DNA of 64,000 bases from Oscillospiraceae bacterium. GTDB taxonomy: Bacteria; Bacillota; Clostridia; Oscillospirales; QAMX01. The position numbers and the translations under genes were made by a program. The notes beneath the pieces were generated by a model. That model saw only the letters and a program-made list of their open reading frames with translations, had not been told where the DNA came from and did not search any database. This document shows, piece by piece, positions 1 to 64,000 of this stretch. The DNA lies in contig SVLY01000005.1 of the NCBI GenBank assembly GCA_015067715.1, forward strand, positions 8,312 through 72,311, given 5' to 3'. Each line of letters opens with the position of its first letter. Position 1 is the stretch's first letter.

Positions 1-681
1 GGTCTTGCCCCGGTAAAAGCGCATTTCCAGGATCTTCTGCTCCCGGTCGGCAAGACTCTCCATGGCCTGGGAAAGGGCAATTCGCTCGGTCCAGCGCTCG
101 TCGCTGTTTTCCGTGTCACAGACCTGATCCATAACGCAGAGCTGATCTGTCCCGTCGGAATAGACGGGCTCGTAAAGTGAGACGGGCTCGGTAATTGCGT
201 CCAGCGCCATGACCACGTCTTCCCGCTTTATGTCCAGCGCCCGGGCGATCTCGTCCACGTCCGGCTCGCGCTGGGTCTCGGCGAGGAGCTTTTCCCGCAT
301 CTGCAGGGTTTTATAGGCGGTGTCCCGTATGGAGCGGCTGACCCGTATTGAGCTGTTGTCCCGGAGATATCTGCGGAGCTCCCCGATTATCATGGGCACG
401 GCGTAGGTTGAAAAACGCACGTCCAGCTCTGTGTCGAAATTGTCGATTGCCTTGATAAGGCCGATGCAGCCTACCTGAAACAGGTCGTCCGGCAGCTCGC
501 CCCGGTTTGAAAAACGGGCGATCACCGAAAGCACCAGCCTCAGATTTCCGTTGATAAGCTCTTTTCGGGCAAGCTTGTCCCCGGAACGGGCTTTTTTCAG
601 CAGGCGTTCGGTTTCCTCGTTTTTCAGCACTCTGAGCTGTGACGTGTTCACGCCGCATATCATGACTTTGTTATATTGCAT
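1..681 (-). CDS. sigG: Sporulation sigma factor, SigG-like (sigma-70 family); C-terminal end runs off the window edge
   Basis: Absent from the ORF track because no stop lies inside the window. Reverse-strand translation from ATG (complement of 679-681) reads MQYNKVMICGVNTSQLRVLKNEETERLLKKARSGDKLARKELINGNLRLVLSVIARFSNRGELPDDLFQVGCIGLIKAIDNFD...YAVPMIIGELRRYLRDNSSIRVSRSIRD...SLADREQKILEMRFYRGKT. This covers sigma-70 regions 2-4, and the NKVxICGVNTSxL N-terminus is typical of SigG. Confidence 0.8.
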   Translation of the reverse strand, partial: MQYNKVMICGVNTSQLRVLKNEETERLLKKARSGDKLARKELINGNLRLVLSVIARFSNRGELPDDLFQVGCIGLIKAIDNFDTELDVRFSTYAVPMIIGELRRYLRDNSSIRVSRSIRDTAYKTLQMREKLLAETQREPDVDEIARALDIKREDVVMALDAITEPVSLYEPVYSDGTDQLCVMDQVCDTENSDERWTERIALSQAMESLADREQKILEMRFYRGKT

Positions 682-769
682 CTTTTCCCGTTCACGCTCC
701 CTTTTGTTCTTACGCTTATATTGTTCCCTTTTGCAAATGCCTTCATTCAGTCCCGTGGGTTCCAATGTG

Positions 770-798
770 TTGACATTTTTAGTGAAAAGGGGTATAAT
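770..798 (+). promoter_or_regulatory. Sigma-A type promoter driving the M-box/mgtE leader
   Basis: TTGACA (770-775), 17-nt spacer, TATAAT (793-798). Confidence 0.6.
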
Positions 799-817
799 AT
801 AAACAACAAAATGATCC

Positions 818-1070
818 GGTAAGTGAGGCTACTACGGGGATACGGATTGCTGCCGTGCAGCGGTGGAGACAGCGCTGCATCGGTCAACAGGCTTTATCGA
901 AACCAAGGTGAAGCATAACGCAATTACATGGCGAAGATCTGCCGCGCCCCGCAAAGCTAAAGCCCTGACGGTCGGCAGAGAGCAGTGCCTGCTCTCTGGC
1001 ATTTTGAAAGAAGCTGAAAGACTGAAATTTCCGCTCCTTTCGCTCCGTTTGGGCGAAAGGGGCTTTTTTT
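818..1070 (+). promoter_or_regulatory. M-box (ykoK-type) Mg2+ riboswitch with intrinsic terminator
   Basis: Blocks GGTAAGTGAGGCT, GGGGATACG, TGCTGCCGTGCAG, GGTCAACAGG, CCAAGGTGAAG and GCAAAGCTAAAGCCCTGACGG line up in order with the conserved M-box core as I recall it from the B. subtilis mgtE leader. An 11-bp stem (1033-1043 / 1053-1063) plus T-run 1064-1070 follows. It lies directly upstream of mgtE. Confidence 0.8.
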
Positions 1071-1102
1071 GTACTATAATTTGGGAAAGGACGGTAAGAA
1101 AA

Positions 1103-2470
1103 GTGGAACACGTCAGAGCTTTTAAGGAACGCATCGAAGAGCTTATCGACAATCGGTTGTTCATCGACCTGCGAAACGTTTTGGCTTCCGCTGAGCCCGA
1201 GGATATTGCCTGGGCATTGAACGAGCTTGAAAAAGAGGAATACATCGTCGCTTACCGATTGCTTCCCAAGGGACTTGCGGCAGATGTTTTCGTTGAGATG
1301 GAGCCCGATGCCCAGATGAACCTCATCGCCACCTTCTCCGATGCCGAGGTCCACAACATGATCGAAGGTCTTTACACCGACGATGCGGCGGATATTCTTG
1401 AGGAAATGCCTGCAAACGTTGTGAGAAGGCTTTTGGAAAACGCCTCTCCCGAGACCAGACGGGTTCTGAACAGCCTGCTGAAATATCCGGAAAACAGCGC
1501 GGGCAGTATAATGATGACGGAGTATATCTCCCTTCAGCCCAATATGACCGCAGACGAGGCCATCGAACACATTCGCCGCACCGCAATAGACAGCGAAAAC
1601 GTATATACCTGCTACGTTATTAAAAACCGCCGCCTTGTGGGCGTTATTTCCATCCGCGAGCTTTTGCTTATGGACAGAAGCGCTCTTGTCTCCACAAAAA
1701 TGCTCACCAACGTCATCTCCGTCGGCACGGGTGAGGACAGAGAGGCCGCCGCGGCGCTTCTTGCCCACTACGGCTTTATCGCCCTGCCCGTTGTGGACGC
1801 AGAACGGCGGCTTTTGGGCATCATTACCGTTGACGACGCAATGACCGTCATTCAGGAAGAGACCGAAGAGGACTTTGCAAAGATGGCCGCCATGACCCCC
1901 ACCGACAAGCCCTATCTGCGCACCTCGTCCTTTAGAATATGGCTCTCCCGAATCCCCTGGCTTTTGCTTCTCATGGTCTCCGCCACATTTACGGGCATGA
2001 TAATAACCGGCTTTGAAAGCGCCCTTGCGGCACAGGTGGTGCTGACCTCCTTCATTCCCATGCTCATGGACACCGGCGGCAACTCCGGAAGCCAGGCCTC
2101 CGTTACGGTGATACGCGGCATTTCCCTTGGAGAGATCGAGTTCCGCGATCTGTTCAGGGTGCTGTGGAAGGAGTTCAAGGTCTCCATTCTCTGCGGTCTC
2201 ACCCTTTCCGTTGCCACGTTTATAAAGATCCTTCTTGTGGATAAGCTTCTCATGCACGCGCCCATAACCACCCTTGTGGCCGCTGTGGTCTGTGCCACGC
2301 TGTTTATGACCGTGGTTGCGGCAAAGATCATCGGCTGCAGCCTGCCTATGCTGGCAAAAAAGCTGGGCTTTGACCCTGCGGTCATGGCCAGCCCCTTTAT
2401 AACCACCATTGTGGACGCCGTATCGCTTCTTGTGTATTTCGGCTTTGCAAAAATGCTTTTGGGTGTATGA
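1103..2470 (+). CDS. mgtE: Magnesium transporter MgtE
   Basis: Frame of ORF 863..2470. The first 240 nt of that ORF are the riboswitch, so the start is moved to GTG 1103. It has an MgtE N-domain, tandem CBS domains (VIKNRRLVGVISIRELL, ALPVVDAERRLLGIITVDD) and a TM domain with MDTGGNSGSQ. Confidence 0.9.
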   Translation: MEHVRAFKERIEELIDNRLFIDLRNVLASAEPEDIAWALNELEKEEYIVAYRLLPKGLAADVFVEMEPDAQMNLIATFSDAEVHNMIEGLYTDDAADILEEMPANVVRRLLENASPETRRVLNSLLKYPENSAGSIMMTEYISLQPNMTADEAIEHIRRTAIDSENVYTCYVIKNRRLVGVISIRELLLMDRSALVSTKMLTNVISVGTGEDREAAAALLAHYGFIALPVVDAERRLLGIITVDDAMTVIQEETEEDFAKMAAMTPTDKPYLRTSSFRIWLSRIPWLLLLMVSATFTGMIITGFESALAAQVVLTSFIPMLMDTGGNSGSQASVTVIRGISLGEIEFRDLFRVLWKEFKVSILCGLTLSVATFIKILLVDKLLMHAPITTLVAAVVCATLFMTVVAAKIIGCSLPMLAKKLGFDPAVMASPFITTIVDAVSLLVYFGFAKMLLGV

Positions 2471-3641
2471 AAGGAAGAGCTCCGTGGTAGTATTTATCGG
2501 TAAAAAGATAACCGCCAAAGCTTCCGCCGATAAGGCAAGGGAGCTTTGGGGAACTGTTTGCGGCTGTGCGGGAATTTTGCTCAACCTCGCGCTCTGCGCT
2601 GCAAAGCTTTTTGCAGGCGTTGTCAGCGGCTCCGTTGCCGTAACGGCGGATGCGGTCAACAACCTCTCCGACGCAGGCTCGTCGGTGATAAGCCTTGCGG
2701 GCTTCCGGCTTGCGGCCAAAAAGCCGGACAGGGAGCATCCCTTTGGCCACGGCAGAACGGAGTATATCTCCGGGCTGATAATCGCCTTTGTGATCATGCT
2801 CATGGGCTTCGAGCTGGCAAAAAGCTCGGTCTCGAAGATAATCACCCCCGAGGCCGTGGATTTCACCTGGGTAGCCGTTGGCATACTCTGCGCCTCTGTG
2901 GCAGTTAAGCTCTATATGTTCTTTTACAACCGCCGGGTTGGAAAAATGATTGGCTCGGCCTCTCTTGCCGCCACCGCAAGGGACAGTCTTTCGGACTGCA
3001 TATCCACCCTGGCATCGCTGGCGTCCCTCTTTGTGATGAAGCTTTGGAACGTGAACCTGGACGGTTACGTCGGCGTTTGCGTTGCTCTGTTCATTCTGTG
3101 GTCGGGTTTTTCCGCCGCAAAGGACACCGTCGGCCCCCTTTTGGGAAATCCCGCCGACCCGGAGCTTGTTGAGGCTATCAAGACCCGGGTCATGTCCTTT
3201 GAGGGCATACTGGGAGTTCACGACCTCGTGGTCCACGACTACGGCCCGGGCAGATGCATGGCATCTCTCCACGCAGAGGTCTCCGAAAATTCCGACATGG
3301 TCTCCGTTCACGAGCAGATAGACCTTATCGAAAAGACCCTTTCCGAAGAGCTTGCCTGCGGCATCGTTATCCACATGGACCCAATCGCCGTGGACGATAT
3401 CGAGCTTATGGACGTAAAGACCGCCGTGTGTGCCATTGTGGGCTCCTGGGACGGGGATTTTTCCGTCCACGATTTCCGCATGGTACGGGGTGAAAAGCGG
3501 ACGAATATCATTTTTGACGTTGTGGTGCCCTTTGACTCAAAGCTTACCACAGCTGAGGTCTGCGGCGCTCTTGAGCTGGCGGTGAAGGGTATCGATCCCA
3601 GATACGTTGCGGTCATCAATGTGGACAGACCTTTTCACTGA
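2463..3641 (+). CDS. Cation diffusion facilitator (CDF) family efflux transporter
   Basis: ORF 2409..3641. Motifs: AVTADAVNNLSDAGSS, HPFGHGRTEY, six TM segments and a C-terminal cytoplasmic domain (GVHDLVVHDYGPG). The start is uncertain: ATG 2409 would overlap mgtE by 62 nt, so in-frame GTG 2463 is preferred. Confidence 0.8.
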   Translation: MYERKSSVVVFIGKKITAKASADKARELWGTVCGCAGILLNLALCAAKLFAGVVSGSVAVTADAVNNLSDAGSSVISLAGFRLAAKKPDREHPFGHGRTEYISGLIIAFVIMLMGFELAKSSVSKIITPEAVDFTWVAVGILCASVAVKLYMFFYNRRVGKMIGSASLAATARDSLSDCISTLASLASLFVMKLWNVNLDGYVGVCVALFILWSGFSAAKDTVGPLLGNPADPELVEAIKTRVMSFEGILGVHDLVVHDYGPGRCMASLHAEVSENSDMVSVHEQIDLIEKTLSEELACGIVIHMDPIAVDDIELMDVKTAVCAIVGSWDGDFSVHDFRMVRGEKRTNIIFDVVVPFDSKLTTAEVCGALELAVKGIDPRYVAVINVDRPFH

Positions 3642-3660
3642 AAAATTTCCCGCGCCGATA

Positions 3661-3689
3661 TTGCAATAAGGGCCGGACTGTGATAAAAT
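3661..3689 (+). promoter_or_regulatory. Sigma-A type promoter of the isomerase-pgi-DUF4432-sulfotransferase operon
   Basis: TTGCAA (3661-3666), 17 nt, TAAAAT (3684-3689) preceded by TG. Confidence 0.45.
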
Positions 3690-3720
3690 CAGTATGCATG
3701 AAATTTTGGAGGTGCACAGT

Positions 3721-4500
3721 ATGAAATTTGGCGTTTGCTGCGGTTTTGAAATGGCAGAACTGCTTGAGAAGATCGGCTTCGATTATATTGAAGGTAACGT
3801 TACCGTTATTTCGTCCATGGATGACGGTGAATTCAACGCCGTTGCGGAAAAAATGGACTCTCTGAAGATCCGCTGTGAGGCAAGCTGCTGTCTGTTCCCG
3901 GGAGAGCTTAAGGTCGTCGGCCCCGATGCGGACATGGGCAAGATCGCAGACTATCTCGACAAAGCCTTTGCCCGCCTTGAGCGGCTGGGTGTTGAGTCCG
4001 TTGTCTTTGGCAGCGGCGGCGCACGCCGCGTTCCGGAGGGCTTTGACAGAGCCCGTGCCTGGCACCAGCTTGTCCAGGTCGGCAGATTGCTCTCCGAAAA
4101 GGCAGGGGAGCACGGTCTTAAGATCGCTCTGGAGCCTTTGAACAGAGGCGAGACCAACATAATCAACTCCCAGAGGGAGGGTCTTGCCCTTGTTGCCGAC
4201 GTTGACCGTCCCAATTTCCGCATTCTCACCGACCTTTACCACGTCTATCTCGAGAAGGACACCCGGGAGGACATTGCCGCCTGCAAGGGGCTTTTGCAGC
4301 ATTGCCACGTTGTAAACCCCGTCGGCCGGGTTGCTATGAACCTTGAGGACAACGTCCCCTACGATATGTTCTTCGGCGGTATCGCCGATTGCGGCTACAC
4401 CGGGCGGATCAGCTTCGAGGGCATTATCGACAATGCCGAGGAGGAGCTTCCCCGTTCCCTTGCGACAATGAAGGCCTTTGCCGAAAAGTACGGCATTTGA
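3721..4500 (+). CDS. Sugar phosphate isomerase/epimerase (xylose isomerase-like TIM barrel)
   Basis: ORF 3694..4500. ATG 3721 follows GGAGG by 7 nt. MKFGVCCGFE..., ...ALEPLNRGETN..., ...TDLYH... are typical of the AP-endonuclease-2/xylose-isomerase-like TIM family. Confidence 0.7.
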   Translation: MKFGVCCGFEMAELLEKIGFDYIEGNVTVISSMDDGEFNAVAEKMDSLKIRCEASCCLFPGELKVVGPDADMGKIADYLDKAFARLERLGVESVVFGSGGARRVPEGFDRARAWHQLVQVGRLLSEKAGEHGLKIALEPLNRGETNIINSQREGLALVADVDRPNFRILTDLYHVYLEKDTREDIAACKGLLQHCHVVNPVGRVAMNLEDNVPYDMFFGGIADCGYTGRISFEGIIDNAEEELPRSLATMKAFAEKYGI

Positions 4501-4545
4501 TCAAACTGTAAAAAACCATCTGTAGTATAAAGGAGAAAACCAACC

Positions 4546-5868
4546 GTGTCACTTTCCGTAGATATTAAAAACGCCGCTTCCTTTGCGGATATTGCCCCTG
4601 TTATGGCTGAGCTTCCCGCCGCCCACGACACTCTTGTCAACGGCACCGGTGAAGGAAACGATTTTCTTGGCTGGGTGAAGCTTCCCTGCAACGTCGACCC
4701 CGAAGAGCTGGCCCGTATCAAGGCCGCCGCTGAAAAAATCAGAAAAGACAGCGACGTTCTGCTTGTTATCGGCATCGGCGGTTCCTATCTTGGCGCCCGC
4801 GCCGCTATTGAATACTGCATCAGCCCCAACTACAACCTGATCTGCAAGGATTCTCCCAAGGTCATCTTTGCCGGCAACTCGCTCTCCGCCGCCCAGACCG
4901 CCGAGATCACCGCAATGCTTGAGGGCTGTGACTGGTCTATCAACGTTATCTCCAAGTCCGGCACCACCACCGAGCCTGCCGTTGCATTCCGTATTTTCCG
5001 TGGTCTGCTTGAAGAAAAGTACGGTGCCGCCGAAGCCGCAAAGCGTATCTACGCCACCACCGACCGCGCCCGCGGCGCTCTGAAGACTCTTGCCAACACC
5101 CTTGCCTACGAGAGCTTCGTTATCCCGGACGACGTTGGCGGACGTTTCTCCGTTCTCACTCCCGTCGGCCTGCTTCCCATTGCCGTTGCCGGTATCGACG
5201 TTGACGAAATGCTTGCCGGCGCCCGTGATATGGCCGCCGCAGTTGCCGAAAAGAGTGAGGATAACCCCTGCTGGCGTTACGCCGCCGCAAGAAATGCCCT
5301 TTACCGCGCAGGCTACACCACCGAGATCAACGCCGCCTACGAGCCCCGTTACCGCTACACCGCCGAATGGTGGAAGCAGCTTTACGGCGAGAGCGAAGGC
5401 AAGGACCTGAAGGGCATTTTCCCCGCCAGCGTCGACCTCACCGCCGACCTCCACTCCATGGGTCAGTACATTCAGCAGGGCATGAGAAACATCTTTGAGA
5501 CCGTTGTCAGCTTCGGCTCCTCGGGTGCAGAGGTGAACGTTCCCTTCTCCGAGGACAATCTTGACGGACTCAACTTCCTTGCCGGCCACACTCTTGACGA
5601 GGTCAACTCTATGGCGGCCGCAGGTACCCGTCTTGCCCACGTGGACGGTGGCGTGCCCAATATCTCCGTTTCCATCGACAAACCCTCTGCCTACAGCTTT
5701 GGCGAGCTGGTATACTTCTTCGAGTTTGCCTGCGGCATTTCCGGCTATCTGCTGGGGGTCAACCCCTTCAACCAGCCCGGCGTTGAGGCCTACAAGGTCA
5801 ATATGTACGCCCTTATCGGCAAGCCCGGCTACGAAGACCGCAAGGCAGAGCTGGAAAGCAGACTGTAA
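4546..5868 (+). CDS. pgi: Glucose-6-phosphate isomerase
   Basis: GTG start. Motifs: [49 protein letters not shown]. The length of about 440 aa matches Firmicute-type Pgi. Confidence 0.9.
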
Positions 5869-5906
5869 GCCTTCGTACTTTTGCTTGACATAAAAGGAGA
5901 GATCAT

Positions 5907-6938
5907 ATGGCAAAGCTCTTTGGAAGAGAATATACCAAAAACGAGTTCCTTATGTATTCCGGCAACCCCTCCAATTTCGCAGGGGTAACTCCCATTGAAT
6001 ATTCCGACGGCAAGGCCCGTGGCACCCGCGCCATTGAGTTCCGCACCGGCACCGGCTTTGAGTTTACCGTGCTTCCGGACAAGTGCCTTGACATCCACAG
6101 CCTAAGATACCGCGGTATCACCCTTTCCCAGCAGGCAAAGAACGGCCTCACCGGAAATCTCTGGGGTCAGGCCATTCCCGGAAACTTTTCCTCCTCCGTC
6201 TCCGGAGGCATGCTGTTCACCGCAGGTCTTCTGAACGCCGGACCTGCCAGCACCGATACCGACGGCACGTATCACCAGTGCCACGGCAATATCGGCATCA
6301 CCCCTGCAGAAAACCTTTGCTCCAGAGCATACTGGGACGGGGACGAGTATAAGCTCGAAGTCAGCGGCACCATGCGGGAGAGCGGCCTTTTCAAGCAGAA
6401 TCTCATGCTTTCCAGAAAGATCACCACCTGCCTGGGTTCCGACGAGCTCCTTATCGAGGACACTCTTGAGAATCTCTCTGCAATTCCCGAGGAATTCTGC
6501 ATTCTTTACCACTTCAACTACGGTTTCCCCTTCCTCTGCGAGGATCTTAAGCTGGACTTTGGCGAAAACGAATGCCAGCCCAGAACTCCCCAGGCCGCCG
6601 CAGGTCTTGCCGAGGCCGCAAAGATGATCCACCCCGAGCACGATTTCTTCGAGCACGTCTTCTTCAGAAAGATGGTTCCGGACGAAAACGGCATTGCCAG
6701 AGTCATTGCCGAGAACGAAAAACTGGGCGTTGGCGCTGAGATCTCCTACGAGACCGAAAACCTGCCCAACCTGTGCCAGTGGAAGTCCATGCGCGCCGGA
6801 GACTATTCTCTGGGAATTGAGCCTGCCAATATGTACATCATGGGTCGCGCCGAAGAGCGTGAAAACGGCACTCTTCCCGTTATCAAGGGCTACGAGAAGA
6901 AGATCTTCCGCCTGAAGATCAAGGCCTACACCCTCTAA
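5907..6938 (+). CDS. DUF4432 / aldose-1-epimerase-like (galactose mutarotase fold) protein
   Basis: ORF 5907..6938. The N-terminal pattern (FAGVTPIEYSDGKARGTRAIEFRTGTGFEFTVLPDKCLDI) resembles DUF4432 proteins as I recall them. No search was run. Confidence 0.6.
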   Translation: MAKLFGREYTKNEFLMYSGNPSNFAGVTPIEYSDGKARGTRAIEFRTGTGFEFTVLPDKCLDIHSLRYRGITLSQQAKNGLTGNLWGQAIPGNFSSSVSGGMLFTAGLLNAGPASTDTDGTYHQCHGNIGITPAENLCSRAYWDGDEYKLEVSGTMRESGLFKQNLMLSRKITTCLGSDELLIEDTLENLSAIPEEFCILYHFNYGFPFLCEDLKLDFGENECQPRTPQAAAGLAEAAKMIHPEHDFFEHVFFRKMVPDENGIARVIAENEKLGVGAEISYETENLPNLCQWKSMRAGDYSLGIEPANMYIMGRAEERENGTLPVIKGYEKKIFRLKIKAYTL

Positions 6939-6962
6939 AAAACCACTATTTCTGAGGTTATT

Positions 6963-7679
6963 ATGCTTGTTACTGTTATCGGACGGGGGCATTCCGGCAC
7001 CCGTGCCATGTCCAACACTCTGGCCGCCAGCGGCGTGTGGATGGGCGAGCCTCTTAACGGCTCCTGGGATCTTATTCCTCCGGAGAGTATGTACGAGGCC
7101 TGCCGTGAGTTTGCGAAATACGTGAACTACAAGGGCGGTATGAGCTGGGACTTTTCAAAGGTTATGGAAATGGACCCCACCCCCAGATTCCGCGCCCTTA
7201 TTGCGGACTATCTCCACAGCGTTCTGGACAGTCCCGCAGAGAACAAGGGGTGGAAGATCCCGGAGACCACTCTGGTCTACCCCTGGATCATCAAGCTTTT
7301 CCCCGACGCAAAGTACATCCACTGGATCCGGGATCCCCGTGACGGTATTCTCTCAGGTCACAAGACGGACGATCTCAACGATTTTGGCATCGACTACGAC
7401 AAGACCGACAATATCCGCCGCAACCGGGCCATCAGCTGGAAGTATCAGCGCGAGCTCACCGACGCAACTCCCAACCCCAAAAACACTCTGTATATCCGCT
7501 TTGAGGATATGGTCTTCGACCAGGATACCACCCTTGCCAGGCTGGAGGAGTTTTTGGGAATTCCCATGGCAAAGATCGAAATGCGAAAAGACCCCGTCGG
7601 ACGTTACCTTACCGACGAGGGCGAGCACGATTTCGATTTTTTCCGTGAAGACCTTATTAAGCACGGCTACGTAAAGTAA
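6963..7679 (+). CDS. Sulfotransferase family protein
   Basis: A PAPS 5'-phosphosulfate loop-like IGRGHSGTRAMS lies at the N-terminus, and a 3'-phosphate motif-like IHWIRDPRDGILS lies mid-protein. It has no signal peptide. Confidence 0.6.
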   Translation: MLVTVIGRGHSGTRAMSNTLAASGVWMGEPLNGSWDLIPPESMYEACREFAKYVNYKGGMSWDFSKVMEMDPTPRFRALIADYLHSVLDSPAENKGWKIPETTLVYPWIIKLFPDAKYIHWIRDPRDGILSGHKTDDLNDFGIDYDKTDNIRRNRAISWKYQRELTDATPNPKNTLYIRFEDMVFDQDTTLARLEEFLGIPMAKIEMRKDPVGRYLTDEGEHDFDFFREDLIKHGYVK

Positions 7680-7681
7680 AG

Positions 7682-7725
7682 AAAAAAGCGGCACCCTTCG
7701 TAAGTGAAGGGTGCCGCAGCTTTTT
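7682..7725. terminator. Bidirectional intrinsic terminator
   Basis: Stem gcggcaccctt (7688-7698) / aagggtgccgc (7707-7717), with an A-run upstream and a T-run downstream. It sits between convergent genes. Confidence 0.7.
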
Positions 7726-7730
7726 GTCTG

Positions 7731-8570
7731 TTATCGGAAAAAGCGTTCGACCGTGAGAACAACGCCGCCGTCGGTGTTGGCGGGGATGATCTCGTCGGCC
7801 TTTTCAAGGGCGATGGAAGATGCGTTTTTGGGGGCGAAGGAGCGGTCAGCAAGGGTGAACATATCCACGTCGTTTTCACTGTCCCCGAAAACGTAGAGGG
7901 CTTCTGCGCCGCAGAATTCCATTGCTCTTCTTGCGGCAACCCCCTTGCCTCCGGCAGAGGCGTAGAACTCAAGGTAGTACATATCCGGGAATCTGGTGCT
8001 GGCATAGAAGACCGTGCGTATGCCGCTGATCTGTCTGAGCCTGCGGTTTATGGGGGCGAGCTTTTCTTTTTTGTCGAAATAAGATGCGCAGACCGTAAGG
8101 GGGTCGGGCTCGTGACCGATGGGGGCGAAAACGCAGGGAGGCTCCGAGCTTGGCTCGTAGACCAGTGACCGGGAAACGCCGCCGGGGTCTATCCATGGGA
8201 GGTAGTATCTTGTGAGAAGCTTTTTTTCAAGGTCACAGGCGTAGACGTGAAGGGGAACGGGCTCGTTTGCGACCACGTCCCATGCGGCCTTCATTGCCCC
8301 GGGGTCTATTGTCCAGGCGTCAACGGGAAAGTCCCGTTCCATATCCCAGAGCACGGCGCCGTTAAGGCAGACCGCAGGGGCCGAAAAGGAAAGGCCGCTC
8401 CCCTCAAGGGCGACGGCGGTGCTTCGGGGGTGGCGCCCCGTGGCGACGGTGAAGAGAAGACCCTGCTTTGTCATCTCCCGAAGGCGCGTGGCAGAGGCGG
8501 GCGGTATTTTGCAGGTCTTGTCCAGAAGAGTGCCGTCAAGGTCGGTGGCAAAGAGTATTTTTTTGTTCAT
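7731..8570 (-). CDS. HAD-IIB (Cof-type) phosphatase
   Basis: MNKKILFATDLDGTLL (DxDGT nucleophile motif) and a C-terminal GDSENDVDMF. ATG at 8570 is preferred over GTG 8579 on RBS spacing (AGGAAGG then 8 nt). Confidence 0.8.
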   Translation of the reverse strand: MNKKILFATDLDGTLLDKTCKIPPASATRLREMTKQGLLFTVATGRHPRSTAVALEGSGLSFSAPAVCLNGAVLWDMERDFPVDAWTIDPGAMKAAWDVVANEPVPLHVYACDLEKKLLTRYYLPWIDPGGVSRSLVYEPSSEPPCVFAPIGHEPDPLTVCASYFDKKEKLAPINRRLRQISGIRTVFYASTRFPDMYYLEFYASAGGKGVAARRAMEFCGAEALYVFGDSENDVDMFTLADRSFAPKNASSIALEKADEIIPANTDGGVVLTVERFFR

Positions 8571-8596
8571 CTGCGGCACCTTCCTTTCGCGGCGGA

Positions 8597-9250
8597 CTAT
8601 TCCTGGGTAAAGTCAAAGCGGTTCAAAACGTCTGCCCGGTCTTCAGCTTCTGTGATAATGTCGGTAAGGGCGTTCCAGCCGTAAACGTTTTCAGCTGTGC
8701 CAACTCCGGCGGGAAGCTGGTTGTTGGTGTTCAGGTTGAGCTCCCTTATTTTTTCCTCGATGATAGAGATCATGGCGGAGGAGAGGGCGTTGGAGGCGGA
8801 AAAGTCCAGCTTGAAATGGGCAAGCTGTTTGTCCCTGCCGGCGCTTAAATGCCTGACAAGGCGGTAGAGGCAGAGCTTGAGATAGCCCAGCATCTGAGCA
8901 AGCAATGCGTCGTTTTCCGTGTGGACGAGAATGTCGGACATGGTCTTTATCGCCCCGGTGATGCGGCGGATCTCAATTTCGGGGTACTCACAGCCGCTTT
9001 CAAAGTCATACTCCTCGGGGATATAGGCAATTCCCCGGCGGTCGTTTGTCCTGCCCAGAATATAGTCCACCGAGCAATCGTAATACTCGGCGCACCGGAT
9101 AAGAAAATCAAAGCCGGGCTCGCGTATGCCCTTTTCGTAGTGGGAGAGCAACGCCTGGGATACCCCCAGCTTTGCGGCGGCGACCTTTTGGCTTATGCCT
9201 TTTTCACGGCGAAGGTTGGACAGGTTTTGATGGAATTTATCGGTGACCAT
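8597..9250 (-). CDS. XRE-family helix-turn-helix transcriptional regulator with C-terminal extension of about 150 aa
   Basis: LSNLRREKGISQKVAAAKLGVSQALLSHYEKGIREP is an HTH_3 pattern. Confidence 0.8.
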   Translation of the reverse strand: MVTDKFHQNLSNLRREKGISQKVAAAKLGVSQALLSHYEKGIREPGFDFLIRCAEYYDCSVDYILGRTNDRRGIAYIPEEYDFESGCEYPEIEIRRITGAIKTMSDILVHTENDALLAQMLGYLKLCLYRLVRHLSAGRDKQLAHFKLDFSASNALSSAMISIIEEKIRELNLNTNNQLPAGVGTAENVYGWNALTDIITEAEDRADVLNRFDFTQE

Positions 9251-9261
9251 AATACCTTCCC

Positions 9262-9537
9262 TCAGTCCTCGAGATCGTCAAGGATCTCGCTGCGGAAAGC
9301 CCATGAGAGGGCGTAGAGAGTGGTGAGGAATTCTTCCATATAGGGACGAAGATAGGCGTCGGTGGCCTTGAGGGAGTTTTTAAGCCGTTCTTCCTCAGCC
9401 GCCCGGTCGGAAACGGGGACGTTGTTTTCGTGGCCGTATTCCGCAAGGGCGGAAGAGATGAGCATATATTCCTTAAAGGCCTCGGTAAGGCGGAGTTCTT
9501 CCCGGCAAAGTCCGGCGCGCAGGTCCTCAAGTTCCAT
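9262..9537 (-). CDS. Small acidic hypothetical protein (91 aa), first gene of the XRE operon
   Basis: ORF with helical, charged composition lying 11 nt upstream of the XRE gene. No family was recognised. Confidence 0.5.
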   Translation of the reverse strand: MELEDLRAGLCREELRLTEAFKEYMLISSALAEYGHENNVPVSDRAAEEERLKNSLKATDAYLRPYMEEFLTTLYALSWAFRSEILDDLED

Positions 9538-9671
9538 TTTTGTTGCACCCTTTCACATTTTGTCGCTATTTGTCTGTGTAGGGTATATTATAACTCAAAA
9601 CTCCCCTTAATACAAGAGCGGACTTGCAATAATTGGCAATTTAGGGTAAAATATATGCAGGTGGTGAAGCT

Positions 9672-11711
9672 ATGAACGGAAACATTGAAATACTTGCTCC
9701 TGCCGGAGGGGAAGAACAGCTTCTTGCCGCGGTGAGATGCGGCGCAGATGCGGTCTACCTTGGGCTGAGATCCTTCAGCGCAAGACACGGCGCGGAAAAC
9801 TTCGACAGCGAGGCTCTTACCCGCTCCGTGGCCTTTTGCCACGGAAGGGGAGTTAAGGTCCACGTTGCAGTGAACACGGTTGCCCTTGACGGGGAGCTTT
9901 CGGACCTTGAAGCCGCCGCCGATGCCGTTGCCGCATCCGGGGCGGACGCGGTTATTTTGCAGGATCTTGGGGCTGTAAAGCTTTTCAGAGAAAAATACCC
10001 CACAATAAAGCGCCATATGTCCACCCAGGCGGCGGTGCACAACTGCGAGGGTGCCCGGGCGGCAATTGACCTGGGCTTTGACCGGGTCGTTCTCGCCCGT
10101 GAGCTGACTCTGGGGGAGATAAAAGAAATTTGCCGCACCGGCATAGAGTGCGAGGTCTTCGTTCACGGCGCGCTTTGTATGTGCGTTTCCGGCACCTGCT
10201 ACCTCTCCTCTGCCCTTGGCGGCAGAAGCGGCAACCGGGGGCGCTGTGCCCAGCCCTGTCGGCTGAATTTTACAAACGGGGAACGGGACTATGCCCTTTC
10301 TCTTAAGGATATGTGCCATATCGGTTATATGGATGAGCTTATTTCTGCCGGTGTGGCCTCGCTGAAGATCGAGGGCAGGCTGAAGCGGCCGGAATACGTT
10401 GCCGCCGCCGTTACTGCCTGCCGGAATGCCAGAGCAGGGGAGCCCTGGGACAGGGAGACTCTCCGCGCCGTTTTTTCCCGTTCCGGCTTTACGGACGGGT
10501 ATCTCACGGGCAGACGGGACGTTAAAATGTTCGGCCGCCGGGAAGAGGCCGACGTTAAGGACTCCGCCGCGGTGCTGAGCTCCTTAAAAGAGCTTTACCG
10601 CCGGCCTTTTGGCGCCGTGCCTGTGGATATGTCCCTTGAAATTGCAGAAGACCGGCCTGCCCGGCTCAGCGTGAGCTGTGAGGGGGAGAGGGTCGAGGTT
10701 TCAGGCGCCGTGCCGGAAAAGGCTCTCTCCCGTCCCACGGACGGTGAGACCGCCCGAAAGGCCCTGTCCAAAACGGGGGGCACGCCCTTCGTGCTGGCAG
10801 AGCTTAAGACGGATATCGCCCCGGGGCTCATGCTTCCCTCCTCCGGGCTGAACGCCATGAGAAAAGAGGGGCTTGAAAAGCTTCTTGCCCTTAGAGAAAA
10901 GGTCACCCCCCACGGGGAAATGCCCTTTGACTTCGGTCTCACCCAGCCCCACAGGGCAACCGAGCCCGGACTCTGGCTTCGGTTTCCGTCATCTGAGCTG
11001 CTCTGCTGTGAGGATGCGGCGGAGCGGGTAATTCTTCCCGCCGGGGAGATAAGTGAAAAGCCGGAGCTTGTTTCACGTCTTGGGGAAAAGCTTGTGGCAG
11101 AGCTTCCATATATCTGCTTTCCCGAAAACGAGGGCGAAACGGAAGCCCTTGCAAAAAGACTTTTTGACCTGGGCGTTCGCAGGGTGTGGACGGAGAATAT
11201 CTACGCCGTGCGCCTTGGGGCAAGACTGGGCTTTGAGGTCTGCGGCGGCTTTGGGCTGAACGTTACAAACACGGTCGCCCTGAACGAGTACCAAAAGCTG
11301 GGACTTAGGAGCGTCACCCTCTCTATGGAGCTTCCCGCAAGAGAGATATCCTCCCTTGGGGGAGAGCTTCCCCGGGGAATTGCGGTCTACGGGCATATGC
11401 CGCTGATGCGTTTTCGGACCTGTCCTGCGAGAAGATCCTCGGGCTGTGGGAGCTGTGACGGAAAGCCCACCCTTCGGGACAGGAAAAACATGGACTTCCC
11501 CCTGGTCTGCGAGAAGCGAAGATACGTCAGCCTGTTGAACCCCGTGCCCCTTTACGTTGGAGACAGAGTGATCCGGGGGGTGGACTTCCGCCTGGCCTAT
11601 TTCACCGTTGAGACCCGCCAAAAGGCGGAAAAAACCGTGGCGCTTATTCTCTCCGGGGAAAAGACCGGGGAAAACCACACCACGGGAATGTATTATTCAA
11701 AACTGCTTTAA
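9672..11711 (+). CDS. Peptidase U32 family protein (collagenase-like, long form)
   Basis: MNGNIEILAPAGGEEQLLAAVRCGADAVYLGL..., EVFVHGALCMCVSGTCYLS, RSGNRGRCAQPCR, SLKIEGRLKRPEYV are U32 signatures. Confidence 0.85.
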   Translation: MNGNIEILAPAGGEEQLLAAVRCGADAVYLGLRSFSARHGAENFDSEALTRSVAFCHGRGVKVHVAVNTVALDGELSDLEAAADAVAASGADAVILQDLGAVKLFREKYPTIKRHMSTQAAVHNCEGARAAIDLGFDRVVLARELTLGEIKEICRTGIECEVFVHGALCMCVSGTCYLSSALGGRSGNRGRCAQPCRLNFTNGERDYALSLKDMCHIGYMDELISAGVASLKIEGRLKRPEYVAAAVTACRNARAGEPWDRETLRAVFSRSGFTDGYLTGRRDVKMFGRREEADVKDSAAVLSSLKELYRRPFGAVPVDMSLEIAEDRPARLSVSCEGERVEVSGAVPEKALSRPTDGETARKALSKTGGTPFVLAELKTDIAPGLMLPSSGLNAMRKEGLEKLLALREKVTPHGEMPFDFGLTQPHRATEPGLWLRFPSSELLCCEDAAERVILPAGEISEKPELVSRLGEKLVAELPYICFPENEGETEALAKRLFDLGVRRVWTENIYAVRLGARLGFEVCGGFGLNVTNTVALNEYQKLGLRSVTLSMELPAREISSLGGELPRGIAVYGHMPLMRFRTCPARRSSGCGSCDGKPTLRDRKNMDFPLVCEKRRYVSLLNPVPLYVGDRVIRGVDFRLAYFTVETRQKAEKTVALILSGEKTGENHTTGMYYSKLL

Positions 11712-11717
11712 TAAAAC

Positions 11718-11755
11718 AAACTCACCAGAAAGGCTTTTTCGGGTGAGTTTTGATT
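11718..11755 (+). terminator. Intrinsic terminator after the U32 gene
   Basis: Stem aaactcacc (11718-11726) / ggtgagttt (11742-11750) followed by a T-rich tail. The loop is rather long. Confidence 0.45.
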
Positions 11756-11762
11756 TCAGGTC

Positions 11763-12383
11763 TTATTTTACGGTGTAATCTCCGCGGAGGAACACGCTTG
11801 CGTCGGCGGTGGCCTTCAGACCGCAGTTATCCTCCGGGGCAACGTAGAGAACGTTCTGCCCCAGGGCTTTGCCGTCGGAAAGCGTGCTTCCGGCAGGAAC
11901 GTCCAGCAGAGCGGAGACGGAAGCGGCGCTTCCGCTTCTGAGGAAGAACTCGGCGCCCTCCTCGCAGATCAGAGTCTGGCCGGCCTTGAGGGTAACGGTG
12001 CGGTAGACGTCGGCCTCGGTGGGGGCTGTGACGGTGACGGACATGAGCCGTTCGCTGATGGCCTCTTCAAGAAGGGCAACGTAGGCCGCGTCGTCAAGGG
12101 CAGAGCCGGTCTCAGCGTTGAATTTTTCAACGAGCTGGGTTATCTGCTCCTTGTAATCCTCGGCAAGGGCTGTGAGCTTGTCGTTTTCGGTCTTTGCCGC
12201 GGCGGCGACAGCCTCGTCTATAAGCTTTTCCACAGAGGGCTGAAAGATCTCTTCAAGGTAGCTTTTGGTGATAAGGGGGTCTGTTTGGGTGCCTTCGCCG
12301 TTGGCAAGGGCAAAAAGTCCGCCGGAAATGCCGAGAATGAGAACTGCTCCTGCGATAAGTAAAACAAGCCTTTTTTTCTTCAT
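11763..12383 (-). CDS. Hypothetical membrane-anchored/secreted protein
   Basis: An N-terminal signal/anchor MKKKRLVLLIAGAVLILGISGGLFALA is followed by a helical acidic region. No family was recognised. Confidence 0.55.
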   Translation of the reverse strand: MKKKRLVLLIAGAVLILGISGGLFALANGEGTQTDPLITKSYLEEIFQPSVEKLIDEAVAAAAKTENDKLTALAEDYKEQITQLVEKFNAETGSALDDAAYVALLEEAISERLMSVTVTAPTEADVYRTVTLKAGQTLICEEGAEFFLRSGSAASVSALLDVPAGSTLSDGKALGQNVLYVAPEDNCGLKATADASVFLRGDYTVK

Positions 12384-12417
12384 AGCGGTGGGACCGTCCT
12401 TTCTTTTGTGAGAAAAA

Positions 12418-12783
12418 TCAGGGTGTTCCGAGGCCGAAGCTCACCGCAAGAGCGCCGTCGATACGGGTCATAAGCCCGTCGTCAATGCGACCCATGTGTT
12501 CCTTCAGCCTTTTTTTGTCAATGGTGCGAATCTGTTCCAAAAGCACAACGCTGTCCCGGGAGAGTCCGCAGGTCTGGCCTGTGAGCTCGATGTGGGTGGG
12601 AAGCCGGGCCTTGTTGGTCTGGGAGGTTATGGCCGCGGCAATAACCGTGGGGCTGTGCTTGTTGCCTACGTCGTTCTGAACTATCAAAACCGGTCTAATC
12701 CCGCCCTGTTCGCTTCCCACAACGGGACTGAGATCGGCATAGAAAATATCGCCTCTGCGAATCTGTTCCACTTGTTTTTTCAC
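12418..12783 (-). CDS. mazF: MazF/EndoA (PemK family) mRNA interferase toxin
   Basis: [47 protein letters not shown]...LPTHIEL...[18 protein letters not shown] is nearly collinear with B. subtilis EndoA (NdoA). It has a GTG start, and the initiation signals are weak. Confidence 0.85.
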
Positions 12784-12923
12784 GCTCCGGTCAATGTATT
12801 CGGATCGGCTCCGAATCTATTGTGCCAAAAATCGGGGGTGTTTAATCAGGCCGGGACAGATTTTTTTGGTCTTCGGCCAAAACCCTCTTCATTGGTATAA
12901 TATTCCGTGGAGCGTAAAGGGGT

Positions 12924-14048
12924 TCAGTCTTTTCGGGTGAACACCCGGGGAACCCTTCTGCCGACCCGGCAGAGAAGCTCGTAGTTTATGGTGCCGCAAA
13001 GGGAAGCCACCTGTTCGGCAGGCAGCTCACGGCCGAGAATAATTGCCTCGTCTCCGGGCGAGACGGGAACGTCAGTCACGTCGAACATGGTCATATCCAT
13101 GCAGACCCTGCCTATAACGGGGCAGAGCCTGCCGTTTATAAGGGCAACGCCCCGGTTGGAAAGGGCACGGTCGAACCCGTCCGCATAGCCAAGGCAGACG
13201 ACGGCGATCTTTGTGTCCCGTTCCAGCTTTTTTGCGCCATAGCTGATGGTGGAGCCTGCGGGATAGTCGGTTATCTGGGATACGACGGATTTAAGTGTCA
13301 TAACGGGGGAGAGACCGGCGTCTGAGAAGATGGAATCCTCACAGCTGTCCGGCACACAGCCGTAGAGCACGATGCCAAGCCGCACGGAATCCAGGGCAAA
13401 TTCCGGATGGCGAAGGGCGGCGGCGCTGTTACAGCAGTGGCGGTTGGGAAGCTCAACGCCAAGCTCTGCGGCCATTTCGCAGGCCTTTGTGAAGAGAGCG
13501 TACTGGTGCAGGGTGAGGGCATCGTCCGGCTCGTCGGCGGTGGAGAAATGGGTGAAGGCGCCCATCACACGAATCCCGGGAAGGGCGGCAATGCGTGCCA
13601 TCTCTTCGGCGGCGGAGGAAAGCAGCTCCTCGCTTCTTGCGGCAATGCCAAGGCGGCCCATGCCCGTCTCCAGCTTGATGTGAACGCCGATATTGCAGTT
13701 CATGTCCGACAGCGCTTTGGCGGTCTCGTAGCCGGTGACGGCGGTGAAGATGTCCAGCTTGCGCATGATGTGTGCCTCTTCCGGAGGAGTGTTGCCCAGA
13801 ATGAGGATGGGCAGGCTGATTCCGGCGCGGCGTATGGCCGCGGCCTCGTCCAGATTGCTCACCGCAAGGCTGTTTGCCCCAAGGGCTTCCAGCTCCCGGG
13901 CCACGACCTCTGCGCCGTGGCCGTAGGCGTCGGCCTTGACAACGGCGGTTATGCCCGCAGTTTCGGGAATGCGGGCGCGGAGCTTTTTGAAATTATCTCT
14001 CAGGGCAGAAAGGTCGATCTCTGCCCAGGTCCTTCTTAAAAAATCCAT
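12924..14048 (-). CDS. alr: Alanine racemase
   Basis: AVVKADAYGHGA (PLP lysine motif), a length of about 374 aa and a C-terminal beta domain. Confidence 0.9.
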   Translation of the reverse strand: MDFLRRTWAEIDLSALRDNFKKLRARIPETAGITAVVKADAYGHGAEVVARELEALGANSLAVSNLDEAAAIRRAGISLPILILGNTPPEEAHIMRKLDIFTAVTGYETAKALSDMNCNIGVHIKLETGMGRLGIAARSEELLSSAAEEMARIAALPGIRVMGAFTHFSTADEPDDALTLHQYALFTKACEMAAELGVELPNRHCCNSAAALRHPEFALDSVRLGIVLYGCVPDSCEDSIFSDAGLSPVMTLKSVVSQITDYPAGSTISYGAKKLERDTKIAVVCLGYADGFDRALSNRGVALINGRLCPVIGRVCMDMTMFDVTDVPVSPGDEAIILGRELPAEQVASLCGTINYELLCRVGRRVPRVFTRKD

Positions 14049-14067
14049 GGTAGTTTATGTCTTTCTG

Positions 14068-14655
14068 TTATTCATTTGAGGATGAATTCAGGGTAACCTC
14101 AGTAAATTCCGCTGTGAGCACGGCCTTTCCCCGGCAAAACACCTGAGCGCAGACGGGAACAAGGCTTTCGCTGTCGAGGGTGATGCGGTGCATAAACTCG
14201 TCTCCGTCCAGCTCGCTCCAAACGCTCACCGAGATCAGGGGCTTATCATCTTCGGTGAGTGAAAAAACTCCCTCGTAGTTCCCCGAAGAGAGGGCTTTGA
14301 GCATATCCGGCAAAAGCTTGACCGGGGTCGCACCGGTGCCGTCCAGACTTGGGGGGAGAAACACCACCCCGTCGAAGCTGAGCTCAAGATCCTCCCCATT
14401 TGCCGAAAAGGTCAGCCCGGAGAGACTCAGTGGCTCGGAGACGGTGAGAACGTGGGTGTTTTGGGAAAAGCTGTGGTTGAGAACGTAGTCCGTAAGGTAG
14501 TCTCCGTGGTCCATGGTGACGAGCACCGTGGCGGAGAAGCTTTCCAGCCCGCCGTAAAGCTCTGCGGCACGGGAGGCTGTTTTGAGGGGGTCTTCTCCGC
14601 AGGCGGAGAGAAGCATCATTAGTGTGAAAACCGCGGCGAGAATGCGCTTTTTCAC
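14068..14655 (-). CDS. Lipoprotein at the position of B. subtilis ydcC (LolA-like)
   Basis: Lipobox LLSAC after MKKRILAAVFTLMM. It lies immediately upstream of alr, as ydcC does in B. subtilis. The synteny argument is from memory. Confidence 0.6.
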   Translation of the reverse strand: MKKRILAAVFTLMMLLSACGEDPLKTASRAAELYGGLESFSATVLVTMDHGDYLTDYVLNHSFSQNTHVLTVSEPLSLSGLTFSANGEDLELSFDGVVFLPPSLDGTGATPVKLLPDMLKALSSGNYEGVFSLTEDDKPLISVSVWSELDGDEFMHRITLDSESLVPVCAQVFCRGKAVLTAEFTEVTLNSSSNE

Positions 14656-14688
14656 AGAGAGTATACCTCGAAAAAATATTTGCGGAGC

Positions 14689-15546
14689 TCAGCGGCCAAG
14701 CAGGCTTTTCAGCGCTAAAGGCAGCATATCCAGCATATCTCCGGGAGTCATGCCCACCTGCCCCTGTTTTTCGGCGGCCATGTCCCCGGCGAGCCCGTGG
14801 ACGAAAACCGCCGCCGCGGCGGCAGAGAAGCTGTCCGCACCCTGGGCGATGAAGGCTCCCGTGAGCCCGGCGAGAATATCTCCGCTTCCACCCCGTGCCA
14901 TGCCGGGGTTTCCGGTGGTGTTGACGAAAAGCCTTCCGTCGGGAGCGGCAACGGCCGTGCCGGGACCCTTGAAAACGGTGACGGCGTTAAAGGTCTTCGC
15001 CGCACGGAGAGCGGCCTCTGCCCGGCTTTCTCCCGGGGCGCGGTGGAACCCAAGCCTTGCAAGCTCTCCCTCGTGGGGAGTGAGCACAAGGTCGCGGCCC
15101 CGCAGTTTATCTATATTCCCCTCAAAGGCGTTTATTCCGTCCGCATCCAGCACGACGGGGACGGAAGCGGTGGCAACAAGGTCGAAGACGGTCTTTTCCG
15201 TCTCAGCGCCACGGCCGAGCCCACAGCCCAGCACCAGCACCTTTGCCCGGGAGAGCTTTTCTTTTATCGCAGGCAGAGCTCCGGTACACACCCGTCCGTG
15301 GCTTTCACTGACGGGAAAGGCCATTGCGGCTTCGGTCTTAACTGCCAGAATGGGGTAGATGCTCTCCGGTACGGCCAGAAACACCAGCCCCGCGCCGCCG
15401 CGGACGGCAGCTTCGGAGGCGAGGTACGCCGCTCCCGTAAAGCCCACACTTCCCCCAAGGATCACAACGGAGCCGTAGTCTCCCTTGTGGCTTTCGCTTT
15501 TCCGGGGCAGAAGGATCTGCCTGACAAGCTCCTGACCGCGGATCAT
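14689..15546 (-). CDS. nnrD: ADP-dependent NAD(P)H-hydrate dehydratase (YjeF C-terminal domain)
   Basis: SHKGDYGSVVILGGSVGFTGAAYLASEAAVRGGAGLV..., TPHEGELARL, GNPGMARGGSGDILAG. Confidence 0.85.
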   Translation of the reverse strand: MIRGQELVRQILLPRKSESHKGDYGSVVILGGSVGFTGAAYLASEAAVRGGAGLVFLAVPESIYPILAVKTEAAMAFPVSESHGRVCTGALPAIKEKLSRAKVLVLGCGLGRGAETEKTVFDLVATASVPVVLDADGINAFEGNIDKLRGRDLVLTPHEGELARLGFHRAPGESRAEAALRAAKTFNAVTVFKGPGTAVAAPDGRLFVNTTGNPGMARGGSGDILAGLTGAFIAQGADSFSAAAAAVFVHGLAGDMAAEKQGQVGMTPGDMLDMLPLALKSLLGR

Positions 15547-16070
15547 TCTTCTTCGGTCTTTTTGGGTTCCATGACGAACCGGGGGATGTAGGTGCGGATG
15601 CCGTCGCGCATTTTTCTGGGGGGATCGAAGATCAGCAGGGTCTTGCCCGCCTTGGGATCGTCGAAAATGGCAAACCAGCGGCGGCTGTCGTTTATGCCGG
15701 AGGAGTAGTCCAAAGTGCGGCGGATGCTCTTGTTTTTCATCTTTGCGCTGTGCTCAGAGGCGACGGGTGCAAGGATCTCGATGGTCTTGACGTTTACGTT
15801 GAGAACGTTTTTCCGTCTTTCACGGGAGACGATCCTGTCTATGTCGAGCTCGTCGTTGGTGAGGCAGTATTCAAATTCCACGTCAAACTCTTTGTAGGCA
15901 AAGAAAATACCTGCGCCCACGGCAACGATGACCAGCAGGGCGAAAATACCCAGAAAATACAGGGACAGAGCCATTATTGCAATGGCGGCAAGGCCGATAA
16001 GACCCTTATAAAGCAGCTGTTTTGGGCCGTTCTTTCTCTTTACAAGATATTCGTTGAAAATGTCACCCAT
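15543..16070 (-). CDS. Hypothetical membrane protein (two TM helices plus soluble C-terminal domain)
   Basis: ORF with hydrophobic segments LIGLAAIAIMALSLYFLGIFALLVIVAVGAGIFFA. It has a 4-nt overlap with nnrD. Confidence 0.55.
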   Translation of the reverse strand: MGDIFNEYLVKRKNGPKQLLYKGLIGLAAIAIMALSLYFLGIFALLVIVAVGAGIFFAYKEFDVEFEYCLTNDELDIDRIVSRERRKNVLNVNVKTIEILAPVASEHSAKMKNKSIRRTLDYSSGINDSRRWFAIFDDPKAGKTLLIFDPPRKMRDGIRTYIPRFVMEPKKTEEE

Positions 16071-16228
16071 TTCGGTACCTCCGACTGTGATTTGTCAGCT
16101 TATATTATAGCATACCCGACAAAAAAATTAAAGAGCCCAATGAAAACTCTTTGTTTCGTTATTGTATCAGACTTGCAAATTTTTCTCCGGGAAGGTATAA
16201 TAAACAGTGCGAGAGGGGGCTGTGCCTT

Positions 16229-18157
16229 TTGAAACATATCGAGAACGGAAAATATACTGAGCTCGGGCACGAGTTTTTGCCCGTGTCCGTGGCGGACATG
16301 GAGAAGCTGGGCTGGGAGGATTACGATTTTCTCTACGTCTGCGGAGACGCCTACGTTGACCATCCCTCCTTTGGCGCGGCGATAATCTCCCGTGTCCTTG
16401 AGGCAGAGGGGTACAGGGTGTGTATGTACTGCCAGCCCCCCTTTGAAAAAGGCAAAATGAAAATGCCCTTTCCCAGACCCCGGCTTGGCGCTCTGGTCAG
16501 CTCGGGAAACATAGACTCAATGGTGGCTCACTATACCGCCGCACGCCGAAAGAGAAGCGAGGACTGGTATTCCCCGGAGAAGAAAATGGGTCTCCGTCCC
16601 GACAGAGCGGTTATCGTCTACTCCCGTGAGCTGAGAAGGATATTCGGTGACCTGCCCATCATCATCGGCGGTCTCGAGGCATCTCTGCGCCGCTTTGCCC
16701 ACTACGACTATTGGGACGACGCCGTCCGCCCCTCGGTTCTGGCAGATTCCGGAGCGGACATTCTCACCTACGGCATGGGCGAGCGTTCTATCCCGGAGAT
16801 CGCAAAGCTTCTGGACAGGGGAGTGCCCGTTGAAAAGATAACCGGGGTGCGCGGCACCTGCTATATGTCCGACGTTCGCGGAAGCGGCGATTTTGAGACC
16901 GTGGAGTGCGCCCCCTTTGAAAAATGCCGCGACCTTTCCACCGACGCCGGAAAGCTTGAATACGCCAAGGCCTGCCGAATGCAGTACCGGGAGCACGACC
17001 ATTCCTCCGTCCGGGCTCTTGCCCAGCGCCACGGGGACAGGTATCTGGTGCAAAATCCGCCCTCTCTGCCATTAAAGCAGTGGGAGATGGACTGGGTCTA
17101 TTCCCTGCCCTATTGCCGCACGTGGCACCCGATGTACGACAAATCCGGCGGGATATCCGCCATTGAAGAGGTTAAATTCTCGATCACCCACGTTCGGGGC
17201 TGCTTTGGAAACTGCGCCTTCTGCTCCATCGCCTTCCACCAGGGGCGCTATATCCAGACCCGAAGCGAGGAGAGCGTTATAAGCGAGGCTCGGCTTCTCA
17301 CAACTCTGCCGGGGTTCAAGGGCTATATCCACGACGTTGGCGGCCCCACCGCAAACTTCCGCCGCCCCTCCTGCGACGGGCAGGAAAAGCGGGGACTCTG
17401 CCGGGACAGGAGCTGTCTTGCGCCGAAGCCCTGTCCCAATCTGAAGGTGGACCATTCTGAGTACCTCGCCCTTCTGGAAAAGCTCAGAGCAATTCCGGGG
17501 ATCAAAAAGGTCTTCATCCGTTCGGGCATTCGCTTTGACTATCTCATGGCCGACCCGGACGACCGCTTTTTCCGGGCTTTGGTCAAGCACCATATCAGCG
17601 GCCAGCTCAAGGTCGCTCCGGAGCATTGTGCATCCGGCGTGCTGGCCTATATGAACAAGCCGGAATTCAAGGTGTATGAGAGCTTCAAGAAAAAATACGA
17701 CGAGGAAAACCGCCGCCTTGGACTTAAGCAGTATCTGGTGCCGTATCTCATGTCCAGCCATCCGGGAAGCGACCTGGGCTGTGCCATTGAGCTTGCACAG
17801 TATTTGCGCCGGGAAAGGCTCAATCCCGAGCAGGTGCAGGATTTTTACCCCACGCCGGGAACGGTTTCCACCTGTGCCTTTGCAACGGGGCTGGACCCCA
17901 GAACCTTAAAGCCCGTCTTCGTGCCCAGAAGTCCCACGGAAAAGGCCTGGCAGAGAGCTCTTTTGCAGTCCCGTGAGCCCCGCAACCGTGAGCTTGTGCG
18001 CGCCGCCCTGATAAAGGCCGGAAGGCGTGACCTTATGGGCTCCGGGCCGGAATGCCTCATCCCCGCCGACCCAAAGGACAGGCCCGTCCCCGAACAAAAA
18101 CGCCAGGCGTCCCAAAAGAAGACCGCACCCGCCAGACCTGCAAAAAAGAAAAGATAA
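16229..18157 (+). CDS. ygiQ: YgiQ family radical SAM protein (UPF0313)
   Basis: FLPVSVADMEKLGWEDYDFLYVCGDAYVDHPSFGAAII is the YgiQ N-terminus; HVRGCFGNCAFCS is the radical SAM cluster; the tail is basic. The start is moved to TTG 16229, which follows GAGGGGG. Confidence 0.85.
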   Translation: MKHIENGKYTELGHEFLPVSVADMEKLGWEDYDFLYVCGDAYVDHPSFGAAIISRVLEAEGYRVCMYCQPPFEKGKMKMPFPRPRLGALVSSGNIDSMVAHYTAARRKRSEDWYSPEKKMGLRPDRAVIVYSRELRRIFGDLPIIIGGLEASLRRFAHYDYWDDAVRPSVLADSGADILTYGMGERSIPEIAKLLDRGVPVEKITGVRGTCYMSDVRGSGDFETVECAPFEKCRDLSTDAGKLEYAKACRMQYREHDHSSVRALAQRHGDRYLVQNPPSLPLKQWEMDWVYSLPYCRTWHPMYDKSGGISAIEEVKFSITHVRGCFGNCAFCSIAFHQGRYIQTRSEESVISEARLLTTLPGFKGYIHDVGGPTANFRRPSCDGQEKRGLCRDRSCLAPKPCPNLKVDHSEYLALLEKLRAIPGIKKVFIRSGIRFDYLMADPDDRFFRALVKHHISGQLKVAPEHCASGVLAYMNKPEFKVYESFKKKYDEENRRLGLKQYLVPYLMSSHPGSDLGCAIELAQYLRRERLNPEQVQDFYPTPGTVSTCAFATGLDPRTLKPVFVPRSPTEKAWQRALLQSREPRNRELVRAALIKAGRRDLMGSGPECLIPADPKDRPVPEQKRQASQKKTAPARPAKKKR

Positions 18158-18162
18158 TTAAT

Positions 18163-18202
18163 CGCCGGAAGAGATCCCTTTAAGATCCCTTCCGGCGTTT
18201 TT
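18163..18202 (+). terminator. Intrinsic terminator after ygiQ
   Basis: Stem cgccggaag (18163-18171) / cttccggcg (18189-18197) followed by TTTTT. Confidence 0.6.
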
Positions 18203-18204
18203 GT

Positions 18205-19275
18205 TCAGATAAGCTCTGCCACGAGAGAGCCCATTGCCGAGCAGGAGACTTTTTCACAGTCCGGGGTGAAAATGTCTGCGGTGCGGAAGCCGCGGTTCAA
18301 AACGGTGTCCACGGCGGACTCTATCGCGTCGGCCTCGGCGGCCATGTCGAAGGAATAGCGGAGCATCATTGCGGCGGAGAGTATGGTGCCAAGGGGATTT
18401 GCAATATCCTGGCCCGCAATGTCCGGAGCAGAGCCGTGGATGGGCTCGTACATTCCAAGCGTCCCGGAGGAGAGTGATGCGGAGGGCATCATGCCGATCG
18501 AACCGGTCAACATGGAGGCCTCGTCGGAGAGGATATCTCCGAACATATTCTCGGTCACGATAACGTCGAATTGGCCGGGGTTTTTAACCAGCTGCATTGC
18601 GGCGTTGTCCACAAGGATATCGCAGTATTCAACCTGGGGGTATTCCTCTGCCAGAGAGTGCATAACGCTTCTCCACAGCCGGGAGGTGTCCAGAACGTTT
18701 GCCTTGTCCACGCTGGCAAGCTTTTTTCTGCGCTTCGTGGCAGTCTCGAAGGCGACGCGTCCGATGCGCTCTATCTCGTGGCGGGAGTAGGACATAATGT
18801 CGGTGGCGACGGTCTCTCCGTCCACCTCTTCGGTGGTGTGGCGGCCGAAATACACGCCTCCGGTGAGCTCCCGGACGATGAGCAGGTCGATGCCGTTGCC
18901 AACGATACTCTCCTTAAGGGGAGAGGCGGAGGCCAGCATGGGAAAGAGCTTTGTGGGGCGCAGGTTTGCAAAAAGTCCCAGCTCCTTTCGCACCGCAAGC
19001 AGAGCCTTTTCCGGACGGATGCTCTGGGGCACGATGTCCCACTTGGGGCCGCCCACGGCGCCCAGCAGAACGCTGTCCGCAGAGAGGCATTTTTCCATGC
19101 CCTCGGGAGTGATGGGAACCCCGTATTTGTCTATGGAACAGCCGCCGATGTCCACGTAGGTATAGGCAAAGCTGTGGCCGAATTTTTCTCCCACACGGCC
19201 GAGTACCTTTACGGCCTCTGCGATGATCTCCGGGCCGATACCGTCGCCGGAGAGAACGGTTATGTTTTTGTTCAC
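18205..19275 (-). CDS. leuB: 3-isopropylmalate dehydrogenase
   Basis: [47 protein letters not shown]. Confidence 0.9.
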
Positions 19276-19287
19276 CTCAGACCCCTC

Positions 19288-19773
19288 CTATGCCTTTGAA
19301 ATAGACTTCAAAAGTCCGCCCTTTGTGATTATCTCCTGAATGAACGGGGGAAAGGGCTGGGCCTTGTAGGTCTCGTTTTTGGTGAGGTTTGTGATAACTC
19401 CGGTGTCGAAGTCCACGCTGACCTCGTCCCCGGCGGATATCTTTTCGCTGGCCTCTTCGCACTCTAAAATTGCAAGGCCGATGTTTATGGCGTTGCGGTA
19501 AAAGATCCGGGCAAAGGTCTTTGCAATGACCAGGTCAACTCCCGCGGCCTTGATGGCGATGGGAGCGTGCTCTCTTGACGAGCCGCATCCGAAATTTGCG
19601 CCGCCGACCATGATATCGCCCTTTTTTACCTTATTAACGAAGGTCTTGTCGATGTCCTCCATGCAGTGGGAGGCCAGCTCGGCGTGATCTGCGGTGTTGA
19701 GATAGCGGGCGGGGATTATAACGTCGGTGTCGATATTGTCACCGTATTTGTGAACTGTACCCTGTGCGATCAT
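19288..19773 (-). CDS. leuD: 3-isopropylmalate dehydratase small subunit
   Basis: [29 protein letters not shown]. Confidence 0.9.
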
Positions 19774-19797
19774 TTTTTCTGCCTTCCTTTCCTTGAA

Positions 19798-21057
19798 TCA
19801 TTCTCCGTCGGGGGCGCAGATAAAGCCCTTGACAGCGCTATGCGCGGCGGTTGCGGGGGAGGCCAGGTAGACCTTCGAGGTCACGTGACCCATTCTGCCC
19901 ACGAAGTTTCGGTTTGTGGTGGAAATTGCCACCTCGTTTTCTGCCAAAACCCCCATATAGCCTCCAAGGCAGGGGCCGCAGGTTGGTGTGGAGAGCACGC
20001 ACCCGGCCTTTACGAATATCTCAGCATAGCCAAGTCGGATGCAGTCCAGATAAATATCCTGCGTGGCGGGTATGACGATGCACCTCACGCCCGGGGCAAC
20101 GTGCTTGCCCTTGAGTATCTCTGCGGCAACGGCCATGTCGGAAAGGCGGCCGTTGGTGCATGAGCCGATAACGCACTGGTCGATCTTAACGTCTGAAAGC
20201 TCCCTTGCCGGTCTTGTGTTCTCCGGCAGGTGGGGACAGGCGACCGTGGGGACGATTTTGGAGAGGTCGACCTCCAAAACGCTGTCGTAGACCGCGTCCG
20301 GGTCGGCGGAATAGGCGGTGAAGCGCTTTGTGCCGTGGGTGCGGCAGTATTCCTCGGTTACCCCGTCCACCTCGAAAATGCCGTTTTTGGCGCCGGCCTC
20401 GATGGCCATGTTTGCAATGCAGAGGCGGTCGTCCATGGTGAGGCTGTGCATGCCCTCGCCGGTGAACTCCATTGACTTGTAAAGCGCGCCGTCAACGCCG
20501 ATGGAGCCGATAATGTGGAGGATAACGTCCTTGCCGGAGCAGTTTGGGGCAAGACGGCCTGTGAGGTCGATTTTTATGGCGGAGGGCACCTTGAACCACG
20601 CCATGCCCGTTGCCATGCCTGCGGCCATGTCCGTTGAGCCGACGCCCGTGGAGAAAGCGCCCAGCGCGCCGTAGGTACAGGTGTGGGAGTCGGCGCCGAT
20701 AACCGCGTCTCCCGGGCCTACAAGACCCTTTTCGGGGAGGAGGGCGTGCTCGATGCCCATGTCGCCAACGTCGAAATAGTTCTCAATGCTGTGCTCGGCG
20801 GCAAAACAGCGGCACTGACGGGTCTGCTGGGCGGCTTTTATGTCCTTGTTGGGTACGAAATGGTCCATGACAAGCGCCACCCGGGACTTGTCGAAGACCT
20901 GGGTAAAGCCGAACTTTTTGAATTCGTTTATGGCCACGGGGGAGGTGATGTCGTTGCCCAGAACCATGTCAAGGCGGGCGTTTATGAGCTGGCCGGGAAC
21001 GACGGAGTCCAGCCCGGCGTGGGCGGCCAGTATTTTCTGTGTCATTGTCATTGCCAT
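19798..21057 (-). CDS. leuC: 3-isopropylmalate dehydratase large subunit
   Basis: [26 protein letters not shown] and CGPCLG, the aconitase-family Fe-S ligands. Confidence 0.9.
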
Positions 21058-21073
21058 TTTTGTTTTCCTCCCT

Positions 21074-22738
21074 TTATTTCATTGATATACTGCGGTTCAC
21101 CGCAGAGAAGAGCGCGTTGACGGAAGAAGCCATGATATCGTCGTGAACGCCGACACCCCAGACCTTCCGGCCGGACGGGAGCTTTATGCTGACGTAGGTT
21201 ACGGCCTTTGAGGAAGAACCTGCGGTGAGGGCGTGTTCCTCGTAGGTGAGGTCGGAGAACTTTATGCCGAGGCCGGACTTTATGGCGTTTGCGACGGCGT
21301 CCAGGCGTCCGTTGCCGGTGGCGCTGACGGTCTTTGTCTCGCCGTTTACGTCCAGCACCAGCCGGGCTTTTACCACCTCGTCCCTGTCAAAGCGTAGATC
21401 GGAAATGCGGATCGGGGCGGTGACGTTGATATACTTGTCTGAGAAGATCCCGAGGACCTCCTCGGCAGAAAGCTCTGCATGGGCGCGGTCGGAAACGCTC
21501 TTGACGGCGTAGCCGACCTCTTCCCGCATTTTCCGGGGGATGAGGTAGCCGAATTTGTGCTCCAGCAGATAGCCGATGCCGCCCTTACCGGACTGAGAGT
21601 TGATGCGTATAACGTCGGTCTCGTACTGACGGCCAACGTCCCGGGGGTCTATGGGCAGATAGGGCACCGTCCAGGAATCGCAGTTTTGCTCTTCCCTCCA
21701 TTTCATTCCCTTTGCGATGGCATCCTGGTGGGAGCCGGAGAAGGCGGCGAACACCAGCTTGCCGGAATAGGGCTGGCGGTCGTAGACCTGCATTCGGGTG
21801 ACGTGCTCGTAGATCTCGGTTATCTCGGGGAGGTCGGAAAAGTCAAGCTCCGGGTCAACGCCCTGGGCAAACATATTCAGAGCCATTGTGATTATGTCCA
21901 CGTTGCCTGTGCGCTCGCCGTTGCCGAAAAGGGTGCCCTCGATCCTGTCCGCTCCGGCAAGAAGTCCCAGCTCGGAGTCGGCCACGGCACAGCCCCGGTC
22001 ATTGTGGGGGTGGAGGGACACCACAACGCTGTCCCGGTATTTGAGGTTGTCGCACATGTATTCAACCTGGTTTGCGTAAACGTGGGGGGAGGAGAGCTCT
22101 ACGGTGACGGGAAGGTTGATTATGACCTTTTTGTCCGGCGTGGGCTTCCATACGTCAAGAACGGCGTTGCAGACCTCAAGGGCAAACTCCGGTTCGGTGC
22201 CGGTGAAGGACTCGGGCGAGTATTCAAACCGGTAATCCGTGCCGGACTCACGGGCTATGCCGGCAAAAAGCTCAGCCCCGTCGGTGGCTATCTTTAAGAC
22301 CTCTTCCCTGCTCTTGCGGAAGACCTGCTCTCTCTGGGCAAGAGAGGTGGAGTTGTAGAGGTGGACAATGGCGTTTTTGCATCCGGAGAGAGCCTCGAAG
22401 GTCCTGCGGATAATGTGTTCCCGGCTTTGGGTGAGCACCTGAACGGTGACGTCGGAGGGGATCATGTCGTTTTCGATCAGCGTGCGCAGAAAGGTGTATT
22501 CGGTTTCCGAGGCGGCGGGAAAGCCAACCTCGATCTCCTTAAAGCCCACCCGGACGAGAAGATTGAAAAATTCAAGCTTTTCCTCCAGACTCATGGGGAT
22601 CATCAGGGACTGGTTTCCGTCCCGAAGGTCAACGCTGCACCATACGGGTGCTTTTTCTATATGGGTCTTGCGGGTCCATTTCATTTCCCCGGCTCTTGCG
22701 GGGAAAAACTGTGTTGTGTATTTATGGGTGTTTTTCAT
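21074..22738 (-). CDS. leuA: 2-isopropylmalate synthase (long form)
   Basis: [24 protein letters not shown], and a C-terminal LeuA allosteric domain. Confidence 0.9.
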
Positions 22739-22754
22739 TTTCTTGCCTTTTTCT

Positions 22755-23141
22755 TTATTTGCTGTGTTCTTTTATGCGGGCTATCGCGTCCACTTCCACC
22801 AGAGCGCCCCGGGGGAGTGACTTTACGGCAACACAGCTTCTGGCCGCAGAGGTGATATACTTTGAATATACGGCGTTGAATGCGGCAAAATCCGCCATGT
22901 CGGAAAGGTAACAGGTGGTTTTTATAACAAGGGCGGGTTCGGAATTGCCCCCGGCAAGAATGGCGCAGAGATTTTTCATTACCTGTTCGGTCTGGGCGGT
23001 GATATCGGTGCCTATAAGCTCGCCTGATTTGGGGTCAAGGGCTATCTGGCCGGATGTGAAAAGAAAGTCTCCTGCCCGTACACCCTGAGCATAGGGGCCG
23101 ATGGCGGCCGGTGCGTTTTCTGTGGATACTGTTTCGAGCAT
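22755..23141 (-). CDS. ridA: RidA family reactive-intermediate (enamine/imine) deaminase
   Basis: ORF 22755..23240 trimmed to the internal Met (MLETVSTENAPAAIGPYAQGV...), because the upstream part overlaps the T-box terminator. It has the YjgF/RidA signature and a C-terminal PRGALVEVD. Confidence 0.8.
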   Translation of the reverse strand: MLETVSTENAPAAIGPYAQGVRAGDFLFTSGQIALDPKSGELIGTDITAQTEQVMKNLCAILAGGNSEPALVIKTTCYLSDMADFAAFNAVYSKYITSAARSCVAVKSLPRGALVEVDAIARIKEHSK

Positions 23142-23204
23142 TTTGCGGTTTCCTCCGTTTTGTACTTTTTTTGTCGGAATAAAGGGGATCACTGCCGGGC
23201 GGGA

Positions 23205-23537
23205 GCAAACGAAAAACGCTTTCGCTCTTTGCCCATACAAATGTCAAAGAGACGAAAGCGTTTACAAACAAAGTATAAACGGTTAAACCTTCCGCGGTAC
23301 CACTCTTCTTCGCAAAAGAAGCTCTTTTGCGCCCTTTTGAGGCCAACACCTCATAACTCTGTCACGGGAGTACCCGTCTGCCCTTACTTGCCCGGAGAAC
23401 CGGAGCTTTCAGTACAGCCACTCCATGGTGAGTTCAGCCCGACCCTCCCAATGCCTCGCACCTGCCGGCATCTCTCTGAAGGGGAGAAAACAGGACCTAC
23501 TGATCCACTTCGTTGTGTTTTGAATTCTACAAGGCAA
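23205..23537 (-). promoter_or_regulatory. T-box leader (leucine-specific) controlling ridA-leuACDB
   Basis: The reverse strand shows an AGAGAG bulge and a specifier-loop context GAA-CUC-A (CUC is the complement of 23430-23432). The conserved T-box AGAGTGGTACCGCGGAAG is the complement of 23289-23307. A terminator stem (23214-23231 / 23245-23263) with a U-tract follows. Confidence 0.8.
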
Positions 23538-23566
23538 ATTATATCACTTTGACTTTTGATTGTCAA
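23538..23566 (-). promoter_or_regulatory. Consensus sigma-A promoter of the T-box/leu operon
   Basis: Reverse strand: TTGACA (23561-23566), 17 nt, TATAAT (23538-23543). Confidence 0.65.
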
Positions 23567-23825
23567 CGATTTTTTATTATTGCGTTGAAGTTTGAACATA
23601 GAGGAAAGGGAGAAAAGTTTTTCAAAGGGGGCGTAAAAACTTTTCTCCCCCCGATAATCCGGGGGGTTAGTGGTGAATATTAAACATAACAAAAGATAAA
23701 TACGGGTATTTGGTTTGGAAAATGAAAACAGGGTGATTGTGTTCGGGGTAAAGCTGTGTTATAATTGCAGAAAAGGAAGGGAAAGACGTCCGTTGCTTGC
23801 TGACTGTTTTCCGGAGGAGAACGCT

Positions 23826-25610
23826 ATGAGAACCGTTAAGATATGCAAGACCGATATATCTCTTTTTTCCGTTGTTGTAAAATCAGAGTCCGATCCTGCA
23901 GAAAAGACCGCCGCTGAGTTTTTGCAGCGGGTCATAAAGGCCTCCTGCGGAGTTGAGCTGCCCATTGTGGAAGAAAACGCCGAAAAGGGCATTTACCTTG
24001 GCTTCCGTGCGCCGGGCGACGGGGTAAAGTACGACGGGTTCAGGCTCTTTGAAAAGGGCGGAGACCTTTACCTTGACGGAAATCTTGCCCGGGGCACACT
24101 TTACGCCGCCTACGGATTTGCGGAAAAATTCCTTGGCTGGCGTGCCTTTGCGCCGGACTGCGAGGTTATTTCGGACTCAGGCGAGGCTGAGATCCCCTCG
24201 GGATTTGAGTTTACCGACAGCCCGGTTTTTGAAATGCGCCATTGCGACAATATTTCTTTTAACCGCCACCGTGACTTTGCCTCTTTCTCCCGAATCAACG
24301 GGTACGGAGAAAAGGGCGACCGCCTTGGGGGAAATGCGGTTTCCGGAATTGAAAACCACACCTTTGAGGCTCTCTGTCCCCCTGCGGTGTATTTCGACGA
24401 GCACCCCGAATACTATTCCCTTTACGAGGGCAAGAGAATTCCGGGAACGAATATACTGAATTCCGTTTGCGGACAGCTTTGTCTCACAAATCCCGAGGTT
24501 TTGAATATCGTCACCGAAAACGTGCTGAAAAAGCTCCGCGCCGATCCCACCCGCCGTGTGGTGGACGTTTCCCAGAACGACAACGCAAGATACTGCCGGT
24601 GCGGGAACTGCGCCCGTGTAGACGAGGAAGAGGGAAGCCCCAGCGGCACTCTGCTCCGCTTTGTCAACGCCGTTGCCGAGAGGGTTGAAAAGGAGTTTCC
24701 GGACGTTCTCGTCCAGACCTTTGCCTATCAGTATACCCGCAAGGCGCCAAAAATCACCCGCGCGCGTCACAACGTTCTCGTTCGCTACTGCACCATCGAG
24801 GCCTGCTTCCGCCACGCAATAGACGACCCCTCCTGCAAAACGAATTCGGGCGTTTTCTGCGACGAGCTCAGAGAGTGGCGTGACAGGGCCAGCGTTCTGA
24901 GCATTTGGGACTATATCTGCAACTACCGCTGCTACGTTGCGCCCTTCCCGAACCTTATTGCCCTTAAAGAAAACGCCAGGTTCTATGCCGATTGCAGGGC
25001 TATTCACCTTTTTGCAGAGGACACCCCCGTGACCCACTGCGGCACCTACGGGGATCTTCGGGCGTACCTTACCGGAAAGGTCTTGTGGGATCCATATATG
25101 TCGGACGAGACCTATGCCGGCCACATTACCGAATTCCTCAAGGCATACTACGGTGAGGGCTGGAAGGATATTGCCGAGTATATCCGGCTTGAGCATGAAA
25201 CCACCCGGGACGTTGAAATGTCCTGTTTCTCCTGGGCGGATATCGGAAACGCCTTTGAAGCCCCCTTCCCAAATATCGGGGAATACATGGCCGGGGAATA
25301 CGTTCCCAAGGCCTACCAGGCCGTCCATCCGGACACTTATCTCAAGCATTTTATCCCCCGCATAGACGATGCTCTTGACCTTTGGAACAGGGCTTACGAA
25401 AAGGCCGGAACGGATATTCAGCGTGAGCACGTCGCTTTGGGCAGGCTTGCCGTTGAGTATATCGACCTTTTCAACACTCCCCACGACAAAAAGTCCATGA
25501 CCGACGAAGAAAAGTCTGCCTACGAGGCGAGGGTGGAGGCCTATTACGCCGCCAAAGACAGGTTCGGTCTGAAGTACAATATCTGGACGTCCCAGTATAA
25601 CGACAGGTGA
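23826..25610 (+). CDS. DUF4838 domain protein (putative glycoside hydrolase-like), paralog 1
   Basis: ORF 23715..25610 trimmed to ATG 23826, after GGAGGAG. AAEFLQRVIKASCGVELPIV...GIYLG...GTLYAAYGFAEKFLGWRAF is the pattern I associate with DUF4838. It has no signal peptide. Confidence 0.7.
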   Translation: MRTVKICKTDISLFSVVVKSESDPAEKTAAEFLQRVIKASCGVELPIVEENAEKGIYLGFRAPGDGVKYDGFRLFEKGGDLYLDGNLARGTLYAAYGFAEKFLGWRAFAPDCEVISDSGEAEIPSGFEFTDSPVFEMRHCDNISFNRHRDFASFSRINGYGEKGDRLGGNAVSGIENHTFEALCPPAVYFDEHPEYYSLYEGKRIPGTNILNSVCGQLCLTNPEVLNIVTENVLKKLRADPTRRVVDVSQNDNARYCRCGNCARVDEEEGSPSGTLLRFVNAVAERVEKEFPDVLVQTFAYQYTRKAPKITRARHNVLVRYCTIEACFRHAIDDPSCKTNSGVFCDELREWRDRASVLSIWDYICNYRCYVAPFPNLIALKENARFYADCRAIHLFAEDTPVTHCGTYGDLRAYLTGKVLWDPYMSDETYAGHITEFLKAYYGEGWKDIAEYIRLEHETTRDVEMSCFSWADIGNAFEAPFPNIGEYMAGEYVPKAYQAVHPDTYLKHFIPRIDDALDLWNRAYEKAGTDIQREHVALGRLAVEYIDLFNTPHDKKSMTDEEKSAYEARVEAYYAAKDRFGLKYNIWTSQYNDR

Positions 25611-25671
25611 GTTTATTCCGGCGCAAAAAAGCGCTGATAATAAGGCTTGAAATAAAAAGGAGAGCTATATT

Positions 25672-27450
25672 ATGAGAACCCTGAGGATAAGCAACAGCAA
25701 CATCAAGGATTTCAGCATTGTTCTGAAAGCAGAGCCCGAAGCCGCCGAAAAGACTGCCGCAGAATTTTTGCAGAGAGTCATCAAGGCTTCCTGCGGAGTG
25801 GAGCTTCCCATCGTTGCGGAAAAAGCCGAAAAGGGAATCTACCTTGGCTTCCGCGCGCCGGGAGATGAGGTGAAGTTCGACGGTTTTAAGATCGCCGCCG
25901 ACGGAGCCGACCTCTTTATTGACGGTAATCTTGCCCGGGGCACCCTTTACGGCGCGTACGACTTTGCCGAAGAGTTTTTGGGCTACCGCTCCTTTGCTCC
26001 GGACTGCGAGGTGATCCCCGCCGAAGGCGAGGCAGAAGTGGTGCCGGGCTATGAGCACGTTGAAAATCCCGTTTTCGAGATGCGCCATTGCGACATCAAC
26101 TCCTACTACCAGGACAAGGCTTACGCCTCCCGCTGCCGCAACAACGGCTACGGCGGCGAGATATACGGCGGAAATGCGGTTTCCGGCGGCGGATGCCACA
26201 CCTTTGCATCGCTCTGTCCTTCTGCGGTGTACTTCGACGAGCACCCCGAATATTTCTCCCTCTTTGAGGGCAAGCGTATTCCCGGCGGCAACGAGCAGGG
26301 ACCCGTTGTGGGCCAGCTCTGTCTCACCAACCCCGACGTTATAAAGATCGTTACCAACAACGTTCTTGAAAAGCTCCGCGCAAACCCCGGACTTCGCCTT
26401 GTGGACGTGTCCCAGAACGACAACGGCAGATACTGCCAGTGTGAAAACTGCGCTCGTGTAGACGCCGAAGAAGAGAGCCACTCCGGCACAATGATCCGCT
26501 TCGTCAACGCAGTTGCCGAGGTTGTTGAAAAGGAATTCCCGGATGTTCTCGTCCAGACCTTTGCCTACCAGTACACCCGCAAACCCCCGAAGATCACACG
26601 GGCACGCCACAACGTTCTCGTTCGCTACTGCACCATCGAGGCCTGCTTCCGCCACGCACTCAACGACCCCAACTGCGCCAAAAACGCCGGCGTTTTCTAC
26701 GACGAGCTTATCGGCTGGCAGGATAAGGCAGAATACCTCAATATCTGGGACTATATCTGCAACTACCGCTGCTACGTTGCCCCCTTCCCGAACCTTATCT
26801 CCCTTAAGGAGAACGTAAAGTTCTTTGCCGACTGCCATGCTATCCACCTCTTTGAAGAGGATTCCCCCGGCGGTCATTGCAGCGCCTACGGCGATCTTCG
26901 CGGATACCTTGTTGGCAAGCTGATGTGGAATCCCTATATGTCCGACGAGACTTACGCAAACCACATCGTTGAATTCCTCAAGGCCTACTACGGTCCCGGC
27001 TGGAAGCACGTTGCCGACTACATCCGCCTTGAGCACGACACCACCGCCGACTTTGACATGAACTGCTTTGAGTGGGCGGACATTGCCAACGCCTTTGAGG
27101 CGCCCTTCGGAACCATCGGCGAGTACATCGCCGGCGAATATCTGCCCAAGGCCTATCAGGCTCACCACCCCAAGACCTATCTCAACGGTTTCATCGAACG
27201 TATCGGAGAAGCTCTTGAGCTTTGGGACAAGGCTTACGCCATGGCCGAGAACGACGTCCAGAGAGAGCATATTGCCCTTGGCAAAATGGCGGCCGAGTAC
27301 ATCGACCTGTTCAACACCCCCCACGACAAAAAGACCATGTCCGACGAAGAAAAAGCCGCCTACGAAGCCAGAGTAGACGCCTACCTCGCCGCCAAGGAAA
27401 AATTCGGCCTCAGATACAATATCTGGACAGAACGGTATAACAGGAGATAA
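25672..27450 (+). CDS. DUF4838 domain protein, paralog 2 (tandem duplicate)
   Basis: It is collinear with paralog 1 over its full length (AAEFLQRVIKASCGVELPIV, NVLVRYCTIEACFRHA, WDYICNYRCYVAPFPNL, LFNTPHDKK). No signal peptide. Confidence 0.7.
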   Translation: MRTLRISNSNIKDFSIVLKAEPEAAEKTAAEFLQRVIKASCGVELPIVAEKAEKGIYLGFRAPGDEVKFDGFKIAADGADLFIDGNLARGTLYGAYDFAEEFLGYRSFAPDCEVIPAEGEAEVVPGYEHVENPVFEMRHCDINSYYQDKAYASRCRNNGYGGEIYGGNAVSGGGCHTFASLCPSAVYFDEHPEYFSLFEGKRIPGGNEQGPVVGQLCLTNPDVIKIVTNNVLEKLRANPGLRLVDVSQNDNGRYCQCENCARVDAEEESHSGTMIRFVNAVAEVVEKEFPDVLVQTFAYQYTRKPPKITRARHNVLVRYCTIEACFRHALNDPNCAKNAGVFYDELIGWQDKAEYLNIWDYICNYRCYVAPFPNLISLKENVKFFADCHAIHLFEEDSPGGHCSAYGDLRGYLVGKLMWNPYMSDETYANHIVEFLKAYYGPGWKHVADYIRLEHDTTADFDMNCFEWADIANAFEAPFGTIGEYIAGEYLPKAYQAHHPKTYLNGFIERIGEALELWDKAYAMAENDVQREHIALGKMAAEYIDLFNTPHDKKTMSDEEKAAYEARVDAYLAAKEKFGLRYNIWTERYNRR

Positions 27451-27463
27451 ATGCTCTGAAAAA

Positions 27464-27498
27464 CAAAAAAACTTCCCGGTAACGGGAAGTTTTTTTTG
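27464..27498. terminator. Bidirectional intrinsic terminator
   Basis: Stem acttcccg (27471-27478) / cgggaagt (27483-27490), flanked by an A-run and a T-run, between convergent genes. Confidence 0.75.
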
Positions 27499-27505
27499 TT
27501 TTTCG

Positions 27506-28402
27506 TTATCCTTTGCAGTTCAGCTTGTGAACGTGGCGGCGGGTTTGGATGTAGAGTTCGCCGGTCTCAAGCCAGATTTTGGTGGAGAAGGTACCGTCGG
27601 GGGAAAGGTCGATTATCCTTGCCCCGTGGGGGTAGCCTTCGAGGCCGTAACACTGGTAGCCGCTGCCCCGGCCGTAGCAGAGGCGGATGCCGTGGAGCGT
27701 ACCCTCGAAGTCGTTTATGTGGTCGTGACCCACGAAAACGCCCTTCATTTTGCCACCGCGCACCATCAGAGAAAAGAGCCCGTCGTTAAGGGGCGTGGAA
27801 CAGACCCGTTCCTGGTTGAAGCCAAGGCAGTCGTGGTAGTCCCAGACCTCGGTGTATTCCTGAAGGGGAATGTGGAAGAAGGCAAGCTCGCAGGCATCGG
27901 GGTAGCTCTCGGAGAGGTTTTTATACCACAAAAGCTGGCTGACGTCGAAACCGGAGTCCGGGGAGTCAAGCAGGAACAGCACCCAGGCGGGAGCTTCCTT
28001 CGTGCCGCCCACGGTGACGGTATAGTTTCCGTTGCCGAAGACCTCTTCCGGCCCAAGCTCAAAGAGGCTTCCCGGGCGGTTCAGCAGAAATCCGGCAAAC
28101 ATACGCCGTCCCGGCTGGCCTCCGCCGAGAAGATCCTGACCGTCGTGGTTGCCCAGCACCGGCGCCCAGGGAACGCCAAGCTCTTCCATGATGCCGGAGA
28201 GAAGGTCGATCATTTTGTCGTCGTTGGGACCCCAGGCAAGATCCCCCGTGAAGACCACGAGGTCGGGTTTTGTCTGCAAAATCGACTGGCGTATGACGTT
28301 GCAGGTGCACTCTCTCTCGTCGTGGAGGCGGTCGTGCTCAAGGTGGATATCCGTAAGCTGGCAAATCCTGAAATTGTCGCCTTTGAAATGTAAATGTGTC
28401 AT
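27506..28402 (-). CDS. Metallophosphoesterase (calcineurin-like), paralog 1
   Basis: ICQLTDIHL, VVFTGDLAW, VLGNHD, VFVGHDHINDF are the metallophosphoesterase motifs I-V. Confidence 0.8.
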   Translation of the reverse strand: MTHLHFKGDNFRICQLTDIHLEHDRLHDERECTCNVIRQSILQTKPDLVVFTGDLAWGPNDDKMIDLLSGIMEELGVPWAPVLGNHDGQDLLGGGQPGRRMFAGFLLNRPGSLFELGPEEVFGNGNYTVTVGGTKEAPAWVLFLLDSPDSGFDVSQLLWYKNLSESYPDACELAFFHIPLQEYTEVWDYHDCLGFNQERVCSTPLNDGLFSLMVRGGKMKGVFVGHDHINDFEGTLHGIRLCYGRGSGYQCYGLEGYPHGARIIDLSPDGTFSTKIWLETGELYIQTRRHVHKLNCKG

Positions 28403-28418
28403 GGTTTCTGCCTCCCGG

Positions 28419-29354
28419 TCATCTCACTGTCTCGCCGGCAACGGGGTGCTTGCGCGCAAGCTTTGCCCGGCGGATGCTGACCTGTTCGTAGATCTGACCG
28501 CCCTCCAGGTAGATGGCGGTTTTGTAGCCGTCCGGGGCAAGGTCGATAAGTCTTGCGCCACGGGGGTAACCCTCCATGCCGTAGGTCTGATAGCCGCAGG
28601 CGCGGCCATAGGTGAGGCGAATGCCCCGGAGCGTGCCCTCGAAATCGTTTATGTGGTCGTGACCCACGAAAACGCCCTTCATCTTTCCGGAGCGCACCAT
28701 TGCGGCAAAGAGTCCGTCGTTCATTTCGGTCTGGCAGATGGGTTCAAGGCAAAAGCCCTTGCAGGCGGTGTAGTCCCAGGCCTCGGAATATTCCGGGAAG
28801 GGCACGTGGAAGAAGGCAAGCTCCTTGGTTTCCGGGGGCAGAGCCGCTGATGTACGGCGGTACCAGAGGTTCTGACTCAGGTGGAAATAGCCCTCGTGGG
28901 AGTCAAGCAGGAAAAGCGCCCAGGCGGGTGCCTCTTCCGTTCCGCCTGCGGTGATAAGGTAGTTTCCGTTGCCGAAAACGCCCTCTTCGCCGTACTCAAA
29001 GATGCTGTTTGGCGCGGCGGAAAGGAGGTCGGCAAAGGCTTTTCTGCCATCCTCCCGGGGAAGGCCGAGGCTTTCCATGAAAAACTCGCCATCGTGGTTG
29101 CCAAGCACCGGGGCCCAGAGCACTCCGGCTTCGGCGCATAGCCCGTCCAGCCGGGCTATGGACTTTTCCGGCTCTGCGCCCCAGGCGATGTCGCCGGTGA
29201 CGACGACAAGATCCGGCTTTGTATCTGCAAGAGCCTTTCTGATCAGAGCTTCGGTCATGCTCCCCTCTTCAAAGCGGTCAACGCTGTGAAAGTGAATATC
29301 CGTGAGCTGGCAAATGCGGAAAGACCCGTCTTCTCTCGTATTGAAATGTCTCAT
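28419..29354 (-). CDS. Metallophosphoesterase, paralog 2 (tandem duplicate)
   Basis: ICQLTDIHF, VVVTGDIAW, VLGNHD, VFVGHDHINDF. It is collinear with paralog 1. Confidence 0.8.
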   Translation of the reverse strand: MRHFNTREDGSFRICQLTDIHFHSVDRFEEGSMTEALIRKALADTKPDLVVVTGDIAWGAEPEKSIARLDGLCAEAGVLWAPVLGNHDGEFFMESLGLPREDGRKAFADLLSAAPNSIFEYGEEGVFGNGNYLITAGGTEEAPAWALFLLDSHEGYFHLSQNLWYRRTSAALPPETKELAFFHVPFPEYSEAWDYTACKGFCLEPICQTEMNDGLFAAMVRSGKMKGVFVGHDHINDFEGTLRGIRLTYGRACGYQTYGMEGYPRGARLIDLAPDGYKTAIYLEGGQIYEQVSIRRAKLARKHPVAGETVR

Positions 29355-29380
29355 ATGTTTTTTCTCCGTTTGCGGAATTG

Positions 29381-30502
29381 TTAAAACAGCTTCATGACCT
29401 CGGCCTCGAACTCACGGGCGGTGACGGCACCGGCGCCGAGTCCGGAGGTGACGTTTTTGAACAGTACGGCGCACATATCCAGCTTGCGGTCCACGAAGAA
29501 ATGTGTCTCGTAAGCGCCGCTCCAGCCAAATGCGCCGGGGTTCAGCACCTGCCAGTCCTGTTTCACCTGAATGACCCGGACGGAAATGCCCCATTCCTCC
29601 CATGCGCCGCAACGGATAGCTTCGGGAAGGGTGGAGGTGGCCATGGCGTCCACGCTCTCGGGGGAGAGAACGCGGACTCCGTCCACTTCGCCGCTTCCGC
29701 AGAGCATGCGGGCAAATTTGGTGTAGTCGGCAAGTGTGGAATACATCTGAGTTCCGCCGCAGCGGTAGGTGGGCGGAACATTGGGCAGAATTATCTGCTC
29801 GGGACGGGAGGGGACGATATTGCCCTCGGCGCAGTGGTACATCACCGCAAGGCGGCTCTCCTGTTCGCTTGAGAGCTCATAAACCGTGTCCTCCATGCCG
29901 AGGGGGTCGAGAATATACTTTTTGATAAAGGCGAAATATTCCATGCCGGAGGCTATCTCAACGATGCGGCAGGCAACGTCAAAGGCCATTGTGGCGGAAT
30001 AGCCGGTGGCCGTGCGGGGCTCCCAGTCGAGAGGCTGGCGGGCGTAGTGGGGAATGCCGGTGGCAAGAGTGTCCTCAAGGGTGATACGGGCAAGCGCCTC
30101 TGTGGGGACGGTGCCCATGCCAATGCCGCTGGTGTGGTTCAAAAGATCCAGAACGGTGAGGTGATTTGTAAAGGGGTGGGTGCCCACTACCTTGCCGTCC
30201 TCGATATCCGCGACCATGAGGTCGGCAAATTCGGGGAGATACTTTTCAACAGGGTCGCCAAGGCTCAAAAGCCCCAGCTCCTGGGCCTTGAGCACGGCAA
30301 CACCGGTGATGGGCTTTGTCATGGATGCAAGGCGCATTATTGTTTTGGGGGTGATGGGCAGGTCTTTTTCAATATTTGCGTGGCCGATGCAGTTTTCGTA
30401 AAGGGTCTTTCCGCCCGCGACCACGGTATAGGCCGCTCCGGGCATGTCCTTTTCGGAGATATGTTTTTCAAGTATTCTGTCAAAGCTTTCAAGTGTTGCC
30501 AT
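29381..30502 (-). CDS. Serine hydrolase, beta-lactamase (class C/esterase) family
   Basis: ORF trimmed to the Met of MATLESFD. It has an SxxK nucleophile motif (LASMTKPITG) and no signal peptide. Confidence 0.75.
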   Translation of the reverse strand: MATLESFDRILEKHISEKDMPGAAYTVVAGGKTLYENCIGHANIEKDLPITPKTIMRLASMTKPITGVAVLKAQELGLLSLGDPVEKYLPEFADLMVADIEDGKVVGTHPFTNHLTVLDLLNHTSGIGMGTVPTEALARITLEDTLATGIPHYARQPLDWEPRTATGYSATMAFDVACRIVEIASGMEYFAFIKKYILDPLGMEDTVYELSSEQESRLAVMYHCAEGNIVPSRPEQIILPNVPPTYRCGGTQMYSTLADYTKFARMLCGSGEVDGVRVLSPESVDAMATSTLPEAIRCGAWEEWGISVRVIQVKQDWQVLNPGAFGWSGAYETHFFVDRKLDMCAVLFKNVTSGLGAGAVTAREFEAEVMKLF

Positions 30503-30603
30503 GTTTTTTTCAGTCCTTTCGGGTAACTTCGGAGAACAGGTATAAGTTACCACAAACGGGGGTGGATGTCAATTGTTTTTTGAAGGTGAAGTATTCTCTT
30601 TGC

Positions 30604-30632
30604 TTGACAAAGAAGTCCGCCGGGAATATAAT
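30604..30632 (+). promoter_or_regulatory. Consensus sigma-A promoter
   Basis: TTGACA (30604-30609), 17 nt, TATAAT (30627-30632), upstream of CDS 30656. Confidence 0.55.
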
Positions 30633-30655
30633 TATAGGGATGAAAATGGTAGTTT

Positions 30656-32266
30656 GTGAGGTATTTTGCCGTGAAAATAAGACTTCCCGACCTGGTCAGC
30701 GTTTATACCGACGGCGGCGTCTTCCAAAGCAAATGGGAGGACGGAGAGCTCTTTCTCGGCCTTGAGGGCGATGTTCTGTCCGTTCGGGTGTGCTCCGGAA
30801 AGACCGGTCTGCGCTACGTGCGGCTGAGATGGACCTTTTCCAAAAACGAAAAGAGAAACGAGCCCCTCCGCATCTACGGCGACGCATGGGAGCGGGCGGG
30901 GGGAGACCTTGAGTGGCGCGGGATCGTGCCGGAGAGGTGCATGCCCTGGTTTTGCCTGGTTTCAAACGGCACGGACAGCGATCCGGACACGGCAGGGCGC
31001 TTTACCGAGGGATTCGGTGTTGAGGTCTGCCCCGGGGCGATGTGCTTCTGGCAGTACGACTCCGCCGGGATAACCCTCTGGCTGGACGCAAGGTGCGGCG
31101 GCGAGGGAGTTCTGCTTTCCGGAAGGGAGCTCTGCCTTGCCCGGGTGGTCTTTGGCGAATACCGCAACTGCTCTGCATTTTCTGCAGGGAAGCTCTTTTG
31201 CCGTGAGATGAGCCCGGAGCCAAAGCCCCTTACCGCTCCGGTATACGGCTCGAACAACTGGTATTACGCCTACGGAAACAGCTCTGCCGAAGAGATAAAA
31301 AAGGACACCGCCGTTGCCGCAGAGCTTTGCGCCGGGCTTTCCAACCGCCCGTTTATGGTCATTGACGACGGCTGGACACAAAATCCCAAAAACGGCCCGT
31401 GGGATCGGGGCGGAGAGTCTTTTGGGGATATGGCCGCCCTTGCCCGGGAGATCAAAAGCCAAAATGTGCGTCCCGGCATATGGGTGAGATACGTCTACGA
31501 CCAGGGCGGAGTGTGTGACCTGCCAAAAGAGTGGCACTATCCCCACGACGGGGATTTTCTGGACGTATCCCGTCCGGAGGTTTTGGAATACGTTCGCAAG
31601 ACCACGGAGCGCTTCGTGGATTGGGGCTACGAGCTTATAAAATTCGACTGCTCAACTCAGGACATCCTTGGCAGACGGGGCTACCGCGTGCCCTACGGCA
31701 TTGCCGCCGACGGCTGGAGCTTTTACGACCGTTCAAAAACCACCGCAGAGATAATCACGGATTTTTACAGGGCAGTAAGAGCGGGCGCGGGAGAGAAGAC
31801 CGTGCTCATCGGCTGTGCAACTCTTTCCCATCTTTCTGCGGGCATCGTGGAGATCGGCCGCACCGGCGCGGACATCAACGGCGTGAACTGGGACATAACC
31901 CGGAGAATGGGCGTGAACACTCTTGCCTTCCGCATGATGCACCACCGGGCTCTTTTTGATGCGGATGCAGACTGCGTTGGCATAACGGGGGAGCTTCCCT
32001 GGGAAAAGATACGTCAGTGGCTGTTTATTCTGTCCCGGAGCGGGACTCCGCTGTTCGTATCCTGCAAGCCGGGAGTGCTGAACGATGCTCAGCTTGAAGA
32101 GCTGAGAGAGGCCTTCCGGGTGAACTCGGTTCAGAAGGATGAGCTCATACCCCTGGACTGGATGGAAAACGTCTGTCCGGAGAGGTGGAGCCTTAACGGA
32201 GAAGAGATTTGCTTTGACTGGTTTGACGGGACTGTGAACACCATGTTTACGGGAAGAGAAATATGA
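30656..32266 (+). CDS. GH27/GH36-like (clan GH-D, alpha-galactosidase-like) glycoside hydrolase, paralog 1
   Basis: NNWYYAYG, FMVIDDGW, RPGIWVR and ELIKFDC (a KxD nucleophile-like motif) resemble melibiase-type catalytic barrels. GTG start. No signal peptide. This is a family-level call only. Confidence 0.55.
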   Translation: MRYFAVKIRLPDLVSVYTDGGVFQSKWEDGELFLGLEGDVLSVRVCSGKTGLRYVRLRWTFSKNEKRNEPLRIYGDAWERAGGDLEWRGIVPERCMPWFCLVSNGTDSDPDTAGRFTEGFGVEVCPGAMCFWQYDSAGITLWLDARCGGEGVLLSGRELCLARVVFGEYRNCSAFSAGKLFCREMSPEPKPLTAPVYGSNNWYYAYGNSSAEEIKKDTAVAAELCAGLSNRPFMVIDDGWTQNPKNGPWDRGGESFGDMAALAREIKSQNVRPGIWVRYVYDQGGVCDLPKEWHYPHDGDFLDVSRPEVLEYVRKTTERFVDWGYELIKFDCSTQDILGRRGYRVPYGIAADGWSFYDRSKTTAEIITDFYRAVRAGAGEKTVLIGCATLSHLSAGIVEIGRTGADINGVNWDITRRMGVNTLAFRMMHHRALFDADADCVGITGELPWEKIRQWLFILSRSGTPLFVSCKPGVLNDAQLEELREAFRVNSVQKDELIPLDWMENVCPERWSLNGEEICFDWFDGTVNTMFTGREI

Positions 32267-32925
32267 GATTTAATGAGCAGTATATACGTGAATATCTGAA
32301 ATATTCGGACGTGTTAGCCGTTGGCGTGAGCTATTACCTTGAGCGTAAGCCGGAGCTGCCGAGAGAACAGGCCGAAGAAAAGGCTTTGAAATACACCCTT
32401 AAGCAATGCCGCCGCAGATACCTCCGTGACCGACTTGACGGGGAAGCCGGACACAGAGCCGCCTTTGCAGAGTTTGAAGAGGACGTTCACGACGGGTGGT
32501 ATTTCTGTCCCAAAGACAGGGCGAAAGAGGTTGAAAAGCAGAGAAGAAAAAAGGAAGAAGAAAAGCTGAAACGCAGACAGAGGGAAAACGAGCGTGTACG
32601 CGTTGAGGCTCTCCGCGAGAAATGCGCCCGGAAGGGTTTGGATTTTGAGAGAGAAAATATCAAACAGCTCAGACGCTTCCGTTTGAAAAAACGGTTGAGA
32701 AGCATTGTGGTGACGGCGCTTGGAATCCCGAATGTCCTTTGTCTGGCGGTTATTATTATCTACAGTCTCATAACCCGGGGATACTCTTCGGGGACAGAGA
32801 TCGAAGCCTTTATTTTCTGGGTTTTCGCGGGATGGGTGGTCACAGGTGTTCCGGGACTTTTACTGTTGCGCGGTGAGCGAAAAGATCTTCCGGACGAGGC
32901 CTTTGACGTTCTGAAAAAGAAATGA
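32263..32925 (+). CDS. Hypothetical protein: charged coiled-coil region plus two C-terminal TM helices
   Basis: ATGA start/stop overlap with the upstream gene. It has a KR/E-rich segment (EKQRRKKEEEKLKRRQRENERVRVEALREK) and then hydrophobic helices. Confidence 0.5.
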   Translation: MRFNEQYIREYLKYSDVLAVGVSYYLERKPELPREQAEEKALKYTLKQCRRRYLRDRLDGEAGHRAAFAEFEEDVHDGWYFCPKDRAKEVEKQRRKKEEEKLKRRQRENERVRVEALREKCARKGLDFERENIKQLRRFRLKKRLRSIVVTALGIPNVLCLAVIIIYSLITRGYSSGTEIEAFIFWVFAGWVVTGVPGLLLLRGERKDLPDEAFDVLKKK

Positions 32926-32968
32926 ACAGGTTTTTGGGGATTATTGCCATAAGGACGGTGACACTCTG

Positions 32969-33547
32969 ATGGGTACGAAGGGCGATGCGGCCCGTGAGCG
33001 GATACTTTTTTGCGCAAGAGAGCTTTTTGCCGCAAAAGGCTATTCCCGGGTGACGATGAAGGATATTTGCGAAAGCGTGGGTATGTCCCGGGGCGGTGTG
33101 TACCGCTATTTTCCCTCCACCGAGGCGATCTTCGGCGCGCTGATCGAAAAGGAGCAGAACACCGCGCTGAGAGCGCTCCGGGTGGCAGAGAAAAACGGAG
33201 TCTCTCCGGCGTCCATTCTGATGACCTACATTAAAAACCGCATAGATATGACCCTTGATAAAAACGGAAACATAGAAAACGCCATCACAGAATACGCCGC
33301 CAACAGCGAGGAGGGCAAGCGCATTCTTGCGGAGAGGGCAAGGCTTTGCGTTCGCATCGTTGCCGAGCAGATCGAGCGCGGCCGCCGGGCAGGGCAGTTT
33401 ACCGCCCAGGACAGCGAAAGCGCCGCAAGGATAATCGTCTGGCTTTTAGAGGGCATGGCAAAGCATAACGCCCTTATCCCCCTCACCCGGGCGGACATAA
33501 ACGGACTTTTGCGCCACGTTTCCGGAATTTTGGGCTTTGAGATGTAA
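32969..33547 (+). CDS. TetR/AcrR family transcriptional regulator
   Basis: RERILFCARELFAAKGYSRVTMKDICESVGMSRGGVYRYFPS is a TetR HTH. Confidence 0.85.
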   Translation: MGTKGDAARERILFCARELFAAKGYSRVTMKDICESVGMSRGGVYRYFPSTEAIFGALIEKEQNTALRALRVAEKNGVSPASILMTYIKNRIDMTLDKNGNIENAITEYAANSEEGKRILAERARLCVRIVAEQIERGRRAGQFTAQDSESAARIIVWLLEGMAKHNALIPLTRADINGLLRHVSGILGFEM

Positions 33548-33553
33548 ACAGGT

Positions 33554-33596
33554 AAAAAAGGTGTTCTTCCCCGTTTTGAGGAAGAACACCTTTTTT
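33554..33596. terminator. Bidirectional intrinsic terminator
   Basis: 17-nt arms aaaaaaggtgttcttcc (33554-33570) / ggaagaacacctttttt (33580-33596). Confidence 0.75.
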
Positions 33597-33599
33597 GCA

Positions 33600-34073
33600 T
33601 CAGATGGAAAACTTGTAAACTCCGGGGGCGCTGTTTTCGATCACCTGAGCGCCGACGGTCCTGGCGTAGAACTCCGTGGGTCCAACGTCGCCGATAACGG
33701 CGTAGCCAAAGCCCTCGTCCCGCATGGCCTCAAGGCATCTTAAAAGCAGTGCAGTTCCGATGCCGCCGCCCCGGGCTTCTTTTTTTACCCCGGTGGGGCC
33801 GAAAAAGTTTTTGTAGGTGCAATCGTAACCCGCAAAGCCTAAAATCTCACCATGGGCTCTGTCCACGGCGACGAAACAGCTTATGGGGTGGGTGCCGAAG
33901 GCCATTGCGGTCTCCGTTGACCAGCCCTGACCGAAGTTTTCTTTTATCCAGTCCAGAACCTTATCCCGGTTAAAGGACATGGGACGGACTATTTCAATAT
34001 TGCGTTCTTTAAGGCGGCTGTAGATATCCCGGGAGTCGGGAAGATCGTAAAGCCGCACGAGCATATCTGCCAT
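33600..34073 (-). CDS. GNAT family N-acetyltransferase
   Basis: An acetyl-CoA binding pattern, VKKEARGGGIGTALLLRCLEAM, in a protein of about 157 aa. Confidence 0.8.
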   Translation of the reverse strand: MADMLVRLYDLPDSRDIYSRLKERNIEIVRPMSFNRDKVLDWIKENFGQGWSTETAMAFGTHPISCFVAVDRAHGEILGFAGYDCTYKNFFGPTGVKKEARGGGIGTALLLRCLEAMRDEGFGYAVIGDVGPTEFYARTVGAQVIENSAPGVYKFSI

Positions 34074-34094
34074 GGGGCTCTCCTTTTCTTATCC

Positions 34095-35663
34095 TCAGAC
34101 GTTGTCCTTGCCCACGGCGTAGGAGCTGTTCATAACGTTGTCCAGAAGTCTGGGGTAGAAATCCTGAACGAAGTCGAACTCAACCTTTTCGCCGTTGATG
34201 AGCCAGGTCTGGGGCTGGTTGTTGTATTCCCAATCAAGGGGGATGGCAACGTCCGTCTGTTTTTCGGCAAGGGCAAAGGCGGCGCGCATTTCCCCGAAGG
34301 CCTCACCGTCCAGTCCGCCGGCGGGGCAGGAGATGAACAGGGGAGTGCCGCTGAGGGAGAGAAGCTTAGTCCATTCACGGTTCAGCTTCCAGTCGATCTT
34401 GCCGGGAATAATGCCAACACAGTCCGCATCGGCCATGTAAAAGGCTCTGTTCTGGGGCAGGCGGAAGGCAAGCGCGTTAACGCCCATGGCACGGGTGCGG
34501 TTCCAGTCGGTGCCGCTGGTGTCGTCGCCCACCCGGGAGATCTCCACAAGTCCGGCAGAGAGGTGGGAGATGGTGTTACAGCCGATGATCAGAGTATCTC
34601 CGGCGGCCTCGCGGATGAGGGTGTAGAGGTCGAGAACGATCTCCGCAGAGGTCCTGGTGTTGTCCGCAAAGCTCCAGTTGCGAATGCGGCTTATTGCGCC
34701 GTTGAAGTCGTAGCCGAACTGTCCGAAGAGGTCGAAGGTGGTGTAGTCGTGCTTGATAAGCTCATAGCCCCACTCCTTCACACGGGCAATGACCTCGCGG
34801 ATGAGCGCCTGGACCTGGGGCACGGTGGGGTCCAGGTACTGGTTACGGACGGTCCACTCGGGGTGAGCTTGTTCAAGGGCGGTATCGTGCAAAAAACGCA
34901 CCCAAATACCGGGGCGTACGCCCTTTGCCCGCATTTCGTCGGCAAGCTTTTTCATGTCTCCGAATTTTTCGTTGGGAAGCCAGGGACCGTCACAGGAATT
35001 TTCCTGCCAGCCGTCGTCTATGACCATAAAGGGGCGGACCTTGTTTCCCCGGGCAAGGTCGGCAATAAGTCCGGCGTCGCTGAGAATTTCCGGAGCAGAG
35101 CTTTTTCCGTAGGCGTAATACCAGTTGTTTCCGCCGTAGACGGGCTCTTTGGGGAGAATGGGATCGGGGCAGAGCTCACGGCAGAAGGTGCAGGCGGCGG
35201 AGAAGCTGTCCGTAGCTTTGTATTCACGGGTTATGACCGTGGCAAGCTTGATCTCGCGGCCGTTCAGGTGAACGCCAAGGTCGCCGTTTCGAACGTCGAA
35301 CCAGCCGGAAACACCGGAGGCGTCGTATTCGAAGCTGACGAAGGAGGCGGGTCTTGTCATAACGCCGCAGCCAACTGTGTCGGTGCCGTCTGTGGCAATG
35401 AAATACCAGGGCATGAATTTTTCACCGTCCAGCCCCTTAAAGGAGAGGTCGGCATAGGCTCGCTCCCACTTGTCCCCAAGCACGCGCACGGGGCGGGAGG
35501 TTCTGTGGTTCCAGCGGAGGGAGACGTATCTGGGAAGGGACTTATCTGCGGTGAGATAGACCTCAAGGCCGGTCCCGGTAAGCTCATAGCGAAGGGTGGC
35601 GTCTGTGTTGCCGTTTTCGCAGACGATAAAGGAATCGTCGGGGATTCTCTGGATGTTTACCAT
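34095..35663 (-). CDS. GH27/GH36-like glycoside hydrolase, paralog 2
   Basis: ORF trimmed to MVNIQRI, after AAAGGAG. NNWYYAYG, FMVIDDGW, RPGIWVR and ELIKHDY are collinear with CDS 30656..32266. Confidence 0.55.
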   Translation of the reverse strand: MVNIQRIPDDSFIVCENGNTDATLRYELTGTGLEVYLTADKSLPRYVSLRWNHRTSRPVRVLGDKWERAYADLSFKGLDGEKFMPWYFIATDGTDTVGCGVMTRPASFVSFEYDASGVSGWFDVRNGDLGVHLNGREIKLATVITREYKATDSFSAACTFCRELCPDPILPKEPVYGGNNWYYAYGKSSAPEILSDAGLIADLARGNKVRPFMVIDDGWQENSCDGPWLPNEKFGDMKKLADEMRAKGVRPGIWVRFLHDTALEQAHPEWTVRNQYLDPTVPQVQALIREVIARVKEWGYELIKHDYTTFDLFGQFGYDFNGAISRIRNWSFADNTRTSAEIVLDLYTLIREAAGDTLIIGCNTISHLSAGLVEISRVGDDTSGTDWNRTRAMGVNALAFRLPQNRAFYMADADCVGIIPGKIDWKLNREWTKLLSLSGTPLFISCPAGGLDGEAFGEMRAAFALAEKQTDVAIPLDWEYNNQPQTWLINGEKVEFDFVQDFYPRLLDNVMNSSYAVGKDNV

Positions 35664-35740
35664 AGCTTCAGCTCCTTTTATCCTGAAAGAGATAAGTAGA
35701 GTATACACTTTTTTTATCCCCGTTGCAATACGTTTGACCA

Positions 35741-35767
35741 AAAAAATGGATGGGGATACCCCCATCC
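35741..35767 (-). terminator. Intrinsic terminator after the BlaR1-like gene
   Basis: Reverse strand: stem ggatgggg/ccccatcc (35748-35767) followed by a T-run (complement of 35741-35746). Confidence 0.6.
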
Positions 35768-35778
35768 GAAAAAAGGAA

Positions 35779-37065
35779 CTATTCCGGCAACGCCGCTCCG
35801 GGAGAAGCGTAAACACATACCCAGCTTCCGTTTTTGTTCTGTTGCATCACCACCCCCGTTGTGGCGCGGATCCAGCCAAGGTATTTCCCCGTGCCTGCGG
35901 TCTCAAGGTAGCCCGGAGAGTAGGTTTCCGGATCCTGGGGCAGAACGTGGAAGGATACCCAGCATATGGCGCTTTTGCCATCGGCGCTTATCTCGCCGAT
36001 GGAGTAGCTGTAGATATCTATTTCAACGGTCTTGCCCGTGAACATATCGGTCTTGCCGGGGTCGTAGGAAAGGCGGATGACCTCCTCCAGCCTGCCGTTT
36101 TCGTGCATTCCCGAGGCAACGGAGGCAAGGTGCTCCCTCAGCGATGCCCGGGAAAGTTCAGCTCCGGTGAGAGTGGCTCCTGCGGAAAAAAGAAGCATCA
36201 AAACCGCCAGCAGGGCGGCTAAAAGCTTCGTGCGGGGTTTTTTTGCAAGGCTAACGATCCGCCGCTTCAGATTCAGCCCGGGGCGGTTCAGCGCCGTTGC
36301 GGAGACGAGGGGAGAAAGGCTTTTGTCCGTGGACATTCCGATAAGGGTCTTTCCGTAATTCCAGCGGGCATCTTCCCCAAGACGGCGTACCGTGCCCTCG
36401 TCACAGGCCATCTCCGCATCCTCGGCGGAAAGCGCCGCTCCCAGCCACACCAGGGGGTTAAACCAGTGTACGCAGATGCAAAGACATCTCAGCGCAGACC
36501 AGATATGATCCCCGTGAAGAAAGTGGGTCTGCTCGTGGACGAGAGTGTGGGTGAAAAACCCGGGATCTTCTGCCCGGGGAGAGGGAACGTAGATCTTCGG
36601 ACGAATAAAGCCGAAAAGACAGGGAGAGCTGACCCCGGCGGTCTCATAAACGGGAATAATACAGCCCTCCACCAAAACGGGTCTTCGGTCGCGTTTGAGC
36701 CCGCGTGAGAATCTGAGGTTTGAATATGCAAAGATTCCGGCGGTGATCACGCTTCCCGTTGCCCAGAGAACGGCGAAAACGGCCTTTGCCCCGGGCTTGT
36801 TTTGGGTCTCCGGCGCCGGAGCGGGAGCGGGGAGCGCCTCCGGGGAAAGCTCAGCTTCTCCAAGGACGTATTCGGTCTGCTTTTCGGGGACGAGGTTCAA
36901 AACGCTTAGCCGGCTTTGAAAAAGATTAAAGGGCAAAAGCAGCCGGATCAGAACTATTGCCCACACGCAGTAGATAAGCCGTGGGTCGATCCTTTTGCGA
37001 AAGACAGCCCGAAGGGCTGTTACTGCCAAAATCAGCAGAGAGGAGGTTATTATCCAGTTGAGCAT
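35779..37065 (-). CDS. BlaR1-like M56 family membrane metalloprotease/signal transducer without a penicillin-binding sensor domain
   Basis: It has N-terminal TM helices, the zinc motif LVHEQTHFLHGDH and FNPLVW. The C-terminal extracytoplasmic domain is only about 130 aa and has no SxxK. Confidence 0.8.
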   Translation of the reverse strand: MLNWIITSSLLILAVTALRAVFRKRIDPRLIYCVWAIVLIRLLLPFNLFQSRLSVLNLVPEKQTEYVLGEAELSPEALPAPAPAPETQNKPGAKAVFAVLWATGSVITAGIFAYSNLRFSRGLKRDRRPVLVEGCIIPVYETAGVSSPCLFGFIRPKIYVPSPRAEDPGFFTHTLVHEQTHFLHGDHIWSALRCLCICVHWFNPLVWLGAALSAEDAEMACDEGTVRRLGEDARWNYGKTLIGMSTDKSLSPLVSATALNRPGLNLKRRIVSLAKKPRTKLLAALLAVLMLLFSAGATLTGAELSRASLREHLASVASGMHENGRLEEVIRLSYDPGKTDMFTGKTVEIDIYSYSIGEISADGKSAICWVSFHVLPQDPETYSPGYLETAGTGKYLGWIRATTGVVMQQNKNGSWVCVYASPGAALPE

Positions 37066-37098
37066 TTTGTTTCTCCTTTTGTCTGGGGGAAAGGAGAC

Positions 37099-37500
37099 TC
37101 AGCGGTTCATGCTTTCCTCTTCGGCGCGGCGAAGAATTTCGTAAAGCTCCGCGATCTCTTCCCCGGTTAGATTTTGTTTTTGGGTGACAGCGCTGAGCAT
37201 CATACTCACACTGCCCTTGTAGACTCTGTCTAAAATGCTTTCCGTCTCGGCCAAAAGGGCATCGTCCCGGCGGATAAGGGGGGAGTAAAGTGTGACTGCG
37301 CCGGAATCGTCGGCGAGGATATAGCCCTTTTCGGTCATGCGGCGTATCATTGTGAGAGAGGTGCTCCTGCTCCAGGAGACCCTTGCTTCAAGATATTTCG
37401 AGATCTCTCTTCCGGTGAGAGGCGAGCGCTCCCAGAGGCTCTCCATAAGATACCATTCTGCCGGGGTAAGAGATATTGCTCCGTTTTTCAAGTTTATCAC
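37099..37500 (-). CDS. BlaI/MecI/CopY family transcriptional repressor
   Basis: ISLTPAEWYLMESLWERSPLTGREISKYL...WSRSTSLTMIRRMTEKGYI is a winged-helix penicillinase-repressor pattern. The start is GTG 37500 or TTG 9 nt downstream. Confidence 0.85.
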   Translation of the reverse strand: MINLKNGAISLTPAEWYLMESLWERSPLTGREISKYLEARVSWSRSTSLTMIRRMTEKGYILADDSGAVTLYSPLIRRDDALLAETESILDRVYKGSVSMMLSAVTQKQNLTGEEIAELYEILRRAEEESMNR

Positions 37501-37523
37501 TCCAGTAAAGAATTCTTGATTTT

Positions 37524-37552
37524 ATTGTACAATATTCATCTGCTTTTTTCAA
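37524..37552 (-). promoter_or_regulatory. Internal promoter for the blaI/blaR1-like pair, with a palindrome over the -10
   Basis: Reverse strand: TTGAAA (37547-37552), 17 nt, TACAAT (37524-37529). The perfect palindrome ATTGTACAAT spans 37524-37533. Confidence 0.5.
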
Positions 37553-38726
37553 GCTCCGCGGTGACGAACAGGTCCTTTTGGGAGGAGAGATAGAAAATAC
37601 AGCTTCCGTTTTCCGTTTTTCCCCCAAGGCGGGACGTGGCAAGGTTGAAATAGGTCTTCGTTCCGGGAAGCTCCCTGGAGGAAAGAGTCGCTTCTTCCGT
37701 TTTCGTGCCGTCGGGGCTTATGCGGAACACGGTGGCCTCAAAGCTCAGCTCGGGGGAGTCCTGCATTGTGACGAGAAAAACGTCCCCCTCCGGGTGGGAA
37801 AAGCAGGCAAAGGGATAGGCCTTTGAAAAGACGGTTCCGCTGAAGATCGCCTTTCCGTCTTTTAGAATGGTGTGGGCGATCTGGTCGGTGTCTGTAAGGC
37901 AGAAAACGTGAAGACCGCCATCATTGTCCAGGGCAACGTCAAAAAATCCCGTGTTCGGAACGGCGTTATCCAGGATCACCTCCGGGTCGCTGACCCTTTG
38001 TTCCGCAGTTCCCGGAGACGAAACGGAAAACCAGACCAGCGTTCCCTCGTGTTCCAGAACCACGTGGGCATTCCCGGGGGAGGAAAAGACCATGTATCCC
38101 CGGGAGGCGGGATAGGCCCTGTTGCAGAATTCCTGCTCGTTCACTGTGCCGGAGGCCACGTCAAGGGTGATGATGAGCGTATTTTCGTCCAGCCCTGCCT
38201 GGGAGGCAATGAGGTAGACTTTTCCCTCTGCCCCCGACGCCGGGTCTGCGCCGACTGTGTATTTCCGCAGGGCGTAGCCGGTTTTGGGATGCCTGACCTC
38301 GTGAAACTCCCCGGTGACCTCGTCGTAGATCCCAAAGACGAGGCCGAACTCCTCGGGAGACAGGGCGATAAGCTTTCCCCTTTGGTTCGAGCACAGGGCA
38401 AGATCCGGCATTTTGCCGCAGGTCTTTCCGCCGAACACCGGCACCCAGCCATCTTCGGTGTGTCTGAGCACGGTATAGTTCTCCGGCAGACCCAGGCCGG
38501 AGGAGCCGTTCCGGCGCATTCCGTCGGTCTGGATGATATAGGTTCCGTAGTCCGTGATGATAACGCCGTTGCTTCCACCAAGGGCGGAGTAAAGAGGTGC
38601 GTCTGTGCTTTCGTCAGCGGCAATGCGGAAGGCCTCGGTGCGCCCAAGGGAAAATCCGGAACCGGCGCATCCGCCAAGCATCACGAGAATGAGCGGCAGA
38701 ATCAGACATAGCAGTTTCTTTTTCAC
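37536..38726 (-). CDS. Lipoprotein of unknown function (paralog B)
   Basis: ORF 37536..38807 trimmed to GTG 38726, after AAGGAG plus 8 nt. It has the lipobox VMLGGC and is collinear with paralog A (LCSN..G.LI, FG..DE.TGEF, DVAS, DG.GLLHVFC). Confidence 0.65.
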   Translation of the reverse strand: MKKKLLCLILPLILVMLGGCAGSGFSLGRTEAFRIAADESTDAPLYSALGGSNGVIITDYGTYIIQTDGMRRNGSSGLGLPENYTVLRHTEDGWVPVFGGKTCGKMPDLALCSNQRGKLIALSPEEFGLVFGIYDEVTGEFHEVRHPKTGYALRKYTVGADPASGAEGKVYLIASQAGLDENTLIITLDVASGTVNEQEFCNRAYPASRGYMVFSSPGNAHVVLEHEGTLVWFSVSSPGTAEQRVSDPEVILDNAVPNTGFFDVALDNDGGLHVFCLTDTDQIAHTILKDGKAIFSGTVFSKAYPFACFSHPEGDVFLVTMQDSPELSFEATVFRISPDGTKTEEATLSSRELPGTKTYFNLATSRLGGKTENGSCIFYLSSQKDLFVTAELEKSR

Positions 38727-38743
38727 GGGGAGCACTCCTTTCG

Positions 38744-39886
38744 TCAGTTGATGAGTATTTCTGCGGTGACGAATTCCCGGCGGTCTTCCGCAAGATAGAC
38801 TATCCACAGGCTGTCCTCCGGGTTAGAGCCCACGGTGGAGGAGATGCCGTGGTGGTAATTCACGTTGGGAACGCCGGGAAGGTCGAAATACAGCTCCTCC
38901 GTCCACCTTCCGTCCTCTGAGCGGCAGATGACTCCTTCGGTGGTTCCCGGGGACATGGAGACAAAATACACCCTCCCGTCCGGAGCGGTAAAGGCGCTTG
39001 CGGAGACCGCAAATTCCGGAAGGGGATATTCGCTGACTACGCCGTCGGGGGTCACGGCGAGACAGCGGAGAGCGCCTTCGGTGTAACAGAAAACGTGGAG
39101 AAGCCCGTTCCCGTCCTGAGCCGCAGAAACGAAATATATCTTGCCGGCCTCGGACTTAATCTCCACAGGGTCGCTCACCGTGAGCTCCTCTGACAGGGCA
39201 TAGTACCAAAGCTTTCCGTTTTCGTCGTCTCCGATAATGGCGTGACCGCGGGAGCTTCCGTCAAAGATCAGCGCCCCGGGAGCTCCGGGAAAATGCTCTT
39301 TGCAAAAGGTCTGGGCGGATATCTCCCGGGAGGCAACGTCAAAGGAGAGGAGCACGGTCTCTCTGTCGAAGGTCTTGTGGGTGGCGATGGCAAAAACAGT
39401 TCCGGCTTCGCCCCGGTTGGGTTCGATCCCGCAGATATAGTCGTTGTAGTGGGAGCCGATGCGGTGGAGAGTCTGGGTGAACTCGCCGGTGGCCTCGTCA
39501 AACAGCCCAAAGGAGATGCCCTTGTCGGTGAGGGACGTTACGATAAGCGCGCCCTTTTCGTTGCTGCAAAGGCGAAGAGTGTTCATGCGAAGGGTGTTTC
39601 CGTTTTCTGCCACGCTCTTCCACTGGCCGTCTTCAAGGCGCATAAGCCGGTATTTTACGTTTGCGGGAGAGTTGAGGTTTATTCCGTGGGAAAAAACCCC
39701 GTAGGTACCGAGTTTCGTGGTGATGAGGGTGTGTGAAATGGGCTCAGAGGGGTAGAGGGCGTCACTTTCGGGGGACGGGGAAAATGCCATCACCTGCCCC
39801 GTGGAAAACTCAAGGTCACCCCCGGAGCATCCGCAGAGAGCCAAAAGACACAGAAGAGTCAAAAGAAAGAGTATCAGCTTTTTCAT
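38744..39886 (-). CDS. Lipoprotein of unknown function (paralog A)
   Basis: MKKLILFLLTLLCLLALCGCSG (lipobox), then a repetitive beta-rich sequence. No family was recognised. Confidence 0.7.
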   Translation of the reverse strand: MKKLILFLLTLLCLLALCGCSGGDLEFSTGQVMAFSPSPESDALYPSEPISHTLITTKLGTYGVFSHGINLNSPANVKYRLMRLEDGQWKSVAENGNTLRMNTLRLCSNEKGALIVTSLTDKGISFGLFDEATGEFTQTLHRIGSHYNDYICGIEPNRGEAGTVFAIATHKTFDRETVLLSFDVASREISAQTFCKEHFPGAPGALIFDGSSRGHAIIGDDENGKLWYYALSEELTVSDPVEIKSEAGKIYFVSAAQDGNGLLHVFCYTEGALRCLAVTPDGVVSEYPLPEFAVSASAFTAPDGRVYFVSMSPGTTEGVICRSEDGRWTEELYFDLPGVPNVNYHHGISSTVGSNPEDSLWIVYLAEDRREFVTAEILIN

Positions 39887-39914
39887 TGTATCCTCCCTTG
39901 GGTGTAAGATAAGA

Positions 39915-40748
39915 TCATTTCAGCCTTTTCAGGCGGGAACGCGCCAGAAGGTAGCCTCCGGCAAGAAGCCCGACACCGATGAGGCAGACTGTGAGGTAGC
40001 CCGTCCACGCCCTTTGGGCGTTGTATTCTCCCCAAACCGAAAGCCCGCGGCATATATCCTCAACGGTGTTTCCGGTGTAGCCGAAAAAGAATGAGGTGGT
40101 ACGCTCGGGTAGGAAAAAGACGGTGGTTTTGTACCAAAAGCCCATGGCGCCCTGTTGGGAAAAGGCGTGGACGGCGTAGCGGTAGGCCGTGCAGGTAAGC
40201 AGACCTGCCGCAGGAGATCTGAAAACCATGGTGAAGAAAAATGCAAGGCCGCTGTAGGTGAGAAAGCCTGCCAGGCCTATCCGAAGGCACTGGATCAAAA
40301 GCCGGAAAAAGGTGTTTGCATCCAAAATTTCAAAAAATCCGTAGTCGGTCTTTTTGAAAACGCTGAAGGTGAAATAGACCGCCGAGATGGCAAGGGAAAA
40401 GGTAAAGCAGAGCAGAGCGTAGGCTATCAGCTTTCCGAAAAACCATTTGTGGGCGGGAAGCCTGCTTGCGGCCAAAAGCTCGGCGTTGTTGGTGGAAAAA
40501 TCCTCAATGCAGTCCCATGAGATGACGATCCCGCAGAAAAAGTGCATTACGTAGGCGTAGGGAAAATAGGCCGCGCTGAAGCCCAGATCGTTCCGCTTTT
40601 CTGCCAGCATATCTGCTGTGAAGCCGGTTATCTCTACGGTAACGTCCAGAGCGTTCAGCACCATCAGAACCGATCCCAGCATTGCCGCCGCGAATACCGC
40701 CCGGCGCAGAGAGGACAGCACCGTGTTTGAAAATATCTTTGCCGTCAC
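39915..40748 (-). CDS. ABC-2-type permease-like integral membrane protein
   Basis: It has six or more hydrophobic segments and lies downstream of the ABC ATPase in the same operon. Confidence 0.6.
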   Translation of the reverse strand: MTAKIFSNTVLSSLRRAVFAAAMLGSVLMVLNALDVTVEITGFTADMLAEKRNDLGFSAAYFPYAYVMHFFCGIVISWDCIEDFSTNNAELLAASRLPAHKWFFGKLIAYALLCFTFSLAISAVYFTFSVFKKTDYGFFEILDANTFFRLLIQCLRIGLAGFLTYSGLAFFFTMVFRSPAAGLLTCTAYRYAVHAFSQQGAMGFWYKTTVFFLPERTTSFFFGYTGNTVEDICRGLSVWGEYNAQRAWTGYLTVCLIGVGLLAGGYLLARSRLKRLK

Positions 40749-40763
40749 GTTTTTTCTCCTTTC

Positions 40764-41363
40764 TCAAAAGCTCTGTTTGCGCTCTCTGAAATACAGCACC
40801 GTCCACGCCGCGGCCAAAAGCAAAAGGGAAACACCTGCCAGAACCCCCTTGCCCGTATAGAACAGCCTGCCGGAGAGGATGTCCATTGTGCCGAACACCT
40901 GAAAGATCCGGAGCGAGCCCACGGGGCTGAAATTGTTTTTCAGCAGATAGAGCAGAGCGCCGCAAACCAGTGGCGCGGAGACGTTTCCGGGAATAATGCT
41001 TCGTAAGGCCAGCGTCAGCGCCGAAACCGAGAAGCAGAGGGAAAGGACGAAAACGGAAAAGCGAAGGGCGGAGATGCCGTTAAGCAGAAGAAAGGTTGCC
41101 GACAGGGGCAGGCAGAACCCGAGAAACACCGCCCAGAACCGCGCCATGCGGATATTTGCCGAGGGCATCGGTGCGGCGGCAAACAGCTCGTTTTCGCTTT
41201 CGGAACGGAAGACGAAAAAGCAGACCAGTACGGGGAGAAGTATCATGTTCTCCTCGATCTGACGGGGCTCAAGCCCGTAAAACCTGCTTACCGTGAGAGA
41301 AAGGACAAAGGCAAAGGGGGCAAGGAGGAGACCGAATATCAGCTCACGGAGGAATATCCGCAT
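40764..41363 (-). CDS. Integral membrane protein (permease-like, about 6 TM)
   Basis: It is hydrophobic throughout and starts 15 nt after the ATPase stop. Confidence 0.6.
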   Translation of the reverse strand: MRIFLRELIFGLLLAPFAFVLSLTVSRFYGLEPRQIEENMILLPVLVCFFVFRSESENELFAAAPMPSANIRMARFWAVFLGFCLPLSATFLLLNGISALRFSVFVLSLCFSVSALTLALRSIIPGNVSAPLVCGALLYLLKNNFSPVGSLRIFQVFGTMDILSGRLFYTGKGVLAGVSLLLLAAAWTVLYFRERKQSF

Positions 41364-41378
41364 GATCCCGTCCCCCCT

Positions 41379-42257
41379 TTACTGTCGGCGTATGCCCCCG
41401 AGGGTGCATACGTAGGCGTCCTCAAGCCCCGGTGTGACGGGCAGGCTGCCGGGAAGAATGGGCTCGTCGCACACGTAGCGCACGCGGGGGCGGCCGGAAA
41501 CGTAGGTTATGCCGGTGATCGTCGCCGGGGCTTTCAGCTTTTCCTCCGTGCCCGGAGAAAGCTCTGCCTCGAAGGTTCGGTTGGAAAGTGTGGAGAGCAG
41601 GGCGGTAACGTCTCCGGTATAGATGAGCCTGCCCTTTTCCAGAATTGCAATGCTGGGGCAGAGGTTTTCAATGTCCCGGATGATGTGGGTGGAAAAGACA
41701 ACGGTCTTTTCCCTGCCCATTTTTGAGAGCAGGTTGAGAAAATACAGCCTCTCCTCCGGGTCGAGACCTGCCGTGGGCTCGTCGATTATAAGAAGCTCCG
41801 GGTCGCTAAGAAGTGCCTGGGCAATACCGGCACGGCGGAGCATGCCTCCGGAATATTTTGAGAGCCGCTTTTTGCCCTCGTGCTCCAGCCCCACGGCGGA
41901 AATACAGCGTGCAATTTCGGACTTTTTCTGATAAGGGTCGGTGATGCCCTTTATAACGCAGGAATAGTCCAGAAACTCTGTCAGGCTGAGATAGGGCATC
42001 AGCCGTGTGTTCTGGGGCAGATAGCCCAGTTTTTTGCGAAAGGCGGGAAAATCGGCGGAGACGGGCTTTCCGTCGGCGAGTATGCGCCCGTTTGTGGGGT
42101 CGCAGACCGTTGCCATGATACGCATGAGCGTGGTCTTTCCGGCTCCGTTCCTGCCGATAAGGCCGAAGATCCCGCCGGGTATGGAAAAGCTGACGTCACA
42201 GAGTGCCGTGACCCTTTTGCCAAATTTCATGGTGATATGCTCTGCTGTGAGATTCAC
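41379..42257 (-). CDS. ABC transporter ATP-binding protein (ABC-2/bacitracin-export-like class)
   Basis: Walker A GRNGAGKTT, signature YSGGMLRR, Walker B LLIIDEP. GTG start after AAGGAG. Confidence 0.9.
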   Translation of the reverse strand: MNLTAEHITMKFGKRVTALCDVSFSIPGGIFGLIGRNGAGKTTLMRIMATVCDPTNGRILADGKPVSADFPAFRKKLGYLPQNTRLMPYLSLTEFLDYSCVIKGITDPYQKKSEIARCISAVGLEHEGKKRLSKYSGGMLRRAGIAQALLSDPELLIIDEPTAGLDPEERLYFLNLLSKMGREKTVVFSTHIIRDIENLCPSIAILEKGRLIYTGDVTALLSTLSNRTFEAELSPGTEEKLKAPATITGITYVSGRPRVRYVCDEPILPGSLPVTPGLEDAYVCTLGGIRRQ

Positions 42258-42283
42258 GGGGTCGCGCTCCTTTCCTGTAATTG

Positions 42284-42333
42284 TGTTTACATTGTCAACA
42301 GTATTATAACACGGACTGTTTACAATGTCAACA
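42284..42333 (-). promoter_or_regulatory. Promoter of the ABC-lipoprotein operon, overlapped by two 17-bp direct-repeat boxes
   Basis: Plus-strand boxes are tgtttacaTtgtcaaca (42284-42300) and tgtttacaAtgtcaaca (42317-42333). Reverse strand: TTGACA (42326-42331), 17 nt, TATAAT (42303-42308). One box covers the -35 and the other covers the start-site region. Confidence 0.6.
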
Positions 42334-42387
42334 CAAGGTGGGAGAAAAAGAGAAAAAATTTTCGATCCCCGGAAGGGATTTTTTTAT

Positions 42388-42417
42388 TTGACATTATACC
42401 GCTCTTGGGGGTATAAT
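42388..42417 (+). promoter_or_regulatory. Sigma-A type promoter for the small membrane protein genes/pncB
   Basis: TTGACA (42388-42393), 18 nt, TATAAT (42412-42417). Confidence 0.5.
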
Positions 42418-42455
42418 ATAGACAGAAAAAACTCTAAAACGGAGGACAAATACTT

Positions 42456-42722
42456 ATGGAAGTACTTCCCATCATTCTCACCATTCTGGGCAGCATTGTT
42501 TACATCTGCATTTTTGCCGTTGTCTTTGCCGTCGTTGTGGCCGTCAGCGTTATCGCCGCTAAGAAGCTTTGCGAAGACAAGGGTCTTGGCAAGAACATGA
42601 TGTGGGTCGGCCTGCTTGGCTGGCTGGGTCTTGTTATCCTCTGCTTTATGAAGCCCAAGGCAGAAGCGCCCGTCTGTGAGGAGCCTGCCTGCGAAGAGGC
42701 TGTCTGCGTTACAGAGGAATAA
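42456..42722 (+). CDS. Small membrane protein (88 aa) with acidic Cys-rich tail
   Basis: Two hydrophobic helices and a tail PVCEEPACEEAVCVTEE. A GGAGGA-type RBS lies upstream. Confidence 0.5.
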   Translation: MEVLPIILTILGSIVYICIFAVVFAVVVAVSVIAAKKLCEDKGLGKNMMWVGLLGWLGLVILCFMKPKAEAPVCEEPACEEAVCVTEE

Positions 42723-42728
42723 AAGCTT

Positions 42729-42971
42729 ATGAAAACGAAGACTAAAAAGGTCTTTCGCCACACCGCCGCGTTTGTTTTGTGCGCGGCGGTGTTTGCGACT
42801 TTTGCATTTTGCTGTTTCGGCGCAGATGCCGCGGCCTCGGGCATAGATTGGGGCAACGGCGTTACCACAGCCGTGGTGCTGGAGTGGGCGGCCTATATCG
42901 GCGGCTGTCTGGCGGCCATATTCGTTCTGGCCTTTGCCGCGGTGGTTTTCGTGCTGGAAAAGAAGGAATAG
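42729..42971 (+). CDS. Small membrane protein (80 aa), signal-like N-terminus plus C-terminal TM helix
   Basis: ORF starting 6 nt after the previous stop, with hydrophobic N- and C-termini. Confidence 0.45.
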   Translation: MKTKTKKVFRHTAAFVLCAAVFATFAFCCFGADAAASGIDWGNGVTTAVVLEWAAYIGGCLAAIFVLAFAAVVFVLEKKE

Positions 42972-42992
42972 AAGAAAAGGAATTTTACTGAT

Positions 42993-44444
42993 ATGGACAA
43001 GATGTTCCAGGGAATGAATCTGTCGATGATGACGGATTTTTATGAGTTTACCATGGCCAACGGTTTCTTTGACCACGGCATGAAGGACAGGATCGCATAT
43101 TTCGACCTGTTTTACAGAAAAGTTCCGGACGGCGGCGGCTTTGCCATTGCGGCGGGACTTGAGCAGGCCGTGAGGTATCTTCAGGATCTCCACTTTTCTC
43201 CTGAGGATATTGCCTGCCTGAGAGAAAAGAATATCTTCTCCGGGGAGTTTTTGGCCTACCTTGAGAACTTTAAGTTTGAGTGTGACGTCTGGGCCGTTCC
43301 CGAGGGCACGCCCGTTTTCCCCGGCGAGCCCATTATGACCGTCCGCGGTCCCGCACCCCAGGCTCAGCTTGTGGAGACCATGCTTCTGGCCACCATTAAC
43401 CACCAGTCCCTCATCGCAACGAAGGCCTCCCGTATTTCCCGCGCCGCAAAGGGTCGCGCCGTTATGGAGTTTGGCGCCCGCCGTGCCCACGGTTATGCAG
43501 GTGCCCTCTACGGCGCAAGAGCCGCCTACATCGGCGGATGTCCCGTCACCTCAAACACTCTGGCAGACCGTCTTTTCGGCATCCCCGCAGTGGGCACCAT
43601 GGCACACTCCTGGATCCAGATGTTCGATACGGAATACGATGCCTTCCTTGCCTACGCAAAGACCTATCCCCAGAGCTGCACCCTGCTTTTGGACACCTAC
43701 GACGTTCTGGGAAGCGGCCTTCCCAACGCCATCCGTGTGTTCCGTGAGGTTCTGGATCCCCTTGGAGTCCGCCCTGCGGGCGTCCGCATAGACTCCGGCG
43801 ACATCACCTATCTCACCCGAAAGATACGCAAAACTCTGGACGAGGCCGGCTATCCCGACTGTAAGATCGTGGTCTCAAACTCTCTGGACGAGTATATCAT
43901 CCGCGATATGCTTCTCCAGGGCGCCCCTGTGGACACCTTTGGCGTGGGCGAGCGGCTTATCACCTCTAAGAGCGAGCCCGTCTTCGGCGGCGTTTACAAG
44001 CTATGCGCCGTGGAGGACGAAGATGGCAACCTTATCCCCAGAATTAAAATCTCCGAAAACGTCGCAAAGATAACCACCCCCCACTTCAAAAAGCTGTGGC
44101 GCTTCTACGAGCGCTCCACAGGCAAGGCCATCGCGGACGTTCTCTCCCTCCACGACGAGGTCATCGACGATTCCAAGCCCTTCCTGCTCTTCCACCCGGA
44201 CTATACCTGGAAGACGAAGCAGGTTGAAGACTTTGAGGCAGTTCCCCTTATGGTGCGCATTTTCGATAAGGGTCAGCTGGTCTACGATCTGCCCCCTCTG
44301 GACGAGGTCAAGCGCTACTGCGACGAGTCTGTGGACAGGCTTTGGGACGAGGTCAAGCGTTTTGAAAACCCCCACGGCTACTACGTTGACCTGACACAGA
44401 AGCTTTGGGACATCAAGCATGAAATGCTCAAGGGTAAAAAATAA
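42993..44444 (+). CDS. pncB: Nicotinate phosphoribosyltransferase
   Basis: MMTDFYEFTMANGFF, GTMAHSWIQMF, RIDSGD; about 483 aa. Confidence 0.9.
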   Translation: MDKMFQGMNLSMMTDFYEFTMANGFFDHGMKDRIAYFDLFYRKVPDGGGFAIAAGLEQAVRYLQDLHFSPEDIACLREKNIFSGEFLAYLENFKFECDVWAVPEGTPVFPGEPIMTVRGPAPQAQLVETMLLATINHQSLIATKASRISRAAKGRAVMEFGARRAHGYAGALYGARAAYIGGCPVTSNTLADRLFGIPAVGTMAHSWIQMFDTEYDAFLAYAKTYPQSCTLLLDTYDVLGSGLPNAIRVFREVLDPLGVRPAGVRIDSGDITYLTRKIRKTLDEAGYPDCKIVVSNSLDEYIIRDMLLQGAPVDTFGVGERLITSKSEPVFGGVYKLCAVEDEDGNLIPRIKISENVAKITTPHFKKLWRFYERSTGKAIADVLSLHDEVIDDSKPFLLFHPDYTWKTKQVEDFEAVPLMVRIFDKGQLVYDLPPLDEVKRYCDESVDRLWDEVKRFENPHGYYVDLTQKLWDIKHEMLKGKK

Positions 44445-45547
44445 TGAACATAGACTTTTTCAACTCTGTTAAGGTCCTTTCCGGAAAGGACTGTTTTAAA
44501 AACTACGCCGACTTTGGCCGCTGGGGCAAAAAGGCCGTTATCGTCTGCGGAAAGCGCTCGGCGCGGCTCTGCGGAGCGCTGGACCATGCAATCGCCGGAC
44601 TTACCGGGTGCGGTGTGGAATATCTTATCTTCGACCGTGTCGAGCCCAACCCCCTGGTCTCCACCTGCCACGAGGGCGGACGCATCGCCCGGGAAGCCGG
44701 AGCGGACTTTGTTATCGGCATCGGCGGCGGAAGCCCCCTTGATGCGGCCAAGGCTGTTGCGGCCTTTGCCGCCAACCCGGACTTCGAGCCCGAGGATATC
44801 TATACAAAGCCCCGCAAGCCCGCTCTGCCCCTGCTGGCAGTGAACACCACCGCGGGCACCGGGAGCGAGGTCACGCCCTATTCCATAATGACCGTTCCCA
44901 GCCTTGAGAACAAAAAATCCTTCGCCGGGGACGATCTTTACGCCAAGGTGGCCTTCCTCGACCCCGCCTATACACTCAGCCTTCCCCTTGACCAGACCTA
45001 CGCCACGGCGGTGGACGCGCTCTGTCACGCCGTTGAGGGCTATTTTATGAAAAAGGCCAACCCCGTATCCGACGCTCTGGCGGAAAAGTGTATTCCCATG
45101 CTCTGCGAGGGCATGAGAAGAGTTCTTGCCGGAGATCTGGGCTTTGACACACGGGAGCTTCTGCTCTACGCCTCGTCCATGGCGGGCATGGTCATCTCCC
45201 GTACGGGCACGGGCTTCGTTCACTCCACGGGCTATATGCTCACCTATTACCACGGTCTTTCCCACGGTCACGCCAACGCCTATTTCCTGGCAGACTTCGT
45301 GGGCTTCATGTCCCGTGAGAATCCCATCAGAGCCGAAAAGGTCTTTGCCCTCTGCGGAGTTAAGGATTCGGAAGAGCTTTGGCGCTTCCTTGGAGCCTGC
45401 CCTGCAATGCCCCTCGGCCATGTGTTCGATGCTGACCTTGCGGACAAATACGCCGCACGTACCATCACCGTCAAGAACGTGGGCAACGCCGTTTCGGTCA
45501 TAACCGAGCCCGAGCTCAGGGATATCCTCCGGAAGAGATGCGTATGA
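44444..45547 (+). CDS. Iron-containing alcohol dehydrogenase family protein
   Basis: GIGGGSPLDAAKAVA, AVNTTAGTGSEVT, and histidine-rich metal-site regions. Confidence 0.85.
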   Translation: MNIDFFNSVKVLSGKDCFKNYADFGRWGKKAVIVCGKRSARLCGALDHAIAGLTGCGVEYLIFDRVEPNPLVSTCHEGGRIAREAGADFVIGIGGGSPLDAAKAVAAFAANPDFEPEDIYTKPRKPALPLLAVNTTAGTGSEVTPYSIMTVPSLENKKSFAGDDLYAKVAFLDPAYTLSLPLDQTYATAVDALCHAVEGYFMKKANPVSDALAEKCIPMLCEGMRRVLAGDLGFDTRELLLYASSMAGMVISRTGTGFVHSTGYMLTYYHGLSHGHANAYFLADFVGFMSRENPIRAEKVFALCGVKDSEELWRFLGACPAMPLGHVFDADLADKYAARTITVKNVGNAVSVITEPELRDILRKRCV

Positions 45548-46392
45548 AAAGGGTTCTCTGTATCGGCGAGGTCCTTTGGGATATTATCGGCGGTGAGAAA
45601 TACCTTGGCGGTGCGCCATTAAATGCCGGAGCAAACCTTGCGGCCATGGGCGCGAAGGCATATATGGTCTCCTGCCTTGGCAGAGACGGGCTTGGCGCCC
45701 TTGCGGCGGAAAAAATGAAGCAGGCCGGAATGGATATCTCCCTTGTGACCTTTTCGGACAGTCTGCCCACGGGAACGGCCATCGTCCACCCGGAGCTGGA
45801 CGGGAACGAGCGCTTTGAGCTTCCATGTCCCGTGGCATACGACGCCATCGTTCCGGGAGCACTTCCGGATTTTTATCCGGACGGCCTTGTTTTCGGCTCT
45901 CTTGGGGCTTACCGCAGCGAGAGCGTGAAAAGCACGGTCCTCGCCGCCCTGGAGGCATACCCCAATGCCGTCAGCCTTTACGACGTCAACCTCAGAAAGA
46001 CCTATTTCGACAGAGAACTCATCTCTGCTCTTGCATCCCGCTCTACGGTAATGAAGCTCAACGACGGTGAGGTCGAAATTCTTTCCCCCATGCTTTTCGG
46101 CAGAGAGCTGGATATCCGGGGCTTTGCCCAAAGCGCCATTGCAGAATACGGCTGCGAATACGTTGTGGTCACAAAGGGGGAGAAGGGCGCAGAAATGTTC
46201 TGGAAGGACGGATGCGCCGCCGCCGGCGGTGTGGACACTCCCGTTGTGGACACAGTCGGCGCCGGAGATGCATTTTCTGCCGGAGTGCTTTTTGGACTTA
46301 TGAACGGCGCATCTCCCAAAGAGGCGCTTGACCTTGGAAACCGGAGCGGTGCGGCATGCGTTGCCCACGCCGGAGCATTTCCCGTAAAATAA
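45538..46392 (+). CDS. PfkB family carbohydrate kinase (fructokinase-like)
   Basis: VLCIGEVLWDII...GGAPLN at the N-terminus and DTVGAGDAFSAG at the C-terminus. Confidence 0.8.
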   Translation: MRMKRVLCIGEVLWDIIGGEKYLGGAPLNAGANLAAMGAKAYMVSCLGRDGLGALAAEKMKQAGMDISLVTFSDSLPTGTAIVHPELDGNERFELPCPVAYDAIVPGALPDFYPDGLVFGSLGAYRSESVKSTVLAALEAYPNAVSLYDVNLRKTYFDRELISALASRSTVMKLNDGEVEILSPMLFGRELDIRGFAQSAIAEYGCEYVVVTKGEKGAEMFWKDGCAAAGGVDTPVVDTVGAGDAFSAGVLFGLMNGASPKEALDLGNRSGAACVAHAGAFPVK

Positions 46393-46416
46393 AACCACCG
46401 GAGGGAAAAACAAGCT

Positions 46417-47106
46417 ATGAAGCTTTTTCTCGTGCGCCACGGCGACCCGAACTACGCCGACGATTGTCTTACGCCCCTTGGCCATCTTCAGGCCCGTGCC
46501 GCCGCGGAGCGGCTCGCCGGGGAGGGCATTGAAAAGATCTATTCCTCCTCCTGCGGCAGAGCAGTGGAGACGGCAGAGTATACCGCCCGTGCTCTTGGCA
46601 TCCCGGAGGTGGAACAGCTGGATTTTATGCGTGAGATATCCTGGGGAGCAAGGTACGGAGAGGAGCTTTATTCCCACGGCCACCCCTGGGACGTTTCGGA
46701 TAAAATGGCCGCAGAAAACAGGGACTTTATGGACCCGGACTGGCGGGACGGCGAGTATTTTGCCAACAACTATATCATGGATCACTACGATTCCATGATT
46801 CCCTGTATCGACGCTCTGCTCGCAGGGCTGGGAGTCGTCCGGGAAGGGCTGTATTACCGGGTGAAAAACTGCCCCTACACGGCTGTGGCGCTTTTCAGCC
46901 ACGGCGGCTCTTCCTCCGTTTTGCTCTCCCGTGTGTTCAATTTGCCCCTGCCATTCGTAACCTCCGCCATTTGCCCGGAGTGCACCGCGATCACAGTGGT
47001 CACCTTTGCCGAGGGTAAGGAAACCACCGTTGCCCCGAGGTTTGAGATAATGAACGATGCCCGCCATATCCGGGGAATTAGCGAAAAAAACGTCTTCGGC
47101 CGCTGA
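46417..47106 (+). CDS. Histidine phosphatase (phosphoglycerate mutase) family protein
   Basis: MKLFLVRHGDPNY (RHG catalytic motif) and a later SHGG. Confidence 0.8.
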   Translation: MKLFLVRHGDPNYADDCLTPLGHLQARAAAERLAGEGIEKIYSSSCGRAVETAEYTARALGIPEVEQLDFMREISWGARYGEELYSHGHPWDVSDKMAAENRDFMDPDWRDGEYFANNYIMDHYDSMIPCIDALLAGLGVVREGLYYRVKNCPYTAVALFSHGGSSSVLLSRVFNLPLPFVTSAICPECTAITVVTFAEGKETTVAPRFEIMNDARHIRGISEKNVFGR

Positions 47107-47131
47107 AAACCGCGAATCCGCAAAAAACGAC

Positions 47132-47160
47132 TTGACAAAACCCGGCGCTTGTATTAAAAT
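47132..47160 (+). promoter_or_regulatory. Sigma-A type promoter of tRNA-Arg
   Basis: TTGACA (47132-47137), 17 nt, TAAAAT (47155-47160). Confidence 0.55.
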
Positions 47161-47175
47161 ATTCGGGTATGATAT

Positions 47176-47248
47176 GCCCCGGTAGCTCAGGGGATAGAGC
47201 ATTCGCCTCCTAAGCGAAGGGTCGGACGTTCGATTCGTCTTCGGGGTG
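47176..47248 (+). tRNA. tRNA-Arg (anticodon CCT)
   Basis: It folds by hand into a 73-nt cloverleaf. Acceptor gccccgg/tcggggt, D arm gctc-aggggata-gagc, anticodon arm ttcgc-ctCCTaa-gcgaa, variable gggtc, T arm ggacg-ttcgatt-cgtct, discriminator g. No encoded CCA. Confidence 0.85.
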
Positions 47249-47249
47249 T
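47207..47249 (+). repeat. 43-bp direct repeat, copy 1 (attL-like, inside the 3' part of tRNA-Arg)
   Basis: ctcctaagcgaagggtcggacgttcgattcgtcttcggggtgt is identical to 50658-50700. Confidence 0.9.
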
Positions 47250-47258
47250 GTTAAAACA

Positions 47259-47298
47259 AAAGAAGCGCTTCTGCCACAAAGAGCAGGAGCGCTTCTTT
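47259..47298. terminator. Intrinsic terminator between tRNA-Arg and the convergent fic gene
   Basis: Arms aaagaagcgc (47259-47268) / gcgcttcttt (47289-47298), with T-runs on both sides. Confidence 0.55.
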
Positions 47299-47345
47299 TT
47301 GTCTTGAAATTTGTCCTGATCATTTTTTTTTGAACGGTCTGTACA

Positions 47346-48383
47346 TCATTTTGGAGCATAGAACGTGTTTTTGCCTGCGCCGTGTTTGGAAATATAGCCA
47401 TCTGCAACCAGCTTCTTTAAGTGGCGCTCCACTGTGGAGGCGCTAAGGCTGGGGCACAGCTCCAGGATTTCCTTCTTAGTGAACTTGCCCAGTTTGTTTT
47501 CAATGGCGTTTTTCACGGTATCAAGAGATGTGGGACTGACGATCCGGATGCGATCGTCGAAGTCGCGGTATGCGGCGATGATGGTGCTCAGCAGATATTT
47601 GACGAACGAAGTGGGATCGTCCTGCTGCTCGTGCCAGCCGACCTGTGAATCCTCCAGCGCTGCATAGTAGGCATCCTTGTTCTTTGCGATCTTAGCTTCC
47701 AGCGAGATATACTTACCGACCTCATAGCCTGCGCGGTACAGCAGCAGGGTCGTAAGCAGACGGGACATTCTGCCGTTGCCGTCAAGGAAGGGGTGGACGC
47801 AAAGGAAGTCGTGAATAAACACGGGGATGATCAGCAGCGGATCCACTTTGCCTTCGCCAATGGCACGGTTATATTCGTCGCAGATCACCTGCATGGCTTC
47901 CGGCGTTTCATAAGGCGCCATGGGGGTGAACAGGGTGAAGCGTTTGCCTGCTTCATCGGTGGCGCTGATATAGTTCTGTACATTTTTGAAACTACCACCG
48001 AAGCCGGAATCGGTATGGCTGAGCAATATCCTGTGAAGCTGCAGAATGTAATTCGGTGTCAGCGGAATATAATCGAAGTTTTCATGTATGATGTTCAGCG
48101 CGTCGCGGTAACCGGCGATCTCTTTCTCGTCACGGTTACGGGGCGCTGTGCGCTCGCTCATAAGCTGGCGCAAACGGGTCTCCGTTGTGCGTATTCCTTC
48201 GATGGAGTTGGATGCCTCGGTGCTCTGTACCTTGGCGATCTCAACCAACCGCTCAAGCTCTTGCGGCTTCTGCTCTATATATACGGAATGTCTTCCTTTG
48301 TACTCATGAATGAGAGACAGGAAGTTAATGACCTCGTTATCCCACGTCCGGTTTTCCAGACCCGTATAATCAAAACAGCGCAT
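47346..48383 (-). CDS. Fic family protein (class II, N-terminal inhibitory motif) with C-terminal winged-helix domain
   Basis: ORF trimmed to MRCFDYTG, after GGAGGTG. It has the Fic motif HPFLDGNGRMSR, the inhibitory (S/T)xxxE(G/N) motif SNSIEG, and a C-terminal LSASTVERHLKKLVADGYI. Confidence 0.85.
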   Translation of the reverse strand: MRCFDYTGLENRTWDNEVINFLSLIHEYKGRHSVYIEQKPQELERLVEIAKVQSTEASNSIEGIRTTETRLRQLMSERTAPRNRDEKEIAGYRDALNIIHENFDYIPLTPNYILQLHRILLSHTDSGFGGSFKNVQNYISATDEAGKRFTLFTPMAPYETPEAMQVICDEYNRAIGEGKVDPLLIIPVFIHDFLCVHPFLDGNGRMSRLLTTLLLYRAGYEVGKYISLEAKIAKNKDAYYAALEDSQVGWHEQQDDPTSFVKYLLSTIIAAYRDFDDRIRIVSPTSLDTVKNAIENKLGKFTKKEILELCPSLSASTVERHLKKLVADGYISKHGAGKNTFYAPK

Positions 48384-48404
48384 CTCGTCACCTCCATAAT
48401 CTAT

Positions 48405-48441
48405 TCTCGTCAATTATATCATCTTTGACGAGAAAAATCAA
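48405..48441 (-). promoter_or_regulatory. fic promoter with a 9-bp inverted repeat bracketing the -10
   Basis: Reverse strand: TTGATT (48436-48441), 17 nt, TATAAT (48413-48418). Inverted repeat tctcgtcaa (48405-48413) / ttgacgaga (48425-48433). Confidence 0.5.
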
Positions 48442-48756
48442 TGGGTGAAGAGAAACTTGCAAAAGTTCTGCTCCACCTAAAGCTGCAAATTACCTTTATC
48501 TTCATCATAATATCATATATTTTATTTTTGATAAAGGTTTTTTTATTGTAATTTTTGACCATTCCATGCGTTGGAGTGGACAGTTTTGTAATGAGGTTAC
48601 CCGCTCTGTTCGTGTAATGGTGCCACGCGTTCAGGACTGGCTGCGAAATCTGCGAAAGCTATGGAAAACAGCTTGGTTTTGACCCTAAAACCCCGAAAAA
48701 TACGGATCTTACGCAAGAAACGGATATTGCAGATCCCTTCAAGGGGGATAAGTCTG

Positions 48757-48800
48757 GCCTCCTAAGCGGAACGCTCCCGGTTCGAATCCGGGCAAGCGCG
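48757..48800 (+). other. Orphan 3' half of a second, different tRNA-Arg(CCT); att-site relic
   Basis: gcctcctaagcg (identical to 47205-47216), then gga-acgct-cccgg-ttcgaat-ccggg-caagcgc-g. This gives a well-formed anticodon 3' stem, T arm and acceptor 3' strand. No matching 5' half lies upstream. Confidence 0.7.
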
Positions 48801-49083
48801 CCGAAAAGTGCCGAAAACACTACGTTTTCAGGGCTTTTACTTTTCTTCGCTCACTTATTTTCTTAAGTGAGTATTTTATTTTGGAGAGTAGAATAAACTC
48901 AAACTTTTAACATATCCCAATTAGCAGGAATTTAGCAGAAAATCGGCGTTTTGCTAATCGGTTTTTCAGCAAAATCCTGCTAATTTGCGCAGGCGTATGC
49001 TCCATCCATAGACTTTTGCATAAATTATGCTATTATCGTTTTATCTATGTTATAATATTACGTGAAAAAATAAAGTAAAAATT

Positions 49084-49108
49084 GAACCTTTTGATGCCGG
49101 CTCCCGTC
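49084..49108 (+). promoter_or_regulatory. ECF-type promoter candidate (GAAC-N17-CGTC)
   Basis: tGAACc (49084-49087), 17 nt, cCGTCta (49105-49108), about 50 nt upstream of the ECF sigma start. Confidence 0.4.
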
Positions 49109-49159
49109 TATATAAGTGAAACCGGTTTTAATCACTCATAAAAAAAAGGAGGTGATGAT

Positions 49160-50431
49160 GTGGATGAGTTTGAGAGATTGCTGGAAGCAGAACGTGTTTC
49201 TGTGGAACGGTTTGTGAGATTTCGGATGAGTTCTAAAGCGGATGCAGACGATGTGCTGCAGGAGATATTCCTTACAGCGTATCAGAAGTTTCCTCAGCTG
49301 AAGAATAAGGACTCATTCAAAGCGTGGATCATTAGCATCGCAAGAAACAAATGCAATGATTATTTCAGAAAGAAAGCGACTCAGTACGAAATTCCAATTG
49401 ATGAGTTGACAGAAAAGGAACTATCAGACGGTAGACATGGTGTTTCCGTAGTTAATACTGTAAGAGAAACGTTGAGTTTGCTCGGTGATAAGGATAAGCA
49501 GATCCTTTACCTTTACTTCTGGAAAGAGATGCCGCAGTCAGAAATCGCAAAACAACTGAACATCCCTATTGGGACTGTAAAAAGCAGACTTCATACAGCA
49601 AAACAAAACTTCAAAAATAAGTATCCATATCGCACCGATGTATCGAAAGGAGAACTCTATATGAAAAAGTTGCCTGAATTTATTCCCGAATATAAAATCG
49701 AAGCGAGTACCGAAGCTCCCTTTGCAGTCAAATGGGAAGAACTTATGGGATGGTTCTTGGTTCCTAAGCTCGGTGAAAAGTTGTCTTGGGGTATGTACGA
49801 TATCCCGTCCCGTAAGTGCAGCCATATTTACGATATGCAAGTTTCCGGCAAAGCAAAGGTTCACGGTATTGAGGGCGTAGAGCTAACCGCAAGAGAAGCA
49901 TCATACTCAGATAAGAACGATGTGATCAATCGTACCTTTGTGGCCCAACTGACAGATACACATTGCCGCTATCTGGCAACACTCAGAAATGACGGCGATG
50001 TTCGCAATTATATTACATTCCTCGATGGGGATGAATTTCTGCCTAACTGGGGATTTGGCGAAGATAATTGTGGCAATGAAACTAATCTGGCAGTCAAGGG
50101 TGATATCCAGAGAACGGATACAGTTGTTACAAGCGCCAACAAAGATTTTCTGTTGGACATTGTAGGCCGTTACACCGTTACGATTGGCGGAAAGAGCTAT
50201 GACACTGTCTGTGTTATGGACATCGAAACCTATAATTGCGGTGTTGTATCGGAGCAGTTCCTGGATAAAAACGGAAAGACGATTCTTTGGCGCAGATTTA
50301 ATCGTGATGATTGGGCTATTGATCGCTATAAGAAGCCGTGGAGTGAGCAGCTACCGGAGAACGACAGACTTACCGTAAACGGTACGACCTATGTTCACTG
50401 GTACGATTGTATCACCGATTATATTCTATGA
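49160..50431 (+). CDS. ECF-type sigma-70 family factor fused to a C-terminal domain of unknown function (about 250 aa)
   Basis: GTG start after AAGGAGG. Region 2: DDVLQEIFLTAYQKFPQLKNKDSFKAWIISIARNKCNDYFRK. Region 4: MPQSEIAKQLNIPIGTVKSRLHTAKQNF. A soluble Cys/Trp/Asp-rich domain with no TM helix follows. Confidence 0.8.
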   Translation: MDEFERLLEAERVSVERFVRFRMSSKADADDVLQEIFLTAYQKFPQLKNKDSFKAWIISIARNKCNDYFRKKATQYEIPIDELTEKELSDGRHGVSVVNTVRETLSLLGDKDKQILYLYFWKEMPQSEIAKQLNIPIGTVKSRLHTAKQNFKNKYPYRTDVSKGELYMKKLPEFIPEYKIEASTEAPFAVKWEELMGWFLVPKLGEKLSWGMYDIPSRKCSHIYDMQVSGKAKVHGIEGVELTAREASYSDKNDVINRTFVAQLTDTHCRYLATLRNDGDVRNYITFLDGDEFLPNWGFGEDNCGNETNLAVKGDIQRTDTVVTSANKDFLLDIVGRYTVTIGGKSYDTVCVMDIETYNCGVVSEQFLDKNGKTILWRRFNRDDWAIDRYKKPWSEQLPENDRLTVNGTTYVHWYDCITDYIL

Positions 50432-50591
50432 CAGAATAAACATTAACATGGTACGACATTAGTAAACACGATTTACGCTTATTATCGCCACCCTAAAATC
50501 ACGCCTTCTGCTAATTGCTTGCTAATCAAATACAGTAAAACAACATAAAATCAACGGTAACGGCGTAACAGAAGATGATACTTTAACCTTT

Positions 50592-50618
50592 AAAATCTCC
50601 TGACAGCAGGGGATTTTT
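50592..50618 (+). terminator. Intrinsic terminator downstream of the ECF sigma gene
   Basis: Stem aaaatctcctg (50592-50602) / caggggatttt (50607-50617) with one G-U pair, and a T-run. Confidence 0.55.
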
Positions 50619-50657
50619 AGGTATCGCAAGGGATGCCGTTATCGTTTCCCTCGGTAT

Positions 50658-50700
50658 CTCCTAAGCGAAGGGTCGGACGTTCGATTCGTCTTCGGGGTGT
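50658..50700 (+). repeat. 43-bp direct repeat, copy 2 (attR-like; orphan tRNA-Arg 3' part)
   Basis: It is identical to 47207-47249. The upstream sequence (ccgttatcgtttccctcggtat) has no D arm or 5' acceptor, so this is not a full tRNA. Confidence 0.9.
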
Positions 50701-50708
50701 AGAGTCAT

Positions 50709-50746
50709 AAAAAAGGAACAGGTCAGATCTGACCTGTTCCTTTTTT
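50709..50746. terminator. Bidirectional intrinsic terminator
   Basis: Perfect palindrome aaaaaaggaacaggtcaga/tctgacctgttcctttttt. Confidence 0.75.
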
Positions 50747-50778
50747 ATATTTTGTTTTCTGTTATCTCCGTCCTGTAT

Positions 50779-50946
50779 TCAGTCGATAACGGTATAGCTC
50801 AGCATTTCGTAGTGGAGTTTTGTGCCGAGGTCTGCTCCCGGAGGGAGAAGGGCAAGGGCGATGAAGACGTCGCCGGAGTTGTCGTCGGGGGTGAGGTAAG
50901 CGTATTCGCCTTCGATCCTGGTTACGGTATAGTCTTTGGGTTCCAT
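50779..50946 (-). CDS. Small DUF3006-like protein (55 aa)
   Basis: It is below the ORF-track length cutoff. The reverse strand reads MEPKDYTVTRIEGEYAYLTPDDNSGDVFIALALLPPGADLGTKLHYEMLSYTVID. The RIEGeyA...LP.GA pattern resembles DUF3006. It starts 19 nt after the upstream stop. Confidence 0.5.
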   Translation of the reverse strand: MEPKDYTVTRIEGEYAYLTPDDNSGDVFIALALLPPGADLGTKLHYEMLSYTVID

Positions 50947-50965
50947 TTTTTCAGATCTCCTTTTT

Positions 50966-52927
50966 TTAGTTTGACTGGGTGAGAACGGTCTCCCACTTTG
51001 CCGTGGGAGGCCAGCCCTCGGTGTTGAAGCAATCTCTGATGCAGGCGGAGTAGAAGGCCAGCTTTTCGGCCAGCCCCGGCTTTTCCGCGAAGATATAGCT
51101 GTTTTGGATCATGGCTTCCTCCATGAGGGTGGCGCGGTCCTCGGTGGGGTAGCGGCGGGAGTAGGGCTTAACGAACCATGCGTCGTAGGCCGGATCGTAA
51201 ATGTCGACGGAGGTCTCGCCGTAGGTGTAGGCAAATTCAAAGCCCTCGGGCTGGTGGGAAAGCCATGCCTCCTCGCTGAAAAGGGCGTTTTCTGTGTAAT
51301 AGCTGTTCCATTCCAGCTTGCGGTCGATAATGTGGGCAAATTCGTGGTAGACGGTACCCTCGTAGACGGTCTCGGTCTCCATGACCACAAGGTATCTGTC
51401 CGTGCCCTCGTGGGCAAAGGCGGAGTAGGACTCGGAATAGAGGCCGGTATCCTTGGGGAGAAGCTCGGTGACTATCTCCACCCTTATGCACTCAATGCTT
51501 CCGTAGGAGAGCTGGGCAAGGAACCCGTCCGGATAGGCGGAAAAGGCCGACTCCAGAGTGTCAAGGGCTTTTGTTATCTCAATGGGGTCGTCCTGACGGC
51601 TGGCGGTGAAATCCACGTAGTCAAGGGCGCACTTGTCGGAGATCATTATCTCGATGCCGTAGCGAAGGCTCATCTCGTGGGCCCGCTCGTAAAGCGCCCG
51701 CTCTGCGGCAGTACCGATGGGGTCGTCCTCGGTATAGGGGACGAGCTCAAGATCTTCGTGCTCAAGGGGTGCGGAGATATCCCAGAAAACGAGTCTGGCG
51801 CCCTGGGGAGTGTTGTCCGTGAGGAAATAGCCGTTCCAGAATTCGCTCCACAAAAGATCCATTCCCACGTAGGCTTCGTCGTTTTGGGGCAGACGGCAGG
51901 TGGAGATATAGCTTCCGTAGGGATCGTAAAGATCCAGCTCCCGCATGGCGTTGTCCCACGTGGCAAGCCTGCCCGAGTGGGTGAGGAGTTTAAGGGCGTT
52001 TTCCGACCAGTAGGCGGTGCATTTTTCCTCCGGGGTCACGTAATAATAGTTTCCCCAGCCCTGTCCGCTTCCGATAAGCCACGTTCCGTCGTGACAGGTG
52101 GCAGAGATCACGTCGCCGCTTACCGGAATGGAGCGGAAAAGCCCTGTGGCAAGGTCTATATTAACTCCTGTGTAGCGCAGAGTTTCGGGGTCGATATAGG
52201 AAAGGCTGAGCTGGTCGGGAAGTTCCGTTGCAACGTAGAGGTTTTTTGCTCCGGGGATAAGCTCCTCTGAGGTGCCCATTTGCAGGTCAAACAGGGTAAG
52301 CCCGGTGTCCCAGTCCACGGAGTAGACCAGAGTCAGATCGGGGCTTAAGTACCAGGAGCCGTTTGACGGGGGCAGGTCGAATTCTCTTCTGAGGTTCAGC
52401 TCCCCGTCATAGATCATCACCTTGCCCTCAAAGGGCATACACACGCCGATCTCGCCGTCCCCTGTGCGGACCATGCAAAAGTCGCTGTCCAGCCGAAGGC
52501 TTGCAAGCTCGCCTCCGTCGTAAAGGGAGATGACGGAGATCAGAGTAAAATAGCGCTCCCCGTCGAAGATAACGGAATGGGCAAGCAGATCCTCTCCGAA
52601 AAGGGAGATCCGGGGGGAATTGTGTTTTTCCAAAGCGGCGCAGGGAACGTAGAAGGAATTGCCGAGGCTTCCCGCAGGGGTGATATCTGAAAGCAGGGAC
52701 GGGGGAGGCGCCGTGGTGGTCGTCTGGGTGGTGGTCTCCGGGGGAGAAGTGACGGTTGTTTCGGTTGTGGTCTCAGGAGGTGCGGTCAGACTGCCCCAGA
52801 CGGAGGGGATCGAGATCCACGTGTGGGCGGTGGTCTCTTCGGGGGAGGGCAAAAGCAGGCCGCAGCCGGAGAACAGCGCGCAGAGCAGTAAAGAAAGAGG
52901 TAAGAAAATGCCGATGATTTTTTTCAT
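50966..52927 (-). CDS. Large lipoprotein with Thr/Pro-rich linker and C-terminal HExxH (putative zinc metallopeptidase-like) domain
   Basis: Lipobox LFSGC, linker PPETTTETTVTSPPETTTQTTTTAPPPS, and YHEFAHIIDRK near the C-terminus. Confidence 0.7.
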   Translation of the reverse strand: MKKIIGIFLPLSLLLCALFSGCGLLLPSPEETTAHTWISIPSVWGSLTAPPETTTETTVTSPPETTTQTTTTAPPPSLLSDITPAGSLGNSFYVPCAALEKHNSPRISLFGEDLLAHSVIFDGERYFTLISVISLYDGGELASLRLDSDFCMVRTGDGEIGVCMPFEGKVMIYDGELNLRREFDLPPSNGSWYLSPDLTLVYSVDWDTGLTLFDLQMGTSEELIPGAKNLYVATELPDQLSLSYIDPETLRYTGVNIDLATGLFRSIPVSGDVISATCHDGTWLIGSGQGWGNYYYVTPEEKCTAYWSENALKLLTHSGRLATWDNAMRELDLYDPYGSYISTCRLPQNDEAYVGMDLLWSEFWNGYFLTDNTPQGARLVFWDISAPLEHEDLELVPYTEDDPIGTAAERALYERAHEMSLRYGIEIMISDKCALDYVDFTASRQDDPIEITKALDTLESAFSAYPDGFLAQLSYGSIECIRVEIVTELLPKDTGLYSESYSAFAHEGTDRYLVVMETETVYEGTVYHEFAHIIDRKLEWNSYYTENALFSEEAWLSHQPEGFEFAYTYGETSVDIYDPAYDAWFVKPYSRRYPTEDRATLMEEAMIQNSYIFAEKPGLAEKLAFYSACIRDCFNTEGWPPTAKWETVLTQSN

Positions 52928-53043
52928 GGAAAAGCCCTCAAAGCATTATATCATTGAATAAATAACGAATATTGTTGTGCATACACCGCAATTATATCAT
53001 ATCGGAAGAGGGGAGTCAACAAAAGGTATGGCAGTTATGCCTA

Positions 53044-53072
53044 TTGACTTATTTTGCCACGGGGTATATAAT
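53044..53072 (+). promoter_or_regulatory. Sigma-A type promoter of the transporter gene
   Basis: TTGACT (53044-53049), 17 nt, TATAAT (53067-53072). Confidence 0.5.
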
Positions 53073-53147
53073 TACGCATAATCGCTCAAAAGCGCTGAAA
53101 CAGCCTGTTTTTGTTTTGGCTTGATCTACAGAGAGAAGGTTTGTCAA

Positions 53148-54356
53148 ATGGATTTCAGTTTTTCCGCCGCAACGGGCGTGCCGTTTATGATGCTCTGCCT
53201 CTTTGCCGTTGTCGCCGTGGGGTATCTTTTGGGACGGGTTACGGTCAAGGGTATTTCTCTTGGCACTGCAGGGGTCTTCATCGTGGCGCTGGTTTTCGGC
53301 TGTGTTTTCTACAAGGATCTTTCCGCCGCCCTCACCGTTGAGGGTCAGACCTTTGTGAAGGAAGCCCTTAAGATCGTGGAAAACATAGGGCTTATGTTCT
53401 TCGTCACCGCCGTTGGCTTTATTGCGGGCCCCGGCTTTGTGAGCAATTTCAAGAAAAACTTCAAGAGCTACGTGCTTTTGGGTCTGATCGTCATCGTTTC
53501 CGGTGCGCTGGCCTGTGTTGGGTGCATTTTCGTGGGACGCAACTTCACCGAGCTTTCCAACTCCGAGCTCACCGCCATGATGGCAGGCCTCTTCTCCGGA
53601 GCGCTCACCTCCACTCCCGCCTTCTCCGCCGCAAAGGACGCTGTTGCCGAGGGTCTTGACAGCATCGTCTCCACGGGCTACGGCATTTCCTATCTCTTCG
53701 GCGTTATCGGCGTTGTGCTTTTCGTTCAGCTCATTCCCAAGCTCCTCCGTGCGGACGTTGCCGCCGAGCGTGAAAAGATCACCGCCACCGACACCGGCAA
53801 AAAGCGCGTTTACACCGGCAAGCTTCTTGACATGGACGATTTCGGTCTCATGCCCCTTGCTCTTGCCATTCTCATCGGCGTTGCCGTGGGCAGCCTTAAG
53901 TTTGGCAACTTCTCTCTCACCACCACCGGCGGATGCCTGCTGGCAGGTCTTGTTTTCGGCCACTTCGGCCATATCGGCCCGGTCAACCTCATGCCCAAGG
54001 CCACGACGCTCAAGGTCATGCGTGAGCTGGGTCTGGTGTTCTTCCTCATGGGCGCCGGCATTTCCGGCGGCTCCAGGTTTATCGAGCTCTTCGAGGCCGT
54101 CTACTTCGTCTACGGTATTGTTATGACCGTCGTTCCCATGATCGTGGGCTTCATTGTTGCAAAATACGTCTTTAAGCTGCCCCTGTTCAACAACCTGGGC
54201 TCTCTCACCGGCGGCATGACCTCCACCCCCGCCCTTGGCACTCTTATCAATGTCACCGGCACTGAGGACGTTGCCTCTGCCTACGCCGCGACCTATCCCA
54301 TCGCCCTTATCAGCGTAGTGCTCTGCTCCCAGTTCATAATCATCCTGTTCTCCTGA
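53148..54356 (+). CDS. AAE-family (YidE/YbjL-like) putative transporter lacking the central RCK_C domains
   Basis: ORF trimmed to MDFSFSAA. It has two homologous halves, each starting with a G(Y/S)LLG/KGISLGTAG-like hairpin (VGYLLGRVTVKGISLGTAGVFIVALVFG; GSLKFGNFSLTTTGGCLLAGLVFG). Confidence 0.7.
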   Translation: MDFSFSAATGVPFMMLCLFAVVAVGYLLGRVTVKGISLGTAGVFIVALVFGCVFYKDLSAALTVEGQTFVKEALKIVENIGLMFFVTAVGFIAGPGFVSNFKKNFKSYVLLGLIVIVSGALACVGCIFVGRNFTELSNSELTAMMAGLFSGALTSTPAFSAAKDAVAEGLDSIVSTGYGISYLFGVIGVVLFVQLIPKLLRADVAAEREKITATDTGKKRVYTGKLLDMDDFGLMPLALAILIGVAVGSLKFGNFSLTTTGGCLLAGLVFGHFGHIGPVNLMPKATTLKVMRELGLVFFLMGAGISGGSRFIELFEAVYFVYGIVMTVVPMIVGFIVAKYVFKLPLFNNLGSLTGGMTSTPALGTLINVTGTEDVASAYAATYPIALISVVLCSQFIIILFS

Positions 54357-54375
54357 GTTGGATCAAAACGGCAAG

Positions 54376-54407
54376 GACTCCCAAGATGCCTTGGGAGTCT
54401 CTTTTTT
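54376..54407 (+). terminator. Intrinsic terminator after the transporter gene
   Basis: Stem gactcccaag (54376-54385) / cttgggagtc (54390-54399), then tcTTTTTT. Confidence 0.75.
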
Positions 54408-54455
54408 GTCTTGAAACACGGGGGGGATTTGTGGTATTATAAATTCACTTAAAGC
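54401..54455 (+). repeat. Terminator-tail/promoter cassette, copy 1 (P1)
   Basis: cttttttgtcttgaaacacgggggggatttgtggtattataaattcacttaaagc. TTGAAA (54411-54416), 18 nt, TATTAT (54435-54440). It matches copy 2 except for one extra T and one extra G in homopolymer runs. Confidence 0.85.
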
Positions 54456-54654
54456 CGTACACCGTAGGGGCGAACTGCGTTCGCCCGTTTGGCGTATCAT
54501 CCCTGCTACCTTTCCCGTCGACATTGTGCCCAAGGAGACCTTTTCCGGACGCCCCGGGAGGGGCGTCCCTACATTTCAAAGAACCAGCAGCCCAAACCCG
54601 CCGAGCCACAGAAAAGAGAAGATTCGTATCATAACGAGTCTTCTCTTTCTTTTT
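54447..54654 (+). ncRNA. Candidate structured small RNA (about 200 nt) transcribed from P1
   Basis: It has its own promoter (copy 1) and its own terminator: stem 54616-54626 / 54635-54645 plus tttcttttt. GC-rich hairpins are ggggcgaac/gttcgccc (about 54467-54492) and ggacgcccc-ggga-ggggcgtcc (about 54549-54570). There is no convincing ORF. Confidence 0.3.
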
Positions 54655-54701
54655 GTCTTGAAACACGGGGGGATTTGTGGTATTATAAATTCACTTAAAG
54701 C
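54649..54701 (+). repeat. Terminator-tail/promoter cassette, copy 2 (P2, promoter of glxK)
   Basis: ctttttgtcttgaaacacggggggatttgtggtattataaattcacttaaagc. TTGAAA (54658-54663), 17 nt, TATTAT (54681-54686). Confidence 0.85.
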
Positions 54702-54727
54702 GGATCGTTGAAAGGACGGGGAGATAA

Positions 54728-55888
54728 ATGCACATAGTTGCCGCTTTGGATTCGTTCAAGGGGAGCATTTCCTCCCTTTCTGCGGGAAATGCCGTGAGAT
54801 CAGCCGCCGCAAAGGTGTGGCCGGAGGCAAAGGTGACCGTGTGCCCCGTTGCAGACGGGGGCGAGGGCACGGTTGAGGCTCTTTGCACAGGTCTTGGAGG
54901 GCAGATGGTCTCCCAGGAGGTCACGGGACCCTGTTTTGAGCCCGTGACGGCAAAATACTGCATTCTCCCGGACGGTATCACCGCGGTGATCGAAATGGCC
55001 CAGGCTTCGGGTCTTCCCCTTGTGCCGGCGGAAAGGCGGAACCCCCTTCACACCACGACCTACGGAGTTGGCGAGCTGATACTGAACGCGGTCTCCCGGG
55101 GCTGTCGCAGGTTTATCGTTGGCATCGGCGGAAGCGCCACCAACGACGGGGGGATCGGAATGCTCAGCGCTTTGGGGTTTGAGTTTTTGACCGGCGAGGG
55201 GCTTCCCGTGCGCCCCACGGCATCTGGGCTTGGAGAGATAAGAAAAATTCTCCCGGGTAAGCTTGTCCCGGAGCTTGCAGAGTGCTCCTTCCGGGTGGCC
55301 TGCGACGTTAAAAATCCCCTTTGCGGAGAGCTTGGGTGCAGTGCGGTCTTTGCTCCCCAAAAGGGCGCGTCGCCGGAGGATATTGCAAAAATGGACGCCG
55401 ACCTTGCAAACTACGCCCGCCTTGCCCAAAGCTTTACCGGAAAGACCGGTGTGGACACCGCCCATGGCGCCGGTGCGGCAGGGGGACTTGGGTTTGCATT
55501 TCTGAACTTTCTGAACGCAAGCCTTGAGCCCGGCATTGAGATAGTGCTTGACCAGACGGGGCTTGAGGAAAAAATAGCCTCTGCGGACCTTGTGATAACC
55601 GGCGAGGGGCGTCTGGACGGTCAGACAGCCATGGGCAAAGCCCCGGTGGGGATCGCAAGGCTGGCAAAGAAATATTCCAGACCCGTAATTGCCCTTGCGG
55701 GCGGGATCGCTCCCGGTGCGGAAGCCTGCAACGAGGCCGGAATAGACGCGTTTTTCCCCATCGTCCGGGGTGTTACCACACTGGAAGAGGCGCTGAAAGA
55801 GGAAAATGCGGAAAAAAACCTGGAGGCTGCAGCCGTCCAGGTCTTCAGACTTATCGACGTTTTCGGAAAGGATGCTCCATGGAGATAA
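54728..55888 (+). CDS. glxK: Glycerate kinase
   Basis: MHIVAALDSFKGSISS, ADGGEGT and a C-terminal ITGEGRLDGQTAMGKAP are the glycerate kinase family pattern. Confidence 0.85.
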   Translation: MHIVAALDSFKGSISSLSAGNAVRSAAAKVWPEAKVTVCPVADGGEGTVEALCTGLGGQMVSQEVTGPCFEPVTAKYCILPDGITAVIEMAQASGLPLVPAERRNPLHTTTYGVGELILNAVSRGCRRFIVGIGGSATNDGGIGMLSALGFEFLTGEGLPVRPTASGLGEIRKILPGKLVPELAECSFRVACDVKNPLCGELGCSAVFAPQKGASPEDIAKMDADLANYARLAQSFTGKTGVDTAHGAGAAGGLGFAFLNFLNASLEPGIEIVLDQTGLEEKIASADLVITGEGRLDGQTAMGKAPVGIARLAKKYSRPVIALAGGIAPGAEACNEAGIDAFFPIVRGVTTLEEALKEENAEKNLEAAAVQVFRLIDVFGKDAPWR

Positions 55889-56394
55889 ACCATCAGAAAT
55901 ATATGGCCGCCGCTCTGAAGCTTGCCGCCAGAGCCGCCCGGGAGGGCGAGGTGCCCGTGGGGGCCGTGGTGGTTCGCCGGGGTGAGATAGTCGGCCGGGG
56001 ATGGAACCGCCGGGAAAACGGAAAATGCGCCACAGCTCATGCGGAGCTTCGGGCGATAGAAAATGCCTGCAAGCGCCTTGGGGGCTGGAGGCTTTGGGAA
56101 TGCGACCTCTACGTGACTTTGGAGCCCTGTCCCATGTGCGCCGGGGCGATAGTCAACTCCCGCATCCGCCGGGTGGTCTACGGAGCACGTGACCCAAAGG
56201 CAGGAGCTGTGGGGTCGGTGTTCAACCTCTTTGAATATCCGCTCAACCACCGCCCGGAGGTGGTCGAAGGCGTTATGGAAAAGGAGTGCTCCGACCTTTT
56301 GAAGGAGTTTTTTGCGCGGCTCCGGGAAAAGCGCTCAAAGAAGAATGCCGCTGTCGCCGCTGATCCAGCGGACGACACCGTCGGAAAGGTTTGA
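55879..56394 (+). CDS. tadA: tRNA adenosine(34) deaminase
   Basis: CATAHAELRAIE (HAE) and LYVTLEPCPMCAGAI (PCxxC). Confidence 0.85.
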   Translation: MEINHQKYMAAALKLAARAAREGEVPVGAVVVRRGEIVGRGWNRRENGKCATAHAELRAIENACKRLGGWRLWECDLYVTLEPCPMCAGAIVNSRIRRVVYGARDPKAGAVGSVFNLFEYPLNHRPEVVEGVMEKECSDLLKEFFARLREKRSKKNAAVAADPADDTVGKV

Positions 56395-57168
56395 GCCGCA
56401 AACAAAGTCTGCGGCGGAAATGACCTCGGGCACGGCGTTTTCAACTGCCACTTTGACGTCCGCACCCTCGAAAAGGGGCAGGTCGTTGTAATTGTCCCCA
56501 AAGGCAACTATTCTGTCCGCGCCGCAAAGCCCGGCACTGCGGCGAATGGTTTTGGCCTTTGATGCCGAGGCGGAAAAGGCCTCGAAGACCCAGACGTCGT
56601 CGTAGTTCACCTCTCTGTAGAGAACCGTCTTCAGAGAGGTGTCTTTTTTTACGTCCTCGGCAAGGGCAGAAAGCTCTTCTCTGGGGCCAACGGCCGCAAG
56701 ATAGATGGCGTTTTCGTTTTTGACCTCACCGTAGGAGCAAACTGTTTGCCAGGTCTTGTAGGGAGTTTTGTTCCGGGCTTCAACGAAGCCCCGGGTGAGC
56801 TCAGAGCCGTCGTCCCTGTAAAAGACCTTCAGCGCTCCGGAGGAGAGGGTGTAGATCATGGACGGCACCCTGTGACGGGAGGCACAGGAGAGGATATGGC
56901 CTCTGGTTTCGGCTGAGAGAGTCTCGGCGGAGATTATCTTTCTTTTGGCCATGTCGAAAAGCAAAACGCCGTTCATCATTGCCGCCGGGGCAAGCTCACC
57001 GGTTCCGGCGAGAATGTCCACAACGGTGGCGGGGGTTCGGGCGGTTGCCGCGGTGATCAGCAGGCCGTGGGAGGTGAATTTATTGAGCGCAGACCGGGAA
57101 AAGGGGCTTAAGACAGCTCCGGGACAAAGCAGGGTCCCGTCCAGGTCTGCGGCGTAAAGGGTCTTCAT
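56335..57168 (-). CDS. HAD-IIB (Cof-type) phosphatase
   Basis: MKTLYAADLDGTLL and a C-terminal GDNYNDLPLF. Confidence 0.8.
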   Translation of the reverse strand: MKTLYAADLDGTLLCPGAVLSPFSRSALNKFTSHGLLITAATARTPATVVDILAGTGELAPAAMMNGVLLFDMAKRKIISAETLSAETRGHILSCASRHRVPSMIYTLSSGALKVFYRDDGSELTRGFVEARNKTPYKTWQTVCSYGEVKNENAIYLAAVGPREELSALAEDVKKDTSLKTVLYREVNYDDVWVFEAFSASASKAKTIRRSAGLCGADRIVAFGDNYNDLPLFEGADVKVAVENAVPEVISAADFVCGSNLSDGVVRWISGDSGILL

Positions 57169-57683
57169 TTACGGAATCTCCTGTCAAAATATCTTCTGTA
57201 GAGAACGATGGCCTTGGAGAAGCACAGATCGTAGAGCAAAAACACGGCGTTGATAAGTATCACCGCCAAAGGGTAGACGAAGGGAATATCCGGCAGAGCA
57301 GGGCGCACGCCCAGCACCCCGGCAATATACCAGCACAGGTAGACCGCGGCGTTGAAGCAGGCAAGCTTCAGCAGATATTCCACCCAAACCCGGCGCACGC
57401 TTTCGCACCAGGCCTTGAAGATCGGGTAGTGACCGAAAAAGAAAACGTACATACAGGCAACGGACTTGTCGCTGACCAGCAAAAGTGAGAGTATTGAGAC
57501 GGTGACGTACCCAAGGGCGGCGTATTTTATGCCGCATTCCATGAACATCACCGCCACGGCCAGTCCGGCAATTGCCGAAACGGAGGCAGAGACCGTGGGA
57601 ATATAGGGGGCGAGGATCAAAAGCCCAAGGCTTACCGCGCAGAGCACGGAGGTGAGGGCAAGCTTTTTCGTGGAGTTTTTCAT
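57165..57683 (-). CDS. Integral membrane protein (about 5 TM), unknown function
   Basis: ORF 57165..57959 trimmed to MKNSTKKLALTS, because the N-terminal 92 codons overlap the J-domain gene. It is hydrophobic throughout. Confidence 0.6.
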   Translation of the reverse strand: MKNSTKKLALTSVLCAVSLGLLILAPYIPTVSASVSAIAGLAVAVMFMECGIKYAALGYVTVSILSLLLVSDKSVACMYVFFFGHYPIFKAWCESVRRVWVEYLLKLACFNAAVYLCWYIAGVLGVRPALPDIPFVYPLAVILINAVFLLYDLCFSKAIVLYRRYFDRRFRK

Positions 57684-57684
57684 A

Positions 57685-58296
57685 TCAGCAACAGGATATA
57701 AGGTCTCCGCCCAAAAGGTCACAGATACTGTCCGTGCACACGAGACAGGTGCATATACTGCAAAGACTGCCAAGTGCACCGGAGTCATCCCCCCGGCGTT
57801 CGCGGTAGACCTGACGTGAATTGTTAATACGGCTTGCCGCGGCGGCGTATTCCCGGTTGTGGGGGTCGTTTTCCGCGGCGGTGCGGAAATGCTCTGCGGC
57901 GCTGTCCATCCAGCCACGGCGGTAGTGTACCGAGCCCATGCAGAAATACCATTCGCCACCGCGGGCGCTTACGGGAATGGCGTTCAGAAGCTCTTCTGCC
58001 CGGTCGATGTTGCCAAGACTTATCTGGGTGCGTATGAAAGCGTAGTCGCTGCCGGCGTTTGTTTCGGAATAGCCGCCGGAATAGGCGCCGGCGGAGCCTG
58101 TCTTTCCGGCTTTGCGAAGCTCCTGCACCCGGTCGTAGGCGGCGTTTATCTCCTTCATCTTTTCGGCGGCAACGTCTGCAATGGGGCTGTTGACGTAGTT
58201 GTCCGGATGGTATTTTTTTGCAAGTGCGCGGTAAGCAGAGCGGATCTCGTCGTCCGTTGCGTTTGGGGATACCCCAAGCACCTTATAAGGGTCCAT
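57685..58296 (-). CDS. J-domain protein with C-terminal Cys-rich tail
   Basis: MDPYKVLGVSPNATDDEIRSAYRALAKKYHPDNY (HPD motif) and a tail LCSICTCLVCTDSICDLLGGDLISCC. Confidence 0.8.
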   Translation of the reverse strand: MDPYKVLGVSPNATDDEIRSAYRALAKKYHPDNYVNSPIADVAAEKMKEINAAYDRVQELRKAGKTGSAGAYSGGYSETNAGSDYAFIRTQISLGNIDRAEELLNAIPVSARGGEWYFCMGSVHYRRGWMDSAAEHFRTAAENDPHNREYAAAASRINNSRQVYRERRGDDSGALGSLCSICTCLVCTDSICDLLGGDLISCC

Positions 58297-58298
58297 GG

Positions 58299-59171
58299 TT
58301 ATGCTTTTTCCTTTTCTGTTTTGTTCAAGACCCGGCTGACCGTTTCCGGAAGACCGAGATAGATGATATTTCCAACGATGGGCGTTGCCGCATTTGGTGT
58401 GAGAAGCTCAAAGGCCGCCGCGGCGGAGGCAAGGGAGAGCTCAAGGGTCTCGGTGAGCTTCTCCCGGATATCCGGCGGCAAAAGCTCCGCGCCTTCGGGA
58501 ATATCGTACCGGAGAAGCACGGGGTTATAGCTTTTCGTCTTTCTGTCCCGGGCAAAATCGTCTGCCGCGTCCAAAATGTAAACCACCCTGCCGATGTGGT
58601 AGTAGATCTCGTGCCAAAGCCGTCTCTCCGTGCCCTCGGGGCGCATGAGAGAAAAAGCGGCGGTGACTTTTGCAAAGCAGTCCGCAGAGCCGTCCAGCAC
58701 GGTGGCTCTTCCCGGGGGAGAAAGCTCGGTCTCGGTGAGTCCGGCAAGACAGGCCTCAGCGTTTTGGGCAAACTCCGGCCAGGTTTGCTCTGCCCGGGCA
58801 AATTTTCTTTTCCAGAGCCAAAGCAGGGTTTTGGAGACGGTTCTTTTGAAAAAGCCGCTGTCCCGCACGGTGTCTGCCAGCTTGTGGCGGAGAAGGAGCA
58901 TGGTTGCGGCGGCGGAAAGCTCCATGCCTTCTTTTTGGCAGAGACAGGGCTTTTTTCTGCCAAAAGCCGCCGGACAGCGCTTATTACACAGCTCGCCTGC
59001 ATCTGCACTGGCCATAAGGGCGGGCAGGGCACAGTCGTAGCTCACGGCAAAGCGGGCAAGAGGGCCGTAGCTTTTCCCAAGGCTGTGGCAGAGTCCGCAG
59101 TAAGCCGCCTTGTATAGCTCAAACTCCCGGATCTTCAGTTCGGGCTTTAAGGGTCGAATGTATCCGTACAT
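58299..59171 (-). CDS. DUF5685-like protein
   Basis: MYGYIRPLKPELKIREFELYKAAYCGLCHSLGKSYG matches my recollection of the DUF5685 N-terminus. No search was run. Confidence 0.6.
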   Translation of the reverse strand: MYGYIRPLKPELKIREFELYKAAYCGLCHSLGKSYGPLARFAVSYDCALPALMASADAGELCNKRCPAAFGRKKPCLCQKEGMELSAAATMLLLRHKLADTVRDSGFFKRTVSKTLLWLWKRKFARAEQTWPEFAQNAEACLAGLTETELSPPGRATVLDGSADCFAKVTAAFSLMRPEGTERRLWHEIYYHIGRVVYILDAADDFARDRKTKSYNPVLLRYDIPEGAELLPPDIREKLTETLELSLASAAAAFELLTPNAATPIVGNIIYLGLPETVSRVLNKTEKEKA

Positions 59172-59176
59172 GGAGC

Positions 59177-61324
59177 TCAGATCCCGTGCTCGGTGCGCAG
59201 AAGGATCTCTTGCTGCATATTGGGATTAAGTCCGACGAAATAGTCGCTGTAGCCGCCGATGCGAACCACAAGATCCCTGTGGTTATCGGGGTTTTTAAGG
59301 GCATCCCGAAGGGTCTCGGCATCCACGGAGTTTACCTGGACCTGAAAGCCGCCCCGGGCGATATAGGTCTTTATAAGGGCAAGAAGGTTTTCTTCGGAAC
59401 GTGGACCGAAAGAGGACTTTGCAAACTTAAGGTTCACGGCGATGCCCCCGATATAGGGAGTGTGGTCCCATTTTGTGGAGGAGAGGATGGATGCGGTGGG
59501 GCCTTTGCGCTCTCTTCCCTGGGCAGGACCGCTTCCGTCGCCCAGAGGAAAACCGGAGAGCCTTCCGTCGGGGGTGGCGCCGGTCTGAGAGCCCAGCTGT
59601 TCGTGCATTATCCAGCAGAACATGCCGGGGATGAATCTGTCTCCCCGGAAGGTGGTGTTGCCGGCAAGGGCGGTGGGTATCCAGGCGGTCATCTCTTTTA
59701 CAAGGTCGTCGGCAGAGTCGGTGTCGTTGCCGTATTTAACCAGGCTGTTTGAAATTTTAGCGTGAAGAGCCTCACAGCAGTCAAAATTCATGTCAAGGGC
59801 ATTTTTCAGAGCGGCAAAGTCGAGTTCTCCGCTGTAGACCATGTCGCGCACGGTGATGAGAGAGTCGCAAAGGTTTGCCATACCAACAAAAGATGGCATT
59901 ATCCAGTTAACAAGGGCGCCGCCGCGGTCGATATCGCGTCCGCTTTCAAGGCAGCCGTCCACAAAACAGGAGACAAGGGGATCTCCGCCACGCTCGTAAC
60001 GACGGAGCTGATCCAGATTGGCTTTTTCCGCTTCGAGGTCGATCTTTGCTTTCAAACGGCGTCTGTAATCCTCTATGAAAGACTCAAAGTCGGCGGGAAC
60101 CGCTTCTTTTCCGGAAGCAATGTCGGAGATCTGGTTGAGAAGGATCTCTGTGAGGTTGATATAGGGGTAAGTCACCCATGATGCACTGCAACTGCAGGGA
60201 GTTATTTCAACACAGGTGCTCTGAACATATTCGCAGGCTCTTTCGGGAGGGAGCCCGTAGCCGATAAGACCGCGGGTTATGACTTCGTCGTTGAAAATTG
60301 CGGGGTGGGAGCATCCGGCGGCGATCTGCCTGACAGCAAGAGCCCAGAGCTCTTCTGAGGTCCGGCTATGCACCGCAAGTCCCGTTCCCGGATAGGCCAT
60401 GCGTACGATCCCGATGCTCTCGATGAAAAGATGAGTTAACTCGTTTTCAACGGGCTCGCCTTTGCTGTCGCGTCCGCCGACCATATAGCCTATGGCAAGA
60501 CTGCGGGGAATATATTCCGTGTCCAGAATGTCCCGGCAGCAGATAAGCTCAAGTGCATCTGCCGGGGTGAGCCTGCCGGCTTCGATATCGGCGCGGTAAT
60601 ATTTCAGCAGGTACCTGTCCGGACGGCCAAGCTGGTAAAGTCCGTTTAACAGGAAGGTGAGAAAATGCACGCTCTGCAAAGCCTCGCGGAAGGTCTGGGC
60701 GGGTTTTGAGGGCACGCGGGTGAGAATATCTGCGATCTGGAAAAGCTCTTCGGCCCTTTCGGGGTCCGCCTCGGCTTTGGCAAGGGCGAGAGCGTGGTCG
60801 GAATATATCTTTTGGGCACACCTGACACCCCGAAGGGCGGCAAGACAGCCGAGATAGAACTCGTCTTTTTCAAGGTCACGGGGCTCTTTGCGGTCAAGGG
60901 GTGCGCGGTATGCCTCGATCTGGGAAATAACACCGTCCAGACCGAGGGAAAGGAGCTTTTCGTAATTGACTGCCATGTGGGAAGCCTGACCGCAGTTAAA
61001 GGGATGGAGGGCGTCGTGGCCCCGGGCAAGGTCAAATTTATCTGAAAAATCCTGCTGTTCGGCAGTTAAGGGGAGAAAGTCCGGCTTGCCCACGATGAGC
61101 TCGCCGGGGTCAATGACAGGAATGAGGTTTTCGTAGATCGCGGCCTGAGCAAGCCCATGGCGGTGGAGCGTGGAGCCGCACCAGGTGTTGTTGAGCCATC
61201 CCACCAGCCAGCAATAGTTCTGATGTGCAGAACGAATCCCGGAGGGATACGTGTTGAGAGCGTGATCGCGAAGCCGGGCAATTCGGGCTTTTGCTTTAGC
61301 ACTGAGTTCAGTCATGGCAAACAC
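59177..61324 (-). CDS. Glycyl radical enzyme, PFL2/glycerol-dehydratase-like, short form (715 aa), substrate unknown
   Basis: The C-terminal glycyl-radical-like motif is VVRIGGYSDYF (canonical RVxG[YF]). The Cys loop is QSTCVEITP (canonical GCVE). Other conserved blocks are GATPDGR, GRPDRYL and HPAIFNDE. Confidence 0.75.
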   Translation of the reverse strand: MFAMTELSAKAKARIARLRDHALNTYPSGIRSAHQNYCWLVGWLNNTWCGSTLHRHGLAQAAIYENLIPVIDPGELIVGKPDFLPLTAEQQDFSDKFDLARGHDALHPFNCGQASHMAVNYEKLLSLGLDGVISQIEAYRAPLDRKEPRDLEKDEFYLGCLAALRGVRCAQKIYSDHALALAKAEADPERAEELFQIADILTRVPSKPAQTFREALQSVHFLTFLLNGLYQLGRPDRYLLKYYRADIEAGRLTPADALELICCRDILDTEYIPRSLAIGYMVGGRDSKGEPVENELTHLFIESIGIVRMAYPGTGLAVHSRTSEELWALAVRQIAAGCSHPAIFNDEVITRGLIGYGLPPERACEYVQSTCVEITPCSCSASWVTYPYINLTEILLNQISDIASGKEAVPADFESFIEDYRRRLKAKIDLEAEKANLDQLRRYERGGDPLVSCFVDGCLESGRDIDRGGALVNWIMPSFVGMANLCDSLITVRDMVYSGELDFAALKNALDMNFDCCEALHAKISNSLVKYGNDTDSADDLVKEMTAWIPTALAGNTTFRGDRFIPGMFCWIMHEQLGSQTGATPDGRLSGFPLGDGSGPAQGRERKGPTASILSSTKWDHTPYIGGIAVNLKFAKSSFGPRSEENLLALIKTYIARGGFQVQVNSVDAETLRDALKNPDNHRDLVVRIGGYSDYFVGLNPNMQQEILLRTEHGI

Positions 61325-61410
61325 CTCTTTACAAGAGAGCGGTAATATTGTATAATTACATTATATTACATTTGGATAAACAGGTCAACTTATTTTTATA
61401 CGGAGATACC

Positions 61411-62817
61411 ATGAACGAGAATTCCAACAAGCTCTGGGCAGGCCGGGCATCCAAGTCTGCCGACAGCAGAGTTAACGATTTTAACTCATCCATCCGCTTT
61501 GACTTCCGCCTTGTTTTTGAGGACATCCGTGGCAGTATTGCCCACGCCACAATGCTTGGACGCCAGGGCATTATCCCCTCCGACGAGGCCGCCGCCCTTG
61601 TAGACGAGCTTGAGGTCATTGCCGGAGAGGTTGCCCGTGGGGAGCTTTTGCCCCCTGCCGACGCGGAGGATATCCACACCTTTATCGAGGCCGAGCTCAC
61701 CTCCCGTCTGGGGGATGCGGGCAAGCGCCTTCACACCGCAAGATCCCGTAACGACCAGGTGGCAACGGACTTTAAGCTTTGGGTGAGAGAGGAGTGTCTC
61801 AACCTCCGGGCAGAGTTTGCGGGACTTGTGAAAGCTCTTATTTCCATCGCAGAAAAGAATCTGGACACCGTCATGCCGGGCTACACCCACCTCCAGCGCG
61901 CCCAGCCCGTCACCTTCGGCCACTATATGCTGGCATACGTTCAGATGTTTTTGCGGGACTGCTCCCGTCTGACGGACACCTACGAGCGTACCGACGGTTG
62001 CCCCCTGGGCTCCGGCGCTCTTGCAGGCACGACCCACCCCATCGACCGTGAGCTCACCGCATCCCTTCTGGGCTTCTCCGCCCCCTGTGAAAACAGCATG
62101 GACGGTGTTTCGGACAGGGACTTTGCCCTTGAGCTTCTGGCCGACCTTTCCATAGCATCCGTGCACATGAGCCGCCTTGCGGAGGAGATCATTCTTTGGA
62201 GCTCAACTGAGTTTTCCTTTATCGAGCTGGACGATGCATTCTCCACGGGCTCTTCAATTATGCCCCAGAAGAAAAATCCCGACGTTGCGGAGCTTGTTCG
62301 CGGCAAGACCGGCCGTGTTTTCGGCGATCTTATGACTCTGCTCACCGCTATGAAGGGCATTCCCCTGGCTTACAACAAGGATATGCAGGAGGATAAGGAA
62401 GCCGTGTTCGACGCTGTGGACACCGTCCGCCTTGGGCTTTCCGCCTTCATCCCCATGTGTGAGACCATGACCGTAAATGCAGAGCGCATGAGAAGCGCCG
62501 CGGGCAAGGGCTTTATCAACGCCACCGACTGCGCCGACTATCTTGCGGCAAAGGGTGTTCCCTTCCGGGATGCCTACAAGGCCGTGGGCGGTATCGTGAA
62601 GTTCTGCATTGAAAACGACAAGACCCTCGAGACCATGACTCTTGAAGAATACCGCGCCGTCCGGGAAGAGTTTGACTCCGACGTTTACGACGCAATTTCC
62701 CTTGACAGATGCGTTGCGGGCAGGAGTGTTTACGGCGGTCCTGCCCCTGCCGAGGCCGCAAAGAGGCTGGAGAGCGCAAAGCTCCGCCTTGCCGAATATG
62801 CGGAGGTGCAGGCGTAA
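61411..62817 (+). CDS. argH: Argininosuccinate lyase
   Basis: ORF trimmed to MNENSNKLWAGR, after GGAG. Motifs: TARSRNDQV, GYTHLQRAQP, GSSIMPQKKNPD. Confidence 0.9.
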   Translation: MNENSNKLWAGRASKSADSRVNDFNSSIRFDFRLVFEDIRGSIAHATMLGRQGIIPSDEAAALVDELEVIAGEVARGELLPPADAEDIHTFIEAELTSRLGDAGKRLHTARSRNDQVATDFKLWVREECLNLRAEFAGLVKALISIAEKNLDTVMPGYTHLQRAQPVTFGHYMLAYVQMFLRDCSRLTDTYERTDGCPLGSGALAGTTHPIDRELTASLLGFSAPCENSMDGVSDRDFALELLADLSIASVHMSRLAEEIILWSSTEFSFIELDDAFSTGSSIMPQKKNPDVAELVRGKTGRVFGDLMTLLTAMKGIPLAYNKDMQEDKEAVFDAVDTVRLGLSAFIPMCETMTVNAERMRSAAGKGFINATDCADYLAAKGVPFRDAYKAVGGIVKFCIENDKTLETMTLEEYRAVREEFDSDVYDAISLDRCVAGRSVYGGPAPAEAAKRLESAKLRLAEYAEVQA

Positions 62818-62819
62818 AT

Positions 62820-63959
62820 ATGGAGAATATTCAGTTTTCCCCTGCGATCGCCCGAGCTCTTGAGGAGATGGGCTTTGAAAAGCTCACCGAGGTCCAGGAA
62901 AAATCCATTCCCGTCATGCGCTCCGGCGCCGATCTTGTGGCAAAAGCCCCCACCGGCACGGGAAAGACCTTTGCCTTTGGTATTCCCCTTATAGATTCTG
63001 TGGATGTGAGCCTGAACGAGACTCAGGCCGTTGTCCTTGCCCCCACCAGAGAGCTTGCGGTACAGATAAACACGGAGCTTTCAAAGCTCGGCAAATACGT
63101 TGAGGGGCTCCGCACCGCCGTTGTCTACGGCGGCCAGCCCATTTCAAAGCAGTTCAAGGCCCTAAAGCCAGCCCCCCACATTATCGTCGGCACTCCGGGC
63201 AGGTTTATGGACCACATGGGCAGAAAGACCATCCGCACCGGCCGCGTCCGAATTGCCGTTCTTGACGAGGCGGACGAAATGCTGGATATGGGCTTTTTCA
63301 AGGATGTTTGCAAGATAATGGACCGTATGCCCAAGGAAAAACAGCTCTGCCTCTTTTCCGCCACCATCACCCGGGAGGTCATGGACCTTATGTGGCTATA
63401 CCAGAGGGATGCCGAGGAGATAGAGGTCAAGCCCGTTGAGGAGTCCCGGCCGAAGATAACCCAGTACAGCCTGTATATGCGCCGGGAGGAAAAGCCCGCC
63501 GCGCTGAAGCTTTTGCTGAAGACCAACCAATACGACAGCGCCATTGTCTTTTGCAACACCCGGGGCATGACCGCCCGGCTCTGTGCCGAGCTGAAAAGAG
63601 TTGGCTTTTCCGCAGAGGCCCTCTCCAGCGACGTAAACCAGCAGCAACGCTCCCGTATTATGGACGCCTTCAAGGCTCACGAATTTAAAATACTGGTTGC
63701 AACGGACGTTGCCGCCAGGGGCATTGACGTAAACGACGTTGAGGCTGTTTTTAATTTCGACATTCCCGACGATAACCCCTATTACCTCCACCGCATCGGC
63801 CGCACAGGCCGCGCCAGGAAGGAGGGCGTGAGCTTCGTGTTTTACGACGCAACGGAATCTGCCCGTCTCAAGGACATAATCCGCTGCTGTAAGGTAGAGA
63901 TAAACCCCGTTAAGCTCCTGCCGGACGGCACTCTGGAGCCGGACGGGACGGCAAAGTAA
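62820..63959 (+). CDS. DEAD-box ATP-dependent RNA helicase
   Basis: ORF trimmed to MENIQFSP. Motifs: Q motif (FEKLTEVQ), AKAPTGTGKT, PTRELA, DEAD (VLDEADEM), SAT, HRIGRTGR. Confidence 0.9.
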   Translation: MENIQFSPAIARALEEMGFEKLTEVQEKSIPVMRSGADLVAKAPTGTGKTFAFGIPLIDSVDVSLNETQAVVLAPTRELAVQINTELSKLGKYVEGLRTAVVYGGQPISKQFKALKPAPHIIVGTPGRFMDHMGRKTIRTGRVRIAVLDEADEMLDMGFFKDVCKIMDRMPKEKQLCLFSATITREVMDLMWLYQRDAEEIEVKPVEESRPKITQYSLYMRREEKPAALKLLLKTNQYDSAIVFCNTRGMTARLCAELKRVGFSAEALSSDVNQQQRSRIMDAFKAHEFKILVATDVAARGIDVNDVEAVFNFDIPDDNPYYLHRIGRTGRARKEGVSFVFYDATESARLKDIIRCCKVEINPVKLLPDGTLEPDGTAK

Positions 63960-64000
63960 ATTCAATATCAAAACCGATCTCCAAATATGAACTCCGAAGA

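What the first reader, a model, noticed from the sequence alone, without database searches (positions are those of the whole stretch)
47176..50700. Two stacked, integrase-less islands at tRNA-Arg(CCU): one intact tRNA plus two orphan 3' halves
An intact tRNA-Arg(CCT) lies at 47176-47248. An exact 43-bp copy of its 3' part follows 3.4 kb later (47207-47249 equals 50658-50700). The copy starts in the anticodon loop and runs through the acceptor end, which is the classic attL/attR footprint of a tyrosine-integrase island.

A third, different tRNA-Arg(CCT) 3' half sits between them at 48757-48800. It shares the 12-nt gcctcctaagcg core, but its T arm (cccgg/ccggg) and acceptor strand (caagcgc) cannot pair with the resident 5' acceptor gccccgg. 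It therefore looks like a relic brought in from a donor with a different tRNA-Arg.

This relic splits the insert in two. Segment A (47250-48800) carries a Fic gene. Segment B (48801-50657) is visibly AT-richer and carries an ECF sigma fusion. Neither segment keeps an integrase, excisionase or transposase. The layout fits serial integration at one hotspot followed by decay, leaving only cargo. That reading is inference.
Basis: partly seen in the sequence, partly recalled or inferred. Interest (0 to 1): 0.7.

Follow-up and report, generated by a model that had tools for sequence, protein, structure and literature searches.

The report
Integrase-less cassettes stacked in tRNA-Arg
Two small mobile DNA cassettes that have no integrase of their own sit one behind the other in the anticodon loop of a tRNA-Arg gene; one of them belongs to a widespread, apparently undescribed family in gut Clostridia that normally splits the host tRNA gene and brings its own replacement tRNA.

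Summary
There is an intact tRNA-Arg(CCT), an exact 43-bp copy of its 3' half 3,451 bp downstream, and a different orphan 3' half between them. Strains of the same species carry an empty site that lacks exactly 3,451 bp. Other strains carry different inserts at the same site.

Segment B (48759-50657) did not decay here. It belongs to a family of 1.8-4 kb integrase-less elements found in at least 43 Clostridia species. Members share a ~220-bp left arm and a ~175-bp right arm with TGCTAAT repeats, and carry unrelated cargo. In the canonical form the element inserts at CTCCTAAG in the anticodon loop, splits the host tRNA, and carries a complete tRNA-Arg(CCT) of its own. The window's "relic" is the 3' half of that element-borne tRNA.

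The same B unit (91% identity, core to core) occurs in another host. There it keeps its complete tRNA, or lies in tandem with an element encoding a tyrosine integrase. Related integrase-bearing elements have the same arm layout.

Segment A carries a SoFic-type Fic gene between arms seen nowhere else. It joins B inside B's tRNA and supplies the host-type 3' half, so the tRNA stays intact.

Mobilisation by a borrowed integrase is inferred, not shown.

The parts
47132..47160 (+). Sigma-70-type promoter of the tRNA gene (TTGACA-17-TAAAAT). It belongs to the host and is also present in the empty-site allele.
   Evidence: Consensus scan, 11 of 12 matches. The sequence is shared with empty-site locus L005.
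47175..47249 (+). Intact tRNA-Arg(CCT), the left junction (attL). With crossover in the anticodon loop, the 5' part is host DNA and the 3' part from 47207 was supplied by segment A (inference).
   Evidence: ARAGORN; Rfam, 57 bits. Identical to the tRNA in empty-site alleles.
47207..47249 (+). Copy 1 of the 43-bp direct repeat. Its first 8 bases, CTCCTAAG, are the recombination core (anticodon loop).
   Evidence: The core is shared by all junctions in related loci.
47250..47345 (.). Left end of segment A, 96 bp and AT-rich, with a bidirectional terminator-type hairpin at 47258-47299. No recognisable arm-type repeats.
   Evidence: Inverted repeat I5; GC 0.385. No relatives in any fetched locus.
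47346..48383 (-). Cargo of segment A: a Fic-domain protein with a C-terminal wHTH (345 aa). It has the motif HPFLDGNGRMSR and an N-terminal SNSIEG inhibitory-type motif. It is a SoFic-type candidate for anti-phage defence.
   Evidence: Pfam Fic, 1.6e-17; PADLOC SoFic, 4e-41; PDB 8uqu, 2e-71. Motifs read from the translation.
48384..48756 (.). Right arm of segment A. It holds the Fic promoter (48413-48441, minus strand), a direct repeat TGCGAAAtcTGCGAAA at 48642-48657, and a small hairpin CCCTTCAAGGGGG just before the core.
   Evidence: Only the ~60 bp next to Fic is shared with Fic loci elsewhere. The rest has no relatives found.
48757..48800 (+). Orphan 3' half of segment B's own tRNA-Arg(CCT) (core CTCCTAAG at 48759-48766). 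This is the hybrid junction between A's right arm and B's left end.
   Evidence: 95% identical to the 3' half of complete element-borne tRNAs in L034, L026, L063, L109 and others. Not a tRNA here.
48801..49018 (.). Conserved left arm of the B-type element. It holds a degenerate terminator hairpin after the tRNA half, a hairpin at 48849-48872, and TGCTAAT-type repeats at 48920-48938 (inverted pair), 48952-48958 and 48978-48984.
   Evidence: 80% identical to L007, which carries different cargo. Conserved in 22 distinct sequences up to about 49018.
49160..50431 (+). Cargo of segment B: an ECF-type sigma factor (regions 2 and 4, residues 1-155) fused to a domain of about 260 residues of unknown fold. 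The gene is AT-rich (GC3 0.45).
   Evidence: A 423-aa homolog is 98% identical, and many more are 85-91% identical. In a genome whose protein NCBI labels Lachnospiraceae, the ORF alone sits in an ordinary chromosomal context. The AF2 model is poor, pLDDT 55.6.
50480..50657 (.). Conserved right arm of the B-type element. It holds CACCCTAAAA, the paired repeat CTGCTAATTGCTTGCTAAT (50508-50526, 150 bp before the core), GGTAACGGCGTAACA, a terminator-type hairpin at about 50592-50618, and GGGATGCCGTTATCGTTTCCCTCGGTAT next to the core.
   Evidence: 92% identical to L007. Strongly conserved in 52 distinct sequences, with conservation ending at CTCCTAAG plus one base, after which sequences are host-specific.
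50658..50700 (+). Copy 2 of the 43-bp repeat: the displaced original 3' half of the host tRNA (attR core plus 3' half), followed by native host flank.
   Evidence: The flank from 50701 continues as in the empty site.
50707..50748 (.). Native bidirectional terminator after the tRNA and after the DUF3006 gene. It is host DNA and lies directly after the tRNA in the empty site.
   Evidence: Perfect 21-bp inverted repeat. Present in L005 directly after the tRNA.

Best explanation
The 3,451 bp between the two 43-bp repeats is a tandem of two small integrative elements that cannot move on their own. They were inserted by site-specific (tyrosine-recombinase type) recombination at the 8-bp core CTCCTAAG, which is the anticodon loop of tRNA-Arg(CCT).

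**Segment B (core at 48759 to core at 50658).**
- B belongs to a family of 1.8-4 kb integrase-less cassettes.
- Each member has a conserved left arm, interchangeable cargo, and a conserved right arm.
- In the canonical form, the element splits the host tRNA gene.
- It then supplies a complete tRNA-Arg(CCT) of its own, about 65 bp downstream of the split and in the same orientation. This tRNA is probably read from the host tRNA promoter.
- Because any tRNA-Arg(CCT) anticodon loop is a target, B's own tRNA is itself a landing site.

**Segment A.**
- A is a Fic/SoFic cassette with unrelated arms.
- In the window it is joined to B inside B's tRNA, which leaves the "relic" 3' half.
- A's left end carries a host-type 3' half, which restores an intact tRNA.

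**Mobilisation.** The elements are most likely moved by integrases borrowed from larger elements of the same att family, which encode PemK, HTH_17 excisionase-like proteins and an integrase. This could happen in trans, or as part of a tandem (cis-mobilisation).

**Shown:** anatomy, boundaries, empty site, family, split tRNAs, and tandems with integrase-bearing elements.

**Inferred:** which integrase acts, the order of events, expression of the element tRNA, and whether this copy can still move.
For: **Empty site and alleles**
- Empty-site alleles L005, L006 and L009 have flanks 98.2-98.5% identical to the window. They differ by exactly 3,451 bp.
- Other alleles in the same species keep B-type arms but carry different cargo: L007 and its group (323 aa + 76 aa), and L014 (EamA transporter).

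**A family, not a one-off**
- A right-arm 19-mer found 10 metagenome loci and 50 GTDB loci. At least 43 of the GTDB loci have true arms, 78-99% identical.
- The arms are conserved in 52 (right) and 22 (left) distinct sequences. Right-arm conservation stops at CTCCTAAG plus one base.
- 19 complete elements carry 25 unrelated protein clusters. None gave a recombinase or transposase Pfam hit, and none resembles the integrase.

**Split host tRNA and element-borne tRNA**
- At least 16 loci show an orphan host 5' half with core, then a spacer, then a complete element tRNA, with the host 3' half at the far end.
- Joining the two cores in silico restores a valid tRNA-Arg(CCT) in 11 of 14 loci.

**The same B unit elsewhere**
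- Window 48759-50676 is 91.4% identical over 1,929 bp to a unit in another host.
- That unit has three different left neighbours: its own complete tRNA (L109); an integrase-bearing element joined at the core (L108, L111); and a third arm (L110).

**Link to integrases**
- Integrase-bearing relatives L022/L043, L064, L091/L092 and L108 share 56-79% integrase identity.
- They carry paired TGCTAA-type repeats about 150-160 bp before the same core (an imperfect pair, TGCTAAT plus CTAAT, in L108). L064 carries B's exact 19-mer.
- L091 and L092 carry the same element next to different host 3' halves.
Against: - No recombination was observed. No circular form or attP junction was found that is distinct from a tandem.
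- No integrase of this family lies in the 64-kb window. The rest of the genome could not be searched.
- The window's B has the single-core geometry, with the left arm 44 bp from the core. In canonical copies the distance is about 150 bp. It may no longer be a substrate.
- A's left end has no recognisable arm repeats, and A's arms have no relatives. A may simply be a dead remnant.
- Conserved arms could also spread cargo by homologous recombination.
- The Pfam summary for cargo lists only the top 25 of 40 families.
Confidence: 0.72

Rival explanations
1. One reading: two ordinary, autonomous tRNA-targeting islands integrated one after the other at this locus. Each then lost its integrase and other mobility genes here by deletion, leaving only cargo.
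For: This is the standard three-step route to tandems and cis-mobilizable elements described for streptococci (PMC5704250). Segment A fits it. A has no arm relatives and no left-arm repeats. Its Fic gene elsewhere heads longer clusters of Fic, DUF6680, methyltransferase and helicase, of which only Fic is present here.
Against: For B, the same integrase-less architecture recurs in at least 43 species, with arms 78-99% identical and unrelated cargo. The same B unit lies core to core in a different host at 91% identity. Independent local decay would not delete precisely to the same arms each time.
Confidence: 0.15
2. The A-relic-B block was assembled in another genome and arrived here in a single integration as a composite. 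It was not built by two successive integrations at this locus.
For: Composite transfer of tandems is documented (PMC5704250). In that scenario the tRNA is never broken in this host, because A's left end already carries a 3' half identical to the host's. No allele with B(ECF) alone was found in this species among the contigs read.
Against: Nothing was found that excludes it. No A-B composite was found in any other species either. B(ECF) in the other host has other left neighbours. A's host-like GC3 (0.65) and exact host-type tRNA half suggest A is local, whereas B is foreign.
Confidence: 0.35
3. The insertion polymorphism in this species is maintained and spread by homologous recombination through the conserved flanks and arms (allele replacement). 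No site-specific recombination occurs today, and the arms are fossils.
For: Flanks are more than 98% identical between alleles. The arms provide 170-220 bp of homology between cassettes with different cargo. No integrase lies nearby.
Against: Junctions fall at the 8-bp core in hosts whose tRNA sequences are otherwise unrelated. The same unit is found in different hosts with no flank homology. Tandem arrays share cores. All of these need site-specific recombination at least historically.
Confidence: 0.2

Closest known systems
Cis-mobilizable elements (CIMEs) and tandem accretion with ICEs/IMEs (ICESt1/ICESt3 system of Streptococcus thermophilus; definitions in PMC6323972 and PMC5704250)
   Same: - No integration or transfer genes, but both att junctions are retained.
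- They lie in tandem with elements that encode an integrase of the same site specificity.
- The tandem can in principle move as one unit.
   Different: - CIMEs are described as local decay products of a given ICE or IME.
- The B-type elements form one sequence-conserved lineage across at least 43 species, with about 400 bp of arms and swapped cargo.
- They target the anticodon loop of a tRNA rather than the 3' end of a protein gene.
- In canonical form they carry a complete substitute tRNA.
Classical tRNA-targeting genomic islands and prophages with crossover in the anticodon loop (Williams 2002 classification of integrase sublocations; recalled from memory, not checked here)
   Same: - Recombination occurs in the anticodon loop.
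- The window shows the textbook footprint: an intact tRNA plus a direct repeat running from the anticodon loop to the 3' end.
   Different: - Classical elements encode their integrase next to the tRNA. They restore the gene through an attP identity block that reaches the 3' end.
- Canonical B-type elements share only CTCCTAAG with the target, leave the host gene split, and bring a whole tRNA gene instead.
- No integrase is present.
Tycheposons of Prochlorococcus (bioRxiv 10.1101/2020.12.28.424599)
   Same: - Cargo-carrying elements stack at tRNA genes and are separated by partial tRNA copies.
- New arrivals push older ones further into the island.
- Remnants are common.
   Different: - Tycheposons carry their own tyrosine recombinase and often replication genes.
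- The hosts are unrelated.
- No replacement tRNA is described in the passages read.
Non-autonomous elements that borrow a recombinase: MITEs, integron gene cassettes, and IMEX elements that use XerCD (analogy, from general knowledge)
   Same: Short recombination sites flank cargo, and the enzyme is supplied by another element or by the host.
   Different: The enzymes and sites differ. None of these targets a tRNA anticodon loop or carries a substitute tRNA.

Membership tests
Cis-mobilizable element (CIME) | Bounded by attL and attR (direct repeats of the target core) | tested here: met
   Cores lie at 47207, 48759 and 50658, with a 43-bp exact repeat at the outer ends.
Cis-mobilizable element (CIME) | No integrase, excisionase or transfer genes inside | tested here: met
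   Only the Fic and ECF sigma genes are present. 19 related complete elements have no recombinase hit.
Cis-mobilizable element (CIME) | att sites belong to the same family as those of an autonomous element that can sit in tandem with it | tested here: met
   Holds for B. Integrase-bearing L022/L043, L064, L091 and L108 share the core and have paired arm repeats about 150-160 bp away. Tandems occur in L022, L043, L108 and L111. For A this could not be shown.
Cis-mobilizable element (CIME) | Excision and transfer together with, or driven by, the autonomous partner | not testable with these tools
   Needs PCR or long-read detection of junctions, or a recombination assay.
Classical tRNA-integrating genomic island | Inserted at a tRNA gene with duplication of its 3' part, and with an empty site in relatives | tested here: met
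Classical tRNA-integrating genomic island | Own integrase gene at one end | tested here: not met
   No such ORF lies in 47250-50657, and none of this integrase family lies in the whole window.
B-type cassette family (defined here) | Conserved left arm (~220 bp) and right arm (~175 bp) with TGCTAAT repeats, ending at CTCCTAAG | tested here: met
   Window 48801-49018 and 50480-50657 align with 22 and 52 distinct sequences respectively.
B-type cassette family (defined here) | Complete element-borne tRNA-Arg(CCT) preceded by a ~65-bp spacer | tested here: not met
   Only the 3' half remains in the window (48757-48800). The complete form of the same unit is in L109. Truncated forms also occur in L022, L043, L041, L108, L110 and L111.
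Fic/Fido AMP-transferase, SoFic-type defence protein | Fic motif HxFx(D/E)GNGRxxR and full-length match to the family model | tested here: met
   HPFLDGNGRMSR is present in the translation. Pfam Fic; PADLOC SoFic, 4e-41, profile positions 36-349 of 361. NCBIfam SoFic scores below its cut-off. Defence activity was not tested.
ECF sigma factor | Sigma regions 2 and 4 only, without region 3 | tested here: met
   Pfam Sigma70_r2 and Sigma70_r4 within residues 9-149; TIGR02937 above its cut-off. The extra ~260 residues match nothing.
Tycheposon | Tycheposon-type tyrosine recombinase inside the element | tested here: not met
   There is no recombinase in the insert. The resemblance is limited to stacking at a tRNA.

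The most novel reading that the evidence does not exclude
B-type elements are a so-far undescribed class of parasitic "tRNA-swap" cassettes.
- They need only the 8-bp anticodon loop of any tRNA-Arg(CCT) as a target.
- They break the host gene and make the cell depend on their own tRNA, which is read from the captured host promoter. That both frees them from host range limits and stabilises them, in an addiction-like way.
- They rely wholly on integrases of larger ICE-like elements.
- Their own tRNA serves as a landing pad, so arrays of cargo cassettes build up.
Probability: 0.4. Interest if true: 0.8.

Novelty: new variant of a known kind. Interest (0 to 1): 0.65.

Why it matters
If it holds, gut Clostridia exchange regulators, transporters, defence genes and metabolic genes on kilobase-sized cassettes. 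Current island and ICE finders miss these, because the cassettes have no integrase.

The family also shows a second way for a mobile element to live in a tRNA gene: replace the gene rather than repair it. That explains orphan tRNA halves of foreign sequence in genomes, and it offers a natural bacterial route to split and replaced tRNA genes.

A cultured carrier makes this testable. Ruminococcoides intestinihominis CLA-AA-H171 holds a cassette in tandem with an integrase-bearing element.

Tried and rejected
- **Viral contigs, B arms.** Scans with the left-arm 23-mer and the right-arm 19-mer found nothing.
- **Viral contigs, A arm.** A scan with A's arm repeat gave four hits. All lie inside one phage coding gene and share no other similarity, so they are chance matches.
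- **A's arms.** BLAST of A's arms and Fic against all fetched loci found nothing.
- **Fic homolog contexts.** Five look-ups share only the Fic ORF and about 60 bp upstream. None lies at a tRNA.
- **Integrase in the window.** tblastn with two integrases of this family found nothing in the window.
- **Known RNAs in the arms.** Rfam gave only sub-threshold chance hits on terminator-like hairpins.
- **ECF fusion structure.** The prediction was too poor for a fold search (pLDDT 55.6), so none was run. The C-terminal domain has no PDB sequence match.
- **Literature.** Searches for an element-borne replacement tRNA combined with a core limited to the anticodon loop found no description. This is a limited search, not proof of absence.
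- **Assembly chimera.** I considered that the window's ECF gene might be a chimera, because two metagenome contigs break inside it. I rejected this: the 423-aa protein is intact and has a 98% identical full-length homolog.

Full report
**1.
- ARAGORN finds a single tRNA in the window, tRNA-Arg(CCT), at 47175-47249. Rfam scores it at 57 bits.
- The 43 bases 47207-47249 recur exactly at 50658-50700. There is no other match even with 3 mismatches allowed, and none in 100 shuffles.
- The repeat begins at the first base of the anticodon loop and ends at the tRNA's 3' end.
- At 48757-48800 lies a different tRNA-Arg(CCT) 3' half. It shares only GCCTCCTAAGCG with the resident gene.
- Neither orphan half is part of a tRNA gene. 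A host 5' half joined to this 3' half is not recognised as a tRNA.
- The insert holds two genes. One is a Fic-domain protein at 47346-48383(-). The other is an ECF sigma factor with a long C-terminal extension at 49160-50431(+). No recombinase is present.
- GC is 0.558 in both flanks, 0.48 in segment A and 0.407 in segment B. GC3 is 0.45 for the ECF gene, 0.65 for Fic and 0.62-0.73 for neighbouring host genes.

**2. An empty site exists, and the site is a hotspot.**
- I looked up contigs that encode the flanking 55-aa DUF3006 protein. This returned strains of the same species, with flanks 98.2-98.5% identical over more than 13 kb. In these, the tRNA is followed directly by the native terminator (L005, L006, L009).
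- The distance between anchors is 189 bp there and 3,640 bp in the window. The difference is exactly 3,451 bp, the spacing of the repeat.
- Other strains carry a 1,835-bp insert with the same ends as segment B but different genes, 323 aa + 76 aa on the other strand (L007, L008, L011-L013). Its left end is 80% and its right end 92% identical to B's. Its distal tRNA half has 2 mismatches.
- One MAG (L014) has B's right end followed by an EamA-type transporter.
- L001, L002, L010 and L036 carry the window's own arrangement.
- The organism is an uncultured Clostridia bacterium. Near-identical proteins in NCBI carry that label.

**3. Segment B belongs to a large family of integrase-less cassettes.**
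- The 19-mer TGCTAATTGCTTGCTAATC from the right arm found 10 true loci in metagenomes. It found 50 loci in one-genome-per-species GTDB contigs.
- At least 43 of the GTDB loci have a right arm 78-99% identical to the window's or to L034's. All of these are Clostridia from ruminant and human guts: Oscillospiraceae, Acutalibacteraceae, Ruminococcus, Faecousia and Fimenecus. They include the cultured Ruminococcoides intestinihominis CLA-AA-H171.
- In an alignment of 52 distinct right arms, most positions are conserved up to CTCCTAAG plus one base. After that the sequences are host-specific.
- 22 distinct left arms are conserved from the tRNA half to about 49018.
- Between the arms lie 1.3-3.5 kb of unrelated cargo. 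In 19 complete elements I counted 25 protein clusters. They include:
  - an ECF sigma factor with its anti-sigma factor;
  - LysR with an EamA transporter;
  - a sensor kinase with a response regulator;
  - an AMP-binding enzyme;
  - Crp with a ferredoxin and a hybrid-cluster protein;
  - zinc-ribbon proteins.
- None matched a recombinase or transposase family among the hits shown, and none resembles the integrase described below.

**4. The canonical element splits the host tRNA and brings its own.**
- In at least 16 loci, the order along the DNA is as follows:
  - the host tRNA 5' half, ending in CTCCTAAG;
  - a conserved spacer of about 65 bp;
  - a complete tRNA-Arg(CCT), GCGCTTGTA...CAAGCGCGCCA;
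  - the left arm, the cargo and the right arm;
  - CTCCTAAG followed by the host tRNA 3' half.
- Host halves differ widely between species, whereas the element tRNA is nearly constant. Host and element share only the 8-bp core.
- Removing everything between the outer cores in silico restores a valid tRNA-Arg(CCT) in 11 of 14 loci. The three failures are arrays or mismatched halves.
- The window's "relic" is 95% identical to the 3' half of this element-borne tRNA.
- A strong terminator follows the element tRNA. In L034 and L109 a host promoter precedes the orphan 5' half. I therefore infer that the element tRNA is read from the captured host promoter.

**5. The same B unit occurs elsewhere with other neighbours.**
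- The ECF fusion has a 98% identical, 423-aa homolog, so the gene is intact.
- In that homolog's contigs (L108-L111), window 48759-50676 aligns at 91.4% over 1,929 bp. That is core to core. The unit sits next to a different host tRNA 3' half and a fucosidase gene.
- The left neighbour varies:
  - in L109, the unit's own complete tRNA after a spacer and an orphan 5' half;
  - in L108 and L111, the right arm of an integrase-bearing element, joined at the core directly to the 3' half;
  - in L110, a third kind of arm.
- L026 and L022 show the same pair of states for the human-gut cassette.
- The anticodon loop of the cassette's own tRNA is therefore a recurrent recombination site. The junction between segment A and the relic in the window is one more instance.
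- In a genome whose protein NCBI labels Lachnospiraceae (and in a near-identical contig), only the ECF ORF is similar (80% DNA identity), in an ordinary chromosomal context. That is a plausible source of the AT-rich cargo.

**6. Candidate enzymes.**
- In L022 and L043, an element immediately left of the cassette ends with a PemK toxin, three HTH_17 excisionase-like proteins and a 468-aa tyrosine integrase. Then come a ~300-bp arm and the core.
- Relatives of this integrase are 56-79% identical to each other:
  - L064: integrase, a 1,207-aa protein, an arm with B's exact 19-mer, the core 149 bp further on, then a spacer and a complete tRNA.
  - L091 and L092: ImpB, PemK, HTH_17 and the integrase, with different host 3' halves in the two contigs.
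  - L108: the integrase plus a purine-nucleoside-phosphorylase-type gene and an ANT-type nucleotidyltransferase gene.
- All have paired TGCTAA-type repeats (an imperfect pair in L108) about 150-160 bp before the same core, as in B's right arm.
- That is the basis for proposing that B-type cassettes are moved by borrowed integrases, in trans or as tandems. This corresponds to what the literature calls cis-mobilizable elements and accretion (PMC6323972; PMC5704250).
- No such integrase lies in the window. No recombination product was observed.

**7. Segment A.**
- Its Fic protein has the catalytic motif HPFLDGNGRMSR.
- It matches the PADLOC SoFic model over nearly its full length (4e-41) and PDB 8uqu (2e-71). 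It is a candidate single-gene anti-phage defence.
- Homologs 82-91% identical are abundant. They head clusters of Fic, DUF6680, methyltransferase and helicase at other, non-tRNA loci. DNA similarity is limited to the ORF and about 60 bp upstream.
- A's arms (47250-47345 and about 48442-48756) have no relatives in anything fetched.
- The right arm has a direct repeat TGCGAAAtcTGCGAAA and a hairpin before the core. This recalls the layout of the other arms but in a different sequence.
- A may be a cassette of another arm family, or a remnant.

**8. How the window's arrangement arose (inference).** If crossover is in the anticodon loop, the 3' half next to the host flank (50658-50700) is the original host half. 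The half in the intact tRNA came with A. There are two possible routes:
- **(i) Serial integration.** A single-core B integrated first and made a non-functional chimeric tRNA. A then integrated into that loop and repaired it.
- **(ii) Composite arrival.** A-B formed elsewhere and arrived as a unit.

A variant of (i) starts from a canonical B, followed by deletion between direct cores, as seen in L026 versus L022. The data do not decide between these routes.

**9. Comparison and novelty.**
- The footprint in the window is the classical one. The framework of stacking at a tRNA and of integrase-less elements in tandem is known, both from CIMEs and from tycheposons.
- I did not find the following combination described:
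  - a conserved, widespread integrase-less lineage with interchangeable cargo;
  - a target limited to the anticodon loop;
  - a complete replacement tRNA that is itself a landing site.
- I rate it a new variant of a known kind.

Noticed in passing
L067:6659-8000: After the right core of one cassette comes a second spacer, a slightly degenerate element-type tRNA and only the start of a left arm. These are followed directly by thiamine-biosynthesis-like genes (ThiS/ThiF-like ORFs). The element-type tRNA seems to have become the resident tRNA-Arg(CCT) of that genome.
   Followed up: partly
window 54403-54455 and 54650-54701: A 53-bp direct repeat (98% identical) contains a promoter-like TTGAAA...TATTATAAA. 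It flanks a ~195-bp GC-rich segment with palindromes (GTAGGGGCGAAC...GGGGCGTCCCTAC) upstream of the glycerate kinase gene. This region differs in other strains. It looks like a small insertion with a duplicated target or promoter.
   Followed up: no
window 23272-23522 (-) and 808-983 (+): A T-box leader (107 bits) and an M-box magnesium riboswitch (94 bits), both above Rfam gathering scores.
   Followed up: no
L108:1110-4600 (also L111): The integrase-bearing element next to the B(ECF) cassette carries, between its integrase and right arm, a PNP_UDP_1 gene and an Adenyl_transf (PF04439, ANT-type nucleotidyltransferase) gene. The latter is a possible antibiotic-modifying cargo.
   Followed up: no
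L020:1105-1380: This variant has an intact host tRNA plus ~85 bp of native downstream flank, followed by a left arm that starts only at AAAATCGCCGTTTTGCTAAT. The same tRNA 3' half and flank recur at the right end. The duplication therefore extends beyond the tRNA, and simple core recombination does not explain it.
   Followed up: no
window 49706-49832 (L001/L010 overlap): Two contigs from one metagenome, both 100% identical to the window, end inside the ECF gene with a 127-bp overlap. The assembly probably broke because this gene or cassette exists in several contexts in the community.
   Followed up: partly
L094:8001-16401, L103, L105: The closest Fic homologs are the first gene of clusters with DUF6680, an N6/N4 DNA methyltransferase and a ResIII helicase. 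In L094 these lie near T5orf172 and AbiTii genes. This is a defence-island context.
   Followed up: partly
L064:1083-4706: A 1,207-aa protein with only faint TPR matches lies between the integrase and the right arm of an autonomous relative. Its function is unknown.
   Followed up: no
window 49640-50431 (residues ~160-423 of the ECF fusion): The C-terminal ~260 residues are invariant in length and 85-98% conserved across many Clostridia. They match no Pfam family or PDB sequence. AlphaFold2 predicts mostly beta strands at low confidence.
   Followed up: partly
L007:4364-5335: The 323-aa cargo protein of the alternative allele gives weak PADLOC matches to LeoBC and LeoA models (1.6e-6 and 4e-4). 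It is possibly another defence-related cargo at the same site.
   Followed up: no
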